Origin: a virus
Lineage: Duplodnaviria > Caudoviricetes
IMG/VR virus record: IMGVR_UViG_3300013121_000029
Span: 64,001-128,000 of that record
Length of the DNA: 64,000 nucleotides
Reading direction: 5' to 3' (one strand)
This document shows positions 1 through 64,000 of this stretch, piece by piece. Each line of letters starts with the position of its first letter. Positions within the stretch are counted from its first letter, which is position 1. The position numbers and the translations under genes are program-made. The notes below the pieces were generated by a model that saw only the letters and a list, made by a program, of their open reading frames with translations, searched no databases and was not told the DNA's origin.

Positions 1-384
1 TAACCCTGTTGGACAATTTACTTGAGTACAGTAATATCCCATTGTGCCACTAAGTTCTATACCACACTTGCCACAACGTGGTTTAGGAGCAGTGTAGGGG
101 TCCCACTTGTAAGGACCATAAGGCCCAAATGGTTGATAAGGTTTTTTGTCCCAAGGATAATCCCCTGGTTTTATTTTTTCTGCTTTAGAATCTTCTTCTA
201 ATTTTTTTAATTTTTCAAGAATGTCCTTAATCATATCATTATCTGTCTTGGGTTCAGAGTTAGTATCGATTGATAACTCATCAATCATTTCTTCTAATTC
301 ATCCAAGTGATCTTGTGTAGAATCAATAGATTCTTGTAATTTCTTAATTTGTTCTCTAATTGCTTTAATTGCTTCGGGTTGCAT
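1..384 (-). CDS. hypothetical protein, runs off window edge (coiled-coil N-terminus, Cys-rich C-terminus)
   Basis: ATG at 384, open to position 1 (MQPEAIKAIREQ...RCGKCG...YYCTQVNCPTG), directly after 392..1225. Confidence 0.6.
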   Translation of the reverse strand, partial: MQPEAIKAIREQIKKLQESIDSTQDHLDELEEMIDELSIDTNSEPKTDNDMIKDILEKLKKLEEDSKAEKIKPGDYPWDKKPYQPFGPYGPYKWDPYTAPKPRCGKCGIELSGTMGYYCTQVNCPTGL

Positions 385-391
385 ATTGTCT

Positions 392-1225
392 TTATCCTTT
401 TTGGTTATACCAGTCATGTAATTCTTCCAATTGTTCAGTTATAGTTTTGAGATTATACTGAAAATCATTTCTTGTTTTAACTATTGTTTTGTCTATAGTA
501 ACAGGAATTGTTATTGGTTTTATGACTTTATTTACATTATATATATTGTTTATTACATTTAGTAACTCATATTTTGAAACTTTTTCTTTACAATGAATGT
601 GGGCAAGTCCACTTATGTTCTCTTTAATTGCTTGATCGATAAACTTTGCTAATTCGAGAGTGGTCACTCCATTCCAAAAAGCATTTGTATATCCATTAAG
701 AATGTATTCTGATTTATGAAGAAACCAATGCATTAGTCCGGTCCCTTCACTTTTCAATTCAGGTCCAATTATAGATGTTCTAATAGTAAGATTGGGTGGT
801 AAAATAATTTCGCCAGCAGCCTTCGATGTGCCATATTTGTTCGTTTCGTCAGGTACATCTTTTTCAGTATATTGTCCTTTACTACCTGAAAATACACAAT
901 CGGTACTAATATGTATTAATTTAAAATCCATAAAACTAGAATACTTTTCTAATATTTTAGGAAATTGTGTATTAATTAAATAAGCTGCCATTGGACTGTC
1001 TTCACATGGCTTAACTAATAGACCAACACAATTAATAACAATACTAGGACTGTGTTCTTTAAGTATTGTTCTGACAGCACTTTCATTTGTCACATCGACT
1101 TTGATATGGTTTTTATTTGTATCGTGATGTGAATGTATAGAAATTACTTCATATTGTTGTTCAGTAAGATATCTAGCAACAACATGCCCTGCCATTCCAC
1201 CTGCACCAAATATTAGTACTTTCAT
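392..1225 (-). CDS. RmlD-family NDP-4-keto-6-deoxysugar reductase (SDR)
   Basis: GAGGMAG Rossmann motif, HISTDCVFSG, YGTSK (YxxxK), RTSIIG. Confidence 0.85.
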   Translation of the reverse strand: MKVLIFGAGGMAGHVVARYLTEQQYEVISIHSHHDTNKNHIKVDVTNESAVRTILKEHSPSIVINCVGLLVKPCEDSPMAAYLINTQFPKILEKYSSFMDFKLIHISTDCVFSGSKGQYTEKDVPDETNKYGTSKAAGEIILPPNLTIRTSIIGPELKSEGTGLMHWFLHKSEYILNGYTNAFWNGVTTLELAKFIDQAIKENISGLAHIHCKEKVSKYELLNVINNIYNVNKVIKPITIPVTIDKTIVKTRNDFQYNLKTITEQLEELHDWYNQKG

Positions 1226-2217
1226 TTAATGTATCCACTATTTGTTAACATTTCAAATACTTTTTGCATATCTCTTGTTACATAAGTTTCTGATGAATAT
1301 TCAGGAAGATCAAATTTGGTATATTGTTTTGCATAGTGTGTATGTACATCGTTTATATTAATGGTAGGCATAATCACAATATAATTATCATCATATGCAT
1401 ATGATACTTTGGCTTCATTTTTTGATACTAACATTTCGTGAATCTTTTCACCAGGTCTAATTCCTACTTCAGTTTTTTTAGTATCAGGATTTCCATGAAC
1501 AGCAATTAATGCTTGAGCAATATCATCAATGTAATATGAAGGCATTTTCATCACAAACGTTTCACCACCTACAGATTGTTCAGCAGCTGCAAATAATAAA
1601 TGGATGGCTTCAGGTAATGACATAAAATATCTTGTCATATTTTTATCTGTTAACGTTACATGATTGTTTTCTTTGATCTGGTCAATAAAGAAAGGAATGA
1701 CACTTCCGTTTGATCCAATTACATTACCACCACGAATGCAAACGAATTTTGTATCGGAAAGCATATTAGCTTGGATAATTAAGCGTTCACCCACAGCTTT
1801 TGTCATACCATATAAATTTAAAGGATCGACTGCTTTATCAGTTGACACATCAATTACTTTACTTACATTATTATCGATTGCTGCATTGATAATATTTTGT
1901 GTTCCTACGATGTTAGTTTTAATTGCTTCTTGAGGATGATATTCACATACTGGTACATGTTTAAGAGCTGCTAAATGAAAGATATAATCAACTCCTTTAC
2001 AAGCACGAGTGATTGCATCTTGATCACGAATGTCACCAATTATATATTGAATACGTGAATCTTTAAATTTCCGTTGCATCATTACTTGAGCAAGTTCCCC
2101 ACGAGAAAATATAATAATTTTCTTTGGTGGCTTAGGTAATTCAAGTAATTGTTTTGTTAGCTCTTGTCCCCAAGAACCTGTTCCACCAGTGATTAATATA
2201 GTTGATTCATAGAACAT
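1222..2217 (-). CDS. UDP-GlcNAc 4,6-dehydratase (FnlA/CapE/WbjB/PseB-like)
   Basis: ITGGTGSWG, HLAALKHVP, STDKAVDPLNLYGMTK, GIRPGEKIHE. Confidence 0.9.
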   Translation of the reverse strand: MFYESTILITGGTGSWGQELTKQLLELPKPPKKIIIFSRGELAQVMMQRKFKDSRIQYIIGDIRDQDAITRACKGVDYIFHLAALKHVPVCEYHPQEAIKTNIVGTQNIINAAIDNNVSKVIDVSTDKAVDPLNLYGMTKAVGERLIIQANMLSDTKFVCIRGGNVIGSNGSVIPFFIDQIKENNHVTLTDKNMTRYFMSLPEAIHLLFAAAEQSVGGETFVMKMPSYYIDDIAQALIAVHGNPDTKKTEVGIRPGEKIHEMLVSKNEAKVSYAYDDNYIVIMPTININDVHTHYAKQYTKFDLPEYSSETYVTRDMQKVFEMLTNSGYIK

Positions 2218-2219
2218 GT

Positions 2220-2945
2220 TTACACCTTCGATCCATCAAGTTTGTAAAATATAGCACGATGTTTGTCATCTGACTCTAGTTCATTTTTTGGTCTTGTATT
2301 TGTATAATAGTAAAGAATCAATGAACGACGTGAACGATCTTCTGGACAGTTTAAAGGATGAGGATGTCCATGCATACTAAAATCATCTGTTCTAAAAACA
2401 ACGAGTCTATTGAAAAGAGGTGCTATTTTCTTTTCACATTTGGTCCTTTCACGATCCCACAATTCAAAATGTCCACCCCATTCTTCATCCCAATCTTTGT
2501 TAAGATAAAGAATAACATTTAGTCTACGATGTACTCCCATTAGATCGTGCCAGTTACCATCAGCGTGAATTGCCAACATTCCGCCTTTATTAATTTGATT
2601 GAATCCACCACCTGAGAGATAAGGATCACAAATGATTCCTTCTATACCTGTTAATTTGCTTAACCATCTCATGAAGTCGCCTGAATTTAAAGTTTGAATA
2701 ATCGAATGTGCAATGGGTGGTATGTCACTATCTGTTTTCCAATTACTTCTTTTTTTAACTTGGACCCCTTCGTGATTGCGTACGTCGTGTTTAGCCCAAT
2801 CAGTGTTATCGAACTCTGCAAGTAATTTATCTAATGTGTTTTGATCGAAAGCGTTATCAATAGCAATGTGGTTAAAAGGAGTTGCAATTTGAAATTCTTT
2901 AGAGTATTGATCGATGTTATCATTTAACATTTGCCAGTTTATCAT
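2220..2945 (-). CDS. 2OG-Fe(II) oxygenase (prolyl-hydroxylase-like)
   Basis: HAD...RRLNVILYLN...WGGHFELW...HGHP...RRSL. Confidence 0.85.
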   Translation of the reverse strand: MINWQMLNDNIDQYSKEFQIATPFNHIAIDNAFDQNTLDKLLAEFDNTDWAKHDVRNHEGVQVKKRSNWKTDSDIPPIAHSIIQTLNSGDFMRWLSKLTGIEGIICDPYLSGGGFNQINKGGMLAIHADGNWHDLMGVHRRLNVILYLNKDWDEEWGGHFELWDRERTKCEKKIAPLFNRLVVFRTDDFSMHGHPHPLNCPEDRSRRSLILYYYTNTRPKNELESDDKHRAIFYKLDGSKV

Positions 2946-2968
2946 ATAATATCCTATAAAATATAATG

Positions 2969-3487
2969 TTATTTATTCTTTGGTAAAACGTCTATAATTC
3001 TACTATCGCTTTCTCTTCTTATTAATGTTAATCCTGCTGGTTCAATTGGCAATGTAATATATGTTAGTTTATCTGTAGCTGTCATATTATATTCTTTAAA
3101 CCATTCAATCATTTTATAACTGTCTCCACAATAACCAGGATCAATTAATTTTAATTCTGCAGGATCAGTATCATGCATAATTATAACACCACCCTTGTTT
3201 AATATTTTTAGAGAATTTACAAAATCCTGTTGTGCTGAAGTAAAAGAATGATCGGCATCGATGAAGATGACATCAAAGGTTTGGTTATTTGTTTTAAAAA
3301 ACTCAACAGTTGTTTTCTTATAAAAGGTAAAGTTTTTGTGTGGCACATCAACAATATCTACGCCAACGCACAAGGGAACATGTTTTGCAATTTGAGTAAT
3401 GCATTCCCCTTTGTATAATCCTAATTCCAAATATGATTTAGGTTTGATACTTTTACATAACATATCTATAAATTGTTCATGATTCAT
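2969..3487 (-). CDS. class I SAM-dependent methyltransferase
   Basis: YLELGLYKG, FDVIFIDADHS, GGVIIMHD. Confidence 0.85.
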   Translation of the reverse strand: MNHEQFIDMLCKSIKPKSYLELGLYKGECITQIAKHVPLCVGVDIVDVPHKNFTFYKKTTVEFFKTNNQTFDVIFIDADHSFTSAQQDFVNSLKILNKGGVIIMHDTDPAELKLIDPGYCGDSYKMIEWFKEYNMTATDKLTYITLPIEPAGLTLIRRESDSRIIDVLPKNK

Positions 3488-4369
3488 TTATAATTCTCGT
3501 ATGAGTTGTGTCCAAGACTCTTTACATGATGTTTTACTTAAATTATTATCAATCATTGTTTGTCTTGGAGTGAATGAAGTATTTAAGGCTTCTTGTATAT
3601 GTTTGTAGAAATCTGTCACAGAAGGTAAAGATATTACTCCCCAACTTCCTTTTAAGTGCGGATAGATACCAACACTTGTTGTTACTATAGGAACATCACA
3701 TGCTGCTGCTTCTATACCAGCTAAATGTTGTGTTTCGTTTCGTGATGTACATATAAGGACACGAGATTGATTGTATAGTTTAACTAATTGTGTATGATCT
3801 ACTTGTGAAAAAAGAGTTACGTTAGGAGGAAATTTTTCAGTGCATTTGTATTTCATAACCACACAAAACTTTAAGTGTTTATGTGCGTGTATTAAATGGC
3901 GTACTAACTCAAAATTCTTAATTACTGAATCTGCACCTACAAATATAACATCATACCTTTTTGGTTCGGGCAACGGTTTAAATAAATCAAAGTCCACCCC
4001 CAAAGGAATGATTTTCGTTTTTGACACATCTATTTCATGTTTATATTGTTCAAATACTGTTTGAGAATTACATACTATGATTGATGATTTATCACATACA
4101 CGTAATTGCTGCTCTCTATACTTTCCTGTTAATGGATCTTGTAACAATGATATTGTTGGACAGTTATGGTTTAGCGGTTCGAACCATGATGCATTTCTAA
4201 TAATGTAATCAGGAGTGGGTAATGAATTTATGTGTGATACTAAAGTTTTATAATCACCATTACATTTATCTTGTAAGCCAGGAATCCATTCTAACAAATC
4301 ATGCCAAAAAGTTTTTGTATTTGGTATACATGTTAATAAATCATTTACTAAATAACCTTGCTTATTCAT
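3488..4369 (-). CDS. glycosyltransferase, GT4-like (GT-B)
   Basis: IIPLGVDFDLF, SRNETQHLAGIEAAACDVPIV (Ex7E). Confidence 0.8.
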   Translation of the reverse strand: MNKQGYLVNDLLTCIPNTKTFWHDLLEWIPGLQDKCNGDYKTLVSHINSLPTPDYIIRNASWFEPLNHNCPTISLLQDPLTGKYREQQLRVCDKSSIIVCNSQTVFEQYKHEIDVSKTKIIPLGVDFDLFKPLPEPKRYDVIFVGADSVIKNFELVRHLIHAHKHLKFCVVMKYKCTEKFPPNVTLFSQVDHTQLVKLYNQSRVLICTSRNETQHLAGIEAAACDVPIVTTSVGIYPHLKGSWGVISLPSVTDFYKHIQEALNTSFTPRQTMIDNNLSKTSCKESWTQLIREL

Positions 4370-5100
4370 AATAATTGTGCTCGTTCTTTTGCATAATCAG
4401 TAATTGTTTCCTTTAACATTCCTTTTTGTAATCTTCCACTAACACTGTTTTCATGAGCTCTATAATACATTAACGATCTTCCTGTGTGGAATGTAAAGTT
4501 TGCATTGTTAAGAGCAGCTTCAACAGCAAATAGATAATCCTCACCAGGTAAGGAATGATAAGGACCTACCTTTTTCCAAAGGTCTACAGTATACATAAAA
4601 GCAGGTCCTAATGCAAATAGTGTTTTGAGGGAGAGAATATTAGTATTTGGTTCACATGAAATTTTTCTTATGTTTCTTCTTTTTTGTGATTCTGTCATAA
4701 AAAAAGTATCAGCATATAATATTTGCCACGACCCGTAACATATATCTGCATGTGAATTTATTAATGTATTACGTAGAGTTTCGAAAAAATATGGTTGTAA
4801 AATATTATCTGATGATATCCAGGTAATATACTTGTAATCATCAAGATTATTAATTGAATTAATACCAAAATTAATCGCTGATCCTGTTCCTTGATTACAT
4901 GGGGTCTGAAGTAGTGTAAACTTATATTTAGATTTTAACTGTGTTAATCGTTGATATGTATTATCAATTGAACAATCATCAATGCACACTAGTGAAAAAT
5001 TCATATAACTTTGATTGTACACTGATAATAATGCCTCGTCTATAGTGCGAACAGTATTATAACAAGGCATAATTACTAATATATCAGGGGTCATTTTCAT
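4366..5100 (-). CDS. glycosyltransferase GT2
   Basis: VIMPCYN, IDDCSID, WISSDN, GEDY; start taken at MKMTPD (5100). Confidence 0.8.
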   Translation of the reverse strand: MKMTPDILVIMPCYNTVRTIDEALLSVYNQSYMNFSLVCIDDCSIDNTYQRLTQLKSKYKFTLLQTPCNQGTGSAINFGINSINNLDDYKYITWISSDNILQPYFFETLRNTLINSHADICYGSWQILYADTFFMTESQKRRNIRKISCEPNTNILSLKTLFALGPAFMYTVDLWKKVGPYHSLPGEDYLFAVEAALNNANFTFHTGRSLMYYRAHENSVSGRLQKGMLKETITDYAKERAQLL

Positions 5101-5839
5101 CCTTTTCACCTTCCTGTATATGATATACAATAGAATCAAAAACAGTCGTTTGTGTTAAATTATATTCTGTTTTTAATCGATCGAAGTAATACTTATCACC
5201 AGATATTAATTTTCCTTTATGTGGGACTCCAGGATAGTTAATTTTCATTATATTACCCTTAGAATCTACAATAGGATTGCCTTCAGGATACCCTTTACTT
5301 TTTGTAAACACATCAACTGGTAATAAACAAGGCATATATAATCCACCTAATACTTGTTTGTGTTCTGAAATCTTATCAACATATTCTTGCCATTCTTGTT
5401 GTTTGAATAGAGATGGTTTCTTTCCAAAGTCTTGTGATATAGCATGTTCACCACTTAATAATTTTCCACTTTCTACTAACCTACTTGTTGGAATTGTTGT
5501 TCGATTATATCCTTTAACTAAATTATCCAACCATCCGTTACTAAAAGCCATATCAGAATTAATAAAACATATGTATTCAGCTTCTGATGACATTCCTGCC
5601 CAATTCCAACATCTATATACTCTATTCAAATAATAATCATCTGGTCTAGGGTCATGATATACTGAATATGGAATATCTAATGTTTTTAAATGATCTAATA
5701 CTTTTTGCGTTGGATCGTTTGCCACTATTCTTAAAGTAATTTCATGTTCATTCGAAACACAGTAAGTTTTCATTTGATTGTAAATAAAATTTAAATAATC
5801 AACTGATTTGTATATTAATGATATAACTTCAATTTGCAT
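5084..5839 (-). CDS. GT-A fold glycosyltransferase
   Basis: RCWNWAG...YICFINSDMAF...WL, GD, VYH; operon context. Confidence 0.65.
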   Translation of the reverse strand: MQIEVISLIYKSVDYLNFIYNQMKTYCVSNEHEITLRIVANDPTQKVLDHLKTLDIPYSVYHDPRPDDYYLNRVYRCWNWAGMSSEAEYICFINSDMAFSNGWLDNLVKGYNRTTIPTSRLVESGKLLSGEHAISQDFGKKPSLFKQQEWQEYVDKISEHKQVLGGLYMPCLLPVDVFTKSKGYPEGNPIVDSKGNIMKINYPGVPHKGKLISGDKYYFDRLKTEYNLTQTTVFDSIVYHIQEGEKDENDP

Positions 5840-5840
5840 A

Positions 5841-6908
5841 TTAATTGCCTAATAATAATTTGATTACGTTATCTGATACTTTTGGTTCTGTATATCCTTC
5901 AGGATAGTTCCATTCTCTTGACATTGTAGATGCTTGGAAAATTCCTTTAATGATTTTATTAGCATCAATTGTTGTTACAATATTACTTCCACAATCTACT
6001 GTTTCAGGTCTTTCAGTCGTATCACGAATTGTCACTGTTGGTACATTAAATAAACAACATTCTTCTTGTACTGTGCCTGAGTCAGTTAGAGCAATATGAG
6101 CATGTTGTTCTAATTTAACGAAATCAAAGAAACCAAGAGGATCAACAACATGTAAATTAGATGGTATTTGAATATTGTATTGTTTGATCTTTTGTAATGA
6201 TCTTGGGTGAATTGGATAAATGATAGGACTTTGTATATGACTAATTCCTTTCATCATTTCATTAAATCTTATTTCACTATCAACATTCTCCGCACGATGA
6301 AGTGTACAAACAGCATAAGGAGTATCGACTAGATTTAAGTCTTTCAAAATAGTAGAGTTGTCGATTTGTTCTTTAAAATGTTGTAATACTTCATAAATTG
6401 GATTGCCCACGACATGGATACGATGCTCAGGATAATTTTCGTTTAATAGATTTTGTTTACTATTTTGAACGTAAGGTAAATTGAAACTTGAAACAGCATC
6501 AATCATTTTTCTGTTCTTTTCTTCTGGTACTTTTTCATCAAAACATCTATTACCAGCTTCCATATGATATACAGGAACACCGTGACGTTCGAAAATCATT
6601 GCTGATAATGAACTATTTGTATCACCTAAAATTAATGCTTTATTAGGTTTTTCAGTTAAAATTGCTTGCTCGATTAAATTAAACACGCTTGATAATTGTG
6701 AAGCAAATGTCTGTGCCCCACCTTTCTGATAATAATCTGGTTTACGAATCTGTAAATCATCAAAAAAGATATCACTTAATTTTGGATCGTAATTCTGACC
6801 AGTCCATAATAAGATATGATCCTTTCCTAGCAATTCATCTAATTTCTTAATGATAACGCATAATCTAATTAATTCTGGTCTAGTTCCTACTACAGTTATA
6901 ATTTTCAT
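5841..6908 (-). CDS. UDP-N-acetylhexosamine 2-epimerase, non-hydrolysing (FnlC/WbjD/CapG-like)
   Basis: VGTRPELIRL, LGDTNS, HMEAGNR, TDSGTVQEE, RDTTERPE. Confidence 0.9.
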   Translation of the reverse strand: MKIITVVGTRPELIRLCVIIKKLDELLGKDHILLWTGQNYDPKLSDIFFDDLQIRKPDYYQKGGAQTFASQLSSVFNLIEQAILTEKPNKALILGDTNSSLSAMIFERHGVPVYHMEAGNRCFDEKVPEEKNRKMIDAVSSFNLPYVQNSKQNLLNENYPEHRIHVVGNPIYEVLQHFKEQIDNSTILKDLNLVDTPYAVCTLHRAENVDSEIRFNEMMKGISHIQSPIIYPIHPRSLQKIKQYNIQIPSNLHVVDPLGFFDFVKLEQHAHIALTDSGTVQEECCLFNVPTVTIRDTTERPETVDCGSNIVTTIDANKIIKGIFQASTMSREWNYPEGYTEPKVSDNVIKLLLGN

Positions 6909-6917
6909 TTTAGGTCC

Positions 6918-7529
6918 TCAAACAAACGGTTTTGCAGTTTCTGATTTAGCAGGATCGAACATGTATCTATATAATACTTTTGGAATAAAGTATTCACGTT
7001 GTATTAATTCTGTAACTTGTCTACACCAACCAACATCTTCTTGTAATTGCAAATTAGGGAACGAACGTTGTTTTGCAATTTCGGTTCTCCATATCATAGT
7101 ATGTGCTGGTTTCCCGGTCCATTTTTTTGCTGCCGTATCTAATGTATAATCAAAGTCTTTACTATATGTGCAAGTATGAACATATTGACCTTTTTTGTAA
7201 TAATCTTGGATAAATGTAATACAATCAACGGGTACTTCATCGTTAGCAGTATTTTTAATTACTTTGAGAATCTCAGATATATAATCTGGTGATACCATAT
7301 CGTCGTCGTCGATAAATGTGAGATACTTGCCTCTTGCTAAAGAGAGTAGCATATTGCGTTTTTCACCAATCGTCATTCTTCTGTTGTCATATAAACTAAG
7401 AATTTCCACTTCTTTATTATCACCAATTTGCTTTTCCAATTCAGCTAATAATTGTTGGACAACGTTGTTTCTTCTTGCTGGAACAGTTGGTATTAAGATG
7501 GTAAGTAGTGGTGTCATAATTTTCCCCAA
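6918..7529 (-). CDS. glycosyltransferase GT2
   Basis: IGEKRNMLLSLARGKYLTFIDDDD, QEDVGW. Confidence 0.8.
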   Translation of the reverse strand: MGKIMTPLLTILIPTVPARRNNVVQQLLAELEKQIGDNKEVEILSLYDNRRMTIGEKRNMLLSLARGKYLTFIDDDDMVSPDYISEILKVIKNTANDEVPVDCITFIQDYYKKGQYVHTCTYSKDFDYTLDTAAKKWTGKPAHTMIWRTEIAKQRSFPNLQLQEDVGWCRQVTELIQREYFIPKVLYRYMFDPAKSETAKPFV

Positions 7530-8326
7530 TTAATTGTTGTATTTACGTGTATTTTATTATCAGCATTATTTTTCAAAAAAAGCTGTTTGTTTAGTTCTAT
7601 TAAATCATTTGTTGATTTTTCTCCTTTTATATGAGGAGAAAATAAGTGAATAACCCATAAATCCATTGGTATATCAATGTTTACTTCATAATATCGTGGA
7701 GAATCTAATCTTCTTACACTATGCTTACATCCAAGTCTTAATAATCGTTCGACCAGATCATCATCCTCATATCCCATTCCAGTAAATGTTTCATCATATC
7801 CACCTACTGTCATAAATTGATGTTTTGATACTCCTAAACAAAAAGGAAGATATACAGTAAGTCCAAATTCTGCTGCACCACAATCATTAATAGTAATAGG
7901 TTGACCTTTTTTTAATTTGTTTAGAAAAAATCCTTTTCTATCATCTACTCCTCTCACTGTACATAACAAATTTGGATCATCTTGTATTTTGTTAGCAATA
8001 TATTGTATCGTGTTTCCTACATGATACATTTCCCCACAACATAATACAATAATATCAGACGATGCTAATTTAGATCCAATGTTGTAGGCATAACCTGGTA
8101 CTCTCCAAATATTTTTTCCTTGTTTAGTTTTACCACTATGAATATATTTGATGTTCAATTGGCGTTCATATTGTTTAACGAGTTGCTTACATTCGTTATC
8201 AGAAATATAAAAATCATCAAGGACTATAATTTCAACATCGTTCTTTTGTTCTGATAATGATTTTAAGTTCCACTGAAGAACGTCATTACGTTTGTGAGTA
8301 GCTATTAAAATTGAACACAGGCTCAT
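7514..8326 (-). CDS. glycosyltransferase GT2 with GT7-like C-terminal motif
   Basis: IIVLDD, AYNIG, GGYDETFTGMGYEDDD. Confidence 0.8.
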   Translation of the reverse strand: MSLCSILIATHKRNDVLQWNLKSLSEQKNDVEIIVLDDFYISDNECKQLVKQYERQLNIKYIHSGKTKQGKNIWRVPGYAYNIGSKLASSDIIVLCCGEMYHVGNTIQYIANKIQDDPNLLCTVRGVDDRKGFFLNKLKKGQPITINDCGAAEFGLTVYLPFCLGVSKHQFMTVGGYDETFTGMGYEDDDLVERLLRLGCKHSVRRLDSPRYYEVNIDIPMDLWVIHLFSPHIKGEKSTNDLIELNKQLFLKNNADNKIHVNTTINWGKL

Positions 8327-9201
8327 AAATTATCTAATTCTCTCAATGTTGTTTTACTTTGTTTTTCGAATAATCCAATTGCTTTTGTGACTGCTCCAAA
8401 TCCATTATAATTTGACGGTACAACTTTTGATTCTATCACATCACCCATAGGATGTCCTCCGAACCAATGTATTCCGATACATTGAGGTGAAAAATTAAAA
8501 TTAGGTTGTTTATACATATCATCTATTTGGGAACGTGATGGAATAACAGGATACACTAATTCTGTGAAAAATTCTGAACACTCAGGAAATGATTTAACGT
8601 GTTTTGTAAATAGAAAAGTTCCAAACTTTTGGTAATTCTCTGTTTGTGTTTGAAGTTCTTTAAGGGCAATATCATATAATGTCTTATAAAACACATTATC
8701 AGAGGATGCCATTAAAAATCCGATTGGAAAGGCTAAATCTTTTGCAGGATACTTACAAATCATATACGGTGTACGTTTGTTAATCTTATATGGTATATTA
8801 TTCATAGGTTTAAAAAATATAATATCCATATCCGACCAAATTCCCCCTTGCTCACCAAGAATTTTCCATCTTATAATATCTGATTTATACACATCTGTAA
8901 GCATTTCAGGAATTCCTAATTCTTCGAAGTTAATTTCTTCAATTATTAAATTAGGCAATGTGGATAATAAGTGTGAATAATCTTCTGATGGTAATGTGCG
9001 TGTTTGATGAACTGAATGATAAGTAATTTTGGAATCCTTTATTTTAGGAACATAATACTTTAGTTGCCAATCAGGATTTAATTTAGCAAACGTGTGTAGC
9101 GTCAAGAATCTTACAAATGGTAATTTACTATTACCCCAATAAAAATGTGCTATTTTTGGTATTTCTGAACCGAATTGTATAAATGGTGTGTTATTTTTCA
9201 T
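8323..9201 (-). CDS. GT32-like DxD glycosyltransferase
   Basis: IPKIAHFYW, KSDIIRW, GGIWSDMD. Confidence 0.8.
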   Translation of the reverse strand: MKNNTPFIQFGSEIPKIAHFYWGNSKLPFVRFLTLHTFAKLNPDWQLKYYVPKIKDSKITYHSVHQTRTLPSEDYSHLLSTLPNLIIEEINFEELGIPEMLTDVYKSDIIRWKILGEQGGIWSDMDIIFFKPMNNIPYKINKRTPYMICKYPAKDLAFPIGFLMASSDNVFYKTLYDIALKELQTQTENYQKFGTFLFTKHVKSFPECSEFFTELVYPVIPSRSQIDDMYKQPNFNFSPQCIGIHWFGGHPMGDVIESKVVPSNYNGFGAVTKAIGLFEKQSKTTLRELDNL

Positions 9202-9854
9202 TTTGGCCTATTAATTTCCCAATTGGACGTTATTTTTTCTTCATAATCTCGTGATGCTCCTCTAACAATACTAAACCCAGGTGCAGTACGACATATTGGA
9301 TCTTTAGGGCAAAATACTTTCATTCTTGAAGCACTATCCTTCATTAATCCGTCAAATGGTCTTGAAGTCATATTATCATATAACATGTCTAATGCAGTAG
9401 CGATTCCCTTTCTTGACATAGCATATGCAAATAATCCTAACATCTTTGTAGGAATGTACAAGTTATCTGTATAACGTTTCATAGGAGCATCAGGATTACC
9501 ACCTAAGTATAATATATCCCAATCAGATGGTAAGTCTGCTAATGCTTTTTTCAATAAACTTTTATGTTCTGATGTTACATAAAAATCATCTTCAAAGATC
9601 AACGCAGCATTAGCGTTTTGTGCTAATGCTCTAGTTAGTGCCTTAGCGTGACTTAAATTGGCTCCAATGTTTCCTCGAACAAATTTCATAACAGATGTAT
9701 TAATATCTTCTGGTGGAGGAGTAGCATAAACTTGTTCCACTTGATTTTCAATGTTCATTAGTTTGAATTGTTTCACACATGTGTTCCAACGAGATGTGGA
9801 CTCAGGAAGATTAATACAGGCTTTGTATTCAAAGAAGGAGTATGGATTGGTCAT
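9198..9854 (-). CDS. GT25-like glycosyltransferase
   Basis: INL...R, GANLSH, LIFEDD, DWDILYLG. Confidence 0.8.
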   Translation of the reverse strand: MTNPYSFFEYKACINLPESTSRWNTCVKQFKLMNIENQVEQVYATPPPEDINTSVMKFVRGNIGANLSHAKALTRALAQNANAALIFEDDFYVTSEHKSLLKKALADLPSDWDILYLGGNPDAPMKRYTDNLYIPTKMLGLFAYAMSRKGIATALDMLYDNMTSRPFDGLMKDSASRMKVFCPKDPICRTAPGFSIVRGASRDYEEKITSNWEINRPK

Positions 9855-9876
9855 ATGAGATATTAGTTATTTTAAG

Positions 9877-10002
9877 TATTTATGATAACTAAAGAAACAA
9901 GGAAATCATCTAACGATGATTGCTCTTTGTCATTTTCGTTTCGCAAAAAGATTTTACATAGACAATCAAATTAAATCAACGAGGCGTTTTCGGAAATAAA
10001 TA
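9877..10002. promoter_or_regulatory. divergent late-type promoter motifs, TAAATA (- 9877-9882; + 9997-10002)
   Basis: T4 gp55-like core about 23 nt upstream of both divergent glyco operons. Confidence 0.5.
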
Positions 10003-10025
10003 CTACAAATATTATTATAACATAT

Positions 10026-10607
10026 ATGAAAAAATGTATAATTGTGGCCGATGGTCCGAGCGCAAAAGATTTTGTCCCTCCCTCTAATGTTCCAATAATT
10101 GCTGTTAAAGGAGCTATAGAATGGTTATCTCGTGCTGATTATTGGTTTTCTCTTGATCCCAATGAACGAACCATGCAAGTTATTAATAATCCCAAAGAAG
10201 GGGTTAAATATTATTGTGCATGTCCTGATAACATTGTATTACCTAATCATGTTATTAGATTAAAAAGAATTGCTGCGCACACACTTCCGAGACATTTGAT
10301 GCGAACAATGATTCAAAGATGGTCTTGTGTGTTAACATTGAATGAAGATCCGACCTGTATTAATACAGGAAATAGTGCATATGGAGCATTAGGTCTTGCA
10401 TATCATCTTGGATTTAGAGACGTATTATTAGTTGGAGTAGATGGAACAATGCAACCACGGTTAAGTGATAAAAAACGTCCAAATAATTTATCACACTTAC
10501 CTGAACTATTTGAGTCTACCTTACATCAAGTGAAATTATCATCGATAAGTCGATTGGGAAATAAGATACCTAAAGTAACATTAGAGGAATGGTTAAATGA
10601 CGAATGA
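10026..10607 (+). CDS. Maf/DUF115/GT42-like sugar transferase
   Basis: IIVADGPSA, NSAYGALGLAYHLGFRDVLLVGVD. Confidence 0.6.
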   Translation: MKKCIIVADGPSAKDFVPPSNVPIIAVKGAIEWLSRADYWFSLDPNERTMQVINNPKEGVKYYCACPDNIVLPNHVIRLKRIAAHTLPRHLMRTMIQRWSCVLTLNEDPTCINTGNSAYGALGLAYHLGFRDVLLVGVDGTMQPRLSDKKRPNNLSHLPELFESTLHQVKLSSISRLGNKIPKVTLEEWLNDE

Positions 10608-11235
10608 AATTAAAACAGTACTATGTGTGTTGAAGTCGGGTGGAAGGGAATATTCAGCACAAAATGTTCATATTCTTCAAGCATCATTAGCTAAACACAG
10701 TAATGCAAAACTAGTATGTTTATCAGATATCAAAGTTCCTTGCGAACGAATTCCGTTAGAATATAATTGGCCAGGATGGTGGTCTAAAATGGAATTGTTT
10801 AAACAGGTCTTTGATGACTCGGTCCTTTATGTTGATTTGGATACTACATTTGTTGATGATCCTGCTCCTTTGTGGAGAGAAGATTTTACAATGTTGGAAA
10901 GCATTTGGAAAAAAGGGGGATTAGGATCAGGGATTATGTCATGGAAGGGGGATTATAGATATTTGTTTGAAGCATTTAAAAAGAATCCTGCAAAGTACAT
11001 CGCAGAGTATAAAACAAACGGAAAATGGGGGGATCAAGATTTTATTCGTGATCACTTAGGATTTGTTCCGAAGTTTTTCGAAACGTCTCTTGCTGCTTCT
11101 TATAAAGGACACTGTACTGATCATTTAAGAAAACCTTTTTCGATACCACATCCTGATGTAAGAGTGGTTTACTTTCACGGTAAACCACGTCCGTGGCAAG
11201 TTCAACCTGTATCGAAAATTATTGATACAAAGTAA
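10597..11235 (+). CDS. GT8-like glycosyltransferase
   Basis: WWSKMELF, YVDLDT, WGDQDFI, FHGKPRPW. Confidence 0.75.
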   Translation: MTNEIKTVLCVLKSGGREYSAQNVHILQASLAKHSNAKLVCLSDIKVPCERIPLEYNWPGWWSKMELFKQVFDDSVLYVDLDTTFVDDPAPLWREDFTMLESIWKKGGLGSGIMSWKGDYRYLFEAFKKNPAKYIAEYKTNGKWGDQDFIRDHLGFVPKFFETSLAASYKGHCTDHLRKPFSIPHPDVRVVYFHGKPRPWQVQPVSKIIDTK

Positions 11236-11467
11236 TTGGAATTTCTTCTAATGGTTTCATTTCAATTCGATATGTACAATCGTTTTTAGTGCCGTGATAA
11301 TTTCTCATACATTCTAAACGTTTTGATTCAATATCACGCAAAGTCGGATGAAAAAATAATACTGACAAAGCACCTATCATAAAAAACAAAAATGCTATAA
11401 GTGCGCGTGAGAAAAATAATTTAAATAAAGAAGGATCATCCTTTCTTTTTTTCGGAAATCGCTTCAT
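11219..11467 (-). CDS. small membrane protein
   Basis: one hydrophobic helix; coupled to neighbours. Confidence 0.5.
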   Translation of the reverse strand: MKRFPKKRKDDPSLFKLFFSRALIAFLFFMIGALSVLFFHPTLRDIESKRLECMRNYHGTKNDCTYRIEMKPLEEIPITLYQ

Positions 11468-11633
11468 TCATATTCTCCATACCAAAAATAAAACCATAAA
11501 TCAATAATGCTAACATAACTAATGATGCAAAATATTGTCCATTATCGAAAAATGTGAACATTGCATCTCCAATCGCAATAATGACTCCCCAAAAAATAAT
11601 TACTATACTTGTCGTTTTAAGCATTTGTTTCAT
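11436..11633 (-). CDS. small two-TM membrane protein
   Basis: two hydrophobic segments, GGAG upstream. Confidence 0.5.
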   Translation of the reverse strand: MKQMLKTTSIVIIFWGVIIAIGDAMFTFFDNGQYFASLVMLALLIYGFIFGMENMNEAISEKKKG

Positions 11634-12393
11634 TGATTTCTCCTGTTAATAAACTGTGGTTAAATTTTTCATACTCACCGTTTTCGAAGAGATTTCCAGA
11701 TGTCTCACTTCCGTAATTTTCAATATAATTTGTTATTTCATAAACAGTATCCTTTCCAGTAGTTCCATATTTTCCATATGATTTAACCATATCAAAATTT
11801 CCAGATAAGTGTTTAATTAATAACCACTTACTAAAGTTTATATTCGAAGTTGGTAAAGCAACTGTCACGAGAGGACGAATACAAGGAATCTCCCATGAGA
11901 AATTAAGATCGTTTTCAATGACATCATCGTCGATAAACGACAGTAATTTTGAGATAATCTGATTAGGAGTTAGATTGTTAAAAGTATTATCGTTAAAATT
12001 CTGTTCGACAATAGTATCGATAGCTGTTAACACATCATTTTTAAGAATTACTCTATCACATTGCCATAAAATGGCATCCTCGGACCTGCTTATAATTGAC
12101 CAATGTGTATCGATATCAATCTTAGTATAAGCATAGAGAGACGAACTAAGTTGCTCCCATGTAAAAGGACCTTTGAATGGAATATTAAATAATTTAACAG
12201 GTAATGCGCCATATAATTTTGTATATGGTTTTATATTGATCACAATATGATCACTAACAAACGATTGTTCTTCTGTTAATAACGTTTTGGATGCATCTTC
12301 AATTATTTGAGAGAACAATTGAGTCTTCGCTAGTCGAGTTGCTAGATTCAGATAAGAGGAATCTAGCAATTTGCGAAATAGTAGCTGGTTCAT
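11617..12393 (-). CDS. hypothetical protein
   Basis: 258-aa ORF with AAGGA RBS. Confidence 0.6.
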   Translation of the reverse strand: MNQLLFRKLLDSSYLNLATRLAKTQLFSQIIEDASKTLLTEEQSFVSDHIVINIKPYTKLYGALPVKLFNIPFKGPFTWEQLSSSLYAYTKIDIDTHWSIISRSEDAILWQCDRVILKNDVLTAIDTIVEQNFNDNTFNNLTPNQIISKLLSFIDDDVIENDLNFSWEIPCIRPLVTVALPTSNINFSKWLLIKHLSGNFDMVKSYGKYGTTGKDTVYEITNYIENYGSETSGNLFENGEYEKFNHSLLTGEINETNA

Positions 12394-12784
12394 GTTTGTG
12401 TCCTTTAATGTATGAAGTTAATGGGTGTTGATCGTTCAAAAAATCGGTTATTTGTTTTTTGCTATTAAAATATGAAGCGCCATCAGTTACTACAAAGCAA
12501 GACCATTTCCATTCGTAATGTCCTGCATTGAAGTTAAAACGAAGTTCCCAACAAGTAATATGTTCTTTCTTTTCTAAGAAGATACATTCAATTTCTAAAT
12601 TAATTGTTGCAACAGTTGAATCACTGATGGTTGGAGGCAATTCTACAAACCTAATTGAGCTAGGCAATCTCTCAAATGGTGAGAATTCATTTGTGTCTGT
12701 AAATAAATTTAATTTTGGATCTAATGTGAGATTAGACACATCTAACATTAATTCAACATACTTATTTGTATGATTGGGCCACAT
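12299..12784 (-). CDS. hypothetical protein
   Basis: 161-aa ORF with GAGGAG RBS. Confidence 0.6.
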   Translation of the reverse strand: MWPNHTNKYVELMLDVSNLTLDPKLNLFTDTNEFSPFERLPSSIRFVELPPTISDSTVATINLEIECIFLEKKEHITCWELRFNFNAGHYEWKWSCFVVTDGASYFNSKKQITDFLNDQHPLTSYIKGHKHEPATISQIARFLLSESSNSTSEDSIVLSNN

Positions 12785-12935
12785 TATTTTTTTCTCCTCA
12801 TTCTGTACATTAAATTAGATTTGGGCGGGGTTTTGTATTGAGAAGATTTAATCAATAATTGTTTGATATATGGATATGCATATAATACAAAAATTATAAA
12901 ACATGCCAATAAAAAAACATGAAAAAGTGATGTCA

Positions 12936-13622
12936 TTATTTAAACTCCTCTAAAATTAAAAGTGCATTATTCCAGTCTTTCGATTTTGCTTCTTTGAACC
13001 AATCTGTATAAAAAACAGCATTTTTCAAAAATTGAATTTGTAGTGGAACAAATGTTTCTACTGTCAAGTCCTTAAATTTAGGACTTCTTTTAAGTTCTGT
13101 TAATAATCCTTCAAATATCATATCCATCCAATCAGGCTCTAATATTTGCATTAAATCACAATCCCGAATGATTTTTTGTTCGAGGGTAATTGGTTCTTTA
13201 CAAAAAGGATATTCAGTTACACTAATTATACTAGCTGTTTCATTGACAAACGATGCATCCCATCTGTCTTTTAAAGATTCAACAGCTTCATTGATAGCAA
13301 GAGCTACATTAATTGTATCATTGAATTTTCCGGCAGTATGATGGATGTCATGAAACACACATGCAGCAATTAATTCTTTCATGTGCTTAGGTGTTTGTTT
13401 TCGTTTAATGTACCAATGACATGCATCATAAGCATTAACCACCATGCAAGCAGTATGATATGTGTTATGGTAAGGATTATTTTTAAGTGCAGGATTATTC
13501 ATTGCAATGTTAAATTCTGGCTCTAAACCAAACATTACACATACTTGTTTAGCTTGTATGATTTTATTTGCGCGATGTTGAGGAACGTGGTGTTTGTGTT
13601 TTATGTAATCTACAACATTCAT
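12936..13622 (-). CDS. HD-superfamily phosphohydrolase (PDE-like signature)
   Basis: NPYHNTYH, FHDIHH, IIRDCDL; start uncertain (13622 or 13676). Confidence 0.75.
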   Translation of the reverse strand: MNVVDYIKHKHHVPQHRANKIIQAKQVCVMFGLEPEFNIAMNNPALKNNPYHNTYHTACMVVNAYDACHWYIKRKQTPKHMKELIAACVFHDIHHTAGKFNDTINVALAINEAVESLKDRWDASFVNETASIISVTEYPFCKEPITLEQKIIRDCDLMQILEPDWMDMIFEGLLTELKRSPKFKDLTVETFVPLQIQFLKNAVFYTDWFKEAKSKDWNNALLILEEFK

Positions 13623-13682
13623 CGTATAATCCTTAATTATTTTGATTATTATACGATGAATATTTTTGAAGTTCAACTATTT

Positions 13683-13970
13683 TTAAGGATCATATGTTTG
13701 GGTTTGACCGAAACTTGTCATTACATCTTTATCAACTTCTACTAATTGATCATCTGTAAATTGTTGATTGATATTAACTTTAACACATTTATAACCTTTG
13801 GCTTTCATTGTTTCCCACAATCCTTCATACATATTAGTTTGAACAGGAACGGCCAATTCAAAATGTTTCTCAAATGCTTGCTTAAGCGTAAGTTTTATAT
13901 CATTACCTGAAGCATATACAGTACCTCGTTGAGTCAAAACTAACCACAAACTATCTTGTACTTTAAGCAT
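13683..13970 (-). CDS. hypothetical protein
   Basis: 95-aa ORF in operon. Confidence 0.55.
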   Translation of the reverse strand: MLKVQDSLWLVLTQRGTVYASGNDIKLTLKQAFEKHFELAVPVQTNMYEGLWETMKAKGYKCVKVNINQQFTDDQLVEVDKDVMTSFGQTQTYDP

Positions 13971-13971
13971 A

Positions 13972-14655
13972 TTATTCTCCTGACATTAAAAAGTTATTCA
14001 TAATATCATGATATGCAATGAGATGTTCTCTATCAAAAATGTAAACTTGATCGCACACTATTGCGATTTCATGACCTGAGCGAATTGCAGCTTTTAAATT
14101 TTCATCAGTATACTTAAATGTATCTAAAAGATGCATGAAATACTCTTTTTTCTCTGATGCCCATTTATTAGACCATTGACGATAAAGAGGAGCATTTGAT
14201 GCCGTTGGTGAATCACTTTTATACTGAGAGTAATATTCATTGTCATCCTCGAACTTGTTATCAAGAGCGAATGTAAAATCCGGTATAATAGGGGACCAAT
14301 AAAACGTAAAATCTCCTTTCGGGAGAACACACATTACATTACCAAACTCGTCTGCTTGCCCAATCTCTCCTGTTGTAAATAACGCTTCAGATCTTACTTT
14401 AACACCGAATTTTTGTTGGAAATACTCATTTGCATTATCATGATATGCTTGAGGTGAGCCAAGTGGTTTACGATCTTTTCTAACTTTAGCGAGTGTTAAG
14501 TCATTTTGAAACGATTGTTGAAATCCACGAAATAGTGGAAAATTTTTGAGATCATAATTTATTTGTTGTAAGAAAGGTTTACACTCTTCAAATAATATTG
14601 TAGCTATTTCTAAATCTCGTTGGTTTATATTAGTTGTAATTTCGTGCAGCTTCAT
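13972..14655 (-). CDS. putative virion-internal protein, possible ADP-ribosyltransferase-like fold
   Basis: MKLHEI N-terminus; LFRG...ALFTTG...HEIAI. Confidence 0.4.
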   Translation of the reverse strand: MKLHEITTNINQRDLEIATILFEECKPFLQQINYDLKNFPLFRGFQQSFQNDLTLAKVRKDRKPLGSPQAYHDNANEYFQQKFGVKVRSEALFTTGEIGQADEFGNVMCVLPKGDFTFYWSPIIPDFTFALDNKFEDDNEYYSQYKSDSPTASNAPLYRQWSNKWASEKKEYFMHLLDTFKYTDENLKAAIRSGHEIAIVCDQVYIFDREHLIAYHDIMNNFLMSGE

Positions 14656-15368
14656 TAGATTATCTCACCATTGACTATAAAATTTGAAGGCAACTGTTCT
14701 TTTTTAAATTTTAAATTAGGAAAAGAGTTTAAACTTGAATGGTTAACATATAACCTTCCTTGTACCACAACATTGTGTCTACTTAATTCATCTACTAACA
14801 TTTTATGGTATTCAGGAATTTCGCCAATTGGCATTTCTTGTAACATTAATAAATCTTCGCCAATTTCATCAGGAATACCATTTAATGTTTTGTAGCCACT
14901 ATACGATATGTTGAGATCAATTTTTATTTTCTTGGGTAATCCTTGTAATGTTTTTAAAGTGGATATGTATCTTCCATAATAAGATGAAGCATTTTGAGTG
15001 ACGTGTTGAAAAGATTCGATACTAGTGTCTGTACAGACATATGCTTCTTTAACTATTCTAGGTGAATATTGTAACGATCTAAGAGATCTATTCCCCGCAC
15101 AATTAAACTCACCTTCTACTATAATTGGACATCCTTTAAGTGTGTTAAGGGCAGAATCTACAATACTAAAATCACCCTCTACAGTACCAAATTGAACAGG
15201 AAGATTGTTATGGTCGAACCTGTGAAGGTTAACACTGTTTTGCACATGAACGTGTCCAGTATGTTTCCCTATAACAATATCTTCAATACCATGCCTTTCA
15301 CACCACTCGTGTATTTGTTTGTGGTCTGTGAGGAAGGATTGTTGTTCAACAAGTTGTTGTAATTTCAT
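14655..15368 (-). CDS. LRR-like repeat protein, putative virion-internal
   Basis: MKLQQLVE; repeated LxxLxGxPxxVxG units; TAAATA at 15388-15393. Confidence 0.6.
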   Translation of the reverse strand: MKLQQLVEQQSFLTDHKQIHEWCERHGIEDIVIGKHTGHVHVQNSVNLHRFDHNNLPVQFGTVEGDFSIVDSALNTLKGCPIIVEGEFNCAGNRSLRSLQYSPRIVKEAYVCTDTSIESFQHVTQNASSYYGRYISTLKTLQGLPKKIKIDLNISYSGYKTLNGIPDEIGEDLLMLQEMPIGEIPEYHKMLVDELSRHNVVVQGRLYVNHSSLNSFPNLKFKKEQLPSNFIVNGEII

Positions 15369-15393
15369 ATGTTAAAGTATTTTATGATATTTA

Positions 15394-15927
15394 TCAATAT
15401 TCTTGTGTATCTTGATTAATTACAATACTATTCATATGTTGTTCAATTTCATCGTATGACCAAGGTGTAAAATTATGTCCATCTACACCAACGTCTAAAA
15501 TTCTACCAGGTCCTTTGTATCTTGTATGGGTGTGTCCGTGAAGATGGAATGATCCGTGAAAGCTACCATTCCAACTAGCAAAAGGATAATGGCAGAGTAC
15601 AACTTTTTGTTTATTTCTAATGCTGATTTCTTTATAGTGAGTCATTTCGTCAAAGTATGCTTTAACTTCTCTATCCCACATCTGCTTGTCATGATTACCA
15701 ACGATTAGAATTTTCTTACCATTCAATCTTCTCAAAATATTGCATAAGATATCAGGTCTTGCAAATCCAAAATCTCCTAAATGAAACACTGTATCTGTGG
15801 GTTTAACTACTTTGTTATGATTTTCAATCATAGTTTCATTCATCTCTTCAACTGAAGAGAAGGGTCTATTACAATATTTAATTATATTTTTATGGTAGTA
15901 ATGGGTATCACTAGTAAGCCAATGCAT
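15394..15927 (-). CDS. calcineurin-like metallophosphoesterase
   Basis: TSDTH, HLGD, GNHD, HGHTH, DVGVD. Confidence 0.85.
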   Translation of the reverse strand: MHWLTSDTHYYHKNIIKYCNRPFSSVEEMNETMIENHNKVVKPTDTVFHLGDFGFARPDILCNILRRLNGKKILIVGNHDKQMWDREVKAYFDEMTHYKEISIRNKQKVVLCHYPFASWNGSFHGSFHLHGHTHTRYKGPGRILDVGVDGHNFTPWSYDEIEQHMNSIVINQDTQEY

Positions 15928-15938
15928 TTTATTCTCCT

Positions 15939-17135
15939 TTATTCAAAATCTTCTAATTTATGGATTTTACATCCGTTTGGTATTAAATCTGTTCTTGAGT
16001 TGTCCTGATATAAGAACCAATTCCACAAATGGGGCTCATTTAACTTACAAAGCGTTCCACGCCCGTCAGTGAATACAAACGCTATTTTCTTACCTGGTAC
16101 TTTATCAAATACTGTTTGAAAAAAACTAAATGATGTTCCGCCATCTTCAAATTCTGGGTTATTAATATCAATCTTATACCAGTCATCATGAAAACCAAAC
16201 AAATGGACTTCGAAAAATTCTTTTGGTAATGCTCTTGCAAAACCTAAAAAATGATGTCTATATTCATCACAGGAACCAGATGTATCTAATAATATTACTA
16301 CATTAATTTTATCAAATATTTCCACTTCATTAGTGGAAGGTATGCACAATCCATTTGATTCTAAATGTCGTAATCGTTTGTGAGGTAACCAGGTATAATG
16401 TTCATTTGTACGAAACATGGTCTTTTGTAGATATTTTGCAAAATCTATCCATGTCTTTTTTCTTTTCTCTATTATATGAGCATCAGTTTTATCAGAGGAA
16501 CGTCCAAGACCAGATTGTGGGTCTAACTGTTGTGAAATTAGGTCCTTTATTTGTTTTGGATTTTTTTCTGGTAATAAATCTGTTAGGTCTTCTTCTAATT
16601 GCTTTTTTATTTCATCCATATCTTCAGGAGATATAGATGTGTGAATATCAAATCCCAATCCATTATCAGGTGGTAATTTCTTTCTTAGAATAAACAAATA
16701 TTCTTCAGCACTTAAATTATCCATTAACACTTCATTAGGAATTACTGTATCACACCAACAACCATATTTTCTCAAATGTGGTAATTGTGATTCGTTAATA
16801 GTAAAATGACGTAAAATACTATGATTAACAGCAACATCAAGAGCATAATTAGTAATGTAGTCATATGTATTAAAACGTTCGAAATGATATAAAAACACAT
16901 GATAGCATTCGTGTAAGATTAAGAACATTTGTTCTTGTGTTGTTAAAGAATTCCAAAATACAGGATTAAATGTAAATTGTATTCTTCCTTTATGAGCTGA
17001 TACACATGCTGTCGAAATCTTTTCGCTCCACGTGAGTGGAGCTTTATATAATAAAGCATACAGTACTATATTAAATTCGTGAATTTCATCCACAAATTGT
17101 TTAAATTGTTCTTGTTCTTTTTGATATGTTGTCAT
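15939..17135 (-). CDS. HExxH metallopeptidase-like + VWA domain protein (MoxR partner)
   Basis: ILHECYH, NYALDVAVN, LDTSGS MIDAS, GGT, FTDG. Confidence 0.8.
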   Translation of the reverse strand: MTTYQKEQEQFKQFVDEIHEFNIVLYALLYKAPLTWSEKISTACVSAHKGRIQFTFNPVFWNSLTTQEQMFLILHECYHVFLYHFERFNTYDYITNYALDVAVNHSILRHFTINESQLPHLRKYGCWCDTVIPNEVLMDNLSAEEYLFILRKKLPPDNGLGFDIHTSISPEDMDEIKKQLEEDLTDLLPEKNPKQIKDLISQQLDPQSGLGRSSDKTDAHIIEKRKKTWIDFAKYLQKTMFRTNEHYTWLPHKRLRHLESNGLCIPSTNEVEIFDKINVVILLDTSGSCDEYRHHFLGFARALPKEFFEVHLFGFHDDWYKIDINNPEFEDGGTSFSFFQTVFDKVPGKKIAFVFTDGRGTLCKLNEPHLWNWFLYQDNSRTDLIPNGCKIHKLEDFE

Positions 17136-18385
17136 TTAAGTTTGTTTACATTGTCTCTTAATTTAGGCATCTTGATAAAAGCAGAATCATCATCATCATT
17201 GTTCTCTTCCTCTCCCATCATATCCCACAAAGCATCTATTTCTTTAGGGGATGGAGTTGTCCATGATTGAGCTTTAATAGTTATATCGTCGTCTGAAAGA
17301 TCCCAAGCTCTCATAATTGATATTTTTCGAGCAGTAGCATTTCTAGCTAACATTCTATTAAGATGGTTAGTAAAAGAGTTTGGTTCTGACATATAATCAA
17401 TTAATGCTGCTGCTTTTACTTGATCATTAGTTCCATAATCGATCATACGTTGTCCTACTGCCGAAACTGTTGGATTAAAAGCAGCAGATGTTTTTCCAAC
17501 ACGTTTAAACAAATGAACGAATTCTTCATTTGATAAAGCACGAAGTTTCTTTGAAAACGCAGCTTTGTCAAGTGACTCTCTGGTTAAATCAGCAATAGAA
17601 GCATTAACGAAATTAACATTTTGGGAAATGCCAGAGGAAGTTGGTTTTGTTTTAACAATAGGCAATGCTTCTTTTTCATCTTGCACTACCTTTATAAATG
17701 TACTTTTTTTGATACAATTTGGTAACGTATCGTTAATGTCCCCACCATCATTAAGCATTTGTAATGCATGATCGATTTCACGTGGTGGAAATTGTAATTG
17801 GATATCTTTTGGTAAACTATCCCACCACTCAGTAATATTTGATGTTATTTTCTTTCCATACTTCTCTTCGAAATACGTCTCAGCGATTTTAAAAGGAACA
17901 GTATACTTAACATGAAATCTCGATCTCACAGCAGGATCTAATTCTTGCACATGATATTGTGGATCTTTATCTTTAGTGGCAGGAGGGTTAATGGCAGCAA
18001 AAATCATTTTAAGATTATTTAATTTTTTGCCATTGATTGATTTAAATTGAATCAACTCCATCAAAGCATTCATTACTTTAGGTGGAGCTCTGTTCATTTC
18101 GTCTAATACAATTACATCAATTTCATCAAACGCAAAGAACTTTGGTCTAACTAAATCTAAATATGCAATTTGTCTATCGTTATCAAATTGCTCTTTTGGA
18201 ATACCAACAAAATCTACCCAAGGATCAAGAGTAGCGCAGCTAAAATATTGGTATCTAAGATTATGACGGTGAAGGGCTTGAAATATGGCGCTGGTCTTTC
18301 CGACGCCATGATTTCCTTCTAAAAGGACGTTATAGTTATGACTAATCCAGAAATCTAATTTTTTCTGTGGTATTGTTTCTTTCAT
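17132..18385 (-). CDS. MoxR-like AAA+ ATPase
   Basis: GNHGVGKT, VLDEMNRA, LDPAVRSRF. Confidence 0.85.
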   Translation of the reverse strand: MKETIPQKKLDFWISHNYNVLLEGNHGVGKTSAIFQALHRHNLRYQYFSCATLDPWVDFVGIPKEQFDNDRQIAYLDLVRPKFFAFDEIDVIVLDEMNRAPPKVMNALMELIQFKSINGKKLNNLKMIFAAINPPATKDKDPQYHVQELDPAVRSRFHVKYTVPFKIAETYFEEKYGKKITSNITEWWDSLPKDIQLQFPPREIDHALQMLNDGGDINDTLPNCIKKSTFIKVVQDEKEALPIVKTKPTSSGISQNVNFVNASIADLTRESLDKAAFSKKLRALSNEEFVHLFKRVGKTSAAFNPTVSAVGQRMIDYGTNDQVKAAALIDYMSEPNSFTNHLNRMLARNATARKISIMRAWDLSDDDITIKAQSWTTPSPKEIDALWDMMGEEENNDDDDSAFIKMPKLRDNVNKLK

Positions 18386-18408
18386 TTATTATACTCTTTT
18401 GAATGAAT

Positions 18409-18437
18409 ATTATAAATGAAAGTTTTTGTTAATTCAA
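18409..18437 (-). promoter_or_regulatory. sigma70-type promoter
   Basis: TTGAAT-17-TATAAT. Confidence 0.7.
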
Positions 18438-18438
18438 C

Positions 18439-19287
18439 TTATACCTCAAAAGAAAAATCGTATCTAAAGAATAATTCATCTTCATCACGGTTTACTTCTT
18501 GATTTTCAAAACCAACACCATAAGGATTAGTTAACACAGTCGTTCTTCCAAATGAATAATTATTGGACGAATGAACATGTCCATGACACCAAAAATTAGG
18601 TCCTTTATTATCTAAAAATTCCTCAGTGAAGTCACTAATGTATCCGCCATTACATATATGGTTCTCATATCTTTTATCAATGGACAGAGCAGTAGGACCG
18701 TGATGGGTAACAACTACCGTTTTTAGATTTTGTTGGGACATATTTTCAATCGTATTAAAGATATACGAGTAAGATTCTTTATGTAACTCTAAAAGGTCAG
18801 ACGAGATTACCATTGGTACCTTAGAAGAATTATGATATTGAGGACCATTTATATTGGAAATGTGTCTCGAATCAAACATTTTCTGTTGACAATTAAACAT
18901 AACCATAGGAGTTTCGTTGAAGTAATTCGTCCAAAGAGTCGCACCAATTATAGCAACATCATCGAAAATGATATGTTGATTGTTTAGAACAGACACATTT
19001 TTCAGAGGTTGGAGAATGCGTTGGAGATAGTGAAGATCACTTATATCGCTACCCCAATATTCATGATTTCCAGGAACATAAATGACGTGCTTAAATCTCG
19101 AATTTACATCTTCGAACCACTGATATACATAATTACGAAGATCTGAAGGCATTCTCCAATGTGCAATGGGAAAGATGTCACCAGCTAATAACAATATAGT
19201 GTCAGCGTCAGTGACATCGTGTGGGATTTGTTTTTGAAAATATTTGTTATATTCAAAGTGCAAATCAGATAAAAGTTTAAATTTCAT
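18439..19287 (-). CDS. metallophosphoesterase
   Basis: SDLH, LAGDI, PGNHE, THHGP, HGHVH. Confidence 0.85.
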   Translation of the reverse strand: MKFKLLSDLHFEYNKYFQKQIPHDVTDADTILLLAGDIFPIAHWRMPSDLRNYVYQWFEDVNSRFKHVIYVPGNHEYWGSDISDLHYLQRILQPLKNVSVLNNQHIIFDDVAIIGATLWTNYFNETPMVMFNCQQKMFDSRHISNINGPQYHNSSKVPMVISSDLLELHKESYSYIFNTIENMSQQNLKTVVVTHHGPTALSIDKRYENHICNGGYISDFTEEFLDNKGPNFWCHGHVHSSNNYSFGRTTVLTNPYGVGFENQEVNRDEDELFFRYDFSFEV

Positions 19288-19299
19288 GTTACGTCCAAA

Positions 19300-19851
19300 T
19301 TATTTTCTATTTAGTGCTAATTTTTTCCATTTCTCTCTTGCTTCTTTTGCGGAGTAAAGATATGAATATGATACTTCATAATCTTTATAAAGGTAAGTAT
19401 CCCAAATATACTCATCCCATCCTTTCGGACAATATTTTTGCAAATCAGATACAGTTACTTCTCCATCAGTATAAGGTAGATTGTAAGCACATACTTCATT
19501 TAAAATTGTTAAATCTAAATTCTCATCACAAGCAGGATAGTCTACAAATCGACTTCCAAAAGGACCATCAATATCGTCATTTAGTGCAGAATAAGTTACA
19601 CGATCCATCGCACAAGTAATTGGTTGTGTCACAGGATGTAATACTGGAACATTATAGTGTAGTATTACAAACAGAATTATTACAAGAACTGGTAGTGCAA
19701 CAAACACTGATAGAAACATTACTATTAATCGTTCGAATACTGCAACAGCATATACAGGTTGTGATCCGATAGCATTAATTACTTTTAATGCAAGAAATAA
19801 TACCATCCCTAACATCAAACTACCAATTAAAACCATATTCATTGTGTCCAC
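19300..19851 (-). CDS. membrane protein
   Basis: two N-terminal TM helices. Confidence 0.55.
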   Translation of the reverse strand: MDTMNMVLIGSLMLGMVLFLALKVINAIGSQPVYAVAVFERLIVMFLSVFVALPVLVIILFVILHYNVPVLHPVTQPITCAMDRVTYSALNDDIDGPFGSRFVDYPACDENLDLTILNEVCAYNLPYTDGEVTVSDLQKYCPKGWDEYIWDTYLYKDYEVSYSYLYSAKEAREKWKKLALNRK

Positions 19852-19867
19852 CTTTTATGTAAAAATA

Positions 19868-19897
19868 AAGCCTCTCATTGTTACGTGAGAGGCTTTA
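19868..19897 (-). terminator. intrinsic terminator
   Basis: aaagcctctca/tgagaggcttt inverted repeat with T-tract on - strand. Confidence 0.75.
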
Positions 19898-19914
19898 CTG
19901 ACTCACTTGCCGAA

Positions 19915-20193
19915 TTACTCAGGGCGAGCAATTGGCTCAGCTGCAGCAGCTGCTTTCTCTTTGCGCTTCTTGGTAGAGGCGCTGTGATGAACGTAGAGTT
20001 TTCCGCCGTTTGCAGCAGCGTTCTTGTTCATCTGGTAGTAAGCAGAAGCGCAATCCTTAGACGCAGGGCCTTCAGCGATGAAACGCTGCATGAACGCTTT
20101 GCGTGGGGAAGCTACGGATGCATCTGCAGTCACTTCAGCGTAGATTGCCTTAGCGATAGCCATTTTGTTTACTTTGTTGGTTTCAGTAGTCAT
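19915..20193 (-). CDS. small basic Ala/Lys-rich early protein
   Basis: AAGGAG RBS, two promoters, own terminator, GC-richer than flanks. Confidence 0.7.
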   Translation of the reverse strand: MTTETNKVNKMAIAKAIYAEVTADASVASPRKAFMQRFIAEGPASKDCASAYYQMNKNAAANGGKLYVHHSASTKKRKEKAAAAAEPIARPE

Positions 20194-20255
20194 ACTAGAT
20201 CTCCTTCGTTAGTTAGTTTTGACTTCGTCTGAGAGAACCGCTCTCTCATACGTTT

Positions 20256-20383
20256 ATAATATCACGATTAATCTTCCGAATCAACGTTTTTCTTTTCCAG
20301 TAACTACTTCGATGTTTCGTAAAAAGTCATTCGATGTCTTAACGTGATAGAATCATTATACGTTATCTATATTTCGTTTTCAA
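20256..20383 (-). promoter_or_regulatory. tandem sigma70-type promoters
   Basis: TTGATT-17-TATTAT (20256-20284) and TTGAAA-17-TATAAT (20355-20383). Confidence 0.7.
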
Positions 20384-20387
20384 CGGT

Positions 20388-20418
20388 AACAAAAAACCTC
20401 CTAAAAGGAGGTTTTGTT
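20388..20418 (-). terminator. intrinsic terminator
   Basis: aaaacctcc-taaaa-ggaggtttt hairpin just after the 20421 stop. Confidence 0.75.
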
Positions 20419-20420
20419 AA

Positions 20421-21419
20421 TCACTTCAAACGCTGAGGTTTAAACAATGTAGACTTAGCTGTTCGTTCCCAATTTTTCGGTTGCATTCGTATTAATGATG
20501 CAATTTGATCAGCAGTTCTAATAGACAATAATCTAAACTGATCAATATGTTGTTCCATCCATGAAATAATTAATCGCTTTTGCTCTTCAGAGCAACCTTT
20601 TTTGTCTAACATATCGCTACCAAAAACAACTTGTTTGATACGAAGCATAATAGCACGATTGCTATGAATTGCTAAATCAAGATACATGCATCGAGACATC
20701 AATGCTTCCAAGTGTTTGGATATTTTGTCTTCTTTTTCAATTCGTTTGTCGAAATCTTCATTTGAAATGAAGACAACAGAACCATTGAACTCAAAACTTT
20801 TTGGAATTTCCTCTTGACGTAAGAAACGACTATCTGTTGCCCAAGTAATTGTTCTAGTATCACCAGAATCCAATGCTGCTTTAAGAATATTAAGTGGATC
20901 GCTGTCGTAAAAAATTGAATCAGTATCATCAACCAGCAATACTTCACCTTCTTCTCTATGATTCCACAAAGCTTCATACAATCCTAATGCGCTTGCTGTA
21001 CCAGACAATACTGTATACTTACTGATACTTCCTTCTTCAACAGCTTGCTTCAATGCTTGCACAAGTGTAAAAGTTTTTCCGACGCCTGGAGCACCTGAAA
21101 CGATTAGAGCACGGATATCCTTATTAATAATACCACATGTCATATCATCAAGTGTATTAAATCGATCAAGAATGATATCACTCAATTCTTGATCAGAGAT
21201 ATCAACCGTTGTTGTTTCAGCAGCAGTACCAAGATAAGCAATGTCTTCAGGATTGACCCAAATACCTACTCGCTTTCCAGAAAGATCTAAAATTTCAATT
21301 TTACCTGCTTTGGGACCAGGAATGTAAGACCTGTGATACTTAGTGACAAGTTCAAAGGTACCAGAGAAGATATCATTGCGATGAATACCATGATTAACTT
21401 TTACTTGCTTCATATTCAT
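20421..21419 (-). CDS. phage AAA-type P-loop ATPase
   Basis: SGAPGVGKT, LLVDDTD, LKAALD, ALMSR. Confidence 0.8.
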   Translation of the reverse strand: MNMKQVKVNHGIHRNDIFSGTFELVTKYHRSYIPGPKAGKIEILDLSGKRVGIWVNPEDIAYLGTAAETTTVDISDQELSDIILDRFNTLDDMTCGIINKDIRALIVSGAPGVGKTFTLVQALKQAVEEGSISKYTVLSGTASALGLYEALWNHREEGEVLLVDDTDSIFYDSDPLNILKAALDSGDTRTITWATDSRFLRQEEIPKSFEFNGSVVFISNEDFDKRIEKEDKISKHLEALMSRCMYLDLAIHSNRAIMLRIKQVVFGSDMLDKKGCSEEQKRLIISWMEQHIDQFRLLSIRTADQIASLIRMQPKNWERTAKSTLFKPQRLK

Positions 21420-21446
21420 TACTTCTCCTTATATGAATGAATCATC

Positions 21447-21475
21447 ATTATAATAAAAAATCATTATGTAATCAA
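21447..21475 (-). promoter_or_regulatory. sigma70-type promoter
   Basis: TTGATT-17-TATAAT. Confidence 0.7.
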
Positions 21476-21484
21476 GAGTCATTC

Positions 21485-21724
21485 TTATTTAATAATTCCT
21501 GTGTTCATTTTCCAGCTTAGTGGGAACGTAAACCCATATCTAAGCATGCTTCTGATTACAGCAAAAATAAAAGAATATATTCCGAATAAACTAAACAATA
21601 AACTTGTAAACAAATGTATGTTGGCTATAGGATAATTTGTTCCTGCACGATCATATACAAATGATCCCATCATTAAGCCATATGATCCCCAACACCATAA
21701 TGCATAAATTAATGTATCGATCAT
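21485..21724 (-). CDS. small membrane protein
   Basis: two hydrophobic segments, ATGA coupling. Confidence 0.5.
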   Translation of the reverse strand: MIDTLIYALWCWGSYGLMMGSFVYDRAGTNYPIANIHLFTSLLFSLFGIYSFIFAVIRSMLRYGFTFPLSWKMNTGIIK

Positions 21725-22032
21725 GATTGCATCATCCTTTTAATAATTTCATTAGTGACGTCAATAACACTTTGGGGTATTTTTTCTGTGGGGTGTTCGT
21801 GAACTATGAAGGTGGTAAAGTATTTGTTCAATTGTCGAAATACTTGTTTTCCTACTTCAACATCAAACTCGAGCAATTCACGTTCTTCTGGTGTAAGAGG
21901 ACCATTTACAGGATTTTGATCATGATTTTGTATTGCTTGATGTAAGTGTTCTGTAATATAAGCAACACGATTCATATAACTGTAAACTAAATGTTCTGGT
22001 ACATCGTATTCTATTACAAATTTTTTACTCAT
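21721..22032 (-). CDS. hypothetical protein
   Basis: coupled ORF. Confidence 0.55.
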   Translation of the reverse strand: MSKKFVIEYDVPEHLVYSYMNRVAYITEHLHQAIQNHDQNPVNGPLTPEERELLEFDVEVGKQVFRQLNKYFTTFIVHEHPTEKIPQSVIDVTNEIIKRMMQS

Positions 22033-22429
22033 TCTTTGAATCCAAAAGTTGTTGTAATTCTTGTCTAAATTTTTTGTCTTTGTTTAACTTATTAACGACT
22101 TCTTGCTTAAAGAAGTCGTCACGCTCTTGTATTCTTCGTTTTGCTTCTTCCCTCTGTAATTTCTTTCGCTCGTTATCGTATTTTTCTTGTTCTGCTATAC
22201 GTGCTTTACATTCTTCGTCTGTTTCCCAACGAAGAACAGAAAGTTCCATATATTCAAAATCACTCGAGTAATAATCCAAGCTGATATTATGGGAAACATG
22301 AGCATCAGGATCAAGCTGCTTTGCTTTATCCAATTCATTTAAAAACTTTCGCATAATATCAACAATTTCTTCCGATCTTGTCAATATTGAAATACGGTCA
22401 TTATGTGTGACTTTTATTTGTTTCTTCAT
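22025..22429 (-). CDS. hypothetical coiled-coil protein
   Basis: coupled ORF. Confidence 0.55.
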   Translation of the reverse strand: MKKQIKVTHNDRISILTRSEEIVDIMRKFLNELDKAKQLDPDAHVSHNISLDYYSSDFEYMELSVLRWETDEECKARIAEQEKYDNERKKLQREEAKRRIQERDDFFKQEVVNKLNKDKKFRQELQQLLDSKNE

Positions 22430-23424
22430 GCTACTTCTACCATTTTCATAGCACTATCCCATGCTTTTTGTTTCATTGTTGCTCCGTCACCAAACCATGA
22501 TTTGTTCAACCGTGAATCTGCAGTTCTAGTTCCACGGTGGTGATCACTGTATTCGGTCACAGCATTAATCAATCCCCACAAAGTACCATCAGCACTTGGA
22601 AGATTAGAACCCATGCCTTTACCCATGTAAAGTTCCATTACATGCTTCATCAAGCGAGCATTTTTCTGTTCTTCGATAGGCTTTTTCTCATCGCCCATCA
22701 CTTTAATAAGGAATTCAACTGCTTCCTTGTTCGAAAGTTTTCTCTTTGCTGTCAATTCTGCTTCTTTAGCAAATTGTTCAAAGCTGCCCTTTGCAAGACC
22801 CATCTCAACTTTAACTGCATCAGGATCAAATACTGCTCTGTGAGGAATCTTGATATATTTCTTTGCAGCCCCAGATTCTCCTTCACGAATTGACATATTC
22901 AGTGTATTTTGACATACAGTACGAATACTTGAAAACATTGCCGTGGTAGCAAGAGTACCATCACAAGCAGTTGCAAGTAGAATGTATCCTTCTACTTTAT
23001 CAATACCAAGAATTTCTGCGGATTCGTTGATTTTGGCTAATGCCCAATACTTTCTCCCACCGTGCAAACATCCTGCAACATCGAGAGTGAATCCACCAGT
23101 TGCAACAATGTCACGGAAAAATTCAAGAACTTCGCCTGGCTGCACGACTTTATAATCATCACTCACAATTGCAAGTGCTTTACGTGTATCAGAACGAACA
23201 AGAGCTGTCCTGTAAGGAACCATGTTCATTGTCTTATCGAATTTTTCTTCTTCTTGAAAGAATACAGGACGCTCAAGCAATTCCCAATCCATTCCCGCTG
23301 CTTTACGCCACGTGTCAATATCAGCATTAGGATCTAATGCTTGACCGAGACCGTGCCAAGGAACGACACCGTTTGTGTATGCTATATTAGCACGATTGTT
23401 TGTCATATCTATACAATGAGCCAT
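22426..23424 (-). CDS. DUF932 family protein
   Basis: PWHGLG, WRKAAGMDW, ATACDGT, RTVCQNTL, TLWGLINAVTEYSDH. Confidence 0.85.
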   Translation of the reverse strand: MAHCIDMTNNRANIAYTNGVVPWHGLGQALDPNADIDTWRKAAGMDWELLERPVFFQEEEKFDKTMNMVPYRTALVRSDTRKALAIVSDDYKVVQPGEVLEFFRDIVATGGFTLDVAGCLHGGRKYWALAKINESAEILGIDKVEGYILLATACDGTLATTAMFSSIRTVCQNTLNMSIREGESGAAKKYIKIPHRAVFDPDAVKVEMGLAKGSFEQFAKEAELTAKRKLSNKEAVEFLIKVMGDEKKPIEEQKNARLMKHVMELYMGKGMGSNLPSADGTLWGLINAVTEYSDHHRGTRTADSRLNKSWFGDGATMKQKAWDSAMKMVEVA

Positions 23425-23452
23425 TTGATTAATCCTCGATTTTTGAATGATT

Positions 23453-23481
23453 ATTATAAAAGATGAAAGGTTAGAAATCAA
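23453..23481 (-). promoter_or_regulatory. sigma70-type promoter
   Basis: TTGATT-17-TATAAT. Confidence 0.7.
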
Positions 23482-23897
23482 CGATGATTGTTAACAATCA
23501 TTACTATTTGATCTTCTATCCAACCTGTTTTCCGTTGATGGTTATGTAATTCTTTAACAGAAGTGAATGCACGATGAGCGTTCCAAAACCATTGTTTTTG
23601 ATTGTCTATAAATTCTGTGATTACTACATTATTATATTTTCCAAATTGCGTAGCTGTAATATCTACAATATGATCTTCAACTACTACAAATACATGACAA
23701 TCACAACTATCTAGAACATTAAGACAAATAACTGGTGATAATCCTTTACGTTTCAATCTAGTAAACAATTCACTTGATGCAATTGCACATAATCCTGTTA
23801 AATCTTTCGGAAAATCATTATCTTCAGCATACATTTCCATATCGAGTCGAACATCATGTGCAATTGCAACTATTGTTTGATAATTATGTAATTGCAT
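23478..23897 (-). CDS. hypothetical protein with transglutaminase-like C-H-D motif
   Basis: GLCAIAS...HVFV...IVDITATQF. Confidence 0.45.
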   Translation of the reverse strand: MQLHNYQTIVAIAHDVRLDMEMYAEDNDFPKDLTGLCAIASSELFTRLKRKGLSPVICLNVLDSCDCHVFVVVEDHIVDITATQFGKYNNVVITEFIDNQKQWFWNAHRAFTSVKELHNHQRKTGWIEDQIVMIVNNHR

Positions 23898-24168
23898 TAT
23901 TATCTAACCAATTAGCAACTTTTTCTTCATTACCCCAGCAAATGGCAGGGCATTTATTGTAAAGATATTTGACGATATCAGGAAGGGCTCTGATATTTTT
24001 ATCGTCAGCGTGCATTATTGATTCTTTGAGATTATTACATAATACAGCATATAAAAAATCACCAGGTGGGATTTTTCCATATACGTAACTGTTGATGCTA
24101 TCGAAAGTGTGGTTAGGAATATTTTCATAACCACGTGGGATTATAACTGTTAAGTTGTCCATATTCAC
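23884..24168 (-). CDS. hypothetical phage protein
   Basis: PPGDFLYAVLCNNL...CWG; promoter TTGTTC-17-TATAAT at 24183-24211. Confidence 0.6.
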   Translation of the reverse strand: MNMDNLTVIIPRGYENIPNHTFDSINSYVYGKIPPGDFLYAVLCNNLKESIMHADDKNIRALPDIVKYLYNKCPAICWGNEEKVANWLDNNAIT

Positions 24169-24313
24169 CTCTACTTTATTAAATTATAAAGTAAATGAAA
24201 TGATGGAACAATATAATTACCGAGTATTTATGAAAACGCCCACTTGTGTGGAGGGAGGTAAATCTCGTTCAAGTAGTTGATAAATGGAGCTGCCTCAACT
24301 AAATCTATTAGTT

Positions 24314-24979
24314 TCATAGACCATGTTGCTTCATAAAATTATGTAAAGCAAGTAATTTATTGCCGGATTGTGCAACTGCTCTACGTGCTTGATGTTGATA
24401 TTTGTCAGGTAATGTAGAAATTGTTTGATTTACAATTTGTTCAACTTTTTGTGCTTGTTGTCCTTTAACTTCGTCTTGTCCTCGTTCAATACTATCTGTA
24501 TCGACAACACGAGCTGATTTAGAAGGGGTAGAGGACGATGAATCCATACCTCTTAAAATATTTGCACGTTCTTGTTCAATATCACGTAATTGTTGGATAA
24601 CGTGTTCTTGTTTAAGATATTTTGCAGCTGTTTCAATGCTATTGACAAATTGTTCAAAACCTGCACTTTTTGACATTTCAGGATTAGCATGGACAGAATC
24701 TGATTTATATGCTGTTGTTGCAATATTAGCAATTTTATCGAATATTGGATGACTGTTGCGAAGAGAATATGCAACTGATTTTATAGACGGAAAGTTTTTA
24801 GTAAACCAGACAGTTTGTGGACGCTTTAATTGCATTTTAGCAGTCTTAACGTCTCCTGTTTTAGACATTATGCTCGCTGCTGCATTGTTTCCTTCTCTCA
24901 TTGCTGAAAGTGCTCCTCTCACATGATGCATAAATGTATCCACATTGACAGAGTGGCTAATTTCTAATAATAAAGACAT
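24314..24979 (-). CDS. late hypothetical protein
   Basis: AAGGAG RBS, MSLLLEI start, TAAATA at 25003-25008. Confidence 0.6.
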   Translation of the reverse strand: MSLLLEISHSVNVDTFMHHVRGALSAMREGNNAAASIMSKTGDVKTAKMQLKRPQTVWFTKNFPSIKSVAYSLRNSHPIFDKIANIATTAYKSDSVHANPEMSKSAGFEQFVNSIETAAKYLKQEHVIQQLRDIEQERANILRGMDSSSSTPSKSARVVDTDSIERGQDEVKGQQAQKVEQIVNQTISTLPDKYQHQARRAVAQSGNKLLALHNFMKQHGL

Positions 24980-25054
24980 ACTAAAACTCCTTTGTATGTT
25001 TATATTTATTAGTAAATATAAGATAATCAGTGAATTATCTATGAGAACTTCGGA

Positions 25055-25486
25055 ATGAATTATCAACCTGAGCAATTACAAAAGTATGATGAACAGTATG
25101 TGTTGAAAATATTAGACATGTATGATTTCAGTACTTTAAATATACCTCCTCAGACGTTGTATAATTTCAGAAAGGAATTTGATTGGTATAGACCATATTT
25201 AAACTTTGTGGCTGTGTTAGAAATATTTCCTGAAATGCAATCGACAATGTGGTATAAAAATAAGTTTGAATTAATTGAAGATAATTACTCATTGACCAGA
25301 TTATTGTTTATTAAAGACAGCAAAAAACAAACTAGGGACGAAATAATAACATTTTTATCAGAACCTGCACCTGAAATTGACCGATTTTTACAAATAACTT
25401 CAAAAGTTAATAATATAGTGTACTTTAAACGCAACTATCGTGAAAGTGGAATTATTCAAATTGCTGCTGTTAAGGTAAAACCATGA
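25055..25486 (+). CDS. paralog array 1, member 1
   Basis: LDMYDF...LNFVAV...FLQITSKVNNIVY; TAAATA at 25013-25018. Confidence 0.65.
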   Translation: MNYQPEQLQKYDEQYVLKILDMYDFSTLNIPPQTLYNFRKEFDWYRPYLNFVAVLEIFPEMQSTMWYKNKFELIEDNYSLTRLLFIKDSKKQTRDEIITFLSEPAPEIDRFLQITSKVNNIVYFKRNYRESGIIQIAAVKVKP

Positions 25487-25959
25487 AAGTACAAGAATTA
25501 TTAGAAAGTAAACAATATACCCCTGAATATGTAGCAAAAGTACTCGATACGTATGGATTTAATGTGCCAGACGATCTTACTCGAGTTGTCAATTTGTCAC
25601 AAAACGTTGATTCTGCAACGGATGATTTAGTTGCTAATTTTGAAACAATTAAACCTATTCTTAATTGTGTAGCTGTGATGACATTACGCAGTAAACAAAT
25701 TGATACGTGGTATGAACATTTTTCGACATATTTTTTAAACGCAATAAGTAAACACGTAGATGTCGATTTAAACGAGCATGTACTACCTATGTGTAATGTT
25801 CACATACACAAAGTAATAGGTAGTGATTATGATAAATGGAATAAAAAAGTACAAGATTTTGTAGATTATACTTCTAATGTATCTAACGTTCGGTATAGAG
25901 TGTTCTATATTCCATCATCAGTATTAAAAATTGTGTATGCATATAAGGTAAAAGTATGA
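25483..25959 (+). CDS. paralog array 1, member 2
   Basis: MKVQELLESK, LDTYGF, LNCVAV, TSNVSNVRY. Confidence 0.7.
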   Translation: MKVQELLESKQYTPEYVAKVLDTYGFNVPDDLTRVVNLSQNVDSATDDLVANFETIKPILNCVAVMTLRSKQIDTWYEHFSTYFLNAISKHVDVDLNEHVLPMCNVHIHKVIGSDYDKWNKKVQDFVDYTSNVSNVRYRVFYIPSSVLKIVYAYKVKV

Positions 25960-26393
25960 AAGTACAAGAATTATTAGAAAGTAAAGAATATACAGTAGAA
26001 GAAGTTAATAGATTATTGGATACATATGACTTCACACAACTGTCATCTCCTTTAGGTTGGTTGGATAAAGCATTAATTAACAATTTTGAAAAAGTACGTC
26101 CATATCTTAATTGTGTCGCTATATTAACATGTTATACAATGCAAATAAAATTGAGGACTACTGCCTTTGATTATTCCGTGCTGTCAAAAACACGAACACA
26201 CAATGTATCTGAACTCTCAATGAACGAGATTCTAACATTTATCAATAAACGTGAACGAACTCCTCTAGAAATGGAAGAGGTGGATCAATTTTTTCAATTA
26301 ACTAGTAACATCTCCAACATTAAATATTTAAAAATACCAATCGATCCAAACGGATTACATGTTAGATTTTATGCATATAAGGCCAACATATGA
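25956..26393 (+). CDS. paralog array 1, member 3
   Basis: MKVQELLESK, LDTYDF, LNCVAI, TSNISNIKY. Confidence 0.7.
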   Translation: MKVQELLESKEYTVEEVNRLLDTYDFTQLSSPLGWLDKALINNFEKVRPYLNCVAILTCYTMQIKLRTTAFDYSVLSKTRTHNVSELSMNEILTFINKRERTPLEMEEVDQFFQLTSNISNIKYLKIPIDPNGLHVRFYAYKANI

Positions 26394-26884
26394 AACTTAG
26401 TGATATAGTTGATAATAAACGAAAAACAATTATCTCTACTCTCGAAGCATTTGGTATCGATTGCAGTGATATTGATGAACAAGTGGATCGTGGTATGACT
26501 CCATATAATTGTGTATATGAACCACATTGGGATAAGATTAAACCGTGGGCGCATGTTCTTGCTGTATATAGTGTTGAATTACACGATCCTTCGGGCCTTA
26601 TTCATAGTTGTTTTACAGAACATTTTTCTGCATATCACATGGCTATCTTATATGATCGTATGTTTATTAATAAAAAACGAAGCGGTGTAGCAGAAAACAC
26701 TGTTGATGAATTTTTTGGTTTGACCTCTTTGTTTCATCCAAGCGATCATACTTATGATAAAGAAGTTAAGAAATTTAAACAATCTGTTGGAAACAGTACT
26801 AATAATAAACGATTCATTTTAATACAAGATCAAGAAGCAATTTCTTTTATTGCTTTCTATACAAAATACACAGAGGCTTTATGA
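26390..26884 (+). CDS. paralog array 1, member 4 (divergent)
   Basis: MKLSDIV, LEAFGI, HVLAV. Confidence 0.6.
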   Translation: MKLSDIVDNKRKTIISTLEAFGIDCSDIDEQVDRGMTPYNCVYEPHWDKIKPWAHVLAVYSVELHDPSGLIHSCFTEHFSAYHMAILYDRMFINKKRSGVAENTVDEFFGLTSLFHPSDHTYDKEVKKFKQSVGNSTNNKRFILIQDQEAISFIAFYTKYTEAL

Positions 26885-27309
26885 AAATATCAGATGTCAT
26901 TAATAAACACTATCAAGAACAAGAAGATTGGAAGAAAGTACTAGAATTGCTTGACACGTATGATTTTTCATTGAACGATCTTGCCCATTTAGATGCTCAA
27001 GGTAAGAAAGATTTTATTGATATAATGAAAACAAACAAACAAGCGTTCAATATTGTGGCTACGCTTTATGTGTCTGAGACCAGAGCAATAATAAGAACGT
27101 CTTCATTATCACCGTATTACATAACACGTGGTGCCGGTTGGAGCGAATATATGGAAGACGAAATGATGAACCTTATTCAACTCAAACAAACCCCATTACA
27201 GGCTGAAGCACGAGAATTTTTTGAATATATACACAAATTCAAAAACATTAAAATATTTGCATCAGGTATAAGTGGAGATTTGTTTATTAAAGCAGTTAAG
27301 GTGAAATAA
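26881..27309 (+). CDS. paralog array 1, member 5
   Basis: MKISDVI, LDTYDF, FNIVAT, KNIKI. Confidence 0.65.
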   Translation: MKISDVINKHYQEQEDWKKVLELLDTYDFSLNDLAHLDAQGKKDFIDIMKTNKQAFNIVATLYVSETRAIIRTSSLSPYYITRGAGWSEYMEDEMMNLIQLKQTPLQAEAREFFEYIHKFKNIKIFASGISGDLFIKAVKVK

Positions 27310-27749
27310 TGAAATTACAAGAGTTATTAGAAAGCAAACAATACACCAAAGAACAAGTATTACAACTATTAGATACATATGGGTTTGGGGATATTACAGT
27401 GATGTTTAATAATCAAGCAATTGATAATATGGTTGAAAACTTCGATAAATGTCTTCCTTTTATTAATTGTGTGGGAACATTATCATTGCGGCAGTATTCT
27501 GTTGAAAGAGAATTTGATACTCTTAATCCTTTTTATCTCTACAGATGTCCTTATTATACAGAAATGACTCTAGAAGAAGCAAAAATTGTAGTTGATAATA
27601 GAAAGTATGCAAATGATAGAAATTATGAATTAATTGCTGAGTTTTTTAATCGTGTGCAAAAGATTACAAATGTACGTTTTAGGGTAAACACTAATCTTCC
27701 TACACAAGTTATATATGCATACAAACCCAAAACGATAAATATGAGATAA
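27309..27749 (+). CDS. paralog array 1, member 6
   Basis: MKLQELLESK, LDTYGF, INCVGT, ITNVRF. Confidence 0.7.
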   Translation: MKLQELLESKQYTKEQVLQLLDTYGFGDITVMFNNQAIDNMVENFDKCLPFINCVGTLSLRQYSVEREFDTLNPFYLYRCPYYTEMTLEEAKIVVDNRKYANDRNYELIAEFFNRVQKITNVRFRVNTNLPTQVIYAYKPKTINMR

Positions 27750-27764
27750 AAGAGGAATTAAAAA

Positions 27765-28223
27765 ATGAAAGTGCAGGAAATTTTTGAAAGTGAGCAGCGT
27801 GAAGGACCTTCTGATCAGTACATTATTAATGTACTCGAAACATATGGTTATAATGTAAATAATCCTCAAGCAGATATATTAAATTATTTAGCAGTGTGGT
27901 GGGATGAGTGTAAGTTGTTATTGAATTGTGTGGGATTTGTACACTTTGACGAATCTGATAACATAATCATATCAGAGTTGGGCAATGATGAGAAATCATT
28001 ATCACAAGCAAAATTAATGCACTTCTTAGATATTACCAACCACGATTGTACACTTGAAGAAGCATTAGAGCACTTCAATAATGAAGTACAACAGGCTACA
28101 GATAAACATGGATTGGAACAATTTGTAAATTATGTTAAGAAAATATCTAACACAAAGTTTTATTATTACCATAATAGCACAGGATGTTTCGTTTATTGTA
28201 TTAAGTTACCAAAAGGCAAATAA
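27765..28223 (+). CDS. paralog array 1, member 7
   Basis: MKVQEIFESE, LETYGY, LNCVGF, ISNTKF. Confidence 0.7.
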   Translation: MKVQEIFESEQREGPSDQYIINVLETYGYNVNNPQADILNYLAVWWDECKLLLNCVGFVHFDESDNIIISELGNDEKSLSQAKLMHFLDITNHDCTLEEALEHFNNEVQQATDKHGLEQFVNYVKKISNTKFYYYHNSTGCFVYCIKLPKGK

Positions 28224-28801
28224 TGAAACTCAATGACCTAATTATTGAAAGCACTGTAAAAACAGTTGATGAAGTAATTGCAGTCCTTGATATGTATGAT
28301 ATCGAAAGAGGTAGTGTATCAGACCAAGATTTAGAAACAGCTGGTCGTAATTGGGATACGTTAAAAGAAGCATTAAATACAGTACTTGTATGTTATATTG
28401 CTGCAGATCCAAAATCGGGCAATGTAACTACAGAATTAAAAACAGATTTAAAGTTTATCCACATTAATGGTGTTAGAAAAATTATGAACACAACGCCTCC
28501 AATGAACGATCCTGCTGCGTGGTTAAATTCACATATTGCAGATGATAATTTATCTCACCAACAAAAGCATACAATTTCTAAGTTTTTTCCGACGTTTTGG
28601 GATGCAGTTAAAAAATACAAAGCTGTACATTTTTATGCTGGTAAGTTTGGAGCGGGTAAATATGTAATATGGGTAGTACAAGTACCAAAAGATAATACTC
28701 GTATAGAACAATTAATTAAACAAAAGAAGTTAGAAGATGAAATTAGAAGATCTGCAATTAAAAGAAAACTCCACGCTTACAAAAAACCAGCCTCTGATTG
28801 A
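28223..28801 (+). CDS. paralog array 1, member 8
   Basis: MKLNDLIIES, LDMYDI, LNTVLV. Confidence 0.6.
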   Translation: MKLNDLIIESTVKTVDEVIAVLDMYDIERGSVSDQDLETAGRNWDTLKEALNTVLVCYIAADPKSGNVTTELKTDLKFIHINGVRKIMNTTPPMNDPAAWLNSHIADDNLSHQQKHTISKFFPTFWDAVKKYKAVHFYAGKFGAGKYVIWVVQVPKDNTRIEQLIKQKKLEDEIRRSAIKRKLHAYKKPASD

Positions 28802-29246
28802 TTCTGAGTACATTAAACGTACGTTAGAGGCATATGATTTTGATGTTTCTGATATTGACAGAAGCACTATGTTTTTTCTTCAACGAATGTTTAATTATAT
28901 GAAGCCTGTGCTTGGATTTGTTGCAGTATTTGAATACAATCAAAGTCGTGGAAATGTAAAAATTACAACCAATAATTTTAATGTATCATGGCTTACTCAT
29001 GCAGAACATATTGCAAGAGATAATTGGGATGGATTACATTTACGTGAAGTTAATATGTGGATGTCGTCCTTAATAGAGAATCCACAAGTTAATCGAAATA
29101 GTGTTGTTGCAAATTTACAATTATTTGAACAATTTATTATCGATACACAACAAATATCAAATGTAAAATATTTTACCTCTTACGTCGACGGAACAGGAAA
29201 AAATTTCATCATATATGCAATTAAAATAAAGGATATTCCATCATGA
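28737..29246 (+). CDS. paralog array 1, member 9
   Basis: MKLEDLQLKE, LEAYDF, LGFVAV, ISNVKY. Confidence 0.65.
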   Translation: MKLEDLQLKENSTLTKNQPLIDSEYIKRTLEAYDFDVSDIDRSTMFFLQRMFNYMKPVLGFVAVFEYNQSRGNVKITTNNFNVSWLTHAEHIARDNWDGLHLREVNMWMSSLIENPQVNRNSVVANLQLFEQFIIDTQQISNVKYFTSYVDGTGKNFIIYAIKIKDIPS

Positions 29247-30112
29247 AATTTATACAATCCCTTTTAAAAGAATATGATGAACATACTTCCTATAACGATC
29301 ATTTAACCTCACAACATATGCAACATTTAGTAGCATATGTTAAAAATTATATTAAAGGAAATGTTAATATAAGAGTTGTTGCTGATGCTGCATATCAAGT
29401 ATTAACTACTTTGCCTACTTCTTTAAATACAATTACTAAACAATATAATGCTAAAGATTTACATGGTGTTAGTCAATCTGAAGAATACAAAAAAGCTAAT
29501 CAGCAATATAAACAAAATATCGAACAAATTATCCAATATATTACAAAATCTGATAAATGGGACAAGAGTATAACATATAATTCAGGATCTTGGGCTCATT
29601 TTGTTAAAAAAGGTAATAAACCAAACTCCGATAAGACATATAAATGGTATGGTACGATTAAGGACAGATCGTCAGATGCTATTAAAATAATTGCTAATAT
29701 GTTATATGATTTAGACAAGGTTGATTTTATGTATCAAGTACAATTAAAAGTACCTGGTAGTTATATGTCTTATCTTAGTCATCCTGATTCTATTGTGATC
29801 CATTATAGAGGACCCGAAGATAAAGAAAAACTTGTTCCTGTCATTCAGAAATATAAGAAATATTTTGGTGACCGTGAGAAACTTGGACGACAAGATTTTG
29901 GAGTAGACGACAAGTCATTTAGAATGGATAGTGAAGATCGTGGGGATGATAATTCTGATAGTATGATCGTAGCAAAGAAATTCGCTCAAACAATATCTAA
30001 AAATGCTGACCAAATAAAGCAAATATATTCTAAAAATAATGAGCAAGAAATAGCTAAACAATTACTATCCATCTTGCTCAAAATATCCAAAGAATCCTCA
30101 CATCGACAATAA
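29243..30112 (+). CDS. hypothetical protein, putative virion-internal
   Basis: MKFIQSLLKE; LKVP...PDSIVIHY. Confidence 0.55.
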   Translation: MKFIQSLLKEYDEHTSYNDHLTSQHMQHLVAYVKNYIKGNVNIRVVADAAYQVLTTLPTSLNTITKQYNAKDLHGVSQSEEYKKANQQYKQNIEQIIQYITKSDKWDKSITYNSGSWAHFVKKGNKPNSDKTYKWYGTIKDRSSDAIKIIANMLYDLDKVDFMYQVQLKVPGSYMSYLSHPDSIVIHYRGPEDKEKLVPVIQKYKKYFGDREKLGRQDFGVDDKSFRMDSEDRGDDNSDSMIVAKKFAQTISKNADQIKQIYSKNNEQEIAKQLLSILLKISKESSHRQ

Positions 30113-30114
30113 TA

Positions 30115-30711
30115 TTAGTGCCACATGTATTCGAGATGATTAATTGCGATACACATATATCGTTTGTCTTCATCTAAAATAAACTGTTCAATGTCTGTGT
30201 GCTTCTTATGAAGCATATCTTGTTCAGGAGTATGTGGTTCGTTAATCTTTGAGATCCAATCTTTTATATCTCCTTTTCCGAAACGAGCATCATGCCATTC
30301 CATGAGTGAATCTTCTTCTTGTTTTTTCAATTTTGGACGTTCAATACGCCAATAATCTGCAACAGATTTCAGAGCTGCAAAAATAGGAGCACGACTTGGT
30401 TCAGACCAATCAGTTTGTGTTGGAGAAAAATCAACAAAATCACATACTTCTTGAAAAAGAGCATGTTTAATGCGTGTGTCAGGATCCCAGTAATTCGGCT
30501 CTAAATCACGAATACGAATAACATTATATTGGTGTTTTGGAATATAGCGATGAGCAAACTTCCACCAAAGACGCATGATTTTAGAATATTGCTTAAAATC
30601 CCACACTTGTTCAATCCACCAATGTTCGACTCTTTCTTTAAGAGACCAATTTTCTGATGGCTCTTTCATTTCTTTCATTCTATAATTGAGTAATTTTTTC
30701 AAACTAGACAT
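30115..30711 (-). CDS. hypothetical phage protein
   Basis: 198-aa ORF. Confidence 0.6.
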   Translation of the reverse strand: MSSLKKLLNYRMKEMKEPSENWSLKERVEHWWIEQVWDFKQYSKIMRLWWKFAHRYIPKHQYNVIRIRDLEPNYWDPDTRIKHALFQEVCDFVDFSPTQTDWSEPSRAPIFAALKSVADYWRIERPKLKKQEEDSLMEWHDARFGKGDIKDWISKINEPHTPEQDMLHKKHTDIEQFILDEDKRYMCIAINHLEYMWH

Positions 30712-30716
30712 GATAA

Positions 30717-31757
30717 TTAACCTTTTAATTTATTTGGCACTACTTGTTGAGCCATCCAATGATGTTTCACTGTTTGTACGTGATTTGCCCTAACATATTT
30801 TGCAACACTTTTTTTGAACTCCCCATAAGAGAAGCCATCAGCGATCCGGATTACATAACCTTCTTTCGTTTCCCAATCTCTTTTCTCATTATATAGATTA
30901 CGAATGATTTGTTCATCGTAAATTCCATCATATAAAACAGGAACATGAGGTAAATCAAATAATTTAAACCATTCTACAGTTTCATCCCATGGAAGACAAC
31001 GATTCTTCTCATCCCAAATCGAGATTCCATACAAATAACTCTCTAAATTATCATATGCAATAGAATGTTTTGCATATACATTTTCACAAATTATTCTCCA
31101 ATCACAAGGAATATCATGTGCAAATTGAGAATGAATTGCTTTTGCTCTATTTCGTGAAGGATGATTTTTACTGTCAACAGATCTTGCATGATAATAATCA
31201 TTCATTAACGTAGTATTCTCACCATCTAACTTTTCAGTAGCAATGATTCTCTTGCCTTTAAAATTATCTAACCATAAAGTAACTTTGTCATCAGAATGAA
31301 CGCAACCTGACCACGGTAAATGGAAAGTTCTTGGATATTTTACTCTATTAGTAAATCTATCCAATACTTTTCCTTTTGCTAGTATTTTTTGAACACTTTC
31401 ATCAAAAAACAATTCTCCTTTGGTTCTCATTCCGTTTTCAAGAATGTGATTACCCCATTTATCATACAAATGATCTGGATACATATGATCAGGAACAACT
31501 ATGTTAGTAATTCCACATGCTACTCTTACATCTTCTACTGAGATAATTGTCATCTCACATTGTAAGTGATGCTCTTCACAAACGCTCGCTCCATTGTCAA
31601 GGTAATATCCCTGACTTTCACCCCACAATCTTCGTTCTAAGATGTGATGAGCATCGACAGCTGGTTTATCACAAAAAACACAAGTATAGTTATCACGGGC
31701 AAATGTTTGCTCACGAAATTGATCTCTTGTTAATAATTGTGTGTTTTTTGTATTCAT
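30717..31757 (-). CDS. RNA ligase with N-terminal HNH domain
   Basis: CVFC...DAHHI...NGASVCEEHH; KYPRTFHLPWS, TEKLDGEN, EGYVIR, AKYVR. Confidence 0.85.
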   Translation of the reverse strand: MNTKNTQLLTRDQFREQTFARDNYTCVFCDKPAVDAHHILERRLWGESQGYYLDNGASVCEEHHLQCEMTIISVEDVRVACGITNIVVPDHMYPDHLYDKWGNHILENGMRTKGELFFDESVQKILAKGKVLDRFTNRVKYPRTFHLPWSGCVHSDDKVTLWLDNFKGKRIIATEKLDGENTTLMNDYYHARSVDSKNHPSRNRAKAIHSQFAHDIPCDWRIICENVYAKHSIAYDNLESYLYGISIWDEKNRCLPWDETVEWFKLFDLPHVPVLYDGIYDEQIIRNLYNEKRDWETKEGYVIRIADGFSYGEFKKSVAKYVRANHVQTVKHHWMAQQVVPNKLKG

Positions 31758-31760
31758 AAA

Positions 31761-32027
31761 TTATCTTGCCCGTTTACAAGTGCAACTCTCCGACATTGTT
31801 CTTCCCGATGGTGTTGTAAAATATACGACACCTGTATCCTTACATGTTTTACAATCTGGTTCTACTTTTAATTCGTCATGAATTTCTTCTGCGACTTCTG
31901 TAACTGCATCAGCAATGGGTTTTGTTACTACACGAGCAACGTCTGCTGCAACAGCAACAGGAGCAGATACGATATCTACTGTATCTTTCACAATACCAAC
32001 GGTTGATTTAATTAAGCTTCCAAACAT
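31761..32027 (-). CDS. small protein with C-terminal Zn ribbon
   Basis: CKTCKDTG...CTC. Confidence 0.5.
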   Translation of the reverse strand: MFGSLIKSTVGIVKDTVDIVSAPVAVAADVARVVTKPIADAVTEVAEEIHDELKVEPDCKTCKDTGVVYFTTPSGRTMSESCTCKRAR

Positions 32028-32626
32028 TATTCATTCTCCATATGATTTGTATTAGGGTTCATATATTCTTTGCAATCTTTAATTGCAAATCTGATATACT
32101 TATCATCTTTATCCAATCTTGCTTCCAATATATTAATCCATGTTTGTACTTCCTCAGTACTCGGTAATCCATTATGGATAATATAATCTGTCGATGATTC
32201 AAACAGTATATAATCAATCTTATTTAAAACATAATCTGGACTAGCACCTGTGAAGAATTTGATATATTCATCACTTACATAATGTCTTGTAGGACTTATT
32301 TCAATAATAGGCATATTATGTTCTTTTGCCCATTGTAGTTCTAATCCTACCCCTTTTGATTTATCCCATCCTGCAAGTTTCAACAAGTGTAATTCATCAG
32401 CTTGTTTGATACCATGTTCTGACATATCAATATAAAATTGATACGGAATTGATACATTAGCAGCAAGAGACAATTCATATACATCATGGGTTAACAACAC
32501 TGGAGAATTAAAATTAATTCCTTTTGCTGCTAATTCAAATGCATATTTAACACATTCCAAATAGCGAAATTTACGTACTGATGCTGATTCATGACTATAA
32601 GGTAGAGCAATATATACTGTTTTCAT
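32027..32626 (-). CDS. DUF1937 / nucleoside deoxyribosyltransferase-like protein
   Basis: VYIALPYSH, SP...H, GWDKSKGVGLE. Confidence 0.7.
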   Translation of the reverse strand: MKTVYIALPYSHESASVRKFRYLECVKYAFELAAKGINFNSPVLLTHDVYELSLAANVSIPYQFYIDMSEHGIKQADELHLLKLAGWDKSKGVGLELQWAKEHNMPIIEISPTRHYVSDEYIKFFTGASPDYVLNKIDYILFESSTDYIIHNGLPSTEEVQTWINILEARLDKDDKYIRFAIKDCKEYMNPNTNHMENE

Positions 32627-32841
32627 GAATTTGTTCCTTTTGTAAAATAATCATCAATCATGTTACGAAAGTTATCAATGTATTGATCATTGTAACTCAA
32701 TAATTCTCTCACACAACGTAATTTATATTCTGCTCCTTTACCATCAGCAGTACATAACAACGTGACCAATTCTTCAAAAGAACATTCACTTGGATTGTTT
32801 TTGGAATATGCTTTTCTTCTTGCATCGCCGTTAAGAATCAT
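32623..32841 (-). CDS. hypothetical protein
   Basis: GAGGA RBS, ATGA coupling. Confidence 0.5.
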   Translation of the reverse strand: MILNGDARRKAYSKNNPSECSFEELVTLLCTADGKGAEYKLRCVRELLSYNDQYIDNFRNMIDDYFTKGTNS

Positions 32842-32848
32842 GTTATCC

Positions 32849-33271
32849 TCAGTATAGTAATAAATGACCAGTAATTGGATTTACTTGTTCCGGATAGGCT
32901 GGCCCAATTGCACAACAAGTTTTTGTCGGAACTCCGTTAAACACTGTTCTTCCAGCATCTTCGATTAACGAACAAATTAATCCTGCGTTCAATGCTTGAT
33001 TGTATATGTCTAATAGTTCTTGTTCAGAATTTACAGATACACAAATCTTAGTGAACGATCCTTCTAACCATTTTTGTAAAGCACTGTACTTTAAATCTAT
33101 ATCATAACTAATTGGATATCTATTACCACCTAATCCATCTGACGAATAAGATATGCTTCCACAACTTAATAAAGCAGCCATTGAAGCGTGTGCTGCTTGG
33201 GAAATAATTTTCCCCACGTTCATATTTAAATCCTTTCTAACTACTATAATTTGTTTAGGTTCGTCGTTCAT
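32849..33271 (-). CDS. pth2: peptidyl-tRNA hydrolase, Pth2 type
   Basis: KQIIVVRKDLNM.VGKIISQAAHAS, DAGRT, TCCAIGP. Confidence 0.9.
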   Translation of the reverse strand: MNDEPKQIIVVRKDLNMNVGKIISQAAHASMAALLSCGSISYSSDGLGGNRYPISYDIDLKYSALQKWLEGSFTKICVSVNSEQELLDIYNQALNAGLICSLIEDAGRTVFNGVPTKTCCAIGPAYPEQVNPITGHLLLY

Positions 33272-33299
33272 AAATACCTCAAAGTAAAGTGACTGCTCA

Positions 33300-34097
33300 A
33301 TGAATTATTTTAAACATTATATATTATTAATTAAAACAAGACAACAGAAGAATCGTGTTAAAGGTTCAGAATATTTTGAAGCCCATCATATTTTACCCAA
33401 ATCGTTAGGAGGTCCTAATAATAAAGCAAATTTAGTGTTACTTACACCACGGGAACACTTTTTAGCACATGTCTTGCTTGTTAAGTTTTGTACAGGAACG
33501 AGCAAGTCAAAGATGGCATATGCTTTAATGAAAATGGTTCAAAATAATCCACAACAAACAAGAAAAATAACATCAAGACAATATGCTCAAATGAGAAAGA
33601 TCATCGAGGTAGTTTGTTCGGGTGAAAATCATAAAAATTATGGAACGAAAAAGACCAAGGAGCAAAAAGAATATTTGAGTAAATTACGTAAAGGAGAAAA
33701 TAATCCTATGTATGGAAAAGAACCTTGGAATAAGGGACAAACAGCAGAAACTAATGATATTCTTAAAGAAAAAGTAGAACGATATAAGCAAAATATAAAA
33801 GAAGGAAAATACACTCATTTTCAGAATAGACCTCCTATGTCAGACGAAGCAAAACAAAAAATGAGTAAAGCCAAAAAAGGAGTACCTAAATCAGAAGAAC
33901 ATAAAAGAAAAATTTCTGAAACAACTAAAGGTAGAAAATTAGATCCAGAACGGATTAGAAAAGCCAAGGAAACGCGGCAACGTAATGGAAAAAAACAACC
34001 TATTGTCGAATGTCCACATTGTAATAAAAAAGGACCATACAATAGTATGTGTAGATGGCATTTTAATAATTGTAAATTACATACAAATAATATATAA
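33300..34097 (+). mobile_element. free-standing HNH homing endonuclease with NUMOD3-like repeats
   Basis: EAHHILPKSLGGPN...NLVLLTPREHFLAH; KGENNPMYGK, SEEHKRKIS; opposite strand, TAAATA at 33271. Confidence 0.85.
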
Positions 34098-34123
34098 ATA
34101 CTGTACCAACATATGTGTTAAAA

Positions 34124-34465
34124 ATGAAAATTATAGATTTACTAGAAGGATATTATAAATCATTAGACATTGATCGTCAAGAGGGTAGATACGTACCTCC
34201 TTCAAAACCTTTAACACAACCAAAAGAAAATAGAAACCAAGTATATAACCTTGAATTGTGGTATGACACTACTGGTTATATGATTACTACTGTTGCTCCT
34301 ACATTAGAAAAAGCACAATCACAAGCATTATATCGTGTTAAGAAATACTTAAAAGCGCATTATCCAAGATATGATGTGACTGGCTTACGAAAAGATCAAG
34401 TTAAGATAATTGAAATTAAACCAGAAGAAGTTAGATTTAAGAAAGGACGACTATTAGTTATTTGA
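34124..34465 (+). CDS. putative virion-internal protein
   Basis: MKIIDLLEG; TATAAATA at 34093-34100. Confidence 0.55.
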   Translation: MKIIDLLEGYYKSLDIDRQEGRYVPPSKPLTQPKENRNQVYNLELWYDTTGYMITTVAPTLEKAQSQALYRVKKYLKAHYPRYDVTGLRKDQVKIIEIKPEEVRFKKGRLLVI

Positions 34466-34898
34466 TATTAACCAGTGTAAATTTCTGATACGATCCATAT
34501 AAATTTGCTATCTCGCTCAATTCTTGTATTAGTTTAGGATCGTTATGAATATTGTTTGTATAAGCGATCATATTAACAGAATACCCTCTAAAAGAACACA
34601 TATCACAGTTAAATGCTAATACTCTGTTATAATTATCTAATTCATACGAACGTTTGTTGTCTGCTTTAACAGTTGGTTTAAGACCCTTTGGAATTGTTTG
34701 AATTAACTGTTTAACTTCAGCAAGTCGTTCTGTCGCTTCTGTAATATTTGTTCCTACTATTGCAAAGTTTTGGTAATAGGTATATAATAATTGATGAATT
34801 AATGGGACATAATGTGGAGGAATACCGAATCTATCTTCCAGTTCAAACGAATGTTTAGCTACTTTGGACAGTAACTTCATTTGATCTTCGAAATTCAT
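34458..34898 (-). CDS. hypothetical protein
   Basis: 146-aa ORF, GAGG RBS. Confidence 0.55.
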   Translation of the reverse strand: MNFEDQMKLLSKVAKHSFELEDRFGIPPHYVPLIHQLLYTYYQNFAIVGTNITEATERLAEVKQLIQTIPKGLKPTVKADNKRSYELDNYNRVLAFNCDMCSFRGYSVNMIAYTNNIHNDPKLIQELSEIANLYGSYQKFTLVNIK

Positions 34899-35125
34899 TA
34901 CGACCTCAATTTATTATGATCTTCCCACGTTCCTTCAGCAATACGTTGCTCACGTTTTGCTTTGCATCGTAAAGCAAATGCCGTTGCTCTTGCGCGGATT
35001 TCTTCGTGTGTGCGATATTTAATATGAGGATCAGGTTGCATTCTATTCACTTGATCGTCAGGAATTTCAATACGTACTGTTTCACCAGTACTTGCTTCGA
35101 TTAAGTTGTCAAATACGTATATCAT
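34898..35125 (-). CDS. hypothetical protein
   Basis: AAGGAG RBS. Confidence 0.55.
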   Translation of the reverse strand: MIYVFDNLIEASTGETVRIEIPDDQVNRMQPDPHIKYRTHEEIRARATAFALRCKAKREQRIAEGTWEDHNKLRS

Positions 35126-35143
35126 ATTAAAACTCCTTGAATG

Positions 35144-35222
35144 TGGTAGACGAGGTAGGATTTGAACCTACGGTAATTCCACCTTGTAACGATGGCGTTT
35201 TCGACCACTCAACCACTCGTCC
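35144..35222 (-). tRNA. tRNA with UAC anticodon (Val), atypical
   Basis: GGACGAG/CTCGTCT-A-CCA; loop GT-TAC-AA (G32); TTCAAAT T-loop. Confidence 0.65.
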
Positions 35223-35233
35223 GTCAAAAAATA

Positions 35234-35311
35234 TGGAGTCGCTGACAGGACTTGAACCTGCATAAGCAAGAGTTGCAATCATGCGCCTAAATCCATTCGA
35301 GCCACAGCGAC
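35234..35311 (-). tRNA. tRNA-Cys(GCA)
   Basis: GTCGCTG/CAGCGAC, U73, CCA; TT-GCA-AC. Confidence 0.85.
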
Positions 35312-35319
35312 ATAAAATC

Positions 35320-35398
35320 TGGTGGAACCTATGGGATTTGAACCCATCTGTTATCTTAGGTGCAAGCTAAGCAATCACCCCAAGCAATTCCAGGCCCC
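35320..35398 (-). tRNA. tRNA-Ala(UGC)
   Basis: G3:U70, CTTAG-CT-TGC-AC-CTAAG, CCA. Confidence 0.85.
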
Positions 35399-35421
35399 AG
35401 ATTTCTATTTATTATTCGATT

Positions 35422-35450
35422 ATTATATTACAATATTTTTTCTAAGTCAA
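35422..35450 (-). promoter_or_regulatory. sigma70-type promoter for the tRNA trio
   Basis: TTGACT-17-TATAAT. Confidence 0.75.
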
Positions 35451-36268
35451 CGAATAAAAATAGGATTGAATGTTTGACCTTGATACTTATGAGCATTTTT
35501 CTTATGCAGTTCAATCACTTTTCCATACTTTTGTTCTAAATCATATGGACACATGGTGTCCTTCGCAATGTGAAAATATGCCAATTCATCATATGTACAA
35601 CCAAAGTTTTCTTCATCAGATGTTCCATCAATTAAATCACCCGTTGGTACTCTATCAATAATTTGTGAGGGGATCTCAAACCATCTTGCTGCTTCTATCA
35701 CTTCGAATTTGTGCCAATCAGAAATTATTTGCAAATCAACCACCATGTCAGAATTCTTTCCGAACCATCCAACATACTCCATTTCATCACGATTTGTTGT
35801 TCCCACTGTAATAGCGTTTAATTGCTGAGCGTATGTAAATAACATTTGATATCTCAAAGCATAAGAAGATTGTGCAAGTAAATGTTTACTAGGATTATCA
35901 ATCTTCAATTCATTTACCATTAATGAAAGAGTATTGGAACAATCAATATGTTTAATATGAACATTAGGATTATACTGTAATGCATTCTTTAATGTATTAA
36001 TATATGTTGGATCAAAGACATGACCGTACACATTATAAAATCCAATACAATAAGCATATATATTTAAATCTCTTATATATGAACGTTGTACATTTTCAAG
36101 TATATACAAAACGACAGTAGAATCAATCCCTCCACTAATTCCTAAAACAACATTTTTGATATTATGTTCCTTGAGATACTTAGCAACTTTTCGTATCTTA
36201 TTATTAAGATCAAAAAAGTTTAATGTTTGATACTTATACTCTTGTACTTTTTTATCAAAATCAAGCAT
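35447..36268 (-). CDS. nadE: NH3-dependent NAD+ synthetase
   Basis: VLGISGGIDS, GTTNRDE..VGWFGK.SD, HKFEV, PTGDL...SDEENFG.TY. Confidence 0.85.
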   Translation of the reverse strand: MLDFDKKVQEYKYQTLNFFDLNNKIRKVAKYLKEHNIKNVVLGISGGIDSTVVLYILENVQRSYIRDLNIYAYCIGFYNVYGHVFDPTYINTLKNALQYNPNVHIKHIDCSNTLSLMVNELKIDNPSKHLLAQSSYALRYQMLFTYAQQLNAITVGTTNRDEMEYVGWFGKNSDMVVDLQIISDWHKFEVIEAARWFEIPSQIIDRVPTGDLIDGTSDEENFGCTYDELAYFHIAKDTMCPYDLEQKYGKVIELHKKNAHKYQGQTFNPIFIR

Positions 36269-37065
36269 TATCGTGTTGCTCCTTTAAACAATATATCCCC
36301 TCGACAGATGTAACGATAACTGTCCTTATCAGTAAACGGTAATACTGTATGACATAAAGTATGAGGAAACAATACAATTTTCATACAACTTGGTTTAATC
36401 TTAAGCCAGATTTCATCATTTGTGGCTTGTCTTGTCCAATCAGACTTATCTTTTGCATGTTCAGTTGTATCATTAATAAAAGCAAGTTCGCCAGAATTGC
36501 AATTGTTGAAATAAACAACAATACTATATTTTGTCGATGTCTGATTGTAATCATAATTAAAATCGCTATCATAGTGCGGGAAATGTTCTCCACCAGACGA
36601 GTATCTCATAAAACGAAAATATTGGCTGACATTGATCATTTCCCACCAAATCGTTCGTTGGAATTCTACAGTAGACATCCCCCATTGTTGTTCGATTGTT
36701 TGTTCTGTTCTGATGATATCAACAATAGAATATTTTGATACTATATTAGTAAGATATTCAGCAAATTGTTTATCCATAGTGCAAAATCTAGTCGATCCTG
36801 CTAATTTACAATTGTCAGAATCTACTTTCGCTCCAGTAATTGTGACTGGATATGTAGCAGCATGTTTTTCATATAAAGAAAACCAATCTTTCATTTGATC
36901 GACAATTCCACGTTGATCTCTTGTCATCTCATGCGTTGGATTAAGTTCAAATATTCCTTGACCGTGCGAAATGACATTGAAATAAGTAGGCAATCCAATA
37001 AGATTCTTAGGAATAATGTGAGTTACATTTGGACTGGGAAATTCCTTCATTAAATTCATTTGCAT
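36268..37065 (-). CDS. 2OG-Fe(II) oxygenase
   Basis: FRFMRY..GGEHFPHYD, HTVLP, RYICRGD. Confidence 0.8.
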   Translation of the reverse strand: MQMNLMKEFPSPNVTHIIPKNLIGLPTYFNVISHGQGIFELNPTHEMTRDQRGIVDQMKDWFSLYEKHAATYPVTITGAKVDSDNCKLAGSTRFCTMDKQFAEYLTNIVSKYSIVDIIRTEQTIEQQWGMSTVEFQRTIWWEMINVSQYFRFMRYSSGGEHFPHYDSDFNYDYNQTSTKYSIVVYFNNCNSGELAFINDTTEHAKDKSDWTRQATNDEIWLKIKPSCMKIVLFPHTLCHTVLPFTDKDSYRYICRGDILFKGATR

Positions 37066-38213
37066 AACCTCTTAATTTGTTGTTTAAATACCAGAAACGT
37101 TTTATGGTCTTCTTTGGTAAAGGGTAACATAGAACATCTTGTACTGATGTCATAAAATGGGTAACGATAATCATCATTATAAAAATCAGCAAAATCAACT
37201 ATCTCAATATTATCTTGTTGTAACGTGTAATCCATTACTGCTACCACTTTACATCCCAACATTTCTAGACAACGTTTTGTGCCTCCAGTATAGATATCAC
37301 TATCCAGTACTACTTTGTTTCTTAATTTATCAATATCACCATTGTACGTATTGGAAGTCATTAATGGATGTTCGAATTCTCTATGAAAAGGAACATAAGG
37401 AAGGATGTTTTTATATTCTTTACAAATTGTTACTTCAGCATTCGTTTCGTTTTTAAGACGTTGAGCCATTCCGATTTCGGTTTTCATGTATACTGGAATA
37501 ATATCTGAATAATGGTCGTGAAATGTTGCTGAGAACATTGTGAATTCCCATAATTCATTGCAACGTAGATATACTTTTTTCTTAACAACCGGTTTTGGAT
37601 TATCTTTGATTGCATTAGAACTTGATAATCCAGTAGTATCAGGACAATAGAAAAATTGAAGTTTATTTGTCAACAGTCCAAGTTTCGTAAAGTATTCACG
37701 ATCCTTTCCACTTAAAATATAAGGAACATTAGACATTACCAAATTATCGTAACTACCTAATTGTCGAACAACAAAATCATGCACCAAGTCTGTAAAGTTA
37801 AAGTCCCGATCGTTGTTGAGCATTGGATTTAGATCGATACAAATATTGTATTTGGTATCTTTCAATTTTTCAACAATCTTATCAAATCTGTATCTATTAG
37901 TAGCATAAAGAGAATCTTGACCATACTTAGATACAGTATAATCAGTATTTGCAGGGGCAATAACAACTACATAATTATCTGTAAAATGTTTAATCATAGA
38001 CACAAATGATTCAATTACAGAAACATGACCATCGTGAAATTCAGCAAAACACCCTGGAAAGTATCCAATTACTGTTTTGCTATCGATTTTGATTGCTTTG
38101 TTAATCCAATGAACATAATTCACATCCGCCAAACGTTCGAAATTAGATTGTGGATCAAACCAACCTAATTGCTGGAGGATATCTGAATAAATGAAGGACT
38201 GTGTCATAGACAT
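37056..38213 (-). CDS. HIGH-type nucleotidyltransferase fused to a PRTase-like domain
   Basis: FPGCFAEFHDGH, GLSSS; VVLDSDIYTGGT resembles the PRPP-binding loop. Confidence 0.7.
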   Translation of the reverse strand: MSMTQSFIYSDILQQLGWFDPQSNFERLADVNYVHWINKAIKIDSKTVIGYFPGCFAEFHDGHVSVIESFVSMIKHFTDNYVVVIAPANTDYTVSKYGQDSLYATNRYRFDKIVEKLKDTKYNICIDLNPMLNNDRDFNFTDLVHDFVVRQLGSYDNLVMSNVPYILSGKDREYFTKLGLLTNKLQFFYCPDTTGLSSSNAIKDNPKPVVKKKVYLRCNELWEFTMFSATFHDHYSDIIPVYMKTEIGMAQRLKNETNAEVTICKEYKNILPYVPFHREFEHPLMTSNTYNGDIDKLRNKVVLDSDIYTGGTKRCLEMLGCKVVAVMDYTLQQDNIEIVDFADFYNDDYRYPFYDISTRCSMLPFTKEDHKTFLVFKQQIKRLCK

Positions 38214-38236
38214 AATATCTCTTAAAGTATAAGAGT

Positions 38237-38265
38237 ATTATAAGAGATTAAAATAGTTGTTACAA
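38237..38265 (-). promoter_or_regulatory. sigma70-type promoter for the NadE operon
   Basis: TTGTAA-17-TATAAT. Confidence 0.6.
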
Positions 38266-38268
38266 ACA

Positions 38269-38336
38269 TGGCGGAAAGTTAGAGAGTTAGAGAGTCGAAC
38301 TCTAAAGGGTCTCTTAAACCTCGACGCATTTCAAGT
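38269..38336 (-). pseudogene. 3' half of tRNA-Ser(UGA)
   Basis: CT-TGA-AA, long variable arm, T-arm, G73-CCA; 5' half missing; 8-nt duplication gttagaga. Confidence 0.65.
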
Positions 38337-38412
38337 TGGCAAGCCCGAGTGGAGTCGAACCACTAACCTTCTGAATCAAAATCAGATGCTCTACCAGTTG
38401 CGCTACGGGCCT
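38337..38412 (-). tRNA. tRNA-Gln(UUG)
   Basis: TCTGA-TT-TTG-AT-TCAGA, G73-CCA; promoter TTGAAT-17-TATAAT at 38428-38456. Confidence 0.85.
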
Positions 38413-38452
38413 AAAATTATTACGTCTATTATATATGATTGAATCAAATAAT

Positions 38453-38869
38453 TCAACTATAATTTAGAATTATTAAACCAGCATGTATTTTTGCATGACA
38501 GTTCTTACACACTAAAATACATTTTTCAATTTCGCATTTGACAGTTTCAATACTTTGTGTGTAAACGGAGGATAATTGGAAATTTTTTTGAGAAGGATCT
38601 AAGTGATGAAAATCTAAACATACAATTTCTTTCTCTCCACACACAGTACAAGCATTGTTTTGTTTATATTCACGAATATATTGCAATACTTTTTCTGCTC
38701 TTTTCTTGTTTCGAGTTAATATTGTTTCCTTATATTTCTGATAATGAGCATTACTACGAGCACGAGCACACACTTTGCATAAATGTTGATATCCTTTAGT
38801 TTGACACTTGTCTTTTCTAAATTCTGTTAATTTTTTTTCTTCGTTACAAATGCAACATTTTTTAAGCAT
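38453..38869 (-). mobile_element. HNH endonuclease inside the tRNA cluster
   Basis: CCIC, CKVC, CTVCGE...LDFHHLDP..K...KCILVCKNCHAKIH. Confidence 0.8.
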
Positions 38870-38924
38870 ACTAAAAATCTCTTTTTAGTATTTATGCCCG
38901 TTCGATAACTAGTAACAATTGAAC

Positions 38925-38997
38925 TGGCATCCCGAGAGACTTGAACTCCCAACTTCTGGTTTTGAAGACCAGCGTTCTGCCATTGAACTACACCCTT
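38925..38997 (-). tRNA. Trp-like tRNA with UCA (opal) anticodon and unpaired acceptor stem, possibly a pseudogene
   Basis: CTGGT-CT-TCA-AA-ACCAG; D and T arms intact; 3' strand GGGAT-G-CCA does not pair with 5' AAGGGTG. Confidence 0.6.
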
Positions 38998-39001
38998 ATA
39001 A

Positions 39002-39721
39002 TTAGATATCTTTAAAAACCGATCTACCTTTAGCATCTCGTTGTTGCAACCATTTAAAAAATTCATTAGTTGCATCTTTCATATCAATGTCTCGTTGTTG
39101 AGCAATATGTTTAACAAATTCGACACTATCAATATTTGTTTTTTGTTCAGCATATTGTATTGCCTGGTCAAAAGACATTTTTTGACCTAAATTATATATT
39201 GGATTTTTTCCACCATCATACAATTGTTTCATTTTCTTCATAAACGAATCAGCAAACTTATCTACTTGAGCATCAGCTCCACTTCCTGTAACAGCATCTT
39301 TCGTATCTGTCAAAGGTTGTACAATATCTTGTATTGTATCAGGAGACATTGATTGTAAATTTTGTACCAACTCAGAAGCATTAGCAGTATCCATTCCTAA
39401 AATTGCTGCTCCAAGAACAGTAATTAACAATGCAGGTTTGATTATTTTAGCATTTTTCTTAGCAAATTGAACTACTTTCTGCTTTTCAGCATCTGTTAAC
39501 CCAGAAGATTGTACTTTTGCCCAAATTTTACCTTGTGCATCATTTAAAGCCTCTAAAGGATTATTTGCTTTTGATAACACTTGTTTTAGTTTTTGTGCTT
39601 TTGATACAATAAACGATTTAATATCTGCTTCTGTCAACAGAGTTTCATTTAATTGTGTACTTTCTCGTACAAATGAATCAATTAAAATATCATCTGGTGT
39701 TACTAAGTCTGTAAGTTTCAT
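39002..39721 (-). CDS. putative virion-internal protein with internal hydrophobic segment
   Basis: MKLTDLV, QLNETLLTE; TAAATA at 39747-39752. Confidence 0.6.
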   Translation of the reverse strand: MKLTDLVTPDDILIDSFVRESTQLNETLLTEADIKSFIVSKAQKLKQVLSKANNPLEALNDAQGKIWAKVQSSGLTDAEKQKVVQFAKKNAKIIKPALLITVLGAAILGMDTANASELVQNLQSMSPDTIQDIVQPLTDTKDAVTGSGADAQVDKFADSFMKKMKQLYDGGKNPIYNLGQKMSFDQAIQYAEQKTNIDSVEFVKHIAQQRDIDMKDATNEFFKWLQQRDAKGRSVFKDI

Positions 39722-39783
39722 TTTCTGTACTTTATAATAGGTAATGTATTTATTACATTATAATATGAGTATGAAAAAATTGA

Positions 39784-39879
39784 GGCACTTTACTAATACC
39801 AGTAGCGAATTGGTATTAAACGGCAGTTCCCGCCGACGCCTACCCAACCGTTAACGGTAACGGTCCTAAGGGTGGAGTT
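39784..39879 (-). ncRNA. structured repeat, copy 1, with 23S rRNA-complementary segments
   Basis: 72 bp identical to copy 2; three hairpins; CCTTAGGACCGTTA and TTCGCTAC. Confidence 0.65.
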
Positions 39880-40859
39880 CATCTTACATTTAAGTCGCGT
39901 AATCGCTGGCGATTAGGTTTATACATTGTATCTGTTACATAAGTGGTGTCGGAATCGTTTTGAATCAAAAAATTCGATAATGCATGATATCGTGATTTTG
40001 GATGTGCCTCGTTTGATTTTGTTCGTGCTGGTGGTGCTACTCCACTTAACTGTTGAAGCATTTCTTTTTTCATCATATCGAATTCTGATGCATGATAAAT
40101 TAATTCTTTTCGTCTATATCTAGCTGGGGCTCGCATCATGGTAGGGTCATCTGGTAAAACAGAACCATCCTTTTCTGCTTTCTTTTTTCCTGTTATGCCA
40201 CTCAAAACAAAATATTCAATTCGTAATGTATTATCAATTGGTGCTAATACTTCATGAACTAAAGATATGTTAGAAATCAATGTTTGTGAAATTCCGCCAC
40301 GAAATGTCCATTCTAAGCCACGATGTTTCATAAAAGCCTTAGCTTCATCACTAAATTCATAATTTTTAAACATATTATATTTGGTTGCTAACATATCAAA
40401 AAGTTTGTCATATGACAAACATGGACCTTTTTGATGTAAAAAAACCATAGATGATATTAACCCAACGTTAATTAATTTCGGAGACGCGTTGCCGTGTCGA
40501 CCACCTGGTTGTGTGGATCTCCGATATTGCATAAAATACATTGCACCTTCGGGAGTTTCGGCCCAAGAATAAATTTTTCCAGACTTGTCGATTTCATTAA
40601 ATTTTATAAGTTTTAATATGTCGGAAGCATTTTCTGCGTTTAATATAGTTTTATGGCCTAAGTTTATCACACGATACATATCACAATGCTTAACGCATTC
40701 CGGAAAACGACGCATTATTGCTTGAACTAAAATGTTAATCCGTGAACCTTTCGTTGGAAAGGGATTAGCAGCAATACGTTCTGTCGCTTGTATAAACTGT
40801 AAAAGTAAAACTTCCTCATTAACTGCTTCAAACAAAGGTATGATTTCATTAATTTTCAT
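39879..40859 (-). CDS. putative ADP-ribosyltransferase-like virion-internal protein
   Basis: MKINEIIPLFE; MYRVI...YSWAE...HEVLAP (R-S-E pattern); TAAATA at 40880-40885. Confidence 0.5.
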   Translation of the reverse strand: MKINEIIPLFEAVNEEVLLLQFIQATERIAANPFPTKGSRINILVQAIMRRFPECVKHCDMYRVINLGHKTILNAENASDILKLIKFNEIDKSGKIYSWAETPEGAMYFMQYRRSTQPGGRHGNASPKLINVGLISSMVFLHQKGPCLSYDKLFDMLATKYNMFKNYEFSDEAKAFMKHRGLEWTFRGGISQTLISNISLVHEVLAPIDNTLRIEYFVLSGITGKKKAEKDGSVLPDDPTMMRAPARYRRKELIYHASEFDMMKKEMLQQLSGVAPPARTKSNEAHPKSRYHALSNFLIQNDSDTTYVTDTMYKPNRQRLRDLNVR

Positions 40860-40890
40860 AATACAGTCCAATTTTATTGTATTTATTCGT

Positions 40891-40985
40891 GGCACTTCAC
40901 AAACACAGTAGCAAATTGGTATTAAACGGCAGTTCCCGCCGACGCCTACCCAACCGTTAACGGTAACGGTCCTAAGGGTGGAGTT
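40891..40985 (-). ncRNA. structured repeat, copy 2
   Basis: 40914-40985 identical to 39808-39879. Confidence 0.65.
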
Positions 40986-41018
40986 TATGTTATTTTTAAG
41001 TTACGTGTTTGTTTTTTA

Positions 41019-41477
41019 TTATTTTACTAACACTAGTGCACAGGAGTAACTGTCAATATCAACCATGAGACATAATGTGTTGATTTGAGCAGTTTGTGTT
41101 AGAGAAAGAGCTTTTTGTTTAAACATACTAACTTGCTGTGCTACGTGGTTTTCCCATTCAGGATTTGCTCCATAATGAGCTTGTTCATCAGCAACAAATT
41201 TATTAATTTCTTGCATTAAGGCATTTACGTCACTAAATTTTCTTACAAACCCCTCATTTTCAGCTTGTTGTAGACTTAATTCAGAAAGATGACGGCTTAT
41301 ATCATAATTTTGATGATATGCAAAAACGACATCGTCGCCTGGTGATCCGAATTCTAAAATTGCAGCGTGACTGAATACATTTCCATGAGATTCAAGCAAT
41401 GCTTGAACTTTTTTATTATTTAAATCTATGCCTGCTGCTTCAAAAAAATGTTGAGGGTTAACTATTACTTTTGACAT
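41019..41477 (-). CDS. late hypothetical protein
   Basis: TAAATA at 41503-41508; FFE, LLE and ILE motifs near the N-terminus. Confidence 0.55.
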   Translation of the reverse strand: MSKVIVNPQHFFEAAGIDLNNKKVQALLESHGNVFSHAAILEFGSPGDDVVFAYHQNYDISRHLSELSLQQAENEGFVRKFSDVNALMQEINKFVADEQAHYGANPEWENHVAQQVSMFKQKALSLTQTAQINTLCLMVDIDSYSCALVLVK

Positions 41478-41550
41478 TATAAAATACCTTTAACTGTAAT
41501 TGTATTTATTACAACAATATAAAAATCTTTTTTTTACAGTAGACATTGTG

Positions 41551-41742
41551 TCATTGTGCACTTAATTGTTGCTTCTCCTTCTCATGTTCTTCTTTCATTT
41601 GTTTTAACGTAGAAGGAAACACTTCAGGATATAATACACATACTTGTTGATGTTCTGGAACATCATTAAACACAGACCAATCACGTGTCTCGTTAAAACG
41701 AATGATGCGGTCACGAATTTCAAATGGTGTTAAATAGTTCAT
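41551..41742 (-). CDS. hypothetical protein
   Basis: 63-aa ORF. Confidence 0.45.
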   Translation of the reverse strand: MNYLTPFEIRDRIIRFNETRDWSVFNDVPEHQQVCVLYPEVFPSTLKQMKEEHEKEKQQLSAQ

Positions 41743-41850
41743 ATATTTATTCTGCTCTACATTCAGGTTTAATTTGTGTTGTTAAACGTTTTGATTGATA
41801 ATATGCTGATTTTACACCACATATCAATCTATGTATTCATACAAATAACT

Positions 41851-41924
41851 TGGTGGACTGTACTGGAATCGAACCAGCAATCTTCCGGCGAAGCATAAAC
41901 CACACGGAGCCATCCAGAATCCCC
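41851..41924 (-). ncRNA. tRNA/tmRNA-like element C
   Basis: starts GGGGATTCTGGAT; T-arm GCTGG-TTCGATT-CCAGT; ends ACAGTCC-A-CCA; no canonical anticodon arm. Confidence 0.55.
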
Positions 41925-41932
41925 ATAAAAAA

Positions 41933-42052
41933 TCACATTCAGAGGAGTCGAACCTCTCATGTGGATTGCATGCCCACACTCTGCGACCAAGCACTGTGTC
42001 AGTTACCCACAACCTTGTCCGAATTGAACGGACCAAACACAGGTGAATGTAA
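41933..42052 (-). ncRNA. 120-nt tRNA-like element B with two T-loop hairpins
   Basis: closing stem TTACATTC/GAATGTGA; AGAGG-TTCGACT-CCTCT and GTCCG-TTCAATT-CGGAC. Confidence 0.6.
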
Positions 42053-42056
42053 TTTT

Positions 42057-42176
42057 TGGTGGAGATGACGAGAATCGAACTCGCCCGTCTACAGCCCTAA
42101 TTCGTGGCCAGGTTATCACGCATTACCGTTTTAGTTTACTGGCGGAACTAAGTCTCGTTTATTGATACGAGCATCA
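42057..42176 (-). ncRNA. ~120-nt tRNA-like element A
   Basis: 3' end GCGAG-TTCGATT-CTCGT-CATCTCC-A-CCA. Confidence 0.55.
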
Positions 42177-42179
42177 AAA

Positions 42180-42266
42180 TGGTGGCCAAGGTCGGACTCG
42201 AACCGACACGACATCTCTGCCAATGGATTTTGAATCCACCCCATCTACCAATTACAGCACTCGGCC
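42180..42266 (-). tRNA. tRNA-Leu(CAA)
   Basis: GTGGA-TT-CAA-AA-TCCAT, long variable arm, A73-CCA. Confidence 0.9.
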
Positions 42267-42275
42267 ATTTGTTAT

Positions 42276-42461
42276 TTAGTAATCATGCCAATCAGTACAC
42301 AATCCTTTTTTATCTGCCTCAAGAATATCAAGAATTTCCTGAGCAATTTTTTCTTGATCACCGTTTCTGTTCATAGTAACATGAATATATTGCAATCCAT
42401 TTTTTACTTCTTCTGCAATCAACTCATTTAATCTTTCAACTGCTGTCTTTTCATTACTCAT
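42276..42461 (-). CDS. hypothetical protein
   Basis: coupled small ORF. Confidence 0.5.
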   Translation of the reverse strand: MSNEKTAVERLNELIAEEVKNGLQYIHVTMNRNGDQEKIAQEILDILEADKKGLCTDWHDY

Positions 42462-42718
42462 AATTCATCATAAGGATTAATACCTTGTGCCTCTAATTTT
42501 GCTCTATGTTCATCATATTTTGCGAACAAATCTAATAAATTTTGTTCGACCGGCATTCCATCAAACATTCTTTTAATCGTTCCGTCAGGATTTCGTGCAA
42601 ACTTAAAATGTTTGTCAGCTGTATCTTTTTCCCAAGAGAATTTTACCTTACTTAATGTATTTGCTATTAATGCTTCTAGAGCAAGCAATTCTTCTTCTGT
42701 TTTATATGTATCTGTCAT
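42458..42718 (-). CDS. hypothetical protein
   Basis: coupled small ORF, GAGG RBS. Confidence 0.5.
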   Translation of the reverse strand: MTDTYKTEEELLALEALIANTLSKVKFSWEKDTADKHFKFARNPDGTIKRMFDGMPVEQNLLDLFAKYDEHRAKLEAQGINPYDEL

Positions 42719-42720
42719 AA

Positions 42721-43230
42721 TTACCTCAATACTTTCTTTATTTTATCCTTTATTCGAGTTTGTTTCAACTTTGACAAACCATCAATAAACGTTTTTCCAT
42801 CTAAATGTTCACATTCGTGTTGCACAGCAATTGCCATTAATCCATTATATATCTCTTCTACTAATTTTCCTTCCATGTTTGTATAATGAACATTTATAAA
42901 TTCGTATCTTACTGTTTCTTGAAATACTGATGGAAACGATAAGCATCCTTCTTTAATGCCAGTAGGAACACTTCTTGGTGATCTTGATGCCCACACAGGA
43001 TCGATCATTACTACCCATTCATTGTTATTTCTACTATTAGGAGCAAATACTACTATTCTTTTTAAATATCCAATTTGATTGGCAGCTAATGCATATCCAT
43101 CATTTTCGATACATATTTCTTTCATTCGTTCAATTACTTGTCTATCTTCATCTGTTAAATTATTAACAGGTTCGCATCGTTGTAATAATTTAGGATGTGG
43201 ATAATATAATAGATTATAATGTTTAGTCAT
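42721..43230 (-). CDS. def: peptide deformylase
   Basis: GYALAANQIG, EGCLS, QHECEHLDG. Confidence 0.92.
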   Translation of the reverse strand: MTKHYNLLYYPHPKLLQRCEPVNNLTDEDRQVIERMKEICIENDGYALAANQIGYLKRIVVFAPNSRNNNEWVVMIDPVWASRSPRSVPTGIKEGCLSFPSVFQETVRYEFINVHYTNMEGKLVEEIYNGLMAIAVQHECEHLDGKTFIDGLSKLKQTRIKDKIKKVLR

Positions 43231-45144
43231 TGTTTTCTCTATAATAATGAATTGGAACTGTTGAAGAAACGTTCTTTCCGCAGGTTACGTCTATTTTAGG
43301 GCCACCATCTTTATTAACAGTAGTAGTAATAGAACAATTAAAAGTACATCCCGTTAAGAGTATTATACTAAGAATTAATATGTTCGACAAGCGGGCCAGC
43401 GCAAAATACATGAAATATTATTTCACCATCCTTAACAAAGATCGTGTTAAAGTATTTAATGCTAAGCTCTGGTTGATTGATGGGATGTTCTTCTGGCAAT
43501 TCCCATTGTGTGGGAATGGTATAAAATACGTATGTTTCTTTATTTGGAACATCTACAGGTTCGAGAAACCATGCAAACATATGTTCGCCATTAGAACTAT
43601 GTACTTTAAGCAACGTGGAATGTCTAGGCACAATTATAACAGTAGGATCATTGATAGCTGGTTCAATTTCATACTGCATAATATGTCTTTTCATATGCAA
43701 CCACAAAACTTGTTATAATTATTTATCAGGAAAGTCAGGATATTTTATCTTATCCAATAATCCTTCTGTGCGTGATTGCAATAGTCTTGAAATTTTTGGG
43801 CAACTTTCGTAATTAGGAAGCAATCTGCTTATAAAATCGATTGTTTCTTGTGATGGTTGCAAATTTGGCTTTTGTTGATTATTCATCTGACACCTGTACA
43901 TATCCGTGATCTGACATCCATCCTACACATGATAGAAAATGGCTTTGTTTAGTTTTATAATTATACATTACATAATAATAATCATCATCCCCGTGCATTA
44001 TTCCAATAAATTTATGCAAGGTGTCAGTATAAAGATTGATATAATTGTTTCCAAGACATTCTTCATATCGACGGATAATGTTTCTCCAATTACCATAACA
44101 TATACAATTAGGATCTATTTTCGACATGTGTTATTTCTCACAATCGCCTTCTATTCATACCACATATAATTTGGTGCTCCAGGGGAGGATCGAACTCCCA
44201 CGCCCATTACAGGCCACAGATTCTTAGTCTGTGTTGTCTACCAGTTCCAGCACCGGAGCAATTTTTTAAATCTTTTTAGCCCAATTTTCGAAATATTCTT
44301 TACCACAAAATCCAATCATATTAGGATTATCTTTTACATAATAATGTGTAAATCCTGCGCTCCACGACATAGATGGTTTTATATTTAATTTCTTCGGTGG
44401 ATTCTCCCCATCAAAAGGAATTACTTCCCAATCGCATATCGGAAATATTTGTGGAAAAGCTCTTGGTAATGAAAATGCAGTTCTTGTACATTTATGTTTA
44501 GGCTTCATTATTTTCATACTCTATATTATCAATATGTTTCAAATCAAAATCAACTTTTACTAACGCTTTAACAACACCAAAATTCATACCATAACGTCCT
44601 TTTGATGTCAAGAATTCTCTACATTCAGGACATTTACAAAGACCTATTACTTTACGACGTTGTGTTTTACCTGGTTTCATCTTAAATAATTTCGAATGGA
44701 AAGGCTAGAAAAGTATATTGCAAAGTTTCACCTTTATATGTTTGTTCAACAATAAACTCTAATCTACCATCATTGTCCTGAATCTTAATTAATTTCAAAT
44801 CTTTACCATCACAGCATTTTAATATATCACCATAACTTTCTTGTGTTAACTGAATCATAACTACCTCAATAATGTGCATCTATTACAAAAAATCCCTCTT
44901 TGTGTTTATAAGCACAAAAAGCTGGAATATATTCACTCATCTCGTGATAATCCCATTCTAATTCTACAGCTTTCCAACCTGCTTGAAAGTATTGATCTTC
45001 AATACGTTGATATAGTACAGGCATATCGTCAGGTAAATTTTCTAACTTTTTCTTCAATTCCCCAACAGTTAAGCAATGAGGACGTGGATTGTCACGATAC
45101 TCGTCTGGAGTTATAAGATGTTTAGTTTCCATGTTAATTCTCAT
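43223..45144 (-). other. run of small hypothetical genes (43223-43411, 43368-43706, 43719-43901, 43879-44127, 44266-44517, 44498-44680, 44682-44879, 44866-45144)
   Basis: tightly tiled minus-strand ORFs; the first has a lipobox-like LLTGC. Confidence 0.5.
44172..44259 (-). tRNA. tRNA-Leu(AAG)
   Basis: ACAGA-CT-AAG-AA-TCTGT, long variable arm, A73-CCA. Confidence 0.85.
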
Positions 45145-45158
45145 GTATTTTAGTTAAT

Positions 45159-45229
45159 TGGCAGAGGATATATGAATTGAACATATCAAGTCAACGTTTG
45201 GAGTGTCGACACCGCCCAGCGGATCCTCT
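45159..45229 (-). tRNA. atypical tRNA-Trp(CCA)
   Basis: AGAGGAT/ATCCTCT-G-CCA; tiny D arm CCGC-TGG-GCGG; CT-CCA-AA in an extended stem. Confidence 0.65.
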
Positions 45230-45235
45230 TAAATT

Positions 45236-45310
45236 TGGTACTCTCGACCAGAGTTGAACTGGCGTTGCAAACTTGAAAGGTTTGAGTCCTAACCATTAGA
45301 CGACGAGAGC
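45236..45310 (-). tRNA. tRNA-Glu(UUC)
   Basis: CAAAC-CT-TTC-AA-GTTTG, CCA. Confidence 0.85.
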
Positions 45311-45474
45311 ATATATTATTTAGCTTGTTGTAATCGTTTCTCTTTAATTTGTTTATCCCAACTCTCGAGCGTTGCTTCAATTCTGTCGAGAATTCGCATA
45401 GCTTCCTTAATTAATTGTTGTTTTCTATACTCTTTTTTAATTTGGTCAGGAGTCATGTTGTTCACATTAAAATT

Positions 45475-45549
45475 TGGGGTGTCCAGAGAGAATCGGACTC
45501 TCGTAATCTGCGCCACAAGCAGAGGCTCTACCATTGAGCTATGGACACC
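45475..45549 (-). tRNA. tRNA-His(GUG)
   Basis: G-1:C73, TCTGC-TT-GTG-GC-GCAGA. Confidence 0.85.
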
Positions 45550-45592
45550 ATTGATATTATTTAAATATAATACATTATATATGATTCAGGTA

Positions 45593-45985
45593 CTACTTTG
45601 GCACTTTCATTCTTTCTATCATACCATCGTCATTGGAAAAATAAACATTTTTAATTCCAACGTGTGCAATTAAAGCCATACAATGTTCGCAAGGTTTAGA
45701 AATACGAAATTGTTTTTTCTGATTGATACGAATGACCATCAGATCGCAATCACGAAGATCTGTTTTTGCATTAAGAATCGCATCTACTTCAGCATGAATA
45801 GAATCAGGCCATTCTTGAAATTTGGGTTTCAATTTTCGTGTGAGACTATTAGTATGATTATGACCAACAGCAATAATTTTCTTTTTATTAAAAATTACTG
45901 CTCCCATACGAATTCTATAATCAGATTTTTCGGCCTGTTTAATTGCTGCACGAACAAGACTGATATAAGGAACTTTGCTTTGCAT
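45593..45985 (-). CDS. Zn-dependent deaminase (CDA/TadA/dCMP deaminase superfamily)
   Basis: GAVIF...AVGHN, HAEVDAI, KPCEHC; promoter TTGATT-17-TATAAT at 46008-46036. Confidence 0.85.
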   Translation of the reverse strand: MQSKVPYISLVRAAIKQAEKSDYRIRMGAVIFNKKKIIAVGHNHTNSLTRKLKPKFQEWPDSIHAEVDAILNAKTDLRDCDLMVIRINQKKQFRISKPCEHCMALIAHVGIKNVYFSNDDGMIERMKVPK

Positions 45986-46032
45986 AATAATCTCCGAATG
46001 TGAGAGTATTATATATGTGAGAATATGTTAAA

Positions 46033-46491
46033 TCAACGTTTAACAATAAAATACCAATGTCCTGCATCTGTTTTATAATAATCAATATTAGTTGTATATT
46101 TTGTAAACTCGGAAATAGCTTGTTTGTTTTCTTCTCGTGCTTGTATCGATGGCCTATCCGCAAATGTACTATAACGGGTTGCAGTGTAAAAATGTAATTG
46201 TTCGATGCACTGTTCTTTATCCATAATTTTTGTGTTGTTTCTTGTCCATAATACATGCGTAGGTGTATCATTGAAGATAAATCCGTTTTGTGTAGTATTC
46301 CAATATATTTGGCACACTTGTTTAATAGGAACATCGTTATATGTGCGTAGATCATATCTATATAACCACTTATATTCCTGGATAGAAATTCTATCCATGT
46401 TATATCCATATGCTTCAAGAACACTGTACATTCGCTTATAGAATTGCTCGAACGATTCGTTAGGTTTAACAATAAGGGACGACATCGTCAA
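46033..46491 (-). CDS. paralog array 2, member 4
   Basis: LEAYGY, KQVCQIYW, TTNIDYY. Confidence 0.65.
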   Translation of the reverse strand: MTMSSLIVKPNESFEQFYKRMYSVLEAYGYNMDRISIQEYKWLYRYDLRTYNDVPIKQVCQIYWNTTQNGFIFNDTPTHVLWTRNNTKIMDKEQCIEQLHFYTATRYSTFADRPSIQAREENKQAISEFTKYTTNIDYYKTDAGHWYFIVKR

Positions 46492-46957
46492 TTAATCCTC
46501 GTGGTAATTTAATATACACAAAGTTTGTTCCTGCTACTCTATACACAGTGCCGTTTGGTATTTTTGATATATACTGCTCAAATTGATTGATGTGTACTCT
46601 ACCTAGAGTGGGAACAGAACTTGGTTTAATATTACGTATATCATTTAGTGCTTGTGATGTTGATTTATATCTGAAAATGTTTGATACTAGTTGGTTCGAT
46701 GGTACATTACTCATAAAATAAGACCAATAAAATGGATCAGGAGTATCGCTAAACGTCCAACACCAAGCACTTTCTTGCTGCCAATAAAGTTGGCAAACTT
46801 GGTATAATCCTATTCTCGTAAGTGGCTTATTATAATTAAATCTCAATTTGTTAATGTATTCTACTGGAATTTGGTTAATTGGTGGATATCCTAACGTGTC
46901 AAGAATATTAGATAATTTTTCTTCTGAAATGTCTGGTGCTATTTCATTTAAACGCAT
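46466..46957 (-). CDS. paralog array 2, member 3
   Basis: MRLNEIAP, LDTLGY, YQVCQLYW. Confidence 0.65.
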   Translation of the reverse strand: MRLNEIAPDISEEKLSNILDTLGYPPINQIPVEYINKLRFNYNKPLTRIGLYQVCQLYWQQESAWCWTFSDTPDPFYWSYFMSNVPSNQLVSNIFRYKSTSQALNDIRNIKPSSVPTLGRVHINQFEQYISKIPNGTVYRVAGTNFVYIKLPRGLIDDVVPYC

Positions 46958-46960
46958 GAA

Positions 46961-47410
46961 TTACCTCTTAACCACTAAGTACCAATCACGATTAAACATT
47001 TTATAATAATCCACATTTGTTAATTTTTTAGTATATTCAGAAAACTCTTCAAACATTGTGTCCCATAACTCATGAGTGCCAGAGTCACCTAGTGTATGGT
47101 TCTTATTCTTCATCGACGTGTTTATTGTTTGTAAGCAGTGTTCTCTTGAAGAAAAAAGGTGGAATTGCGTATAATTCATATTCCAATAAAAAGATTGTGG
47201 TTCTTCAAGAATTTCATATGTTTGTAAAGAAGAATTCCATTCAAACGCAACTACCTGTTTTAAAAAACGTTTACCTATGGTATGAAAGTTGTCCATCATC
47301 CATTCTATATCATTAGGTGATATAGTGTCTAGATTATACCCTAACATATCCAGATATTGTTCTAACTTTTCTTTAGATATGCTAGGAACAGCAATTTCAT
47401 TAAGTTTCAT
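46961..47410 (-). CDS. paralog array 2, member 2
   Basis: MKLNEIAVP, LDMLGY, KQVVAFEW, LTNVDYY. Confidence 0.65.
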   Translation of the reverse strand: MKLNEIAVPSISKEKLEQYLDMLGYNLDTISPNDIEWMMDNFHTIGKRFLKQVVAFEWNSSLQTYEILEEPQSFYWNMNYTQFHLFSSREHCLQTINTSMKNKNHTLGDSGTHELWDTMFEEFSEYTKKLTNVDYYKMFNRDWYLVVKR

Positions 47411-47411
47411 A

Positions 47412-47882
47412 TTATTTTCTTTGTTTAACACAAACAAAATCAGGCATTATCAACAAACCTTTGTTAGTAGTTAATCTAGCGTTATCAGACATTATATATA
47501 ATTGTGTATTCGTAAATTTCTGAATGTACTCCTTAAAAAAATCATACTGTGCTAATACTGATTGTTGCAATTTAGGGGCGTTAGGAATCAGCATTAAAGC
47601 TTTCTCAACATATGAATCCATTTGGTCGATTGTAATTTTTATAGCATATTCTTCCCAAAACTGTGGCGATGGTTGTGTTATTAACCTATATTGTTGTGGA
47701 ATAAGATCCCACTTTATTGCTGCAATTTGAGGAACTAGATATTTAATCCAATTATAATTACTTAATACAAATCCAACTTCTATTCTTGGAAGTTTCTCCA
47801 TATCATAACCAAACGCTTCTAATTCGTGTTCAATTTGGTCGGCAGTTTTAGTTGTACTTTCGACTAATTCTTTAAGTTTCAT
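47412..47882 (-). CDS. paralog array 2, member 1
   Basis: MKLKELVES, LEAFGY, PQIAAIKW, FTNTQLY. Confidence 0.65.
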   Translation of the reverse strand: MKLKELVESTTKTADQIEHELEAFGYDMEKLPRIEVGFVLSNYNWIKYLVPQIAAIKWDLIPQQYRLITQPSPQFWEEYAIKITIDQMDSYVEKALMLIPNAPKLQQSVLAQYDFFKEYIQKFTNTQLYIMSDNARLTTNKGLLIMPDFVCVKQRK

Positions 47883-48661
47883 TCTTCTAACAACTCTTTA
47901 TACTTGGAGAGTTCATGTGAATTGTCATGATCCCATGGATGAAATCCAGGACGGAACCAATCTAACCAACGTGGAATTGCTTTACCGAAAGTCGCTGGAT
48001 GTACAAATAAGAATTTAACTGTGGAAGCAATATTTGCAATATTTAATTGCTTATTTTGATGTAATAAAGTAACATATCGTTCTGATAACCATACCAAGAA
48101 AATAGCCGTTGCTAATACTAATGCTACACATCTGATGATATATCCTTGAACTTTAGACTTGAGCATAACATCATCATATAAATCATATGCTACAGCTTTG
48201 TGATTCGTTTCTTCAAGTGCATGCCAGGTCCACATATTTCTAAATTCTTCATCAGATTGTAAAAAAGAATCAATATCTTCTAATAATCCTTGAGCAAGAA
48301 TTGCTGTTAAATGTTCTAAAGCGCAAGTAGCTGCTAGATTAAAGGTGGGTGGTAATTTTTCGGATAATACGTCTAATGCTCTTTCTAATAATACATCAAA
48401 TTTTGGAGTATTAAGCATTTTGTTTAATTTTTGATGTTCTCTACCGTGAAATCCTTCTTGGCCAATGAACCCTGAGATTTGTTCTTGAACGTCTGAATGA
48501 TGGCGCAATGCTCTAACAGAACGAATAAAATATCTTTCACCAGCAGGAAAGAATAAAGACATAGCATTTAAGAATTGTGTAACACCAGGACCACTTTCAT
48601 GCCAATTATTGACAACGTTAGAATTTAAATTGAATTTTTTGTTGAGCGGAATGATTTTCAT
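47879..48661 (-). CDS. predicted metal-dependent hydrolase (ferritin-like di-metal)
   Basis: FPAGERYFI, FIGQEGFHGREH, ALEHLTA, WHALEETNHKAVAYD. Confidence 0.85.
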   Translation of the reverse strand: MKIIPLNKKFNLNSNVVNNWHESGPGVTQFLNAMSLFFPAGERYFIRSVRALRHHSDVQEQISGFIGQEGFHGREHQKLNKMLNTPKFDVLLERALDVLSEKLPPTFNLAATCALEHLTAILAQGLLEDIDSFLQSDEEFRNMWTWHALEETNHKAVAYDLYDDVMLKSKVQGYIIRCVALVLATAIFLVWLSERYVTLLHQNKQLNIANIASTVKFLFVHPATFGKAIPRWLDWFRPGFHPWDHDNSHELSKYKELLEE

Positions 48662-48689
48662 AGATGCTCCTACAATATAAGGTATTTAA

Positions 48690-49208
48690 TCAATTTCTTA
48701 TATCATCAATGAATTCTTTAAATTCCTCAACGGTGTACAGTTTATCATTATTCCAAAAACCACACAAATGTACAGTATTATTCATTTGTGCTAATACTTC
48801 TTGTTCAGTCTTGAAACTATCGTGATAGGAATCGTTTTCAAAAAATTTATTAACGTCTAATCCTATTGAATCTTGAGAAATAATAATACCTCTAGTATTC
48901 ATAGATGTTTGATTAACTTGCGAGAGCAATGCACTCATCATTCCTTCGTCTCTATTTCCGATAATCTTAGACCAAGCATAGTAGATGGTTGATGGATGAC
49001 GATTAGCATACAATTGTAACTGAGCTAAAAACATTCTAACGTCAGGAATATCAAACCGTTTCTTGTTTAAAGCTAGTGCACGATACATCGTTCCTTCATA
49101 AGCAAAATTAGGAAGATAATGATCAATTGCTTTTGTTAAATTACCACAACGAATAGCGTGGTGAACATAATTATCGATATGATAAAAATGACCCAAAGGT
49201 TTGGTCAT
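48690..49208 (-). CDS. ADP-ribosyltransferase-like protein
   Basis: GTMYRAL...YAWS...EQEVLA (R-S-ExE). Confidence 0.55.
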   Translation of the reverse strand: MTKPLGHFYHIDNYVHHAIRCGNLTKAIDHYLPNFAYEGTMYRALALNKKRFDIPDVRMFLAQLQLYANRHPSTIYYAWSKIIGNRDEGMMSALLSQVNQTSMNTRGIIISQDSIGLDVNKFFENDSYHDSFKTEQEVLAQMNNTVHLCGFWNNDKLYTVEEFKEFIDDIRN

Positions 49209-49768
49209 ATTGATTTGCCCTTAAGAGCAATAAGAATTGCTCGTCCTTCTTCATCTTTTGCAAACCATTCTTGGTAATCACCAGAGATTTTCCACACCAT
49301 CTCGCCATATCTTAATGTTTCTTCATCACGATGTTTAATAAATGTTTCAATCTCGTGAGTATAATCACCTGGATTGTCTTTCATGCGTGTTAATATATTA
49401 TCAAGTTCAGTAAAAAACGTTGCACGAGCTACTTTTGATTCTGTTTCAATGTTGTGTGGATCTGCGCACAGTTTTGTGAAAAATGTATGCATATACCACC
49501 ATCGATCTAATTTTGCTGTATCAGCAATTAAATCTGAGGTGGAATGATCTAATGGTATCATAGTATTGCAAAATATGTAACATACGGGGGCATTTATGAG
49601 TTTAACTACTTTATTAAAATAATCTTGTGGACAATCTAACCATATTTGTGAAATATGTAAGTTATCAGTATAACCATAAGTATGTTCTGCAATATGATCT
49701 AAAATTGCTCGACGATGAGCATGTTGTTTATTAATACTGTTTTGTTCTAATAATGTTTGTAATTTCAT
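49205..49768 (-). CDS. putative virion-internal protein
   Basis: MKLQTLLEQ. Confidence 0.55.
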   Translation of the reverse strand: MKLQTLLEQNSINKQHAHRRAILDHIAEHTYGYTDNLHISQIWLDCPQDYFNKVVKLINAPVCYIFCNTMIPLDHSTSDLIADTAKLDRWWYMHTFFTKLCADPHNIETESKVARATFFTELDNILTRMKDNPGDYTHEIETFIKHRDEETLRYGEMVWKISGDYQEWFAKDEEGRAILIALKGKSI

Positions 49769-50208
49769 ACATTAATTACCCAACATGGTGTCACACGTTT
49801 TAATATCTGAGCATTATATGTTAATCTATGATGTCCACCTAATAACCAATATTCACCTGTTTGTCTATTCTTTAATAATGTAGGCATAGTGATTTGGGAT
49901 GATTGTTTGTATAATTGTTCAACACGTTGTTTACTTTCAGGTTTCCACTCTGAGTTTTCCCAGGTGTCCCCCGTATTGCCAATGTTTAGTTGTTGTTCAG
50001 GAGTGATGTGTTCAATATCACCATTACGACGATTCATTAATTTGAACATTTTTTCAAATTGCATGTTCTTCATTGCTTTTCTTACCCAATTAGGTAAGAA
50101 TGGTGATTGTTTGTCATTCTCAAATTGAAACACTACCTCGTCGTGCTCCTCATCCACAGACGGAGGGACAAAGTTATGTTTTTGTGGTACTAAATCTGTT
50201 ATCTTCAT
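49765..50208 (-). CDS. ParB/Srx-like domain protein
   Basis: MKITDLV; P.LL...YWLLGGHHRL; TAAATA at 50233-50238. Confidence 0.6.
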   Translation of the reverse strand: MKITDLVPQKHNFVPPSVDEEHDEVVFQFENDKQSPFLPNWVRKAMKNMQFEKMFKLMNRRNGDIEHITPEQQLNIGNTGDTWENSEWKPESKQRVEQLYKQSSQITMPTLLKNRQTGEYWLLGGHHRLTYNAQILKRVTPCWVINV

Positions 50209-50235
50209 TGTATATTCTTACATAATATCAAGTAT

Positions 50236-50820
50236 TTATTCTTGCAACATACATCTATAAAAACAACGTGTATCGGGAATCTTGTTATTAAAATATTTTG
50301 GCCAGTTTGTAAAATTACCATTATTTTCTAACATTAATTTCCAACCAGTCGGATGTTCTAAAGAATAATATTGTGATATTGTGTCCGGATCGAATGGTTG
50401 AATGTCATTATCTTTAATCCAATATAAATTAAATCTATGCCCAATTTCTTTTACTGTATCCACAGCATTTATACTATGTTTATCTCCAAATATAATTTTG
50501 GAGTATCCTTGATTACGTTTAAGAAACCACACAAATAAAGAAGTTATTTTTTGACGTCTCATTTCAGGAATAACATATGCAACTTCAAATAATGCATTAT
50601 TATTTTCTTCTAATACATGAAAAAAAGCAACACATTTATTTTCTTTTTGTATTAGGTAAATAGTATCTTTATAGAATACTTTTAATTCTTCAATATCACC
50701 AATATGTTGATAACTATTAATATCTTTGGCATATTGTTCAAAATACTGGACCAATATATAATCTGTCGATCCAGTCTTCATTGTCATCTCGTGTAGAGAT
50801 ACTATATCAGTTAATTTCAT
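50236..50820 (-). CDS. GNAT-like protein
   Basis: MKLTDIVSLHE; YVIPEMRRQKIT; TAAATA at 50841-50846. Confidence 0.5.
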   Translation of the reverse strand: MKLTDIVSLHEMTMKTGSTDYILVQYFEQYAKDINSYQHIGDIEELKVFYKDTIYLIQKENKCVAFFHVLEENNNALFEVAYVIPEMRRQKITSLFVWFLKRNQGYSKIIFGDKHSINAVDTVKEIGHRFNLYWIKDNDIQPFDPDTISQYYSLEHPTGWKLMLENNGNFTNWPKYFNNKIPDTRCFYRCMLQE

Positions 50821-50843
50821 ACAATAATCCAAATATATAATAT

Positions 50844-52739
50844 TTATTTGTTCTTCAGTGCATCCTCATAAGAATAAGGATACAGAACAGTGTTAACTTG
50901 ATCGTCATTAAGTGCTTTAACACTTTCAAATACTCCTGGATGCTTCTCATTCAAAAATGCTTTAATTTCATGTGAGTTCATTTTACGCACTTCAAGCAAT
51001 TGTTTTGCTAATGACAATACATAGGGTAAATTGTTCTTGATTAAGGTGGTAGTTGCCTCGTATAACTCTTGACTAAGTTTTGTCATTTCATCATTGGATG
51101 GCATAATATCGATGTCATAACGGTAAGAATCAGTTTGTGATGGATCAACAATTGATAATTTTGATTGTCCGCTCGCGGTATTACGGAACATAACAGAAAG
51201 AGCGGTAGTAGCCTCGTAAATATCACGAACACAACCTGAAGTTGCATTTTCTTTACCGAACACCAATTCTTCTGCCACTTTACCAGCATATAAAACTTTA
51301 ACTTTTTGTTTTGTAGCAAAGTCTGAAGGAGCAGATGCAATGTTCCATGCTGCACCGCCAGATGCATTATCATGCAATCTTAACAAGAAAGGAGTGGTAT
51401 TAAATAGTAATATTTGCGCAATGGCGTGGCCACTCTCATGAACAGCAACGAGAGATTGAAAATTTATATCCTTAATAGCATTCTTTCTAATTTCTTCAAC
51501 ATCTGCTTTATAGTAAATCTTATCTCCCTGTGATGAGCACAGGTGAGAATTATCGCATGTAATAGTTATATTAGTATTGTTTTTTGCAATCGCATTAAGA
51601 ATTACATGTGGAAAACAAACATTAGTAAAATCACTAATGGTAGATAACACTGGACGAGTGCCTTGTGCAGGAAATACACTATTGTCGTAAATGAATTTAA
51701 TGATTGTATCATCTTTCATAGATAAAGTAATACCTGATCTTTCCTTTAAGAATGAGAAATAATTATCAAGAGCACGTTTAATAATTTGCTCAAATGCGGT
51801 TCTAGATAATGTTGGATAGGTAATGTGATTATTACCAAAGCGTGCAATTTGTTCAGGTTTAAACCTTCTCAATAATGCATTTTTAATAGTGAGCATATTA
51901 ATACGTTTTGTCATCTCGTGCATTAAATCCGCATCCATATCAGCATCGTCAACATTAAATGCTTCACGGAATGCTTCATCGAGGTTACCAGAAATTACAA
52001 TCAATAATCTACTGTAATCATCATAACTACGCTCGAGGAAATCTTGCTTCTTCAATTTAGTAATAATATTACCAACATCAACTGATGTCCACTTAGTAAT
52101 ATCATCAATACTTTGGTCAAGTTGGAGTTCTTTCTTTAAGTGTTTTGCTCTCCAAGTTGAGATATTTGTATCGTCATCTTCGGTGGAAGAATCCTCACCA
52201 TCTTCTTTTTCTGCTTTTTTCTTTGCTCGGCGATCTTCACTTGCTTTTACGTCAAACAACAAATCAAGCATTTCATCCAAAGCCGAAGTGGTAGGTAATC
52301 TACCATCACTCAACAACATCCAAATATCAGAATATGGATACTCGTTTTTCTCGGAGCCATCTTCTGTTACTGTGCGATAACGTTGAATCTCGTCCAACAG
52401 AAGAATTCCTTGACGATTGGGTTCAATTTTGGAATACTTCAAAGAGCTCGCAATCGTGCCGTAACCTGAAGAATTACCGGACAATTGAATCTCCATGAAA
52501 CTCTCACCAAGTTTGAGCAATGAAGTTAAATTACGAATAAGATCCGTTTTACCAACGCCAGTCATTCCCCACAAACAAATAATAGATGGACGAGTGTTAA
52601 GATCAGGAAAAATATACCATGATGTGATACGATTAATCACATCATCAATAATAAAATCGATACCAAAAAATCGTTTCTTCAATTCTACTCGAGCGTTATC
52701 AAGAACAGCTTTACGTTGGAGAATGGTTTGATAATCCAT
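50844..52739 (-). CDS. soluble AAA+ ATPase fused to M41 (FtsH-type) zinc peptidase
   Basis: WGMTGVGKT, LLLDEIQR, FKPEQIARFG, AVHESGHA, AGKVAEE, SGCVRDI. Confidence 0.8.
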   Translation of the reverse strand: MDYQTILQRKAVLDNARVELKKRFFGIDFIIDDVINRITSWYIFPDLNTRPSIICLWGMTGVGKTDLIRNLTSLLKLGESFMEIQLSGNSSGYGTIASSLKYSKIEPNRQGILLLDEIQRYRTVTEDGSEKNEYPYSDIWMLLSDGRLPTTSALDEMLDLLFDVKASEDRRAKKKAEKEDGEDSSTEDDDTNISTWRAKHLKKELQLDQSIDDITKWTSVDVGNIITKLKKQDFLERSYDDYSRLLIVISGNLDEAFREAFNVDDADMDADLMHEMTKRINMLTIKNALLRRFKPEQIARFGNNHITYPTLSRTAFEQIIKRALDNYFSFLKERSGITLSMKDDTIIKFIYDNSVFPAQGTRPVLSTISDFTNVCFPHVILNAIAKNNTNITITCDNSHLCSSQGDKIYYKADVEEIRKNAIKDINFQSLVAVHESGHAIAQILLFNTTPFLLRLHDNASGGAAWNIASAPSDFATKQKVKVLYAGKVAEELVFGKENATSGCVRDIYEATTALSVMFRNTASGQSKLSIVDPSQTDSYRYDIDIMPSNDEMTKLSQELYEATTTLIKNNLPYVLSLAKQLLEVRKMNSHEIKAFLNEKHPGVFESVKALNDDQVNTVLYPYSYEDALKNK

Positions 52740-52749
52740 GTTTTTTCCT

Positions 52750-53043
52750 TTAAGTTGTTGTATTGTTTAGTTCATCTTGCAAATCAGATATAATAATTTC
52801 TGCTTCTTCATACTTGCCACGATAGTGCTCAGCAGCTGTTCTTAGTTGATCGTTTGCTGATCGTATATCTTCCATTACATCTTCAAGATCGTACAATTCA
52901 GAAGCAATATACTCAAGTTGCTTTAATATATCATATACATCGGATTCGCTTGTAAACTTATGATCGTCAGCATATTTGTATGCTTCGTTAATTTGCTTAA
53001 TAACTTTATCGATCATAGGACAAGTATGTTTAGGTAACTTCAT
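52750..53043 (-). CDS. coiled-coil hypothetical protein
   Basis: HTCPMID...IRSANDQLR. Confidence 0.55.
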   Translation of the reverse strand: MKLPKHTCPMIDKVIKQINEAYKYADDHKFTSESDVYDILKQLEYIASELYDLEDVMEDIRSANDQLRTAAEHYRGKYEEAEIIISDLQDELNNTTT

Positions 53044-53426
53044 ATGTCGAATAGATCTCTCAAGATTATATTTTCATTATACAGTGATTTCTCAGGTATC
53101 TCAACGCCTGTATGTTCGTAAATCCATTTCGCTGCAATGTGTCTATGACAATGTTGTCCCGGAGGCTCGTAACACAATAAAATTGCATTTTCTCCAATGT
53201 CTTCTAATACCTTAAACGGATCAACATTGCGTTGTTTCAATAATTGGAGGTATTGTTCTGTATATTGTTTGTGTGTTATTAATCCTTTTTTACTCTGATG
53301 CACTAACTCCCACGTTGGAGCTAATGGTAGATATATTTTCCCCTTATAGTAAGAGGGTGGTTTTACAGAGATGGCAATCGCATTAGGATCATTACCGTCT
53401 CTTGCATAATTACTTGTGAATATCAT
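53040..53426 (-). CDS. DUF488-like protein
   Basis: LAPTWEL, LLCYE...CHRH. Confidence 0.75.
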   Translation of the reverse strand: MIFTSNYARDGNDPNAIAISVKPPSYYKGKIYLPLAPTWELVHQSKKGLITHKQYTEQYLQLLKQRNVDPFKVLEDIGENAILLCYEPPGQHCHRHIAAKWIYEHTGVEIPEKSLYNENIILRDLFDI

Positions 53427-53916
53427 GCTTATCTAAAAATTTATATGCTTGTTTTAGTACTTTATTCTCAGGATCTGGCTGAAAGCCACCTTCATCATCT
53501 GCCCATTTTCTATCACATTGAGTGCAAATTGTCCAAATCGAACCGCCACGAATAGTTTCTTCATGAGCGCATTGATGTTTTTCGACTTCTCTGATTAATT
53601 GTTTAATTAAAGTAATTGATTCTTTATTATCTTCAGAATTAACAGACATATCCCATGATGTGTTTTTCGACACAAACTCCCACCATAAATGATGTTCGAT
53701 TAATTTAGAATATATTGCTCTTTTAAATTCATCGTCTGTATAATCTCTCACTCTTTTCCAATGATCACTTTCCAATTTATGATGAAGAGTAATAAAATCA
53801 ATAAATGCTTCTCTTATTAAGATTTTTGCAGATTCTTCTTCATTGCCTTTTGATAACAAATAATCAGGAACTTCTACAGTGGTACTAATATGTAATTTCA
53901 TTAAATTAAACCTCAA
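53410..53916 (-). CDS. hypothetical protein
   Basis: CAHEETIRGGSIWTICTQC. Confidence 0.55.
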   Translation of the reverse strand: MRFNLMKLHISTTVEVPDYLLSKGNEEESAKILIREAFIDFITLHHKLESDHWKRVRDYTDDEFKRAIYSKLIEHHLWWEFVSKNTSWDMSVNSEDNKESITLIKQLIREVEKHQCAHEETIRGGSIWTICTQCDRKWADDEGGFQPDPENKVLKQAYKFLDKHDIHK

Positions 53917-53950
53917 ATATTTTTAATTATACATGAGGTTTAGTTTAGGA

Positions 53951-54448
53951 TCAATTGTTATTTAAATAATCATATGCTTTATAATAGTCTTCTGATAACC
54001 AAGGTTTAATTGGTTCAGAATTTCGTTGTTTTGCCATCCATGCAATTACACCAGAATGACCATATGTATTATACATATACAATACTTGTTCAAATTGTTC
54101 AGGATAAATTTCCTCAACATCTCCACAAGCATAATAAAACACATCGTTGGCATTTAAATATACTTGTACAGAACAATCAATTAATTCTTTCATCCATATA
54201 ATATTTTCAATATTATGTAAATTCATGAATGCATCTTGTTGTGTCTCTGTTAATGTTTCAAACCAACTCATAAATGTATCCACACGATCTAAAAATTGTG
54301 TTCCGAAAGCATTCCATCCTTCTTGCCATTTAGTACGTTCTGATTTAACTCCTTCTTTGATAATATATTCTGGATATACTCCCAAACTATCAAAAGCAAT
54401 TTCATAAAATGCTTTTGATGGATCTAACATATATTTTTTATTTGTCAT
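53951..54448 (-). CDS. hypothetical protein
   Basis: AAGGAG RBS. Confidence 0.55.
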   Translation of the reverse strand: MTNKKYMLDPSKAFYEIAFDSLGVYPEYIIKEGVKSERTKWQEGWNAFGTQFLDRVDTFMSWFETLTETQQDAFMNLHNIENIIWMKELIDCSVQVYLNANDVFYYACGDVEEIYPEQFEQVLYMYNTYGHSGVIAWMAKQRNSEPIKPWLSEDYYKAYDYLNNN

Positions 54449-54821
54449 TTTTCTTCTCCTTTAATTTTTTTCCGAAAGATAATACCCATCTTGAGCCTTG
54501 TTCGATAGGAGTAACATAGTGATAAGAGTTGTCAGCACGAAATAGATACATTCTATTTCTCCATTGCCATATCATTTTTTGACATACAAATTGTCCTCCT
54601 TTATCAGCTTTCCATAATTCAATATTGAATCTATAGAGCCGATCACCATTGGATGGATCTTTGTGTTTTGGGATATAAGAACCTTGTTTATAATGAAACA
54701 AGTAACAATCGAATTTAAAAGTGCGGGAAAAAGCTAATGTGAAGATGCGGTAACCAGTTCCGTAGGTATCTTCGCCCCAACGGAATAAACGTAGTGTGGA
54801 TTTTTGAATCTATTTTTTCAT
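54438..54821 (-). CDS. small 2OG-Fe(II) oxygenase with in-frame TAG at codon 4
   Basis: AAGGAG RBS then ATG AAA AAA TAG ATT...; frame continues into IPKHKD...GGQF...HYVT...RWVLS. Confidence 0.65.
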
Positions 54822-54847
54822 GATTGTTTCTCCTTAGTTGTAAGTGT

Positions 54848-55162
54848 TTATTTTGTATTTACTATATTTCCTACTGTTAAAAACGTAACAGCAAAATCTT
54901 GTCCGAATCGTTCAGAAAATTCTACACACTGATTTCTTGCTGTGTCAAGATCATGATGCAAAAAGCCATGATACTCTCCTATTACATGTACAGTATAACA
55001 TGCAAATCTTTCTTCTGCTTTTAACATTGCAACTAATTCATACAATGGTTTATCTTTTAAATGTTGAATGTTTGGTGCAGTTAACGCAACTTTAGGATCG
55101 CCTGTATTAAACACACAAATGATATTATCATTATCATCTAATTTACAAAATCCGTGACGCAT
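54848..55162 (-). CDS. hypothetical protein
   Basis: TAATG coupling. Confidence 0.5.
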   Translation of the reverse strand: MRHGFCKLDDNDNIICVFNTGDPKVALTAPNIQHLKDKPLYELVAMLKAEERFACYTVHVIGEYHGFLHHDLDTARNQCVEFSERFGQDFAVTFLTVGNIVNTK

Positions 55163-56430
55163 TATGCGATATCCAAATATACTTGTTCGAAACCTGAAGT
55201 GGATTTAGTTAAATCAAAATTATCAGCAATAAATTGCTTTACTTTATTTGGATTGATACTATGATGAAAAACAATATTAGGACCATGTTTATCTAACATA
55301 ACAGCATAGATACCATCAAAATATTGCAATCCATCTGCTGTGTTTTGTCCACATTCGTGACTACCGCATTCGTATTCACGTTGTGATACTACTGGAATAC
55401 TGTGTTTTGGATTTTCTTTTAATGGACAATGAAAATGGACAATGCAGTCAGTATCTTTAAATGTGTTGAAGATGATTCTTTGGCTTTGACCACCAACTGA
55501 TGGTTTTGCACCTATTGAGATTACGTTATCTTCTCCATCAGTTTTTACATACACCATTCCATTTTTATCAATGTCGTTAAAATTAGTTTTTCTAATGGAT
55601 GTTAAGAATTCATTATCGCTCAATTTAGCAGCGAAATGTCCTGTTGTGACACCATTAAACTTTTTATATGCTCCTTGCTCAATGCACCAATTAACAACAT
55701 TACGTAAAGCAGGATATACTGCAGCATCATTCCATGTAACAGGAGTACCAGCAACTACTGTTGAACGAGTAAATGACAGATGGGTTCTGTGCCATGCAAT
55801 TTCTACCAATTCACGTAGTGTCTCAACACGATTAGTAGGATCTGATTTGGCATAGTAAGCACCTTCTTCAGGGGTTATAATAATATTATTGCGTGTTTTG
55901 ATGTCATTTGCTAATACTAAATTGACAGATGCTTTTTTGAGTAAATTGAGACCTTGTTTATATTGTTCTGCAGGAGATGCATCGCATGTTGTTTTAAATG
56001 CTACTAAGAAAATATCTTTACGTTTTGCACGAATACGTTTAACAATTTTTTCAGCTGGAACAATATCAATTTGTTGTTGTCCGTTTTTCGTTTGAAGACG
56101 ATCAGCATATTTTCCTGAAACGTTGTCAATGGATCCATCAAAATCACACACTGCAGCATTAAAAAACACTACTTTAGTTTCATTGTTATTGATAATTTCT
56201 GTTATTTTGTCGTTTAGATCATCAGTAGTTACAATAGATGAATTTGGATCAGCCATTTTAGTTAGAACCAATTCAGTGTCCATATTAGTGAATCTATCTC
56301 TACATAACATTGCTATCTGTTTCGCTGTTTCGCCAAATGCTGGTGCTGCTAAGGCAAGATGAGCACGAACATAAGAAAAAGTTCCACCACCAATAACATA
56401 TACTTTCTTTTTAGTTGCCATATTAATCAC
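55162..56430 (-). CDS. CoaB/DFP-like domain fused to class II aldolase/adducin-like domain
   Basis: GGGT, FNAAVCDF, VAFKTT, VLAND; GHFA, PSVG, IVHFH, HG. Confidence 0.65.
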   Translation of the reverse strand: MINMATKKKVYVIGGGTFSYVRAHLALAAPAFGETAKQIAMLCRDRFTNMDTELVLTKMADPNSSIVTTDDLNDKITEIINNNETKVVFFNAAVCDFDGSIDNVSGKYADRLQTKNGQQQIDIVPAEKIVKRIRAKRKDIFLVAFKTTCDASPAEQYKQGLNLLKKASVNLVLANDIKTRNNIIITPEEGAYYAKSDPTNRVETLRELVEIAWHRTHLSFTRSTVVAGTPVTWNDAAVYPALRNVVNWCIEQGAYKKFNGVTTGHFAAKLSDNEFLTSIRKTNFNDIDKNGMVYVKTDGEDNVISIGAKPSVGGQSQRIIFNTFKDTDCIVHFHCPLKENPKHSIPVVSQREYECGSHECGQNTADGLQYFDGIYAVMLDKHGPNIVFHHSINPNKVKQFIADNFDLTKSTSGFEQVYLDIA

Positions 56431-56708
56431 CTACAATTAAATTTGAAATTTCTATCTAATACACTACCTATTCGTTCTGCAGTACAAAAGAAAGGTTTAA
56501 TAATAGTACCATCTCTCGAGATGCAATAACCGTGCATATTATTTTTCTCATATGTGTATATTTTTGTCGCAGTACTAATACAAGTATCAAAATTATGTAC
56601 TTCGACACTAAAGGAAGATGACCCGTTTCCAATATCAGTCATTACAACTAATGTATCAGCAATAGCTGTACTGCTTATTAGACATAGTGTTGAAAATAAG
56701 TATTTCAT
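56427..56708 (-). CDS. small exported protein
   Basis: signal peptide ending AIA, four Cys in the mature part. Confidence 0.5.
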   Translation of the reverse strand: MKYLFSTLCLISSTAIADTLVVMTDIGNGSSSFSVEVHNFDTCISTATKIYTYEKNNMHGYCISRDGTIIKPFFCTAERIGSVLDRNFKFNCR

Positions 56709-56722
56709 TGTTACCTCTTATT

Positions 56723-56797
56723 TGGTGCTCGTGGAGGGAATCGAACCCACAACTAACGATTTTAGGGATCGTTTTTCTACCATTGAATTACACAAGC
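56723..56797 (-). tRNA. tRNA with CUA (amber) anticodon
   Basis: GCTTGTG/CACGAGC-A-CCA; ACGAT-CC-CTA-AA-ATCGT; TTCGATT T-loop. Confidence 0.75.
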
Positions 56798-56964
56798 ATG
56801 TTAGTTTATACAAATAGAATCTCTTGAAATTTCCTCACCATGATAATACAGTGTCACAACATGATACTTATTATCCCAATCCCATTCATCATTAATTGAA
56901 ATTCTCAATCCTTCTATAATTTCTTTCATAATTTCTTTTTTAAGTTCTTCCTTATCAGTATCTG

Positions 56965-57879
56965 TCATGTGAATCTCCTTTCTTTACAAAATCTTTTCCA
57001 ACATTGCGCTGTTGTTTCGTTAGGAAGAAATTCTTCAGCACAACCTAAAACTCCTCCTTTATAAGATCCTTTTCGAGGACCGACTTCATCTTTGAATTCA
57101 ATCTCGAGATATCTCTTGATTTTTCTTCCACCAGGAATATATTTGAAAAATGCTCTTAACCAAGCCCATTTTCCTCTAATCCACTCACGTTCCTCTACGT
57201 TTAAACGTGCTAAAGTAATCGAGTTATCGTATGGATCTTTATATTCGCAATACTTATAAATGGAGCAAGGATCGACGCTTGTTGATGACCAATTATCATA
57301 AGTGCCGTTTTTACGTTCATTATAATTATTTGCATAGTCATCTGATTTTGGAAGGATAAACCAATCATTATATTTGAGGAATAATTTCTCTCTTTCTTTT
57401 CCTTTTACAACCCCTGTTTTATTTTGCCATGGAAAATACAACTGTTGCCATTTAGAACGATGACGATCAGGGCACAAATATTTTCCATCGAGATATAAAG
57501 CATCGTGTCTTACTTGTTGAAAATTCCAAAAATAATTGTATACTTTACTATGATCAGAATTGTAAGGATCGTTGCTAATCCATTGCATTGGTTGAATCCC
57601 ATAGTACGTATGAATATCGTTTTTGTTAATGGAAATTCCATATTGTTTACGAATATAATTCCAATAACCACCTTCTTTATTACTCCAACTATATTGTGAA
57701 GTATCTCTCCATTCTTTTCTCGGAGATACAATTTTAGGACCTATCCACCACCAGGAGTATTTGCCTAACCGTAAATTATACATATTATATGGTAATTCTG
57801 GAGTTTCCCAATCATTGCTAATACTGATAGCAAACAAACTTCCTTCGTACGCTTTGCTTTTTTCTTTTAGTTTAAACAT
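56965..57879 (-). CDS. Trp-rich hypothetical protein
   Basis: 304-aa ORF; FKDEVGPRKGSYKGG. Confidence 0.6.
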   Translation of the reverse strand: MFKLKEKSKAYEGSLFAISISNDWETPELPYNMYNLRLGKYSWWWIGPKIVSPRKEWRDTSQYSWSNKEGGYWNYIRKQYGISINKNDIHTYYGIQPMQWISNDPYNSDHSKVYNYFWNFQQVRHDALYLDGKYLCPDRHRSKWQQLYFPWQNKTGVVKGKEREKLFLKYNDWFILPKSDDYANNYNERKNGTYDNWSSTSVDPCSIYKYCEYKDPYDNSITLARLNVEEREWIRGKWAWLRAFFKYIPGGRKIKRYLEIEFKDEVGPRKGSYKGGVLGCAEEFLPNETTAQCWKRFCKERRFT

Positions 57880-58104
57880 TTTCGTTAATTCTCTTTATTG
57901 AATGTTTCCAATACATCACCATTTCTTTTACAGTTTTATCCATAGCCATAGCGTATTGGTATTGTGACCGTAATTGAGATTGTAAACTTTCATACAATCT
58001 GTTTAACCGTTCATGTAAAAACTCCATTTCTGTTTGCATGATGTTTGGTCAAAATCAATCATTATATTCTCCATTTGTTAATACTTCACTATCGAAGTGA
58101 GAAT

Positions 58105-58133
58105 ATTATAAACGAAGTCTATTTGGATTTCAA
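58105..58133 (-). promoter_or_regulatory. sigma70-type promoter
   Basis: TTGAAA-17-TATAAT. Confidence 0.7.
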
Positions 58134-58219
58134 GCGTTTAAACTCTTCACGAATTTTTTTCAATTGCTCAAGATGAGCTTTATGCTTCTTAAGCAATTGA
58201 TTTAAATTATCATTTGGAT

Positions 58220-58663
58220 TTACTGTTTCCATAAATGATGTTCAATGTCAATTAATTGAGCAGAAATGATAGGTTCAACGATAGTCCAATGTCCTCCGCC
58301 TAAACCACATCCAATCATTGGATAATGAACAGGTAATTGCAAAGATACTGCCATCAAACGAACTTGTTTAAATACTGTTTCGATAGCATCATAATCTACA
58401 TATTTCTTACCATCACGACCATATTTTTCTTGAGTAATGCCATTTACAATCCACAATTGATCAGAAATTTTCACAGGAATAATTTGTCCAAGAAATAATC
58501 TACTTCCTTGCTGATCAAAAACAAAACGATAGTTAACATATACTTGTGGATATTTTTGTTTAATTTGTAAAGCAATCCCTGATCCTTGAACTCCAAGTGA
58601 ATTACATCCTTGGACAATAATTCCTCGTTTAAGAGAAAGAATATCCCCATTAATAGTATTCAT
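58220..58663 (-). CDS. macro domain protein (ADP-ribose processing)
   Basis: GDI, QGCNSLGVQGSGIA, PMIGCGLGGGHW. Confidence 0.85.
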   Translation of the reverse strand: MNTINGDILSLKRGIIVQGCNSLGVQGSGIALQIKQKYPQVYVNYRFVFDQQGSRLFLGQIIPVKISDQLWIVNGITQEKYGRDGKKYVDYDAIETVFKQVRLMAVSLQLPVHYPMIGCGLGGGHWTIVEPIISAQLIDIEHHLWKQ

Positions 58664-58669
58664 TTATTT

Positions 58670-59146
58670 TTACCCTATGGTTGTTAAATTTGAATGTATA
58701 TGTGGAAACTTATTTTTCACATAATTTAAAAATGTTGTTTGTCTGGCTTCGGAGATATGTTGAGATATGTTGTTAATGATTGACATTAACAATTCTTCGT
58801 CTACATTGTTCTCTTTCTGTGTGTTACATAATTCACATAAAATCTGACCATTAGTAGCAGCATCTCTTCCACCTAATGATCGTGGCCATATGTGATCGAA
58901 AGTTAATACTATTGGTTGATCATCTTTAAAATAAGCAAAGCAATAAGAATATTCAATACCGTGCCCTCCTCGTGCCTTCCCTACTACCCAATGTGTCGCA
59001 TGTGTATTGCACTTTCTACAATAACATTCTTTAATCCAATCGTTGTTGGGTAACAATCGAGCGATGGTGGTCTTATATTTTTGATCATTAGATACTTGTT
59101 CAATTGAACATATTTCATCTAGTTTCATTTTAACGAGACGAGTCAT
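58670..59146 (-). CDS. HNH endonuclease
   Basis: CRKC, TFDHIWPRSLGG...N.QILCELCN. Confidence 0.8.
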   Translation of the reverse strand: MTRLVKMKLDEICSIEQVSNDQKYKTTIARLLPNNDWIKECYCRKCNTHATHWVVGKARGGHGIEYSYCFAYFKDDQPIVLTFDHIWPRSLGGRDAATNGQILCELCNTQKENNVDEELLMSIINNISQHISEARQTTFLNYVKNKFPHIHSNLTTIG

Positions 59147-59184
59147 AACATATATCTCTTAATCTGACTATTATACGATAATGT

Positions 59185-59715
59185 TTATTTTGAAACAAGT
59201 ATGTCAAATGGTTCACTTACCCCTTGACTAAATTCAGCAGCAGCTCGCAAGGCCATTTCGACACGTTCTTCAGGTGGCAAATGGATTGTTGAATAGAAAC
59301 TACCTAATGCAACTTCTTTGCCGTTGCCAATAGCATTAAAACCATGTACATTGCGTACTAATGATAAATCACATTGTAATTCATACAGTTTACCTTTATA
59401 TGCAATCAATGCGTTATCAGTAAACTTATCCTCATCTAAATTCATTCCTTTGTCAGATAATGTTTCGCGTATTTGTTCTACTATAACAGTAAACAAATAC
59501 TCTTCTTCGCTCATCTTTTTGGATTTCTTCGGAAACTCAACATTATATTGAATGATATCTGCATATCTAAACGAACCTGAGAACCCTATCAAAAAAGGTC
59601 CTTTTTTGAAAATCTTTGGCTTGGCAGTTTTGGTCTTCGTTACATCGTTAGAACTACAACGATCACCACCCATAAACACTCGACCATGATGTTCTAGTCC
59701 AACCACACATGTCAT
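59185..59715 (-). CDS. HslV/proteasome-beta-like Ntn protease
   Basis: N-terminal Thr (MTCVVG), GGD, KIF, GFSGS, AIGNG; promoter TTGATT-17-TATAAT at 59740-59768. Confidence 0.8.
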   Translation of the reverse strand: MTCVVGLEHHGRVFMGGDRCSSNDVTKTKTAKPKIFKKGPFLIGFSGSFRYADIIQYNVEFPKKSKKMSEEEYLFTVIVEQIRETLSDKGMNLDEDKFTDNALIAYKGKLYELQCDLSLVRNVHGFNAIGNGKEVALGSFYSTIHLPPEERVEMALRAAAEFSQGVSEPFDILVSK

Positions 59716-59778
59716 AACATTAACTCCAAGATCTGTAACATTATAAAGTATATATTGTTAGGAATCAACTCACACAAT

Positions 59779-60150
59779 TTATAAAAGTTTTGCAAACGCA
59801 AGGGCAAGTTGCCATCCTTCGGCAGTAGGAACAAATCTCGCAAACGGAGACTTGGCCTTTGTTTTATGTTCATTGTGAAAATGAGGGTCTAACAAACCTT
59901 TATTAGTTTGCATCAATTCGAGAAAGGTTGTTTTTTTGTACACTAAAATCTTACGACCTTCGAAGTTTGTGCAATCTGGATATTCTAGTTCTAGTACCAA
60001 ATTACCGTTTACGCACACAGAGTGCAAAATCTTGTAATTATCTGCTTTTGGATTTATATCTTTAATAGGTTGTGATGTATCAAAAGTACTACAACTCTTC
60101 CTTCCAGAAAAAGGTCCTGCGCCCATAGTTAATCTCCGTGTATAATGCAA
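59779..60150 (-). CDS. hypothetical phage protein
   Basis: YPDCTNFEGRKILV...LDPHF...ARFVPT. Confidence 0.6.
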   Translation of the reverse strand: MHYTRRLTMGAGPFSGRKSCSTFDTSQPIKDINPKADNYKILHSVCVNGNLVLELEYPDCTNFEGRKILVYKKTTFLELMQTNKGLLDPHFHNEHKTKAKSPFARFVPTAEGWQLALAFAKLL

Positions 60151-60530
60151 TTGTGATTTATAATTTGATATGGTGTGCCTCGACGTTCCATATTATCCAA
60201 CATAGGACAAGTACAATTTGGTACTTTATACCAATTATGAAAAGTAGCATCTTCATCAAAGTGCCACAAGCGTTGTTGAATAAACTCAATTTCGGTGCAT
60301 TTTGATGCTAATGCACGTAAAGTGGTCTTATCATCTGTTCGAGCCATGTCAGAGTAAATCTCGTACAGCAAAGCATGAGATTCTTTGAGTAATGCTAATT
60401 CGTCGTCACTTATATTTTGTTGTTTAACTAACTCTGGATTCACCACAGTAACGGGTTCACCAGATGAAGTTCTTACGATATACTTTTCTTCGAAATTTGC
60501 AAATGTAATAAAATTCTTTACTTTTTTCAT
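60129..60530 (-). CDS. hypothetical phage protein
   Basis: CTCPMLDN...CIIHG. Confidence 0.6.
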   Translation of the reverse strand: MKKVKNFITFANFEEKYIVRTSSGEPVTVVNPELVKQQNISDDELALLKESHALLYEIYSDMARTDDKTTLRALASKCTEIEFIQQRLWHFDEDATFHNWYKVPNCTCPMLDNMERRGTPYQIINHNCIIHGD

Positions 60531-60531
60531 A

Positions 60532-60906
60532 TTATGCCTTTATAAACATCCTGCCTGTAAAACCAACAGACTTATAACCAAAATCATTAATCAAACATGC
60601 TTTAATATTTTCAACCCCGACAGGATTGCTTGATATAATCCTTACTGTTGGGGGAATTTCAATTCCTTCGACCAACGCATGTAATAATACTTGACATCCG
60701 TTCATTGCTTCCTCTTCTGATGCAATTGCGATACCTTCTTTAGTAATTTCTTTAATTTTCATTCCAAGATCATGGTCCAGATGTAGTTCATCATAACCAC
60801 CTTTACGAAGTTCGTTAAGTCCTTCTTCACCAGTACGGGCATAAGTAATTTTTGCGGTGAAGATATCCAATGTACGAATATCATCAATTACTAAAATTTT
60901 TTTCAC
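60532..60906 (-). CDS. cyclic-phosphate-processing receiver-like domain protein
   Basis: IDDIR, LDHDLG, NG, SSNPVG. Confidence 0.7.
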   Translation of the reverse strand: MKKILVIDDIRTLDIFTAKITYARTGEEGLNELRKGGYDELHLDHDLGMKIKEITKEGIAIASEEEAMNGCQVLLHALVEGIEIPPTVRIISSNPVGVENIKACLINDFGYKSVGFTGRMFIKA

Positions 60907-61226
60907 ACAATTCTCCCTAACATCTTATCAAATAGTACTACTAATTGTTGATCTGTTACTTGTTTTGTGCTACGATATGTTTCGAACATTTCTCTAATTA
61001 ATAACTTAAAATCATCATCTCCCGAAGGCCCTAACACTCGTCTTGCCTCTTCTTCCTCTAATACAGTATATCCTTCTTCTTCCAAGAAATCAATCATATC
61101 ATCAACATATACATCAACATCGACCGTCGTGTCAACAGTGTATTGCATAATTCCTCTGCGCTTGCGCATATTATTTACCTCTTTTATTTTTCTTAGTTGG
61201 TTCTTTTTTAAATGACATGTTATCAA
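60903..61226 (-). CDS. hypothetical protein
   Basis: acidic ORF; start uncertain. Confidence 0.5.
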   Translation of the reverse strand: MITCHLKKNQLRKIKEVNNMRKRRGIMQYTVDTTVDVDVYVDDMIDFLEEEGYTVLEEEEARRVLGPSGDDDFKLLIREMFETYRSTKQVTDQQLVVLFDKMLGRIV

Positions 61227-61992
61227 ACCCTTTCTTGATAAGTTCTTCTTTATCAGTAAGAACTACCATCATATTAGGGTCTCTTGGTGTATTTCCTACA
61301 AACATGGAAATTTCTTGAAACGCAGTATAAGGGTCTACAATTTTGACAAATTGAAGATTCTTAAGAAGGGGATGAAACTCAACTGTTCCAGTAAGATAAC
61401 TGGAATATTCCTTTTCATTTGATGACATAAGAAAATATGCAATTTTGTGATTGTACATATATTCTGCTACTTCATCATTAAATTCACCATTAATGGAAAC
61501 ATAGTTAGCAATCTTAGAAATGGTTTCTTGTTCAAATGTATTTCGCTTATTGTAATTGTAATCCTCAATTTCTTCCGTGTGCGTAGTAAGAAGAGCCTCA
61601 GCATGTTGTTTAGTATACACATAAACGTGGTGTGGAGCTTTAAACTCATGTTGTTTTTTATGAGAGTAGGTAAAGAAGACTTTAACACCACGATATACTT
61701 TTCCGCAAAAGAAAATAACAAAAGGGTCAAAATCAATATTATCGTAAGAGTTACAAGATTTACCCCCAATCATCCAATGACGATCGAGTTTAAAATTTGG
61801 TTTATATCTACCACCTTTGCGCCACGTCGAAGTTGTGGGAACGCAAAGGTAATTCTTATATATGTTGTAGAGATCTGCATTATCACCATCGAAATGATGA
61901 ATGGAGGAATTTCTGACAAAGATCAATTCTTTATCAATACCAAGACTCATAGCAGAGTCATAATAATCTTTGATTGCTCCAGTAATATGCAT
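61171..61992 (-). CDS. hypothetical phage protein
   Basis: KDYYD...FCGKVY...DPYTAFQEI...GFD; promoter TTGTTC-17-TATAAT at 62019-62047. Confidence 0.65.
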   Translation of the reverse strand: MHITGAIKDYYDSAMSLGIDKELIFVRNSSIHHFDGDNADLYNIYKNYLCVPTTSTWRKGGRYKPNFKLDRHWMIGGKSCNSYDNIDFDPFVIFFCGKVYRGVKVFFTYSHKKQHEFKAPHHVYVYTKQHAEALLTTHTEEIEDYNYNKRNTFEQETISKIANYVSINGEFNDEVAEYMYNHKIAYFLMSSNEKEYSSYLTGTVEFHPLLKNLQFVKIVDPYTAFQEISMFVGNTPRDPNMMVVLTDKEELIKKGFDNMSFKKEPTKKNKRGK

Positions 61993-62052
61993 AACGAGAT
62001 TTCTCTGATTTAAAATTCATTATACAATATAATCAATTATGGAACAATATTG

Positions 62053-62763
62053 TTACAGAGTTACAGCATATAATGGATCAATAATAACCAATTGATAGCC
62101 ATCAGCTGTTTTTCTCGCCATTAAATTTTGTGAATGGAGATCTGTAGGTGTTTGTGTCTTTTGTGATATGTATTGTATAATATTTCTTGCTTGCGAAATG
62201 TTTTTTGAATCTTTCCAGCTATCGAAAAAAGGATTTGGACCTTCAATAGCTGCTTCTGTCAAAGTTGTAATTAAATTAATAGCATTAAAATTTGGTTTTA
62301 ACTCTCTTGTCACTTGTTCAGTAAATAGGGTTTCAACTAATTGTTTACAAGAGGTCGATCCAAGAGACATTAATTCCGTTAAGTGTTCCATCTGAAAAGC
62401 ATAAAACATAAGTGGCTCTTTTGCATTATATTTTTGTTCTTGTGTTTTAGAGAAGAGATCTTGGAGATCTTCTTTAGATGGTGTAATAGATTGAATTTGT
62501 GAAATTTTCGGAAAGAATGGATTGTCTTTTCCGTACTTTTCAATCAATTTGATATACATTACATATGGATTTACTTTGTCTTTCTTTGCTGTTAAAATCT
62601 TGATAACATCTGGCGAATCTTGTTGTTTGAATACAATAGATTCATACCCAGTGCCCACAATAGTATATTGCTGACCAGAATCAAGTAATGTGCCAGATCG
62701 TTTAATGCCTGTCTTTGCTACTTGAAGGGCATCAGGTAGCGTGACGATTTCAGATAATAACAT
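62053..62763 (-). CDS. protein kinase-like protein, putative virion-internal
   Basis: GTGYESIVF, VIKI, MEHL, DLHSQNLM, IIDP; MLLSEI start, TAAATA at 62782-62787. Confidence 0.7.
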   Translation of the reverse strand: MLLSEIVTLPDALQVAKTGIKRSGTLLDSGQQYTIVGTGYESIVFKQQDSPDVIKILTAKKDKVNPYVMYIKLIEKYGKDNPFFPKISQIQSITPSKEDLQDLFSKTQEQKYNAKEPLMFYAFQMEHLTELMSLGSTSCKQLVETLFTEQVTRELKPNFNAINLITTLTEAAIEGPNPFFDSWKDSKNISQARNIIQYISQKTQTPTDLHSQNLMARKTADGYQLVIIDPLYAVTL

Positions 62764-62784
62764 AAAGTGCAACTTTTTATGTAT

Positions 62785-62997
62785 TTATTTTAAATAGTCC
62801 TTTGGATTCATTTTCTCTCTTATGCGATTGACCACTCGTTCACGAATGGCTATATCGCGTCTAATGGCTGCATCTTCTTCCTCACTTTTGACACGATAAT
62901 GGTTTCTCGGATCAAAATAGTCTTTATCTGCTTCGATGAAAGAGTCCATAGATTCTAACACTAGTGCTACTTCTTCGTCATTCAATTCAATTAACAT
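62785..62997 (-). CDS. hypothetical protein
   Basis: GAGG RBS. Confidence 0.5.
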   Translation of the reverse strand: MLIELNDEEVALVLESMDSFIEADKDYFDPRNHYRVKSEEEDAAIRRDIAIRERVVNRIREKMNPKDYLK

Positions 62998-62999
62998 AA

Positions 63000-63413
63000 T
63001 TATTTTTCCTCATAAAAATCTCTATATGGTTTGTGATCATGATATGTTCGATATTCAGGCTTATCTAAAACAAATTGTGCTATGTAATAGCCATCTGGAA
63101 ACCAACCATTAATTTCAAGCAGATGTTTTAAATTCTCATCGCATTTTTTTGCTGCAGCTTCATATGTGGAAAAAATACCTAATATATTTTCTCCATCATA
63201 ATTCCAATAACTTTTTGCTACATACAGTGCGTTTTCTATTTCGACGAACGGAATTGTTGCTTCATAATCAGGAGGAATATCTGGCACGACTTCGTGCTCG
63301 ATATTTTCCTTTCTTAATTCTTTACGAATTACGCCACGTTCTTTCTTCCAAAAGGAACGTTTGTTGATATTAAACCATGAATCAGGCCTGGTAACTAAAG
63401 TATTACGAAACAT
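63000..63413 (-). CDS. hypothetical protein
   Basis: TAATG coupling. Confidence 0.5.
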   Translation of the reverse strand: MFRNTLVTRPDSWFNINKRSFWKKERGVIRKELRKENIEHEVVPDIPPDYEATIPFVEIENALYVAKSYWNYDGENILGIFSTYEAAAKKCDENLKHLLEINGWFPDGYYIAQFVLDKPEYRTYHDHKPYRDFYEEK

Positions 63414-64000
63414 TATTTTCCTCTGCTGGCTTGTGCTGCTTCAAAAGCAGGAATAGTAATCATAACTAATTGCTCAATCTTTAAAAGATGATTTCGAATC
63501 ATATCCATCGTTTGTGTATATTGCAATCTCGACAATTCGTTTTGTTGTGATGCTTGAGTTAATAATACACGTCTATTATACATTATATCTTCGATGGAAT
63601 CATAATTACCTAAGGTTTTTGCAGATTCTTCCGTGATTTTCAACGCAGTTATAAAGCAGTTTAACCGTTCATTACTCTCAAGTAAATTCTTTTCAATGTG
63701 TTTTGTATCAATAACACCTTTGAGTTTTTTTTCTAAATCATTTAAACGATCTATCATACTCTTAATCGAAATGTTCTTAGATGAAAACAGTTCTTTAATA
63801 GTAGTTTTTCCGTCAACTGCTTTGTTCACCTCTTCCAATGTTTCTGTTACATTTAATGAAGCAGTGGTTCTAGTGAGTTGTGTAACCATTTTGGTTCCAT
63901 CCACAGAATCTTCGACAGCTGGAGCTCCCCACTTCATGATTTGATCAACATCAAGATCAACTAGTTGGCGTACTTGTCTGGTTAATTTGTCTTTTAAGTT
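63413..64000 (-). CDS. TelA-like coiled-coil protein, probably truncated at window edge
   Basis: frame open to 64000; IMKWG..A, ITIPAF. Confidence 0.4.
   Translation of the reverse strand, partial: NLKDKLTRQVRQLVDLDVDQIMKWGAPAVEDSVDGTKMVTQLTRTTASLNVTETLEEVNKAVDGKTTIKELFSSKNISIKSMIDRLNDLEKKLKGVIDTKHIEKNLLESNERLNCFITALKITEESAKTLGNYDSIEDIMYNRRVLLTQASQQNELSRLQYTQTMDMIRNHLLKIEQLVMITIPAFEAAQASRGK

Follow-up and report, generated by a model that had tools for sequence, protein, structure and literature searches.

A trio of overlapping genes on the minus strand

Within the window (the whole stretch of 64,000 nucleotides of phage DNA that was analysed), the listing of open reading frames contains three overlapping frames on the minus strand, exactly where an earlier note on this DNA had placed three genes. 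The features of the locus are the following:

37056..38213, minus strand: gene X, 385 aa, an NMN/NaMN-adenylyltransferase-like domain joined to a type-I phosphoribosyltransferase (PRTase)-like domain
37584..38129, minus strand: N-terminal domain of X (residues ~29-210), HxGH adenylyltransferase of the NMNAT/NadD type
37059..37595, minus strand: C-terminal domain of X (residues ~207-385), divergent, type-I phosphoribosyltransferase / PRPP-synthetase-like
36268..37065, minus strand: 2OG-Fe(II) oxygenase, 265 aa, P4H/PF13640 type
35447..36268, minus strand: NadE paralogue, 273 aa, single-domain, NH3-type PP-loop amidotransferase
38237..38265, minus strand: promoter-like site TTGTAA-17-TATAAT upstream of X, matching the consensus at 10 of 12 positions

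At the first junction, the TGA stop of X (37058-37056) overlaps an in-frame ATG of the oxygenase gene at 37059 (ATGA), the longest oxygenase frame starting 6 nt upstream of this codon at 37065. At the second junction, the TAA stop of the oxygenase gene overlaps the ATG of the NadE gene as TAATG at 36268. The sigma70-type promoter proposed earlier is present as a site, but shuffled sequence yields sites of this kind about as often (20.8 expected versus 23 found, no enrichment), and TTGTAA-17-TATAAT is only suggestive as a promoter of the trio. The three genes are placed between a tRNA-Gln and a tRNA-Ala/Cys/Val cluster, near PTH2.

Gene X joins an NMNAT-like domain to a PRTase-like domain

The reading of X as a nucleotidyltransferase fused to a PRTase-like domain was borne out by alignments and fold comparisons. 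The alignment of the X family (36 sequences) contains many invariant motifs, including FHDGH, which is the HxGH motif, and the C-terminal loop V-L-D-S-D-I-Y-T-G-G-T; in the N-terminal domain, S197-S198-S199 are invariant or nearly so. The AF2 model of X has a pLDDT of 89. When the N-terminal domain was compared with VIA-align, the best 8 matches were all NMN/NaMN adenylyltransferases (Z 11.7-13.9), and NadR led the Foldseek matches of the whole model. HHalign related X to a bacterial sister family over 340 columns with a probability of 99.9%, and the profile of that family matched NMNAT structures with E-values from 4e-20 to 9e-14. Single-sequence and profile searches of X against the PDB gave marginal nucleotidyltransferase matches only; against Pfam PF01467, X scored 14.4 bits, below the cut-off of 21, and 25 of 27 sister proteins matched the same model at E <= 0.01. 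The second adenylyltransferase motif (ISSTxxR) takes the form SSSxxIK in X and SSTxxRK in the sister family. With its HxGH motif and a Rossmann-like nucleotidyltransferase fold closest to NMNAT/NadD, the N-terminal domain is specifically NMNAT-like both by sequence profile and by fold.

The C-terminal domain, modelled with a pLDDT of 83, is best described as a divergent PRTase-like domain on the basis of its loop motif and of weak fold scores. Nearly all the top rows of its VIA and Foldseek comparisons are type-I PRTases or PRPP synthetases, with low scores (Z 5-6; E >= 6e-3), and PRPP synthetase C-domains are among the best structural matches. Residues D304-S305-D306, G310 and T312 of the loop are invariant and align with the canonical h-D-D-D-I-x-S/T-G-x-T loop of the sister family, so that the X family carries, as VLDSDxxS/TGxT, the PRPP-binding loop expected of a type-I PRTase. 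PF00156 was matched by one of the 27 sister proteins, at 19.3 bits and below the cut-off of 26.3, and profile matches to APRT, HPRT and Prs had E-values of 0.04-0.8. A profile resemblance of this domain to methyltransferase motif I was weak (E 1.1) and was dropped because the fold searches indicate PRTases.

A distinct NadE paralogue and a 2OG-Fe(II) oxygenase

The assignment of the third gene to NadE holds at the level of the family. The protein scores 105.5 bits against PF02540 (cut-off 21) and 112.8 bits against TIGR00552 (cut-off 63.65), and it carries the PP-loop SGGxDS as GISGGIDS. Among the solved structures it matches NAD synthetases only, down to E 1e-29, the nearest being 2e18 and 3fiu. 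The catalytic residues are kept: the SGGxDS loop, E162, K171, D174, K187 and an N-x-H-K motif are invariant in the paralogues. The scores lie below the equivalog cut-offs (103.7 bits versus 255 for NF010587 and 61.7 versus 250 for NF001979). In all module NadEs, GWFGKNSDM replaces the canonical GxFTKxGDG, and Q..YA.R replaces N..AR.R. Judged by these motifs, the NadE of the trio is a distinct paralogue with its own predicted active-site signature. Its substrate may differ, since the changed motifs are ones that we take, from B. subtilis NadE, to line the acceptor site.

The second gene was confirmed as a 2OG-Fe(II) oxygenase of the P4H type. It scores 30.1 bits against PF13640, above the cut-off of 27, and the family profile matches the prolyl 4-hydroxylase structure 6t8m with E 1.6e-4. 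The iron-binding triad HxD...H is intact, and H164-x-D166...H239 together with the basic residue R251 are invariant in 32 family members; from its position, R251 probably binds 2OG.

Conservation of the trio in phages and metagenomes

Relatives were gathered by exact-protein contig look-ups and by one metagenome scan. Every phage or metagenome locus with sufficient contig reach (about 25 loci) has the three genes in the same order, and the flanks are unrelated. The order X-oxygenase-NadE was found at 14 of the 14 loci reached from X or from the oxygenase, again with unrelated flanking genes, and another 14 metagenome loci, to which only the oxygenase led, contain all three genes wherever the contig is long enough. 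The trio is thus conserved as a unit, and the possibility allowed for in the earlier note, that its genes do not occur together, is decisively excluded. Natural fusions were also found, of NadE with X (P0175) and of NadE, oxygenase and nucleotidyltransferase (P0290). The tRNA neighbourhood is not conserved: in the closest relative (L010), PTH2 comes straight after NadE and the gene table contains no tRNA calls, and the flanks at other loci are quite different.

Cultured carriers of the module are the Xanthomonas phages X1 and BUDD, the Variovorax phage V45v66, Streptomyces and Legionella. Complete phage V45v66 has the trio and no PF04095 (Nampt) gene, which indicates that the trio is able to stand alone. 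Acinetobacter phage ME3 encodes a related oxygenase and a macro-domain protein, and its NadE belongs to a different subtype; it was not counted as a member because its locus has no X homologue. A megablast of the region against phage records and a tblastn of two sister-family proteins against cultured phages gave no match, and scans of viral contigs with the X and the oxygenase alignments confirmed no relative.

Genes with an NAD theme recur near the trio. Phage X1 has NMNAT and NAMPT genes 2-5 kb away; a Nampt-family gene, a NUDIX gene and two NADAR genes are neighbours at L015, NADAR and ART-PolyVal at L005, and a NUDIX gene with a weak NrtR_WHD match at L059. The genome of the present phage contains an NMNAT-Nudix plus Nampt operon and a NADAR gene, the Nampt gene lying about 55 kb from the trio in this separate operon. 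The case for an NAD-centred conflict within the window itself, argued earlier from a macro domain and ART-like genes, turned out weak: the candidate macro domain (58220-58663) scores 20.2 bits, below the cut-off of 22, and a Pfam scan of the two ART-like frames (39879-40895 and 48690-49208) gave no match.

Homologous modules in bacteria

Homologous modules with the order NadE-oxygenase-NTase::PRT are present in bacteria including Legionella, Streptomyces, Myxococcota and CPR. Among 37 bacterial loci, the genes are separate at 9, NadE is fused to the oxygenase next to NTase::PRT at 7, and triple fusions of 1115-1484 aa are encoded at 5 (three Legionella species, Paraliomyxa and one Myxococcales MAG). 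Because such modules and fusions exist, the three proteins can be assigned to one pathway that is not specific to phages. Of 23 bacterial modules, 21 include the oxygenase, as does every phage module, and its fusion partner is NadE more often than anything else; in aerobes and phages it is an obligatory member of the module, and its tightest link is with NadE.

Two small CPR genomes carry the module without the oxygenase, and no CxxxCxxC protein lies beside the module at either locus. In both, the NadE of the module is the only NadE-family gene; in one of the two, its nucleotidyltransferase is also the only PF01467 (NMNAT-type) gene. PRTases of PF04095 and PF01729 (PncB, Nampt, NadC) were not found in these two genomes, which are MAGs of uncertain completeness. 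In Legionella and Streptomyces, a canonical NadE is kept beside the module. In three Legionella species, and at L017, where two extra PhyH dioxygenases flank the triple fusion, the module comes with an ATP-grasp ligase and a conserved 295-aa protein, and at L051 it comes with the ATP-grasp ligase alone; no ATP-grasp partner was found in the phage cassette.

A proposed route to NAD

What has been observed are the three genes, how they are conserved and fused, and the families and folds to which they belong; which substrates are used, in which order, where the oxygenase acts and what the phage gains are inferred, the route itself from the enzyme families. We propose, with a probability of about one half, that the trio is the phage version of a widespread, undescribed pyridine-nucleotide module whose core is a route to NAD. 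Firstly, the PRTase-like domain of X would join a pyridine carboxylate, most simply nicotinate, to PRPP to give NaMN. Secondly, the NMNAT-like domain would adenylylate NaMN to the deamido dinucleotide NaAD. Thirdly, the NadE paralogue would amidate the carboxylate with ATP to give NAD+; the last two steps could be swapped, as in Francisella. The oxygenase may act at or next to the amidation step, where an oxidation might provide or uncover the nitrogen of the amide, or where its target might be the carboxylate or the amide substrate. In the present phage, the trio would be a second, Nampt-independent NAD supply alongside the NMNAT-Nudix and Nampt operon and would sustain NAD during infection.

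The deamido, Preiss-Handler-like logic suggested earlier for the core gains support from the CPR genomes: because the module is the only visible NAD route there, the core probably makes genuine NAD via deamido intermediates. Several points count against a route of this kind. An oxygenase has no place in the simple Preiss-Handler scheme, and the known nicotinate, nicotinamide and quinolinate PRTases are type II, not type I. The changed signature of the NadE paralogue, the weak fold scores behind the PRTase assignment and the canonical NadE kept in Legionella and Streptomyces also weigh against it.

A more specific form of the proposal, which we consider unlikely, is that the oxygenase and the NadE paralogue together carry out a new kind of amide formation on a nicotinate nucleotide, in an O2-dependent, ammonia-independent route to NAD. 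The oxygenase might release ammonia oxidatively at the synthetase, replacing the glutaminase domain of other NAD synthetases, or the NadE paralogue might make an N-substituted amide that collapses to the primary amide once the oxygenase has hydroxylated it. If O2-dependent amidation were true, it would build on a type-I PRTase not known to take part in pyridine salvage, and some CPR would have no other route to NAD.

Alternative readings

A first alternative concerns the biological role of the trio, not its chemistry: the trio would be a dedicated counter-defence, a fourth NAD+ reconstitution pathway against depletion by Thoeris, DSR, SIR2 or similar systems. The cassette does occur in large virulent-type phages beside Nampt, NMNAT, NADAR and ART genes, V45v66 has it without Nampt, and NARP1, NARP2 and NARP3 are phage-encoded for the same purpose (10.1101/2024.02.11.579819; PMC13464706). 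Against this, homologous modules, often fused, are widespread in free-living and host-associated bacteria and common in chromosomes including those of CPR and Legionella, which argues for general metabolism borrowed by phages; the earlier idea of a phage invention aimed at Thoeris/DSR is not upheld. NADases release nicotinamide and ADPR, whereas the route implied by NadE starts from the carboxylate and would need host PncA or another source. We therefore regard a dedicated counter-defence as possible and somewhat doubtful; given how widespread the module is in bacteria, such a role can be no more than one of the uses to which a general pathway is put.

Alternatively, the module may make a modified NAD-like dinucleotide or a nicotinate-derived nucleotide, for example a hydroxylated one, with the oxygenase as tailoring enzyme, which is one option among several for this protein. 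For a phage, such a product could be of use to its ADP-ribosyltransferases, or it could withstand or inhibit the NADases of the host. An oxygenase that is obligatory and fused into the same polypeptide, a NadE paralogue with its own active-site signature, the canonical NadE kept by module-bearing bacteria, the ATP-grasp ligase and 295-aa protein beside some modules, and the PhyH dioxygenases around the L017 triple fusion all speak for this reading; the retained NadE and the ATP-grasp neighbour of some bacteria look more like the making of a special compound. On the other side, the oxygenase-less module is the only visible NAD route in two CPR, so that the core alone probably yields the real cofactor, the phage cassette is without the ATP-grasp partner, and we know of no NAD analogue of this kind. 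A modified product appears rather improbable to us.

That the module has nothing to do with pyridine nucleotides is very improbable. It would then act on tRNA, on nucleic acid or on a different base or nucleotide bearing a carboxylate, such as a purine or pyrimidine carboxylate produced by the oxygenase. In favour of this are the usual substrates of type-I PRTases (purines, pyrimidines or orotate), the position of the trio between tRNA genes near PTH2 and a NadE that does not reach the equivalog cut-offs, but this tRNA setting is not conserved, the N-terminal domain of X is NMNAT-like by profile and fold, NadE resembles NAD synthetases only among solved structures, and NAD-themed neighbours recur.

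Comparison with known systems

The supply of NAD is centrally contested between phages and the defences of bacteria. In jumbo phages, pncB-nadD-nadE clusters have been annotated (PMC11662467). The Preiss-Handler pathway (PncB, NadD, NadE) resembles the route proposed for the trio in its phosphoribosyl transfer to a pyridine carboxylate, adenylylation and ATP-dependent amidation, and shares with the trio a NadE-family enzyme and an NMNAT/NadD-family adenylyltransferase. It differs in that PncB is a type-II PRTase (PF04095), whereas the trio has no PF04095 domain and instead a divergent type-I PRTase-like domain fused to the adenylyltransferase; the pathway also has no place for an oxygenase, while the trio has an obligatory 2OG-Fe(II) oxygenase and a separate NadE paralogue.

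The trio is also distinct from NARP1 and NARP2, as proposed earlier, since it contains no Nampt-family or PF04095 domain. NARP2 consists of Nampt and Nmnat (Osterman et al., 10.1101/2024.02.11.579819) and is of the KVP40 NadV/NatV type. Like the proposed route, it is a phage-encoded NAD synthesis using PRPP and ATP; the trio lacks its Nampt (PF04095 plus NAMPT_N) and has an oxygenase and a NadE, which implies a deamido intermediate. The Adps of NARP1 (Adps and Namat) has a PRPP-synthetase-like fold, and PRPP synthetase C-domains are likewise found by the C-terminal domain of X. NARP1, however, combines a two-domain Adps with a Nampt-like Namat, whereas the C-terminal part of X is a single PRTase-like domain on an NMNAT, and there is no sign of ADPR use by the trio. 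NARP3 consists of PnuC and NadR, the latter an NMNAT with a ribosylnicotinamide kinase (PMC13464706), and Pfam matches to PnuC or to the kinase domain are absent from all three trio proteins. NadR and NadM (NMNAT plus Nudix) are like X in fusing an NMNAT to a second domain handling the ribose-phosphate part of the same pathway, but this second domain is a P-loop kinase or a Nudix domain, and in X it is PRTase-like. Francisella uses a NadE-type NMN synthetase and NadM (see PMC3376133); amidation can precede adenylylation in this route, and short single-domain NadEs including FtNadE (3fiu) are the nearest solved relatives of the trio NadE. Francisella has neither the oxygenase nor the PRTase-like fusion.

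The module is not NARP1, NARP2 or NARP3, and a literature search for NARP4 or for the combination of X, oxygenase and NadE found no published description. NAD biosynthesis is regarded as fully mapped, whereas the module combines a predicted, non-orthologous PRTase with an obligatory oxygenase and a distinct NadE paralogue. Should its product be NAD, phages would have a fourth type of NAD module and bacteria a new branch in their NAD metabolism; should the product be an analogue, it would be a new cofactor-like molecule. As cultured carriers exist, its function is directly testable.

Organization of the cassette

The window is part of a phage record of 197.6 kb with ~32% GC and many tRNA genes. 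ORF calling recovered three minus-strand ORFs exactly where the earlier note had placed them:

38213..37056, minus strand: X, ORF of 385 aa
37065..36268, minus strand: 2OG-Fe(II) oxygenase, ORF of 265 aa
36268..35447, minus strand: NadE, ORF of 273 aa

The TGA stop of X overlaps an ATG of the oxygenase gene (ATGA) and the TAA of the latter overlaps the ATG of nadE (TAATG). A promoter-like site is present upstream of X, as had been proposed, but such sites show no enrichment relative to shuffled sequence. The trio is flanked by tRNA-Gln on one side and a tRNA-Ala/Cys/Val cluster on the other, and this neighbourhood is not a conserved one. In locus L010, the closest relative, PTH2 and a DUF1937 gene directly follow NadE, whereas in the window they lie 2-3 kb further away, past tRNAs and an HNH homing endonuclease. 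By this comparison of gene order, NadE and PTH2 seem to have been separated by the insertion of small ORFs, the HNH gene and the tRNA-Ala/Cys/Val cluster. At 32849-34097, the PTH2 peptidyl-tRNA hydrolase gene (109 bits) adjoins the HNH + NUMOD3 homing endonuclease gene. The nine tRNA genes of the window include one with a CTA anticodon (56723-56797, minus strand), labelled tRNA-Pyl by ARAGORN and of amber-suppressor type.

Domain assignments

X gave no significant match to Pfam; its model shows a confident fold (pLDDT 89). The best structural matches of residues 29-210 were NMN/NaMN adenylyltransferases (Z 11.7-13.9), with PPAT and cytidylyltransferases ranking lower. Residues 207-385, modelled alone (pLDDT 83), retrieved almost exclusively type-I PRTases and PRPP synthetases, with weak scores (Z 5-6; Foldseek E at least 6e-3). 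A profile search of 1.8 billion proteins recovered ~36 representatives of the X family and a larger sister family of 440-620 aa, the two being aligned by HHalign over 340 columns with a probability of 99.9%. The sister family carries a canonical PRPP loop (h-D-D-D-I-x-S/T-G-x-T) and X has V-L-D-S-D-I-Y-T-G-G-T at exactly the same place. The sister-family profile matched structures of eukaryote-type NMNAT (E 4e-20 to 9e-14), NadD (2e-5) and PPAT (7e-3), and the only matches of its C-terminal part, confined to the PRPP loop, were to APRT, HPRT and PRPP synthetase (E 0.04-0.8); PF00156 was found in 1 of 27 sister-family proteins, below threshold. Because of the structural and sister-family profile matches, the N-terminal domain of X is firmly assigned as an adenylyltransferase. 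From sequence and model, the C-terminal domain can reasonably be predicted to be a PRTase.

The oxygenase passes PF13640, and its H164-x-D166...H239 and R251 residues are invariant across 32 homologues. Its family profile matches a prolyl-4-hydroxylase structure, and its look-alikes in the ESM Atlas are of the P4H/PiuC/Ofd1 type as well. NadE exceeds the cut-offs of PF02540 (105.5 bits) and TIGR00552 (112.8 bits against 63.65) but that of no equivalog model; among solved structures, it is closest to short NAD synthetases that depend on NH3 (2e18; 3fiu from Francisella). All members of its family share the PP-loop, E162, K171, D174, K187 and a C-terminal N-x-H-K motif, and the family carries GWFGKNSDM in place of the canonical GxFTKxGDG and Q..YA.R in place of N..AR.R.

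The trio is conserved in phages and bacteria

Starting from X, the order X-oxygenase-NadE was found in two named phages, Xanthomonas phage X1 and Variovorax phage V45v66, and in eight different contigs of metagenomic phages; the flanking genes are unrelated between these loci, and several contexts are T4-like. The oxygenase led to another 14 metagenome loci and to two contigs that are more distant, with the same partners wherever the contig was long enough, including one (L033) with the order oxygenase, sister-type X, NadE. The three genes are conserved together, and the possibility raised in the earlier note that they might not be is clearly contradicted.

Fusions were also found: protein P0175 joins NadE to X, and P0290 (1208 aa) carries NadE, oxygenase and nucleotidyltransferase in a single chain. 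When the module-specific NadE signature was used as a probe on one genome per prokaryotic species, 37 loci were obtained. Separate NadE, oxygenase and sister-type X genes occur at 9 loci (Streptomyces, Cellvibrio, Bacteroidales, Cytophagales and others), a NadE-oxygenase fusion with X at 7, triple fusions at 5 (Legionella longbeachae, L. shakespearei and L. santicrucis, 1115-1119 aa; Paraliomyxa, 1484 aa; a Myxococcales MAG, 1243 aa), and NadE with X without the oxygenase at 2 CPR loci. Every phage cassette includes the oxygenase, as do 21 of 23 bacterial modules. Because of the fusions and bacterial modules, the three proteins belong to one pathway, which is no phage speciality.

An ATP-grasp-like ligase (335-347 aa) lies beside the module in three Legionella loci (L039, L042, L045), L017 and L051. 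All of these loci except L051 also have a conserved protein of 295 aa that gave no Pfam match; neither was found in phage cassettes. At L017 (11404-18263), two PhyH-family dioxygenases come after the 1208-aa triple fusion, and one gene beyond lie a MoxR-like AAA_5 ATPase and a protein that matches VWA faintly. This arrangement suggests a larger oxidative gene cluster.

Possible function of the module

Legionella and Streptomyces also carry a canonical NadE, and the module is therefore an add-on there. In two CPR genomes, of 0.8 and 1.0 Mb, the module provides the sole NadE-family gene, and a PRTase of the PncB, Nampt or NadC type was not detected. The module X is the only PF01467 gene in one of them; the other has, besides it, a single further member of 168 aa. 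Provided that these MAGs are complete, the only visible NAD route in both is the core (PRTase-like, NMNAT and NadE), and this gene content is the best argument that the core would make genuine NAD via a deamido intermediate. The ATP-grasp ligase, the 295-aa protein and the altered NadE signature speak for a less probable alternative, in which the module would make a modified product.

We know of no role for an oxygenase in the classical NAD pathway. In two-protein fusions its partner is only NadE (7 bacterial loci), never X alone; this frequent fusion suggests that it acts at a step adjacent to amidation, where it might supply nitrogen, unmask a substituted amide or hydroxylate the substrate or product.

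NAD-related genes lie near several modules: NMNAT and NAMPT in phage X1, a Nampt-family gene, Nudix and two NADAR genes at L015, NADAR and ART-PolyVal at L005, and, at L059, a Nudix gene that matches NrtR_WHD weakly. The present phage carries, outside the window, an NMNAT-Nudix and Nampt operon and a NADAR gene; no Nampt was found in the complete genome of V45v66, which carries the trio. For the macro domain invoked in the earlier note, the 147-aa ORF at 58220-58663 (minus strand) gave a full-length Macro-domain match that stays under the cut-off (20.2 bits against 22). Counter-defence is a plausible candidate role in phages. Overall, the analysis lends partial support to the NAD+ reconstitution route proposed in the earlier note. 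The three enzymes probably represent an undescribed variant of NAD-type nucleotide synthesis, in which one oxidative step is unexplained.

In the phage's own record, outside the window at ~43.6-47.4 kb, a full-length gene of the alanine dehydrogenase/PNT family (380 aa, 120-129 bits) comes after those for NMNAT-Nudix (370 aa) and Nampt (484 aa), all three lying on one strand. Alanine dehydrogenase yields ammonia and NADH; to our knowledge, such an enzyme is unusual beside phage NAD salvage genes, and it might feed the NH3-dependent NadE. Acinetobacter phage vB_AbaM_ME3 encodes, within ~5 kb of its 216-222 kb region, an Appr-1-p (macro) protein, a related 2OG oxygenase and an NAD synthetase that belongs to another subtype; no X homologue was found at this locus, which may represent an NAD/ADP-ribose module that is looser or of another kind.

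Comparison with known systems

As the earlier note held, the X-oxygenase-NadE set is contained in neither NARP1 (Adps and Namat) nor NARP2 (Nampt and Nmnat); it is also absent from NARP3 (PnuC and NadR; PMC13464706). The Osterman preprint (10.1101/2024.02.11.579819) mentions neither NadE nor an oxygenase, and our literature search found no paper describing the module. The finding is of interest and can be tested directly. Among published work, the annotation of pncB-nadD-nadE clusters in jumbo phages (PMC11662467) comes closest; in contrast to this module, those clusters use ordinary enzymes.

Follow-up and report, generated by a model that had tools for sequence, protein, structure and literature searches.

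A Structured RNA Family of Uncultured Phages Carries Two Conserved Segments Complementary to 23S rRNA 1921-1937

Background

Folded RNAs that present short complements in their hairpin loops are known from plasmids, where CopA/CopT of R1 and RNA I/RNA II of ColE1 target an mRNA or a primer made from the opposite strand of the same locus. The phage element described here also holds short complements on a folded scaffold, and pairing would begin at the loops, but it complements host rRNA in two permuted pieces and sits inside phage operons. The TURBS of caliciviruses is another mRNA-borne rRNA complement at a cistron junction, and it tethers the small subunit for termination-reinitiation. However, TURBS lies upstream of a stop/start overlap and pairs with the eukaryotic small-subunit (18S) rRNA, whereas the phage element lies downstream of the stop codon and complements large-subunit rRNA; reinitiation is known for TURBS only.

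Several other systems share one property or another with this element. The sRNAs that bacteria and phages derive from 3' UTRs likewise lie right after a stop codon, and some relatives of our element have a U-run behind the final hairpin. The known 3'-UTR sRNAs target mRNAs via Hfq or ProQ, while the copies studied here have no terminator and their presumed target is rRNA. T7 RNase III sites and T4-type stem-loop boundaries are likewise structured, lie between phage cistrons and sometimes flank small gene cassettes, but they have neither fixed loops shared across unrelated phages nor complementarity to rRNA. Finally, the same region of 23S rRNA is the target of a man-made, contiguous PNA oligomer against helix 69, which inhibits E. 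coli growth when supplied from outside the cell (Kulik et al. 2017, as cited in PMC7038079) and shows that the region can be hit.

The window analysed here is a stretch of 64,000 nucleotides from a Caudoviricetes record (IMGVR_UViG_3300013121_000029, positions 64,001 to 128,000). A sequence-only reading of it had pointed to two repeats as a structured RNA with split complementarity to 23S rRNA. We confirm that both repeats represent a single member of a family of structured RNAs widespread in phages, apparently undescribed, since we found no description of it in the literature we searched. Our leading proposal is that this RNA may pair with 23S 1921-1937 in the late pre-50S or perhaps the free 50S and would so hold, block or tether large subunits, and we give this a probability of roughly 45%. 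Other explanations of the element will be weighed as the evidence on each is presented.

The two repeats

The repeats are direct, are read on the minus strand and lie at 39784-39900 (copy 1) and 40891-41006 (copy 2). They are 93% identical across 101 nt (39800-39900 against 40906-41006), and the longest identical tract is 72 nt (39808-39879 = 40914-40985). The sequence-only reading had reported direct repeats with such a 72-nt core and a minus-strand sequence, all of which agrees with our comparison, but it ended them too early, for they extend about 21 nt farther upstream (39880-39900 / 40986-41006). These are the only two copies in the whole 197.6-kb virus record by BLAST and covariance model, and they bracket P0001 (39879..40859, minus strand), an orphan gene of 326 aa that is not part of the RNA family.

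Copy 1 is an intact element (39784..39885, minus strand) made up of P4/P4a, P3, P2 and a 3' tail, in that order. As folded by RNAfold, the P4 stem (CC-ACCC / GGGU-A-GG, 39836..39877, minus) encloses the inner hairpin P4a, GACCGUUA-CCGU-UAACGGUU. P3 is a GC hairpin, CGGC-GGGAACU-GCCG (39821..39835, minus), and P2 is the hairpin UAAUACCA / UGGUAUUA with loop AUUCGCUAC (39793..39819, minus). The tail AAGUGCC (39784..39791, minus) is the counterpart of the family's AAGUGAGC in our alignments. The UGA stop of P0001 lies within copy 1 at 39881-39879 and ends 7 nt before CCUUAGG. The 14-mer CCUUAGGACCGUUA (39858..39871, minus) is the complement of 23S 1917-1930; its CC belongs to the P4 stem, GACCGUUA makes up the 5' side of P4a, and by the unpaired probabilities UUAG alone is predicted to be free. 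The loop segment UUCGCUAC (39802-39809, minus), complementary to 23S 1930-1937, lies in a P2 loop predicted to be 95% unpaired.

Copy 2 (40891..40991, minus strand) is partly decayed, as judged from alignment, fold and our covariance model R1. It has the same P4, P3 and 5' P2 arm as copy 1 and its loop reads UUUGCUAC, but P2 itself is lost because its 3' arm is mutated. The three hairpins described in the sequence-only reading are therefore found by RNAfold in copy 1, while copy 2 lacks the third. A proposed GGCG/UGCC closing stem is better taken, by analogy with relatives, as a pseudoknot in which the P3 loop pairs with the 3' tail. In the window the loop (GG-ACU) and the tail (AGU-CC) have five possible pairs and one mismatch (5/6 positions), and on the same analogy the two can pair in the window copy.

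Upstream of copy 2 about 21 nt (40986..41006, minus) resemble the last seven codons and stop of P0001 (39880-39900), both read in frame, and this looks like the remnant of a gene end duplicated along with the RNA element. The duplication around P0001 is an event local to this phage, and copy 2 is decaying. It might be argued instead that the element is chiefly a recombination linker, or the boundary of a mobile cassette for gene swapping, which would explain why P0001 is bracketed. Direct repeats do flank a single orphan gene, and a perfect 72-nt tract set between flanks that have diverged points to gene conversion or recombination in the recent past. The neighbours of the family vary between phages, falling into 97 unrelated protein groups, and T4-type phages have similar repeated promoter/stem-loop boundaries. 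Yet the element occurs once in each of 82 loci about 9 kb long and only twice in this genome, the stems are kept by compensatory change, which points to RNA function, and the element is absent from the P0001-homolog loci we read (four loci, three homologs). We consider a primary role in recombination improbable.

A family of phage RNAs

R1 was built from the elements of 63 other phages, with this window left out. It recognises copy 1 at 39783-39878 (39.5 bits, E 5e-7) and copy 2 at 40891-40984 (34.5 bits, E 7e-6), each across model positions 1-90 of 90, and copy 1 has both family motifs, CCUUAGG(A/G)CC at the 5' junction and the loop (UU)CGCUAC. More than 150 members of the family are found in contigs of uncultured phages, and the minimal form is about 74 nt. 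A search pattern that leaves out both motifs still picks up more than 120 loci. The motif pair occurs in the permuted order in 47 loci, and the swapped, rRNA-like order in 0 loci among the viral contigs searched. A pattern search of about 185,000 bacterial and archaeal genomes gave 35 matches, one of them real by the model.

No Rfam family matches the element. At the gathering threshold Rfam 15 finds tRNAs alone in the window and nothing in the loci of 12 relatives, and at E<=10 it returns sub-threshold chance rows, the best over the element scoring 17.6 bits against a cut-off of 45 bits. BLAST against 50,697 cultured phage records gave no match to the window region or to a typical member. A 27-nt match in Limnohabitans phage DC31 (BLAST, E<=10) was discarded, the locus not being recognised by R1, and a scan for CGGCAGTTCCCGCCGAC found chance matches in GC-rich phages only.

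Conservation was gauged, free of selection bias, on 113 unique elements chosen by P3 and the tail alone, without reference to the two motifs. CCTTAGGACCG is exact in 89 of them (79%), ATTCGCTAC is exact in 74 (65%), and CCTTAGG is present in 111. P2 takes the form of 44 distinct helices (231 Watson-Crick, 14 G.U and 6 A.C pairs), P3 of 27 (133 Watson-Crick, 12 G.U and 2 A.C), and the relatives' equivalent of P4 of 29; the outer pair of P3 alone is GC in 36, AU in 26, GU in 12 and CG in 7. The sequence-only reading had named homologs that keep the complementary segments while their stems vary as support for its claim, and this is what we find. Of 75 distinct relatives, 63 present the P2 loop on a hairpin; when the flanks are shuffled, 8% do. 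About one third of members have other P2 loops (UUACGCCAGA, GAGUCGUGCCC), and in one of these classes the loop is complementary to another part of its own RNA.

The pairing between the P3 loop and the tail is seen by eye as 6-8 matching pairs in five relatives (L022, L024, L031, L051, L058), of which an automated check recovered L031 (6) and L051 (8) only, and in the typical class it requires two G.U pairs and a bulge. RNAalifold proposed that the P2 loop and the 3' tail pair with each other (UUCGCU / AGUGAG), which we rejected, as these pairs never covary and the pairing is lost wherever the tail differs while the loop is unchanged. RNAalifold predicts no structure on a MAFFT alignment of all 131 elements because of register errors. 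Three divergent scaffolds (L005, L008, L036) have weak R1 scores and lack both P3 and the pseudoknot. They were found by a pattern requiring both motifs, and they keep them in the same order directly after a stop codon, with a U-run after the P2 hairpin as in an intrinsic terminator.

Complementarity to 23S rRNA

Located on E. coli rrlH, TAACGGTCCTAAGG is 23S 1917-1930 and GTAGCGAA is 23S 1930-1937. The perfect 14-nt complement claimed for the first, the loop complement to the adjacent second, their permuted order relative to 23S, and a C>U change in copy 2 that keeps the pairing as a G.U wobble were all borne out on inspection. The extent of the conserved complement was overstated: both segments recur across the family, but as 10 + 6-8 nt, CCUUAGG(A/G)CC and (UU)CGCUAC, not as 14 + 8. 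Taken together, the family motifs CCUUAGGACC, of the P4 junction, and UUCGCUAC, of the P2 loop, give the Watson-Crick complement of 23S 1921-1937, a stretch at the subunit interface that comprises the 3' side of helix 69 and the strand entering helix 70. The best-conserved bases complement a universally conserved stretch of 23S, and therefore the RNA may contact ribosomes directly.

A chance origin of the match is unlikely. When an 87-nt element is shuffled and compared with 16S and 23S, an exact match of at least 14 nt turns up in 2 of 2000 shuffles. Two other matches, GGCAGCAGCCGCC sharing 10 nt with 16S 519-528 and GCUCACU sharing 7 nt with 23S 1099-1105, were dropped, because shuffles reach such lengths in about 20% of cases or more. 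Cofolding with 23S 1900-1985 gives -22 kcal/mol for a typical member and -25 kcal/mol for a minimal member, against about -7 for shuffles. The copies in the window are less distinct: the gain for copy 1 is -14.5, marginally past the best shuffle (-13.7), and that for copy 2 is -17.9, where the best shuffle is stronger (-20.9). The 10-mer CCUUAGGACC has a mean predicted unpaired probability of 0.42 across the family, the same as the rest of the element, and UU substitutions in the P2 loop of some members break the 23S pairing.

The same bases could in principle act as DNA, either as a captured piece of rDNA or as the target of a homing endonuclease. The plus strand carries TAACGGTCCTAAGG and GTAGCGAA, the 23S site is also the I-CeuI site, and some 1 kb from the element, at 38453-38869, there is a gene for an HNH endonuclease. 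However, only 10 + 6-8 nt are conserved, the stems covary, P0001 matches no endonuclease family (Pfam, PHROG), and the rRNA-like order is missing from the viral contigs. The halves are permuted and 48 nt apart, therefore there is no contiguous recognition site. No Rfam intron family matches at the element. The sequence-only reading that this is not simply a captured rRNA fragment is supported, and we regard any action at the DNA level as very improbable.

A more serious competitor is that the conserved bases are the core of a self-contained RNA, whether a protein or ligand site or a catalytic core, and that the likeness to 23S antisense is a by-product. Its fold is complex and pseudoknotted with about 40 highly conserved positions; GGCGGCUGCUGCC and AAGUGAGC are conserved without a significant rRNA match, the junction motif is partly paired internally, and one of the alternative loop classes has its internal partner. 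Against this, two separate segments complement adjacent parts of one rRNA site, and the shuffle frequency of the 14-nt match is computed before this adjacency is counted. Scaffolds devoid of P3 and pseudoknot still have the motifs, and the Rfam searches give no match to a known ribozyme or riboswitch. In about 30% of loci the element is separated from the next gene by a sigma-70-like promoter, and therefore the element is not a 5' leader there. We think this explanation unlikely but worth keeping in mind.

Strand and genomic context

The strand that is antisense to 23S is the mRNA strand in most loci. For 113 of 131 elements a same-strand ORF has its end somewhere from 40 nt before CCUUAGG begins to 10 nt beyond that point, in most cases no farther than 10 nt from it, and in 118 of 131 a same-strand ORF starts downstream. 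Copy 1 shares the strand of its flanking genes and closely follows a stop codon. In T7-like phages antisense transcription is not expected, and many contigs of the family look T7-like. Within the RNA itself G.U pairs exceed A.C pairs in P2 and P3; the wobble evidence on strand is modest, with 34 G.U against 20 A.C (p = 0.08), and the preference in minimum free energy for the minus strand is weak (76 vs 52, p = 0.02, from sequences that are not independent). R1, the fold and the strand of the flanking genes bear out the claim of a structured phage RNA element read on the minus strand. A plus-strand (23S-sense) mimic RNA with its own promoter, prompted by AT-rich -10-like boxes upstream, was rejected since in about 87-90% of loci the neighbouring ORFs run in the direction of the other strand. 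So was a recoding signal at CUU-AGG or UAG, since the frame in which the upstream ORF terminates, counted from the motif, is not constant. An empty-site search in relatives found one weak relative of the upstream gene only.

The sequence-only reading had gone further and proposed an ncRNA that binds the host 50S and could direct a modification or protect or repair rRNA. A scan around either copy found no standout promoter or terminator and no U-tract or intrinsic terminator after a GC-rich hairpin, and the element sits within a string of co-directional genes; a discrete ncRNA is thus no more than a candidate. No enzyme gene travels with the family, its flanking genes being those 97 unrelated groups, so a modification guide or a repair or shield role finds no backing.

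This placement raises another possibility, that the element is mainly mRNA punctuation, a compact fold at the cistron end that would block exonucleases, show where processing occurs or terminate transcription. It begins 3-10 nt after the stop codon, or includes the stop, in most loci, and it fills the intergenic space, with the downstream start a median of 24 nt past the tail. The U-run in the three divergent scaffolds and the promoters that follow in some loci fit as well, and in T7-like contigs it sits at the positions of T7 RNase III sites. Punctuation leaves unexplained, however, why loop and junction sequences are fixed while stems vary, and the scan gives no U-tract or terminator at the two window copies. 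We judge it rather unlikely as the main role, and it is in any case compatible with pairing to 23S.

The gene between the copies

P0001 has no Pfam or PHROG match, nor a match to LAGLIDADG, HNH or RT, and neither a k-mer homolog search nor a viral locus search returned anything. It has 11 remote homologs. Its AF2 model (mean pLDDT 70) finds ART-fold toxins by Foldseek in the top 10 rows and in most to rank 27, with weak scores (E 2e-3 to 1e-2, TM 0.2-0.36), and R63, Q143 and E203 are invariant in 12 sequences, the ART catalytic pattern being R / S-x-S / E. On this modelling an ADP-ribosyltransferase-like fold is possible. Such an enzyme might use the RNA to find the ribosome, adjacency being the sole basis for the idea.

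Proposed mechanism

The reading we prefer is that both copies would be transcribed together with the surrounding minus-strand genes. The RNA folds into three helices, P4, P3 and P2, and with the P3 loop probably paired to the 3' tail this scaffold holds the two short conserved segments, CCUUAGGACC being presented by the junction of P4 and UUCGCUAC by the loop of P2. In the mature ribosome 23S 1921-1924 is within the H69 stem. Judged from complementarity, 1930-1935 probably pair with 1974-1979 there, so that the target would not be free in 70S. We infer that pairing in vivo with 1921-1937 would take place where the mature fold is not yet locked, in the late pre-50S and perhaps in the free 50S. 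In 45S assembly intermediates H67-H71 are highly unstable (PMC3737534).

Such pairing would hold, block or tether large subunits. In its fuller form our proposal is that of a natural antisense RNA to rRNA, which would clamp 23S 1921-1937 and control large subunits by blocking late 50S maturation or subunit joining, or by tethering 50S to phage messages; we offer this form tentatively, with the odds somewhat against it. A tethered 50S could give privileged translation of the next gene, and the gene next to the element is often without a Shine-Dalgarno sequence. The benefit to a phage of binding or blocking large subunits is not obvious, which is a point against.

Conclusions

The window contributes a rare duplicated arrangement, an intact and a decaying copy, with an orphan gene between them. 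Even if the antisense reading fails, a large and well-folded phage RNA family is missing from Rfam, and it comes with experimental handles in its two short motifs, its compensatory stems and its minimal form. We know of no bacterial or phage RNA, also from the papers we searched, that acts by pairing with mature or maturing rRNA. The target is highly conserved and therefore the mechanism would work across hosts. If the antisense reading is true, this family would be a new viral way of seizing the translation machinery.

The element in the window

As the sequence-only reading had described, the window carries two direct repeats that share a 72-nt identical tract (39808-39879 = 40914-40985). At 39800-39900 and 40906-41006 they are 93% identical over 101 nt. 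They belong to copy 1 (39784-39885) and copy 2 (40891-40991) of a folded RNA element, and both a covariance model and sequence search find only these two in the whole 197.6-kb virus record, whose completeness IMG/VR estimates at 72%. The minus strand had been taken as the local direction of transcription, and it does carry every sizeable ORF near P0001, the 326-aa ORF between the copies (39879-40859), and all nine tRNA genes called in the window. Read on this strand, copy 2 lies after a 152-aa ORF and before P0001, and copy 1 directly follows the UGA of P0001. RNAfold gives copy 1 the three hairpins claimed for the element. The first ~70 nt of copy 2 are the same, its P2 loop is UUUGCUAC, and its last hairpin (P2) cannot form because the 3' arm is mutated.

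The ~21 nt upstream of the two copies resemble each other. Before copy 1 they are the final seven codons and stop of P0001; before copy 2 they are a short open frame with a stop at the equivalent place, yet outside any gene. The duplicated unit is therefore a gene end plus the element. One rival explanation makes the element a recombination linker. The 72-nt perfect tract with its diverged flanks suggests that two older copies recombined or underwent gene conversion; in the fetched phage loci the model finds one copy per locus.

P0001 has no Pfam or PHROG family, and a full HMMER scan of 1.8 billion representatives finds only 11 homologs, all remote. An AlphaFold model built from their alignment has a mean pLDDT of 70. 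The first 10 Foldseek matches of this model, like most of those as far as rank 27, are weak matches to ADP-ribosyltransferase-fold toxins (pertussis S1, NatT, PltA, CARDS and TreX), and the ESM Atlas agrees with this direction. R63, Q143 and E203 are invariant. An ADP-ribosyltransferase-like fold is plausible from these models. The RNA element is absent from four loci of three homologs, so its bracketing of P0001 is local to this phage.

Several other features lie in the window. Rfam reports a partial tRNA at 38934-38990 (minus strand, 47.6 bits, model positions 8-63) that ARAGORN does not call, adjoining an HNH endonuclease gene (38453-38869). The stretch 41850-42180 is GC-rich (about 50% against about 30% in its surroundings) and holds two similar 25-nt segments ending GAATCGAAC that resemble a tRNA T-arm; no tRNA is called there. 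A peptide deformylase gene (42721-43230, minus strand; Pfam PF01327, E 3e-38) is part of the same gene string. One of the nine tRNAs (56723-56797, minus strand) has a CUA anticodon and is named tRNA-Pyl by ARAGORN; it is likely an amber suppressor.

Complementarity to 23S rRNA

On the E. coli gene rrlH, TAACGGTCCTAAGG is 23S 1917-1930 and GTAGCGAA is 23S 1930-1937, so the minus-strand RNA complements both stretches in permuted order, just as had been proposed. We shuffled an 87-nt element 2000 times and scored the longest exact match to 16S and 23S rRNA. Most shuffles gave 8-9 nt, about 20% gave at least 10 nt and 2 of the 2000 gave at least 14 nt, thus the 14-mer is unlikely to match by chance. 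The 8-mer is unremarkable by itself; its weight comes from abutting the first match on the target.

A family of phage RNAs

An exact scan of IMG/VR finds both motifs in this order and spacing at 47 loci, and none in the swapped, rRNA-like order. These loci have two further blocks in common, GGCGGCUGCUGCC and a 3' AAGUGAGC, and a scan for those blocks alone gives at least 120 matches and at least 126 unique elements. The covariance model, for which 63 typical members were used and the window was left out, recovers both window copies at full length. The model scan and Rfam search called for by the sequence-only reading thus return a phage family, and no Rfam family for the element. Full-text literature searches on the motifs, and on the idea of a 23S-antisense phage RNA, found nothing relevant.

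The cultured Limnohabitans phage DC31 (L177 1497-1560; PQ492658.1 about 12640-12704) has CCCCUUAGGACCGUUGUCGCUAACGGUUA, a hairpin and AGGCGUC three bases after a tRNA-Tyr. The stretch is almost the same as the 5' half seen in one of the variant classes, but the usual P3, P2 and tail are missing and the model does not recognise it. It may be a distant relative, in a phage amenable to laboratory culture.

On the mRNA strand, from 5' to 3', the parts are P4, P4a, P3, P2 and a tail. P4 closes the junction that bears CCUUAGGACC and occurs as 29 distinct helices; the inner hairpin P4a is added in many members and absent from the shortest (about 74 nt). P3 is a GC hairpin with 27 distinct helices (133 Watson-Crick pairs, 12 G.U, 2 A.C), its outer pair being GC in 36, AU in 26, GU in 12 and CG in 7. 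P2 is a longer hairpin with the 9-nt loop AUUCGCUAC, a closing pair that changes between G-C and A-U, and 44 distinct helices (231 Watson-Crick pairs, 14 G.U, 6 A.C). When the P2 segment is folded by itself, 63 of 75 distinct sequences present the loop in a hairpin, whereas shuffling the flanks lowers this to 8%. The tail and P3 loop change together, keeping 6-8 pairs, in five divergent members (L022, L024, L031, L051, L058), which suggests a pseudoknot; these pairings were read by eye, and an automated check recovered L031 and L051 only. In the typical class this pairing requires two G.U pairs and a bulge; the window element forms 5 of the 6 pairs. Three elements (L005, L008, L036) keep both motifs on quite different scaffolds that lack P3 and have a U-run after the P2 hairpin. 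They were found by a pattern requiring both motifs, for which we roughly estimate a chance expectation of only about 0.3 matches, assuming a database of about 100 Gb.

Conservation and exposure of the complementary bases

Conservation was judged on 113 unique elements selected on P3 and tail only, drawn from the 126 listed. Of these, 89 have CCUUAGGACCG without a change and 111 have CCUUAGG. A to G is the most frequent substitution (10 of 113) and would leave a wobble with U1923; 3 elements have A to U. AUUCGCUAC is unaltered in 74, and most others retain CGCUAC. The proposed 14 + 8 nt complement is conserved in its core but not at its edges: the GUUA end of the window 14-mer, which complements the TAAC starting 1917-1930, is not conserved (the full 14-mer is in 31 of 126 unique elements among the matches listed), and the two U's of AUUCGCUAC vary in ways that would break the pairing. 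The conserved complement is therefore 23S 1921-1930 plus 1930-1935/37.

A rival explanation is that these bases serve the RNA's own fold or a protein partner. The predicted unpaired probability of the P2 loop is 0.95 in copy 1 and averages 0.70 over the family. For the junction 10-mer it is 0.42, no higher than for the rest of the element; in the window GACCGUUA makes P4a and leaves only UUAG free. About a third of members have P2 loops other than AUUCGCUAC. In one class (L060, L064, L072, L074, L076, L080, L111, L152, L162, L172) UUACGCCAGA or a related loop replaces UUCGCUAC. UUACGCCAGA is complementary to 23S 1971-1979; judged by sequence complementarity, this would be the other strand of the same rRNA helix as the main target. 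Many of these members also carry GGCGUC, which could pair internally with the loop. Another class has GAGUCGUGCCC.

When cofolded with 23S 1900-1985, a typical member reaches -22 kcal/mol and a minimal member -25, while window copies 1 and 2 reach -14.5 and -17.9. Shuffled elements average about -7 kcal/mol, the best reaching -14 to -21.

Strand and gene context

On the 23S-antisense strand 113 of 131 members have an ORF whose end falls between 40 nt before and 10 nt after the first base of CCUUAGG, mostly within 10 nt, and in 118 of 131 an ORF begins a short way downstream. The UAG within CCUUAGG is the upstream gene's own stop in 31 of 131 (e.g., L017 3446-3451), so the gene's last codons make the 5' strand of P4. 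P2 and P3 have more G.U than A.C pairs, and the energy difference between strands is small. We believe the RNA is very probably the minus strand. Another rival explanation is a site acting at the DNA level.

Gene context points to no partner: the proteins encoded alongside the element form 97 groups, of which 65 are singletons, and the recurring ones are without known function except a small regulator-like protein. Two arrangements commonly follow the tail. In one, an AT-rich leader of 1-26 nt, often without a Shine-Dalgarno sequence, runs to the next start codon; in the other, a sigma-70-like promoter precedes a gene that has a Shine-Dalgarno sequence. The element thus closes one unit and may stand before another. 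One rival explanation, which can hold together with the main reading, makes it mRNA punctuation or a 3'-end element; genome compaction alone would produce the close stop-codon spacing. Many contigs have an ORF of 885-886 aa, the size of T7 RNA polymerase, a few hundred bases downstream, and by that measure they may be T7-like.

What the RNA may do

The target stretch is structured in mature ribosomes. The data show the fold and its strand, the family and the conservation of the complementary bases; from these we infer, with a probability of roughly 45%, that the RNA base-pairs with 23S 1921-1937, doing so in large subunits that are immature or free. One study reports H67-H71 as highly unstable in late 45S intermediates (PMC3737534), and according to work cited in PMC7038079 E. 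coli growth is inhibited by a synthetic PNA directed at helix 69. Such pairing might block large-subunit maturation or subunit joining, or it might tether subunits to phage messages.

In a scan of one genome per species, about 185,000 bacterial and archaeal species, a pattern search gives 35 matches and the model accepts only one, L210 4112-4200, on a 183-kb contig binned with a Haliscomenobacter sp. MAG. The contig could come from a large phage that was binned together with its host, which would point tentatively to Bacteroidota as hosts of some family members.
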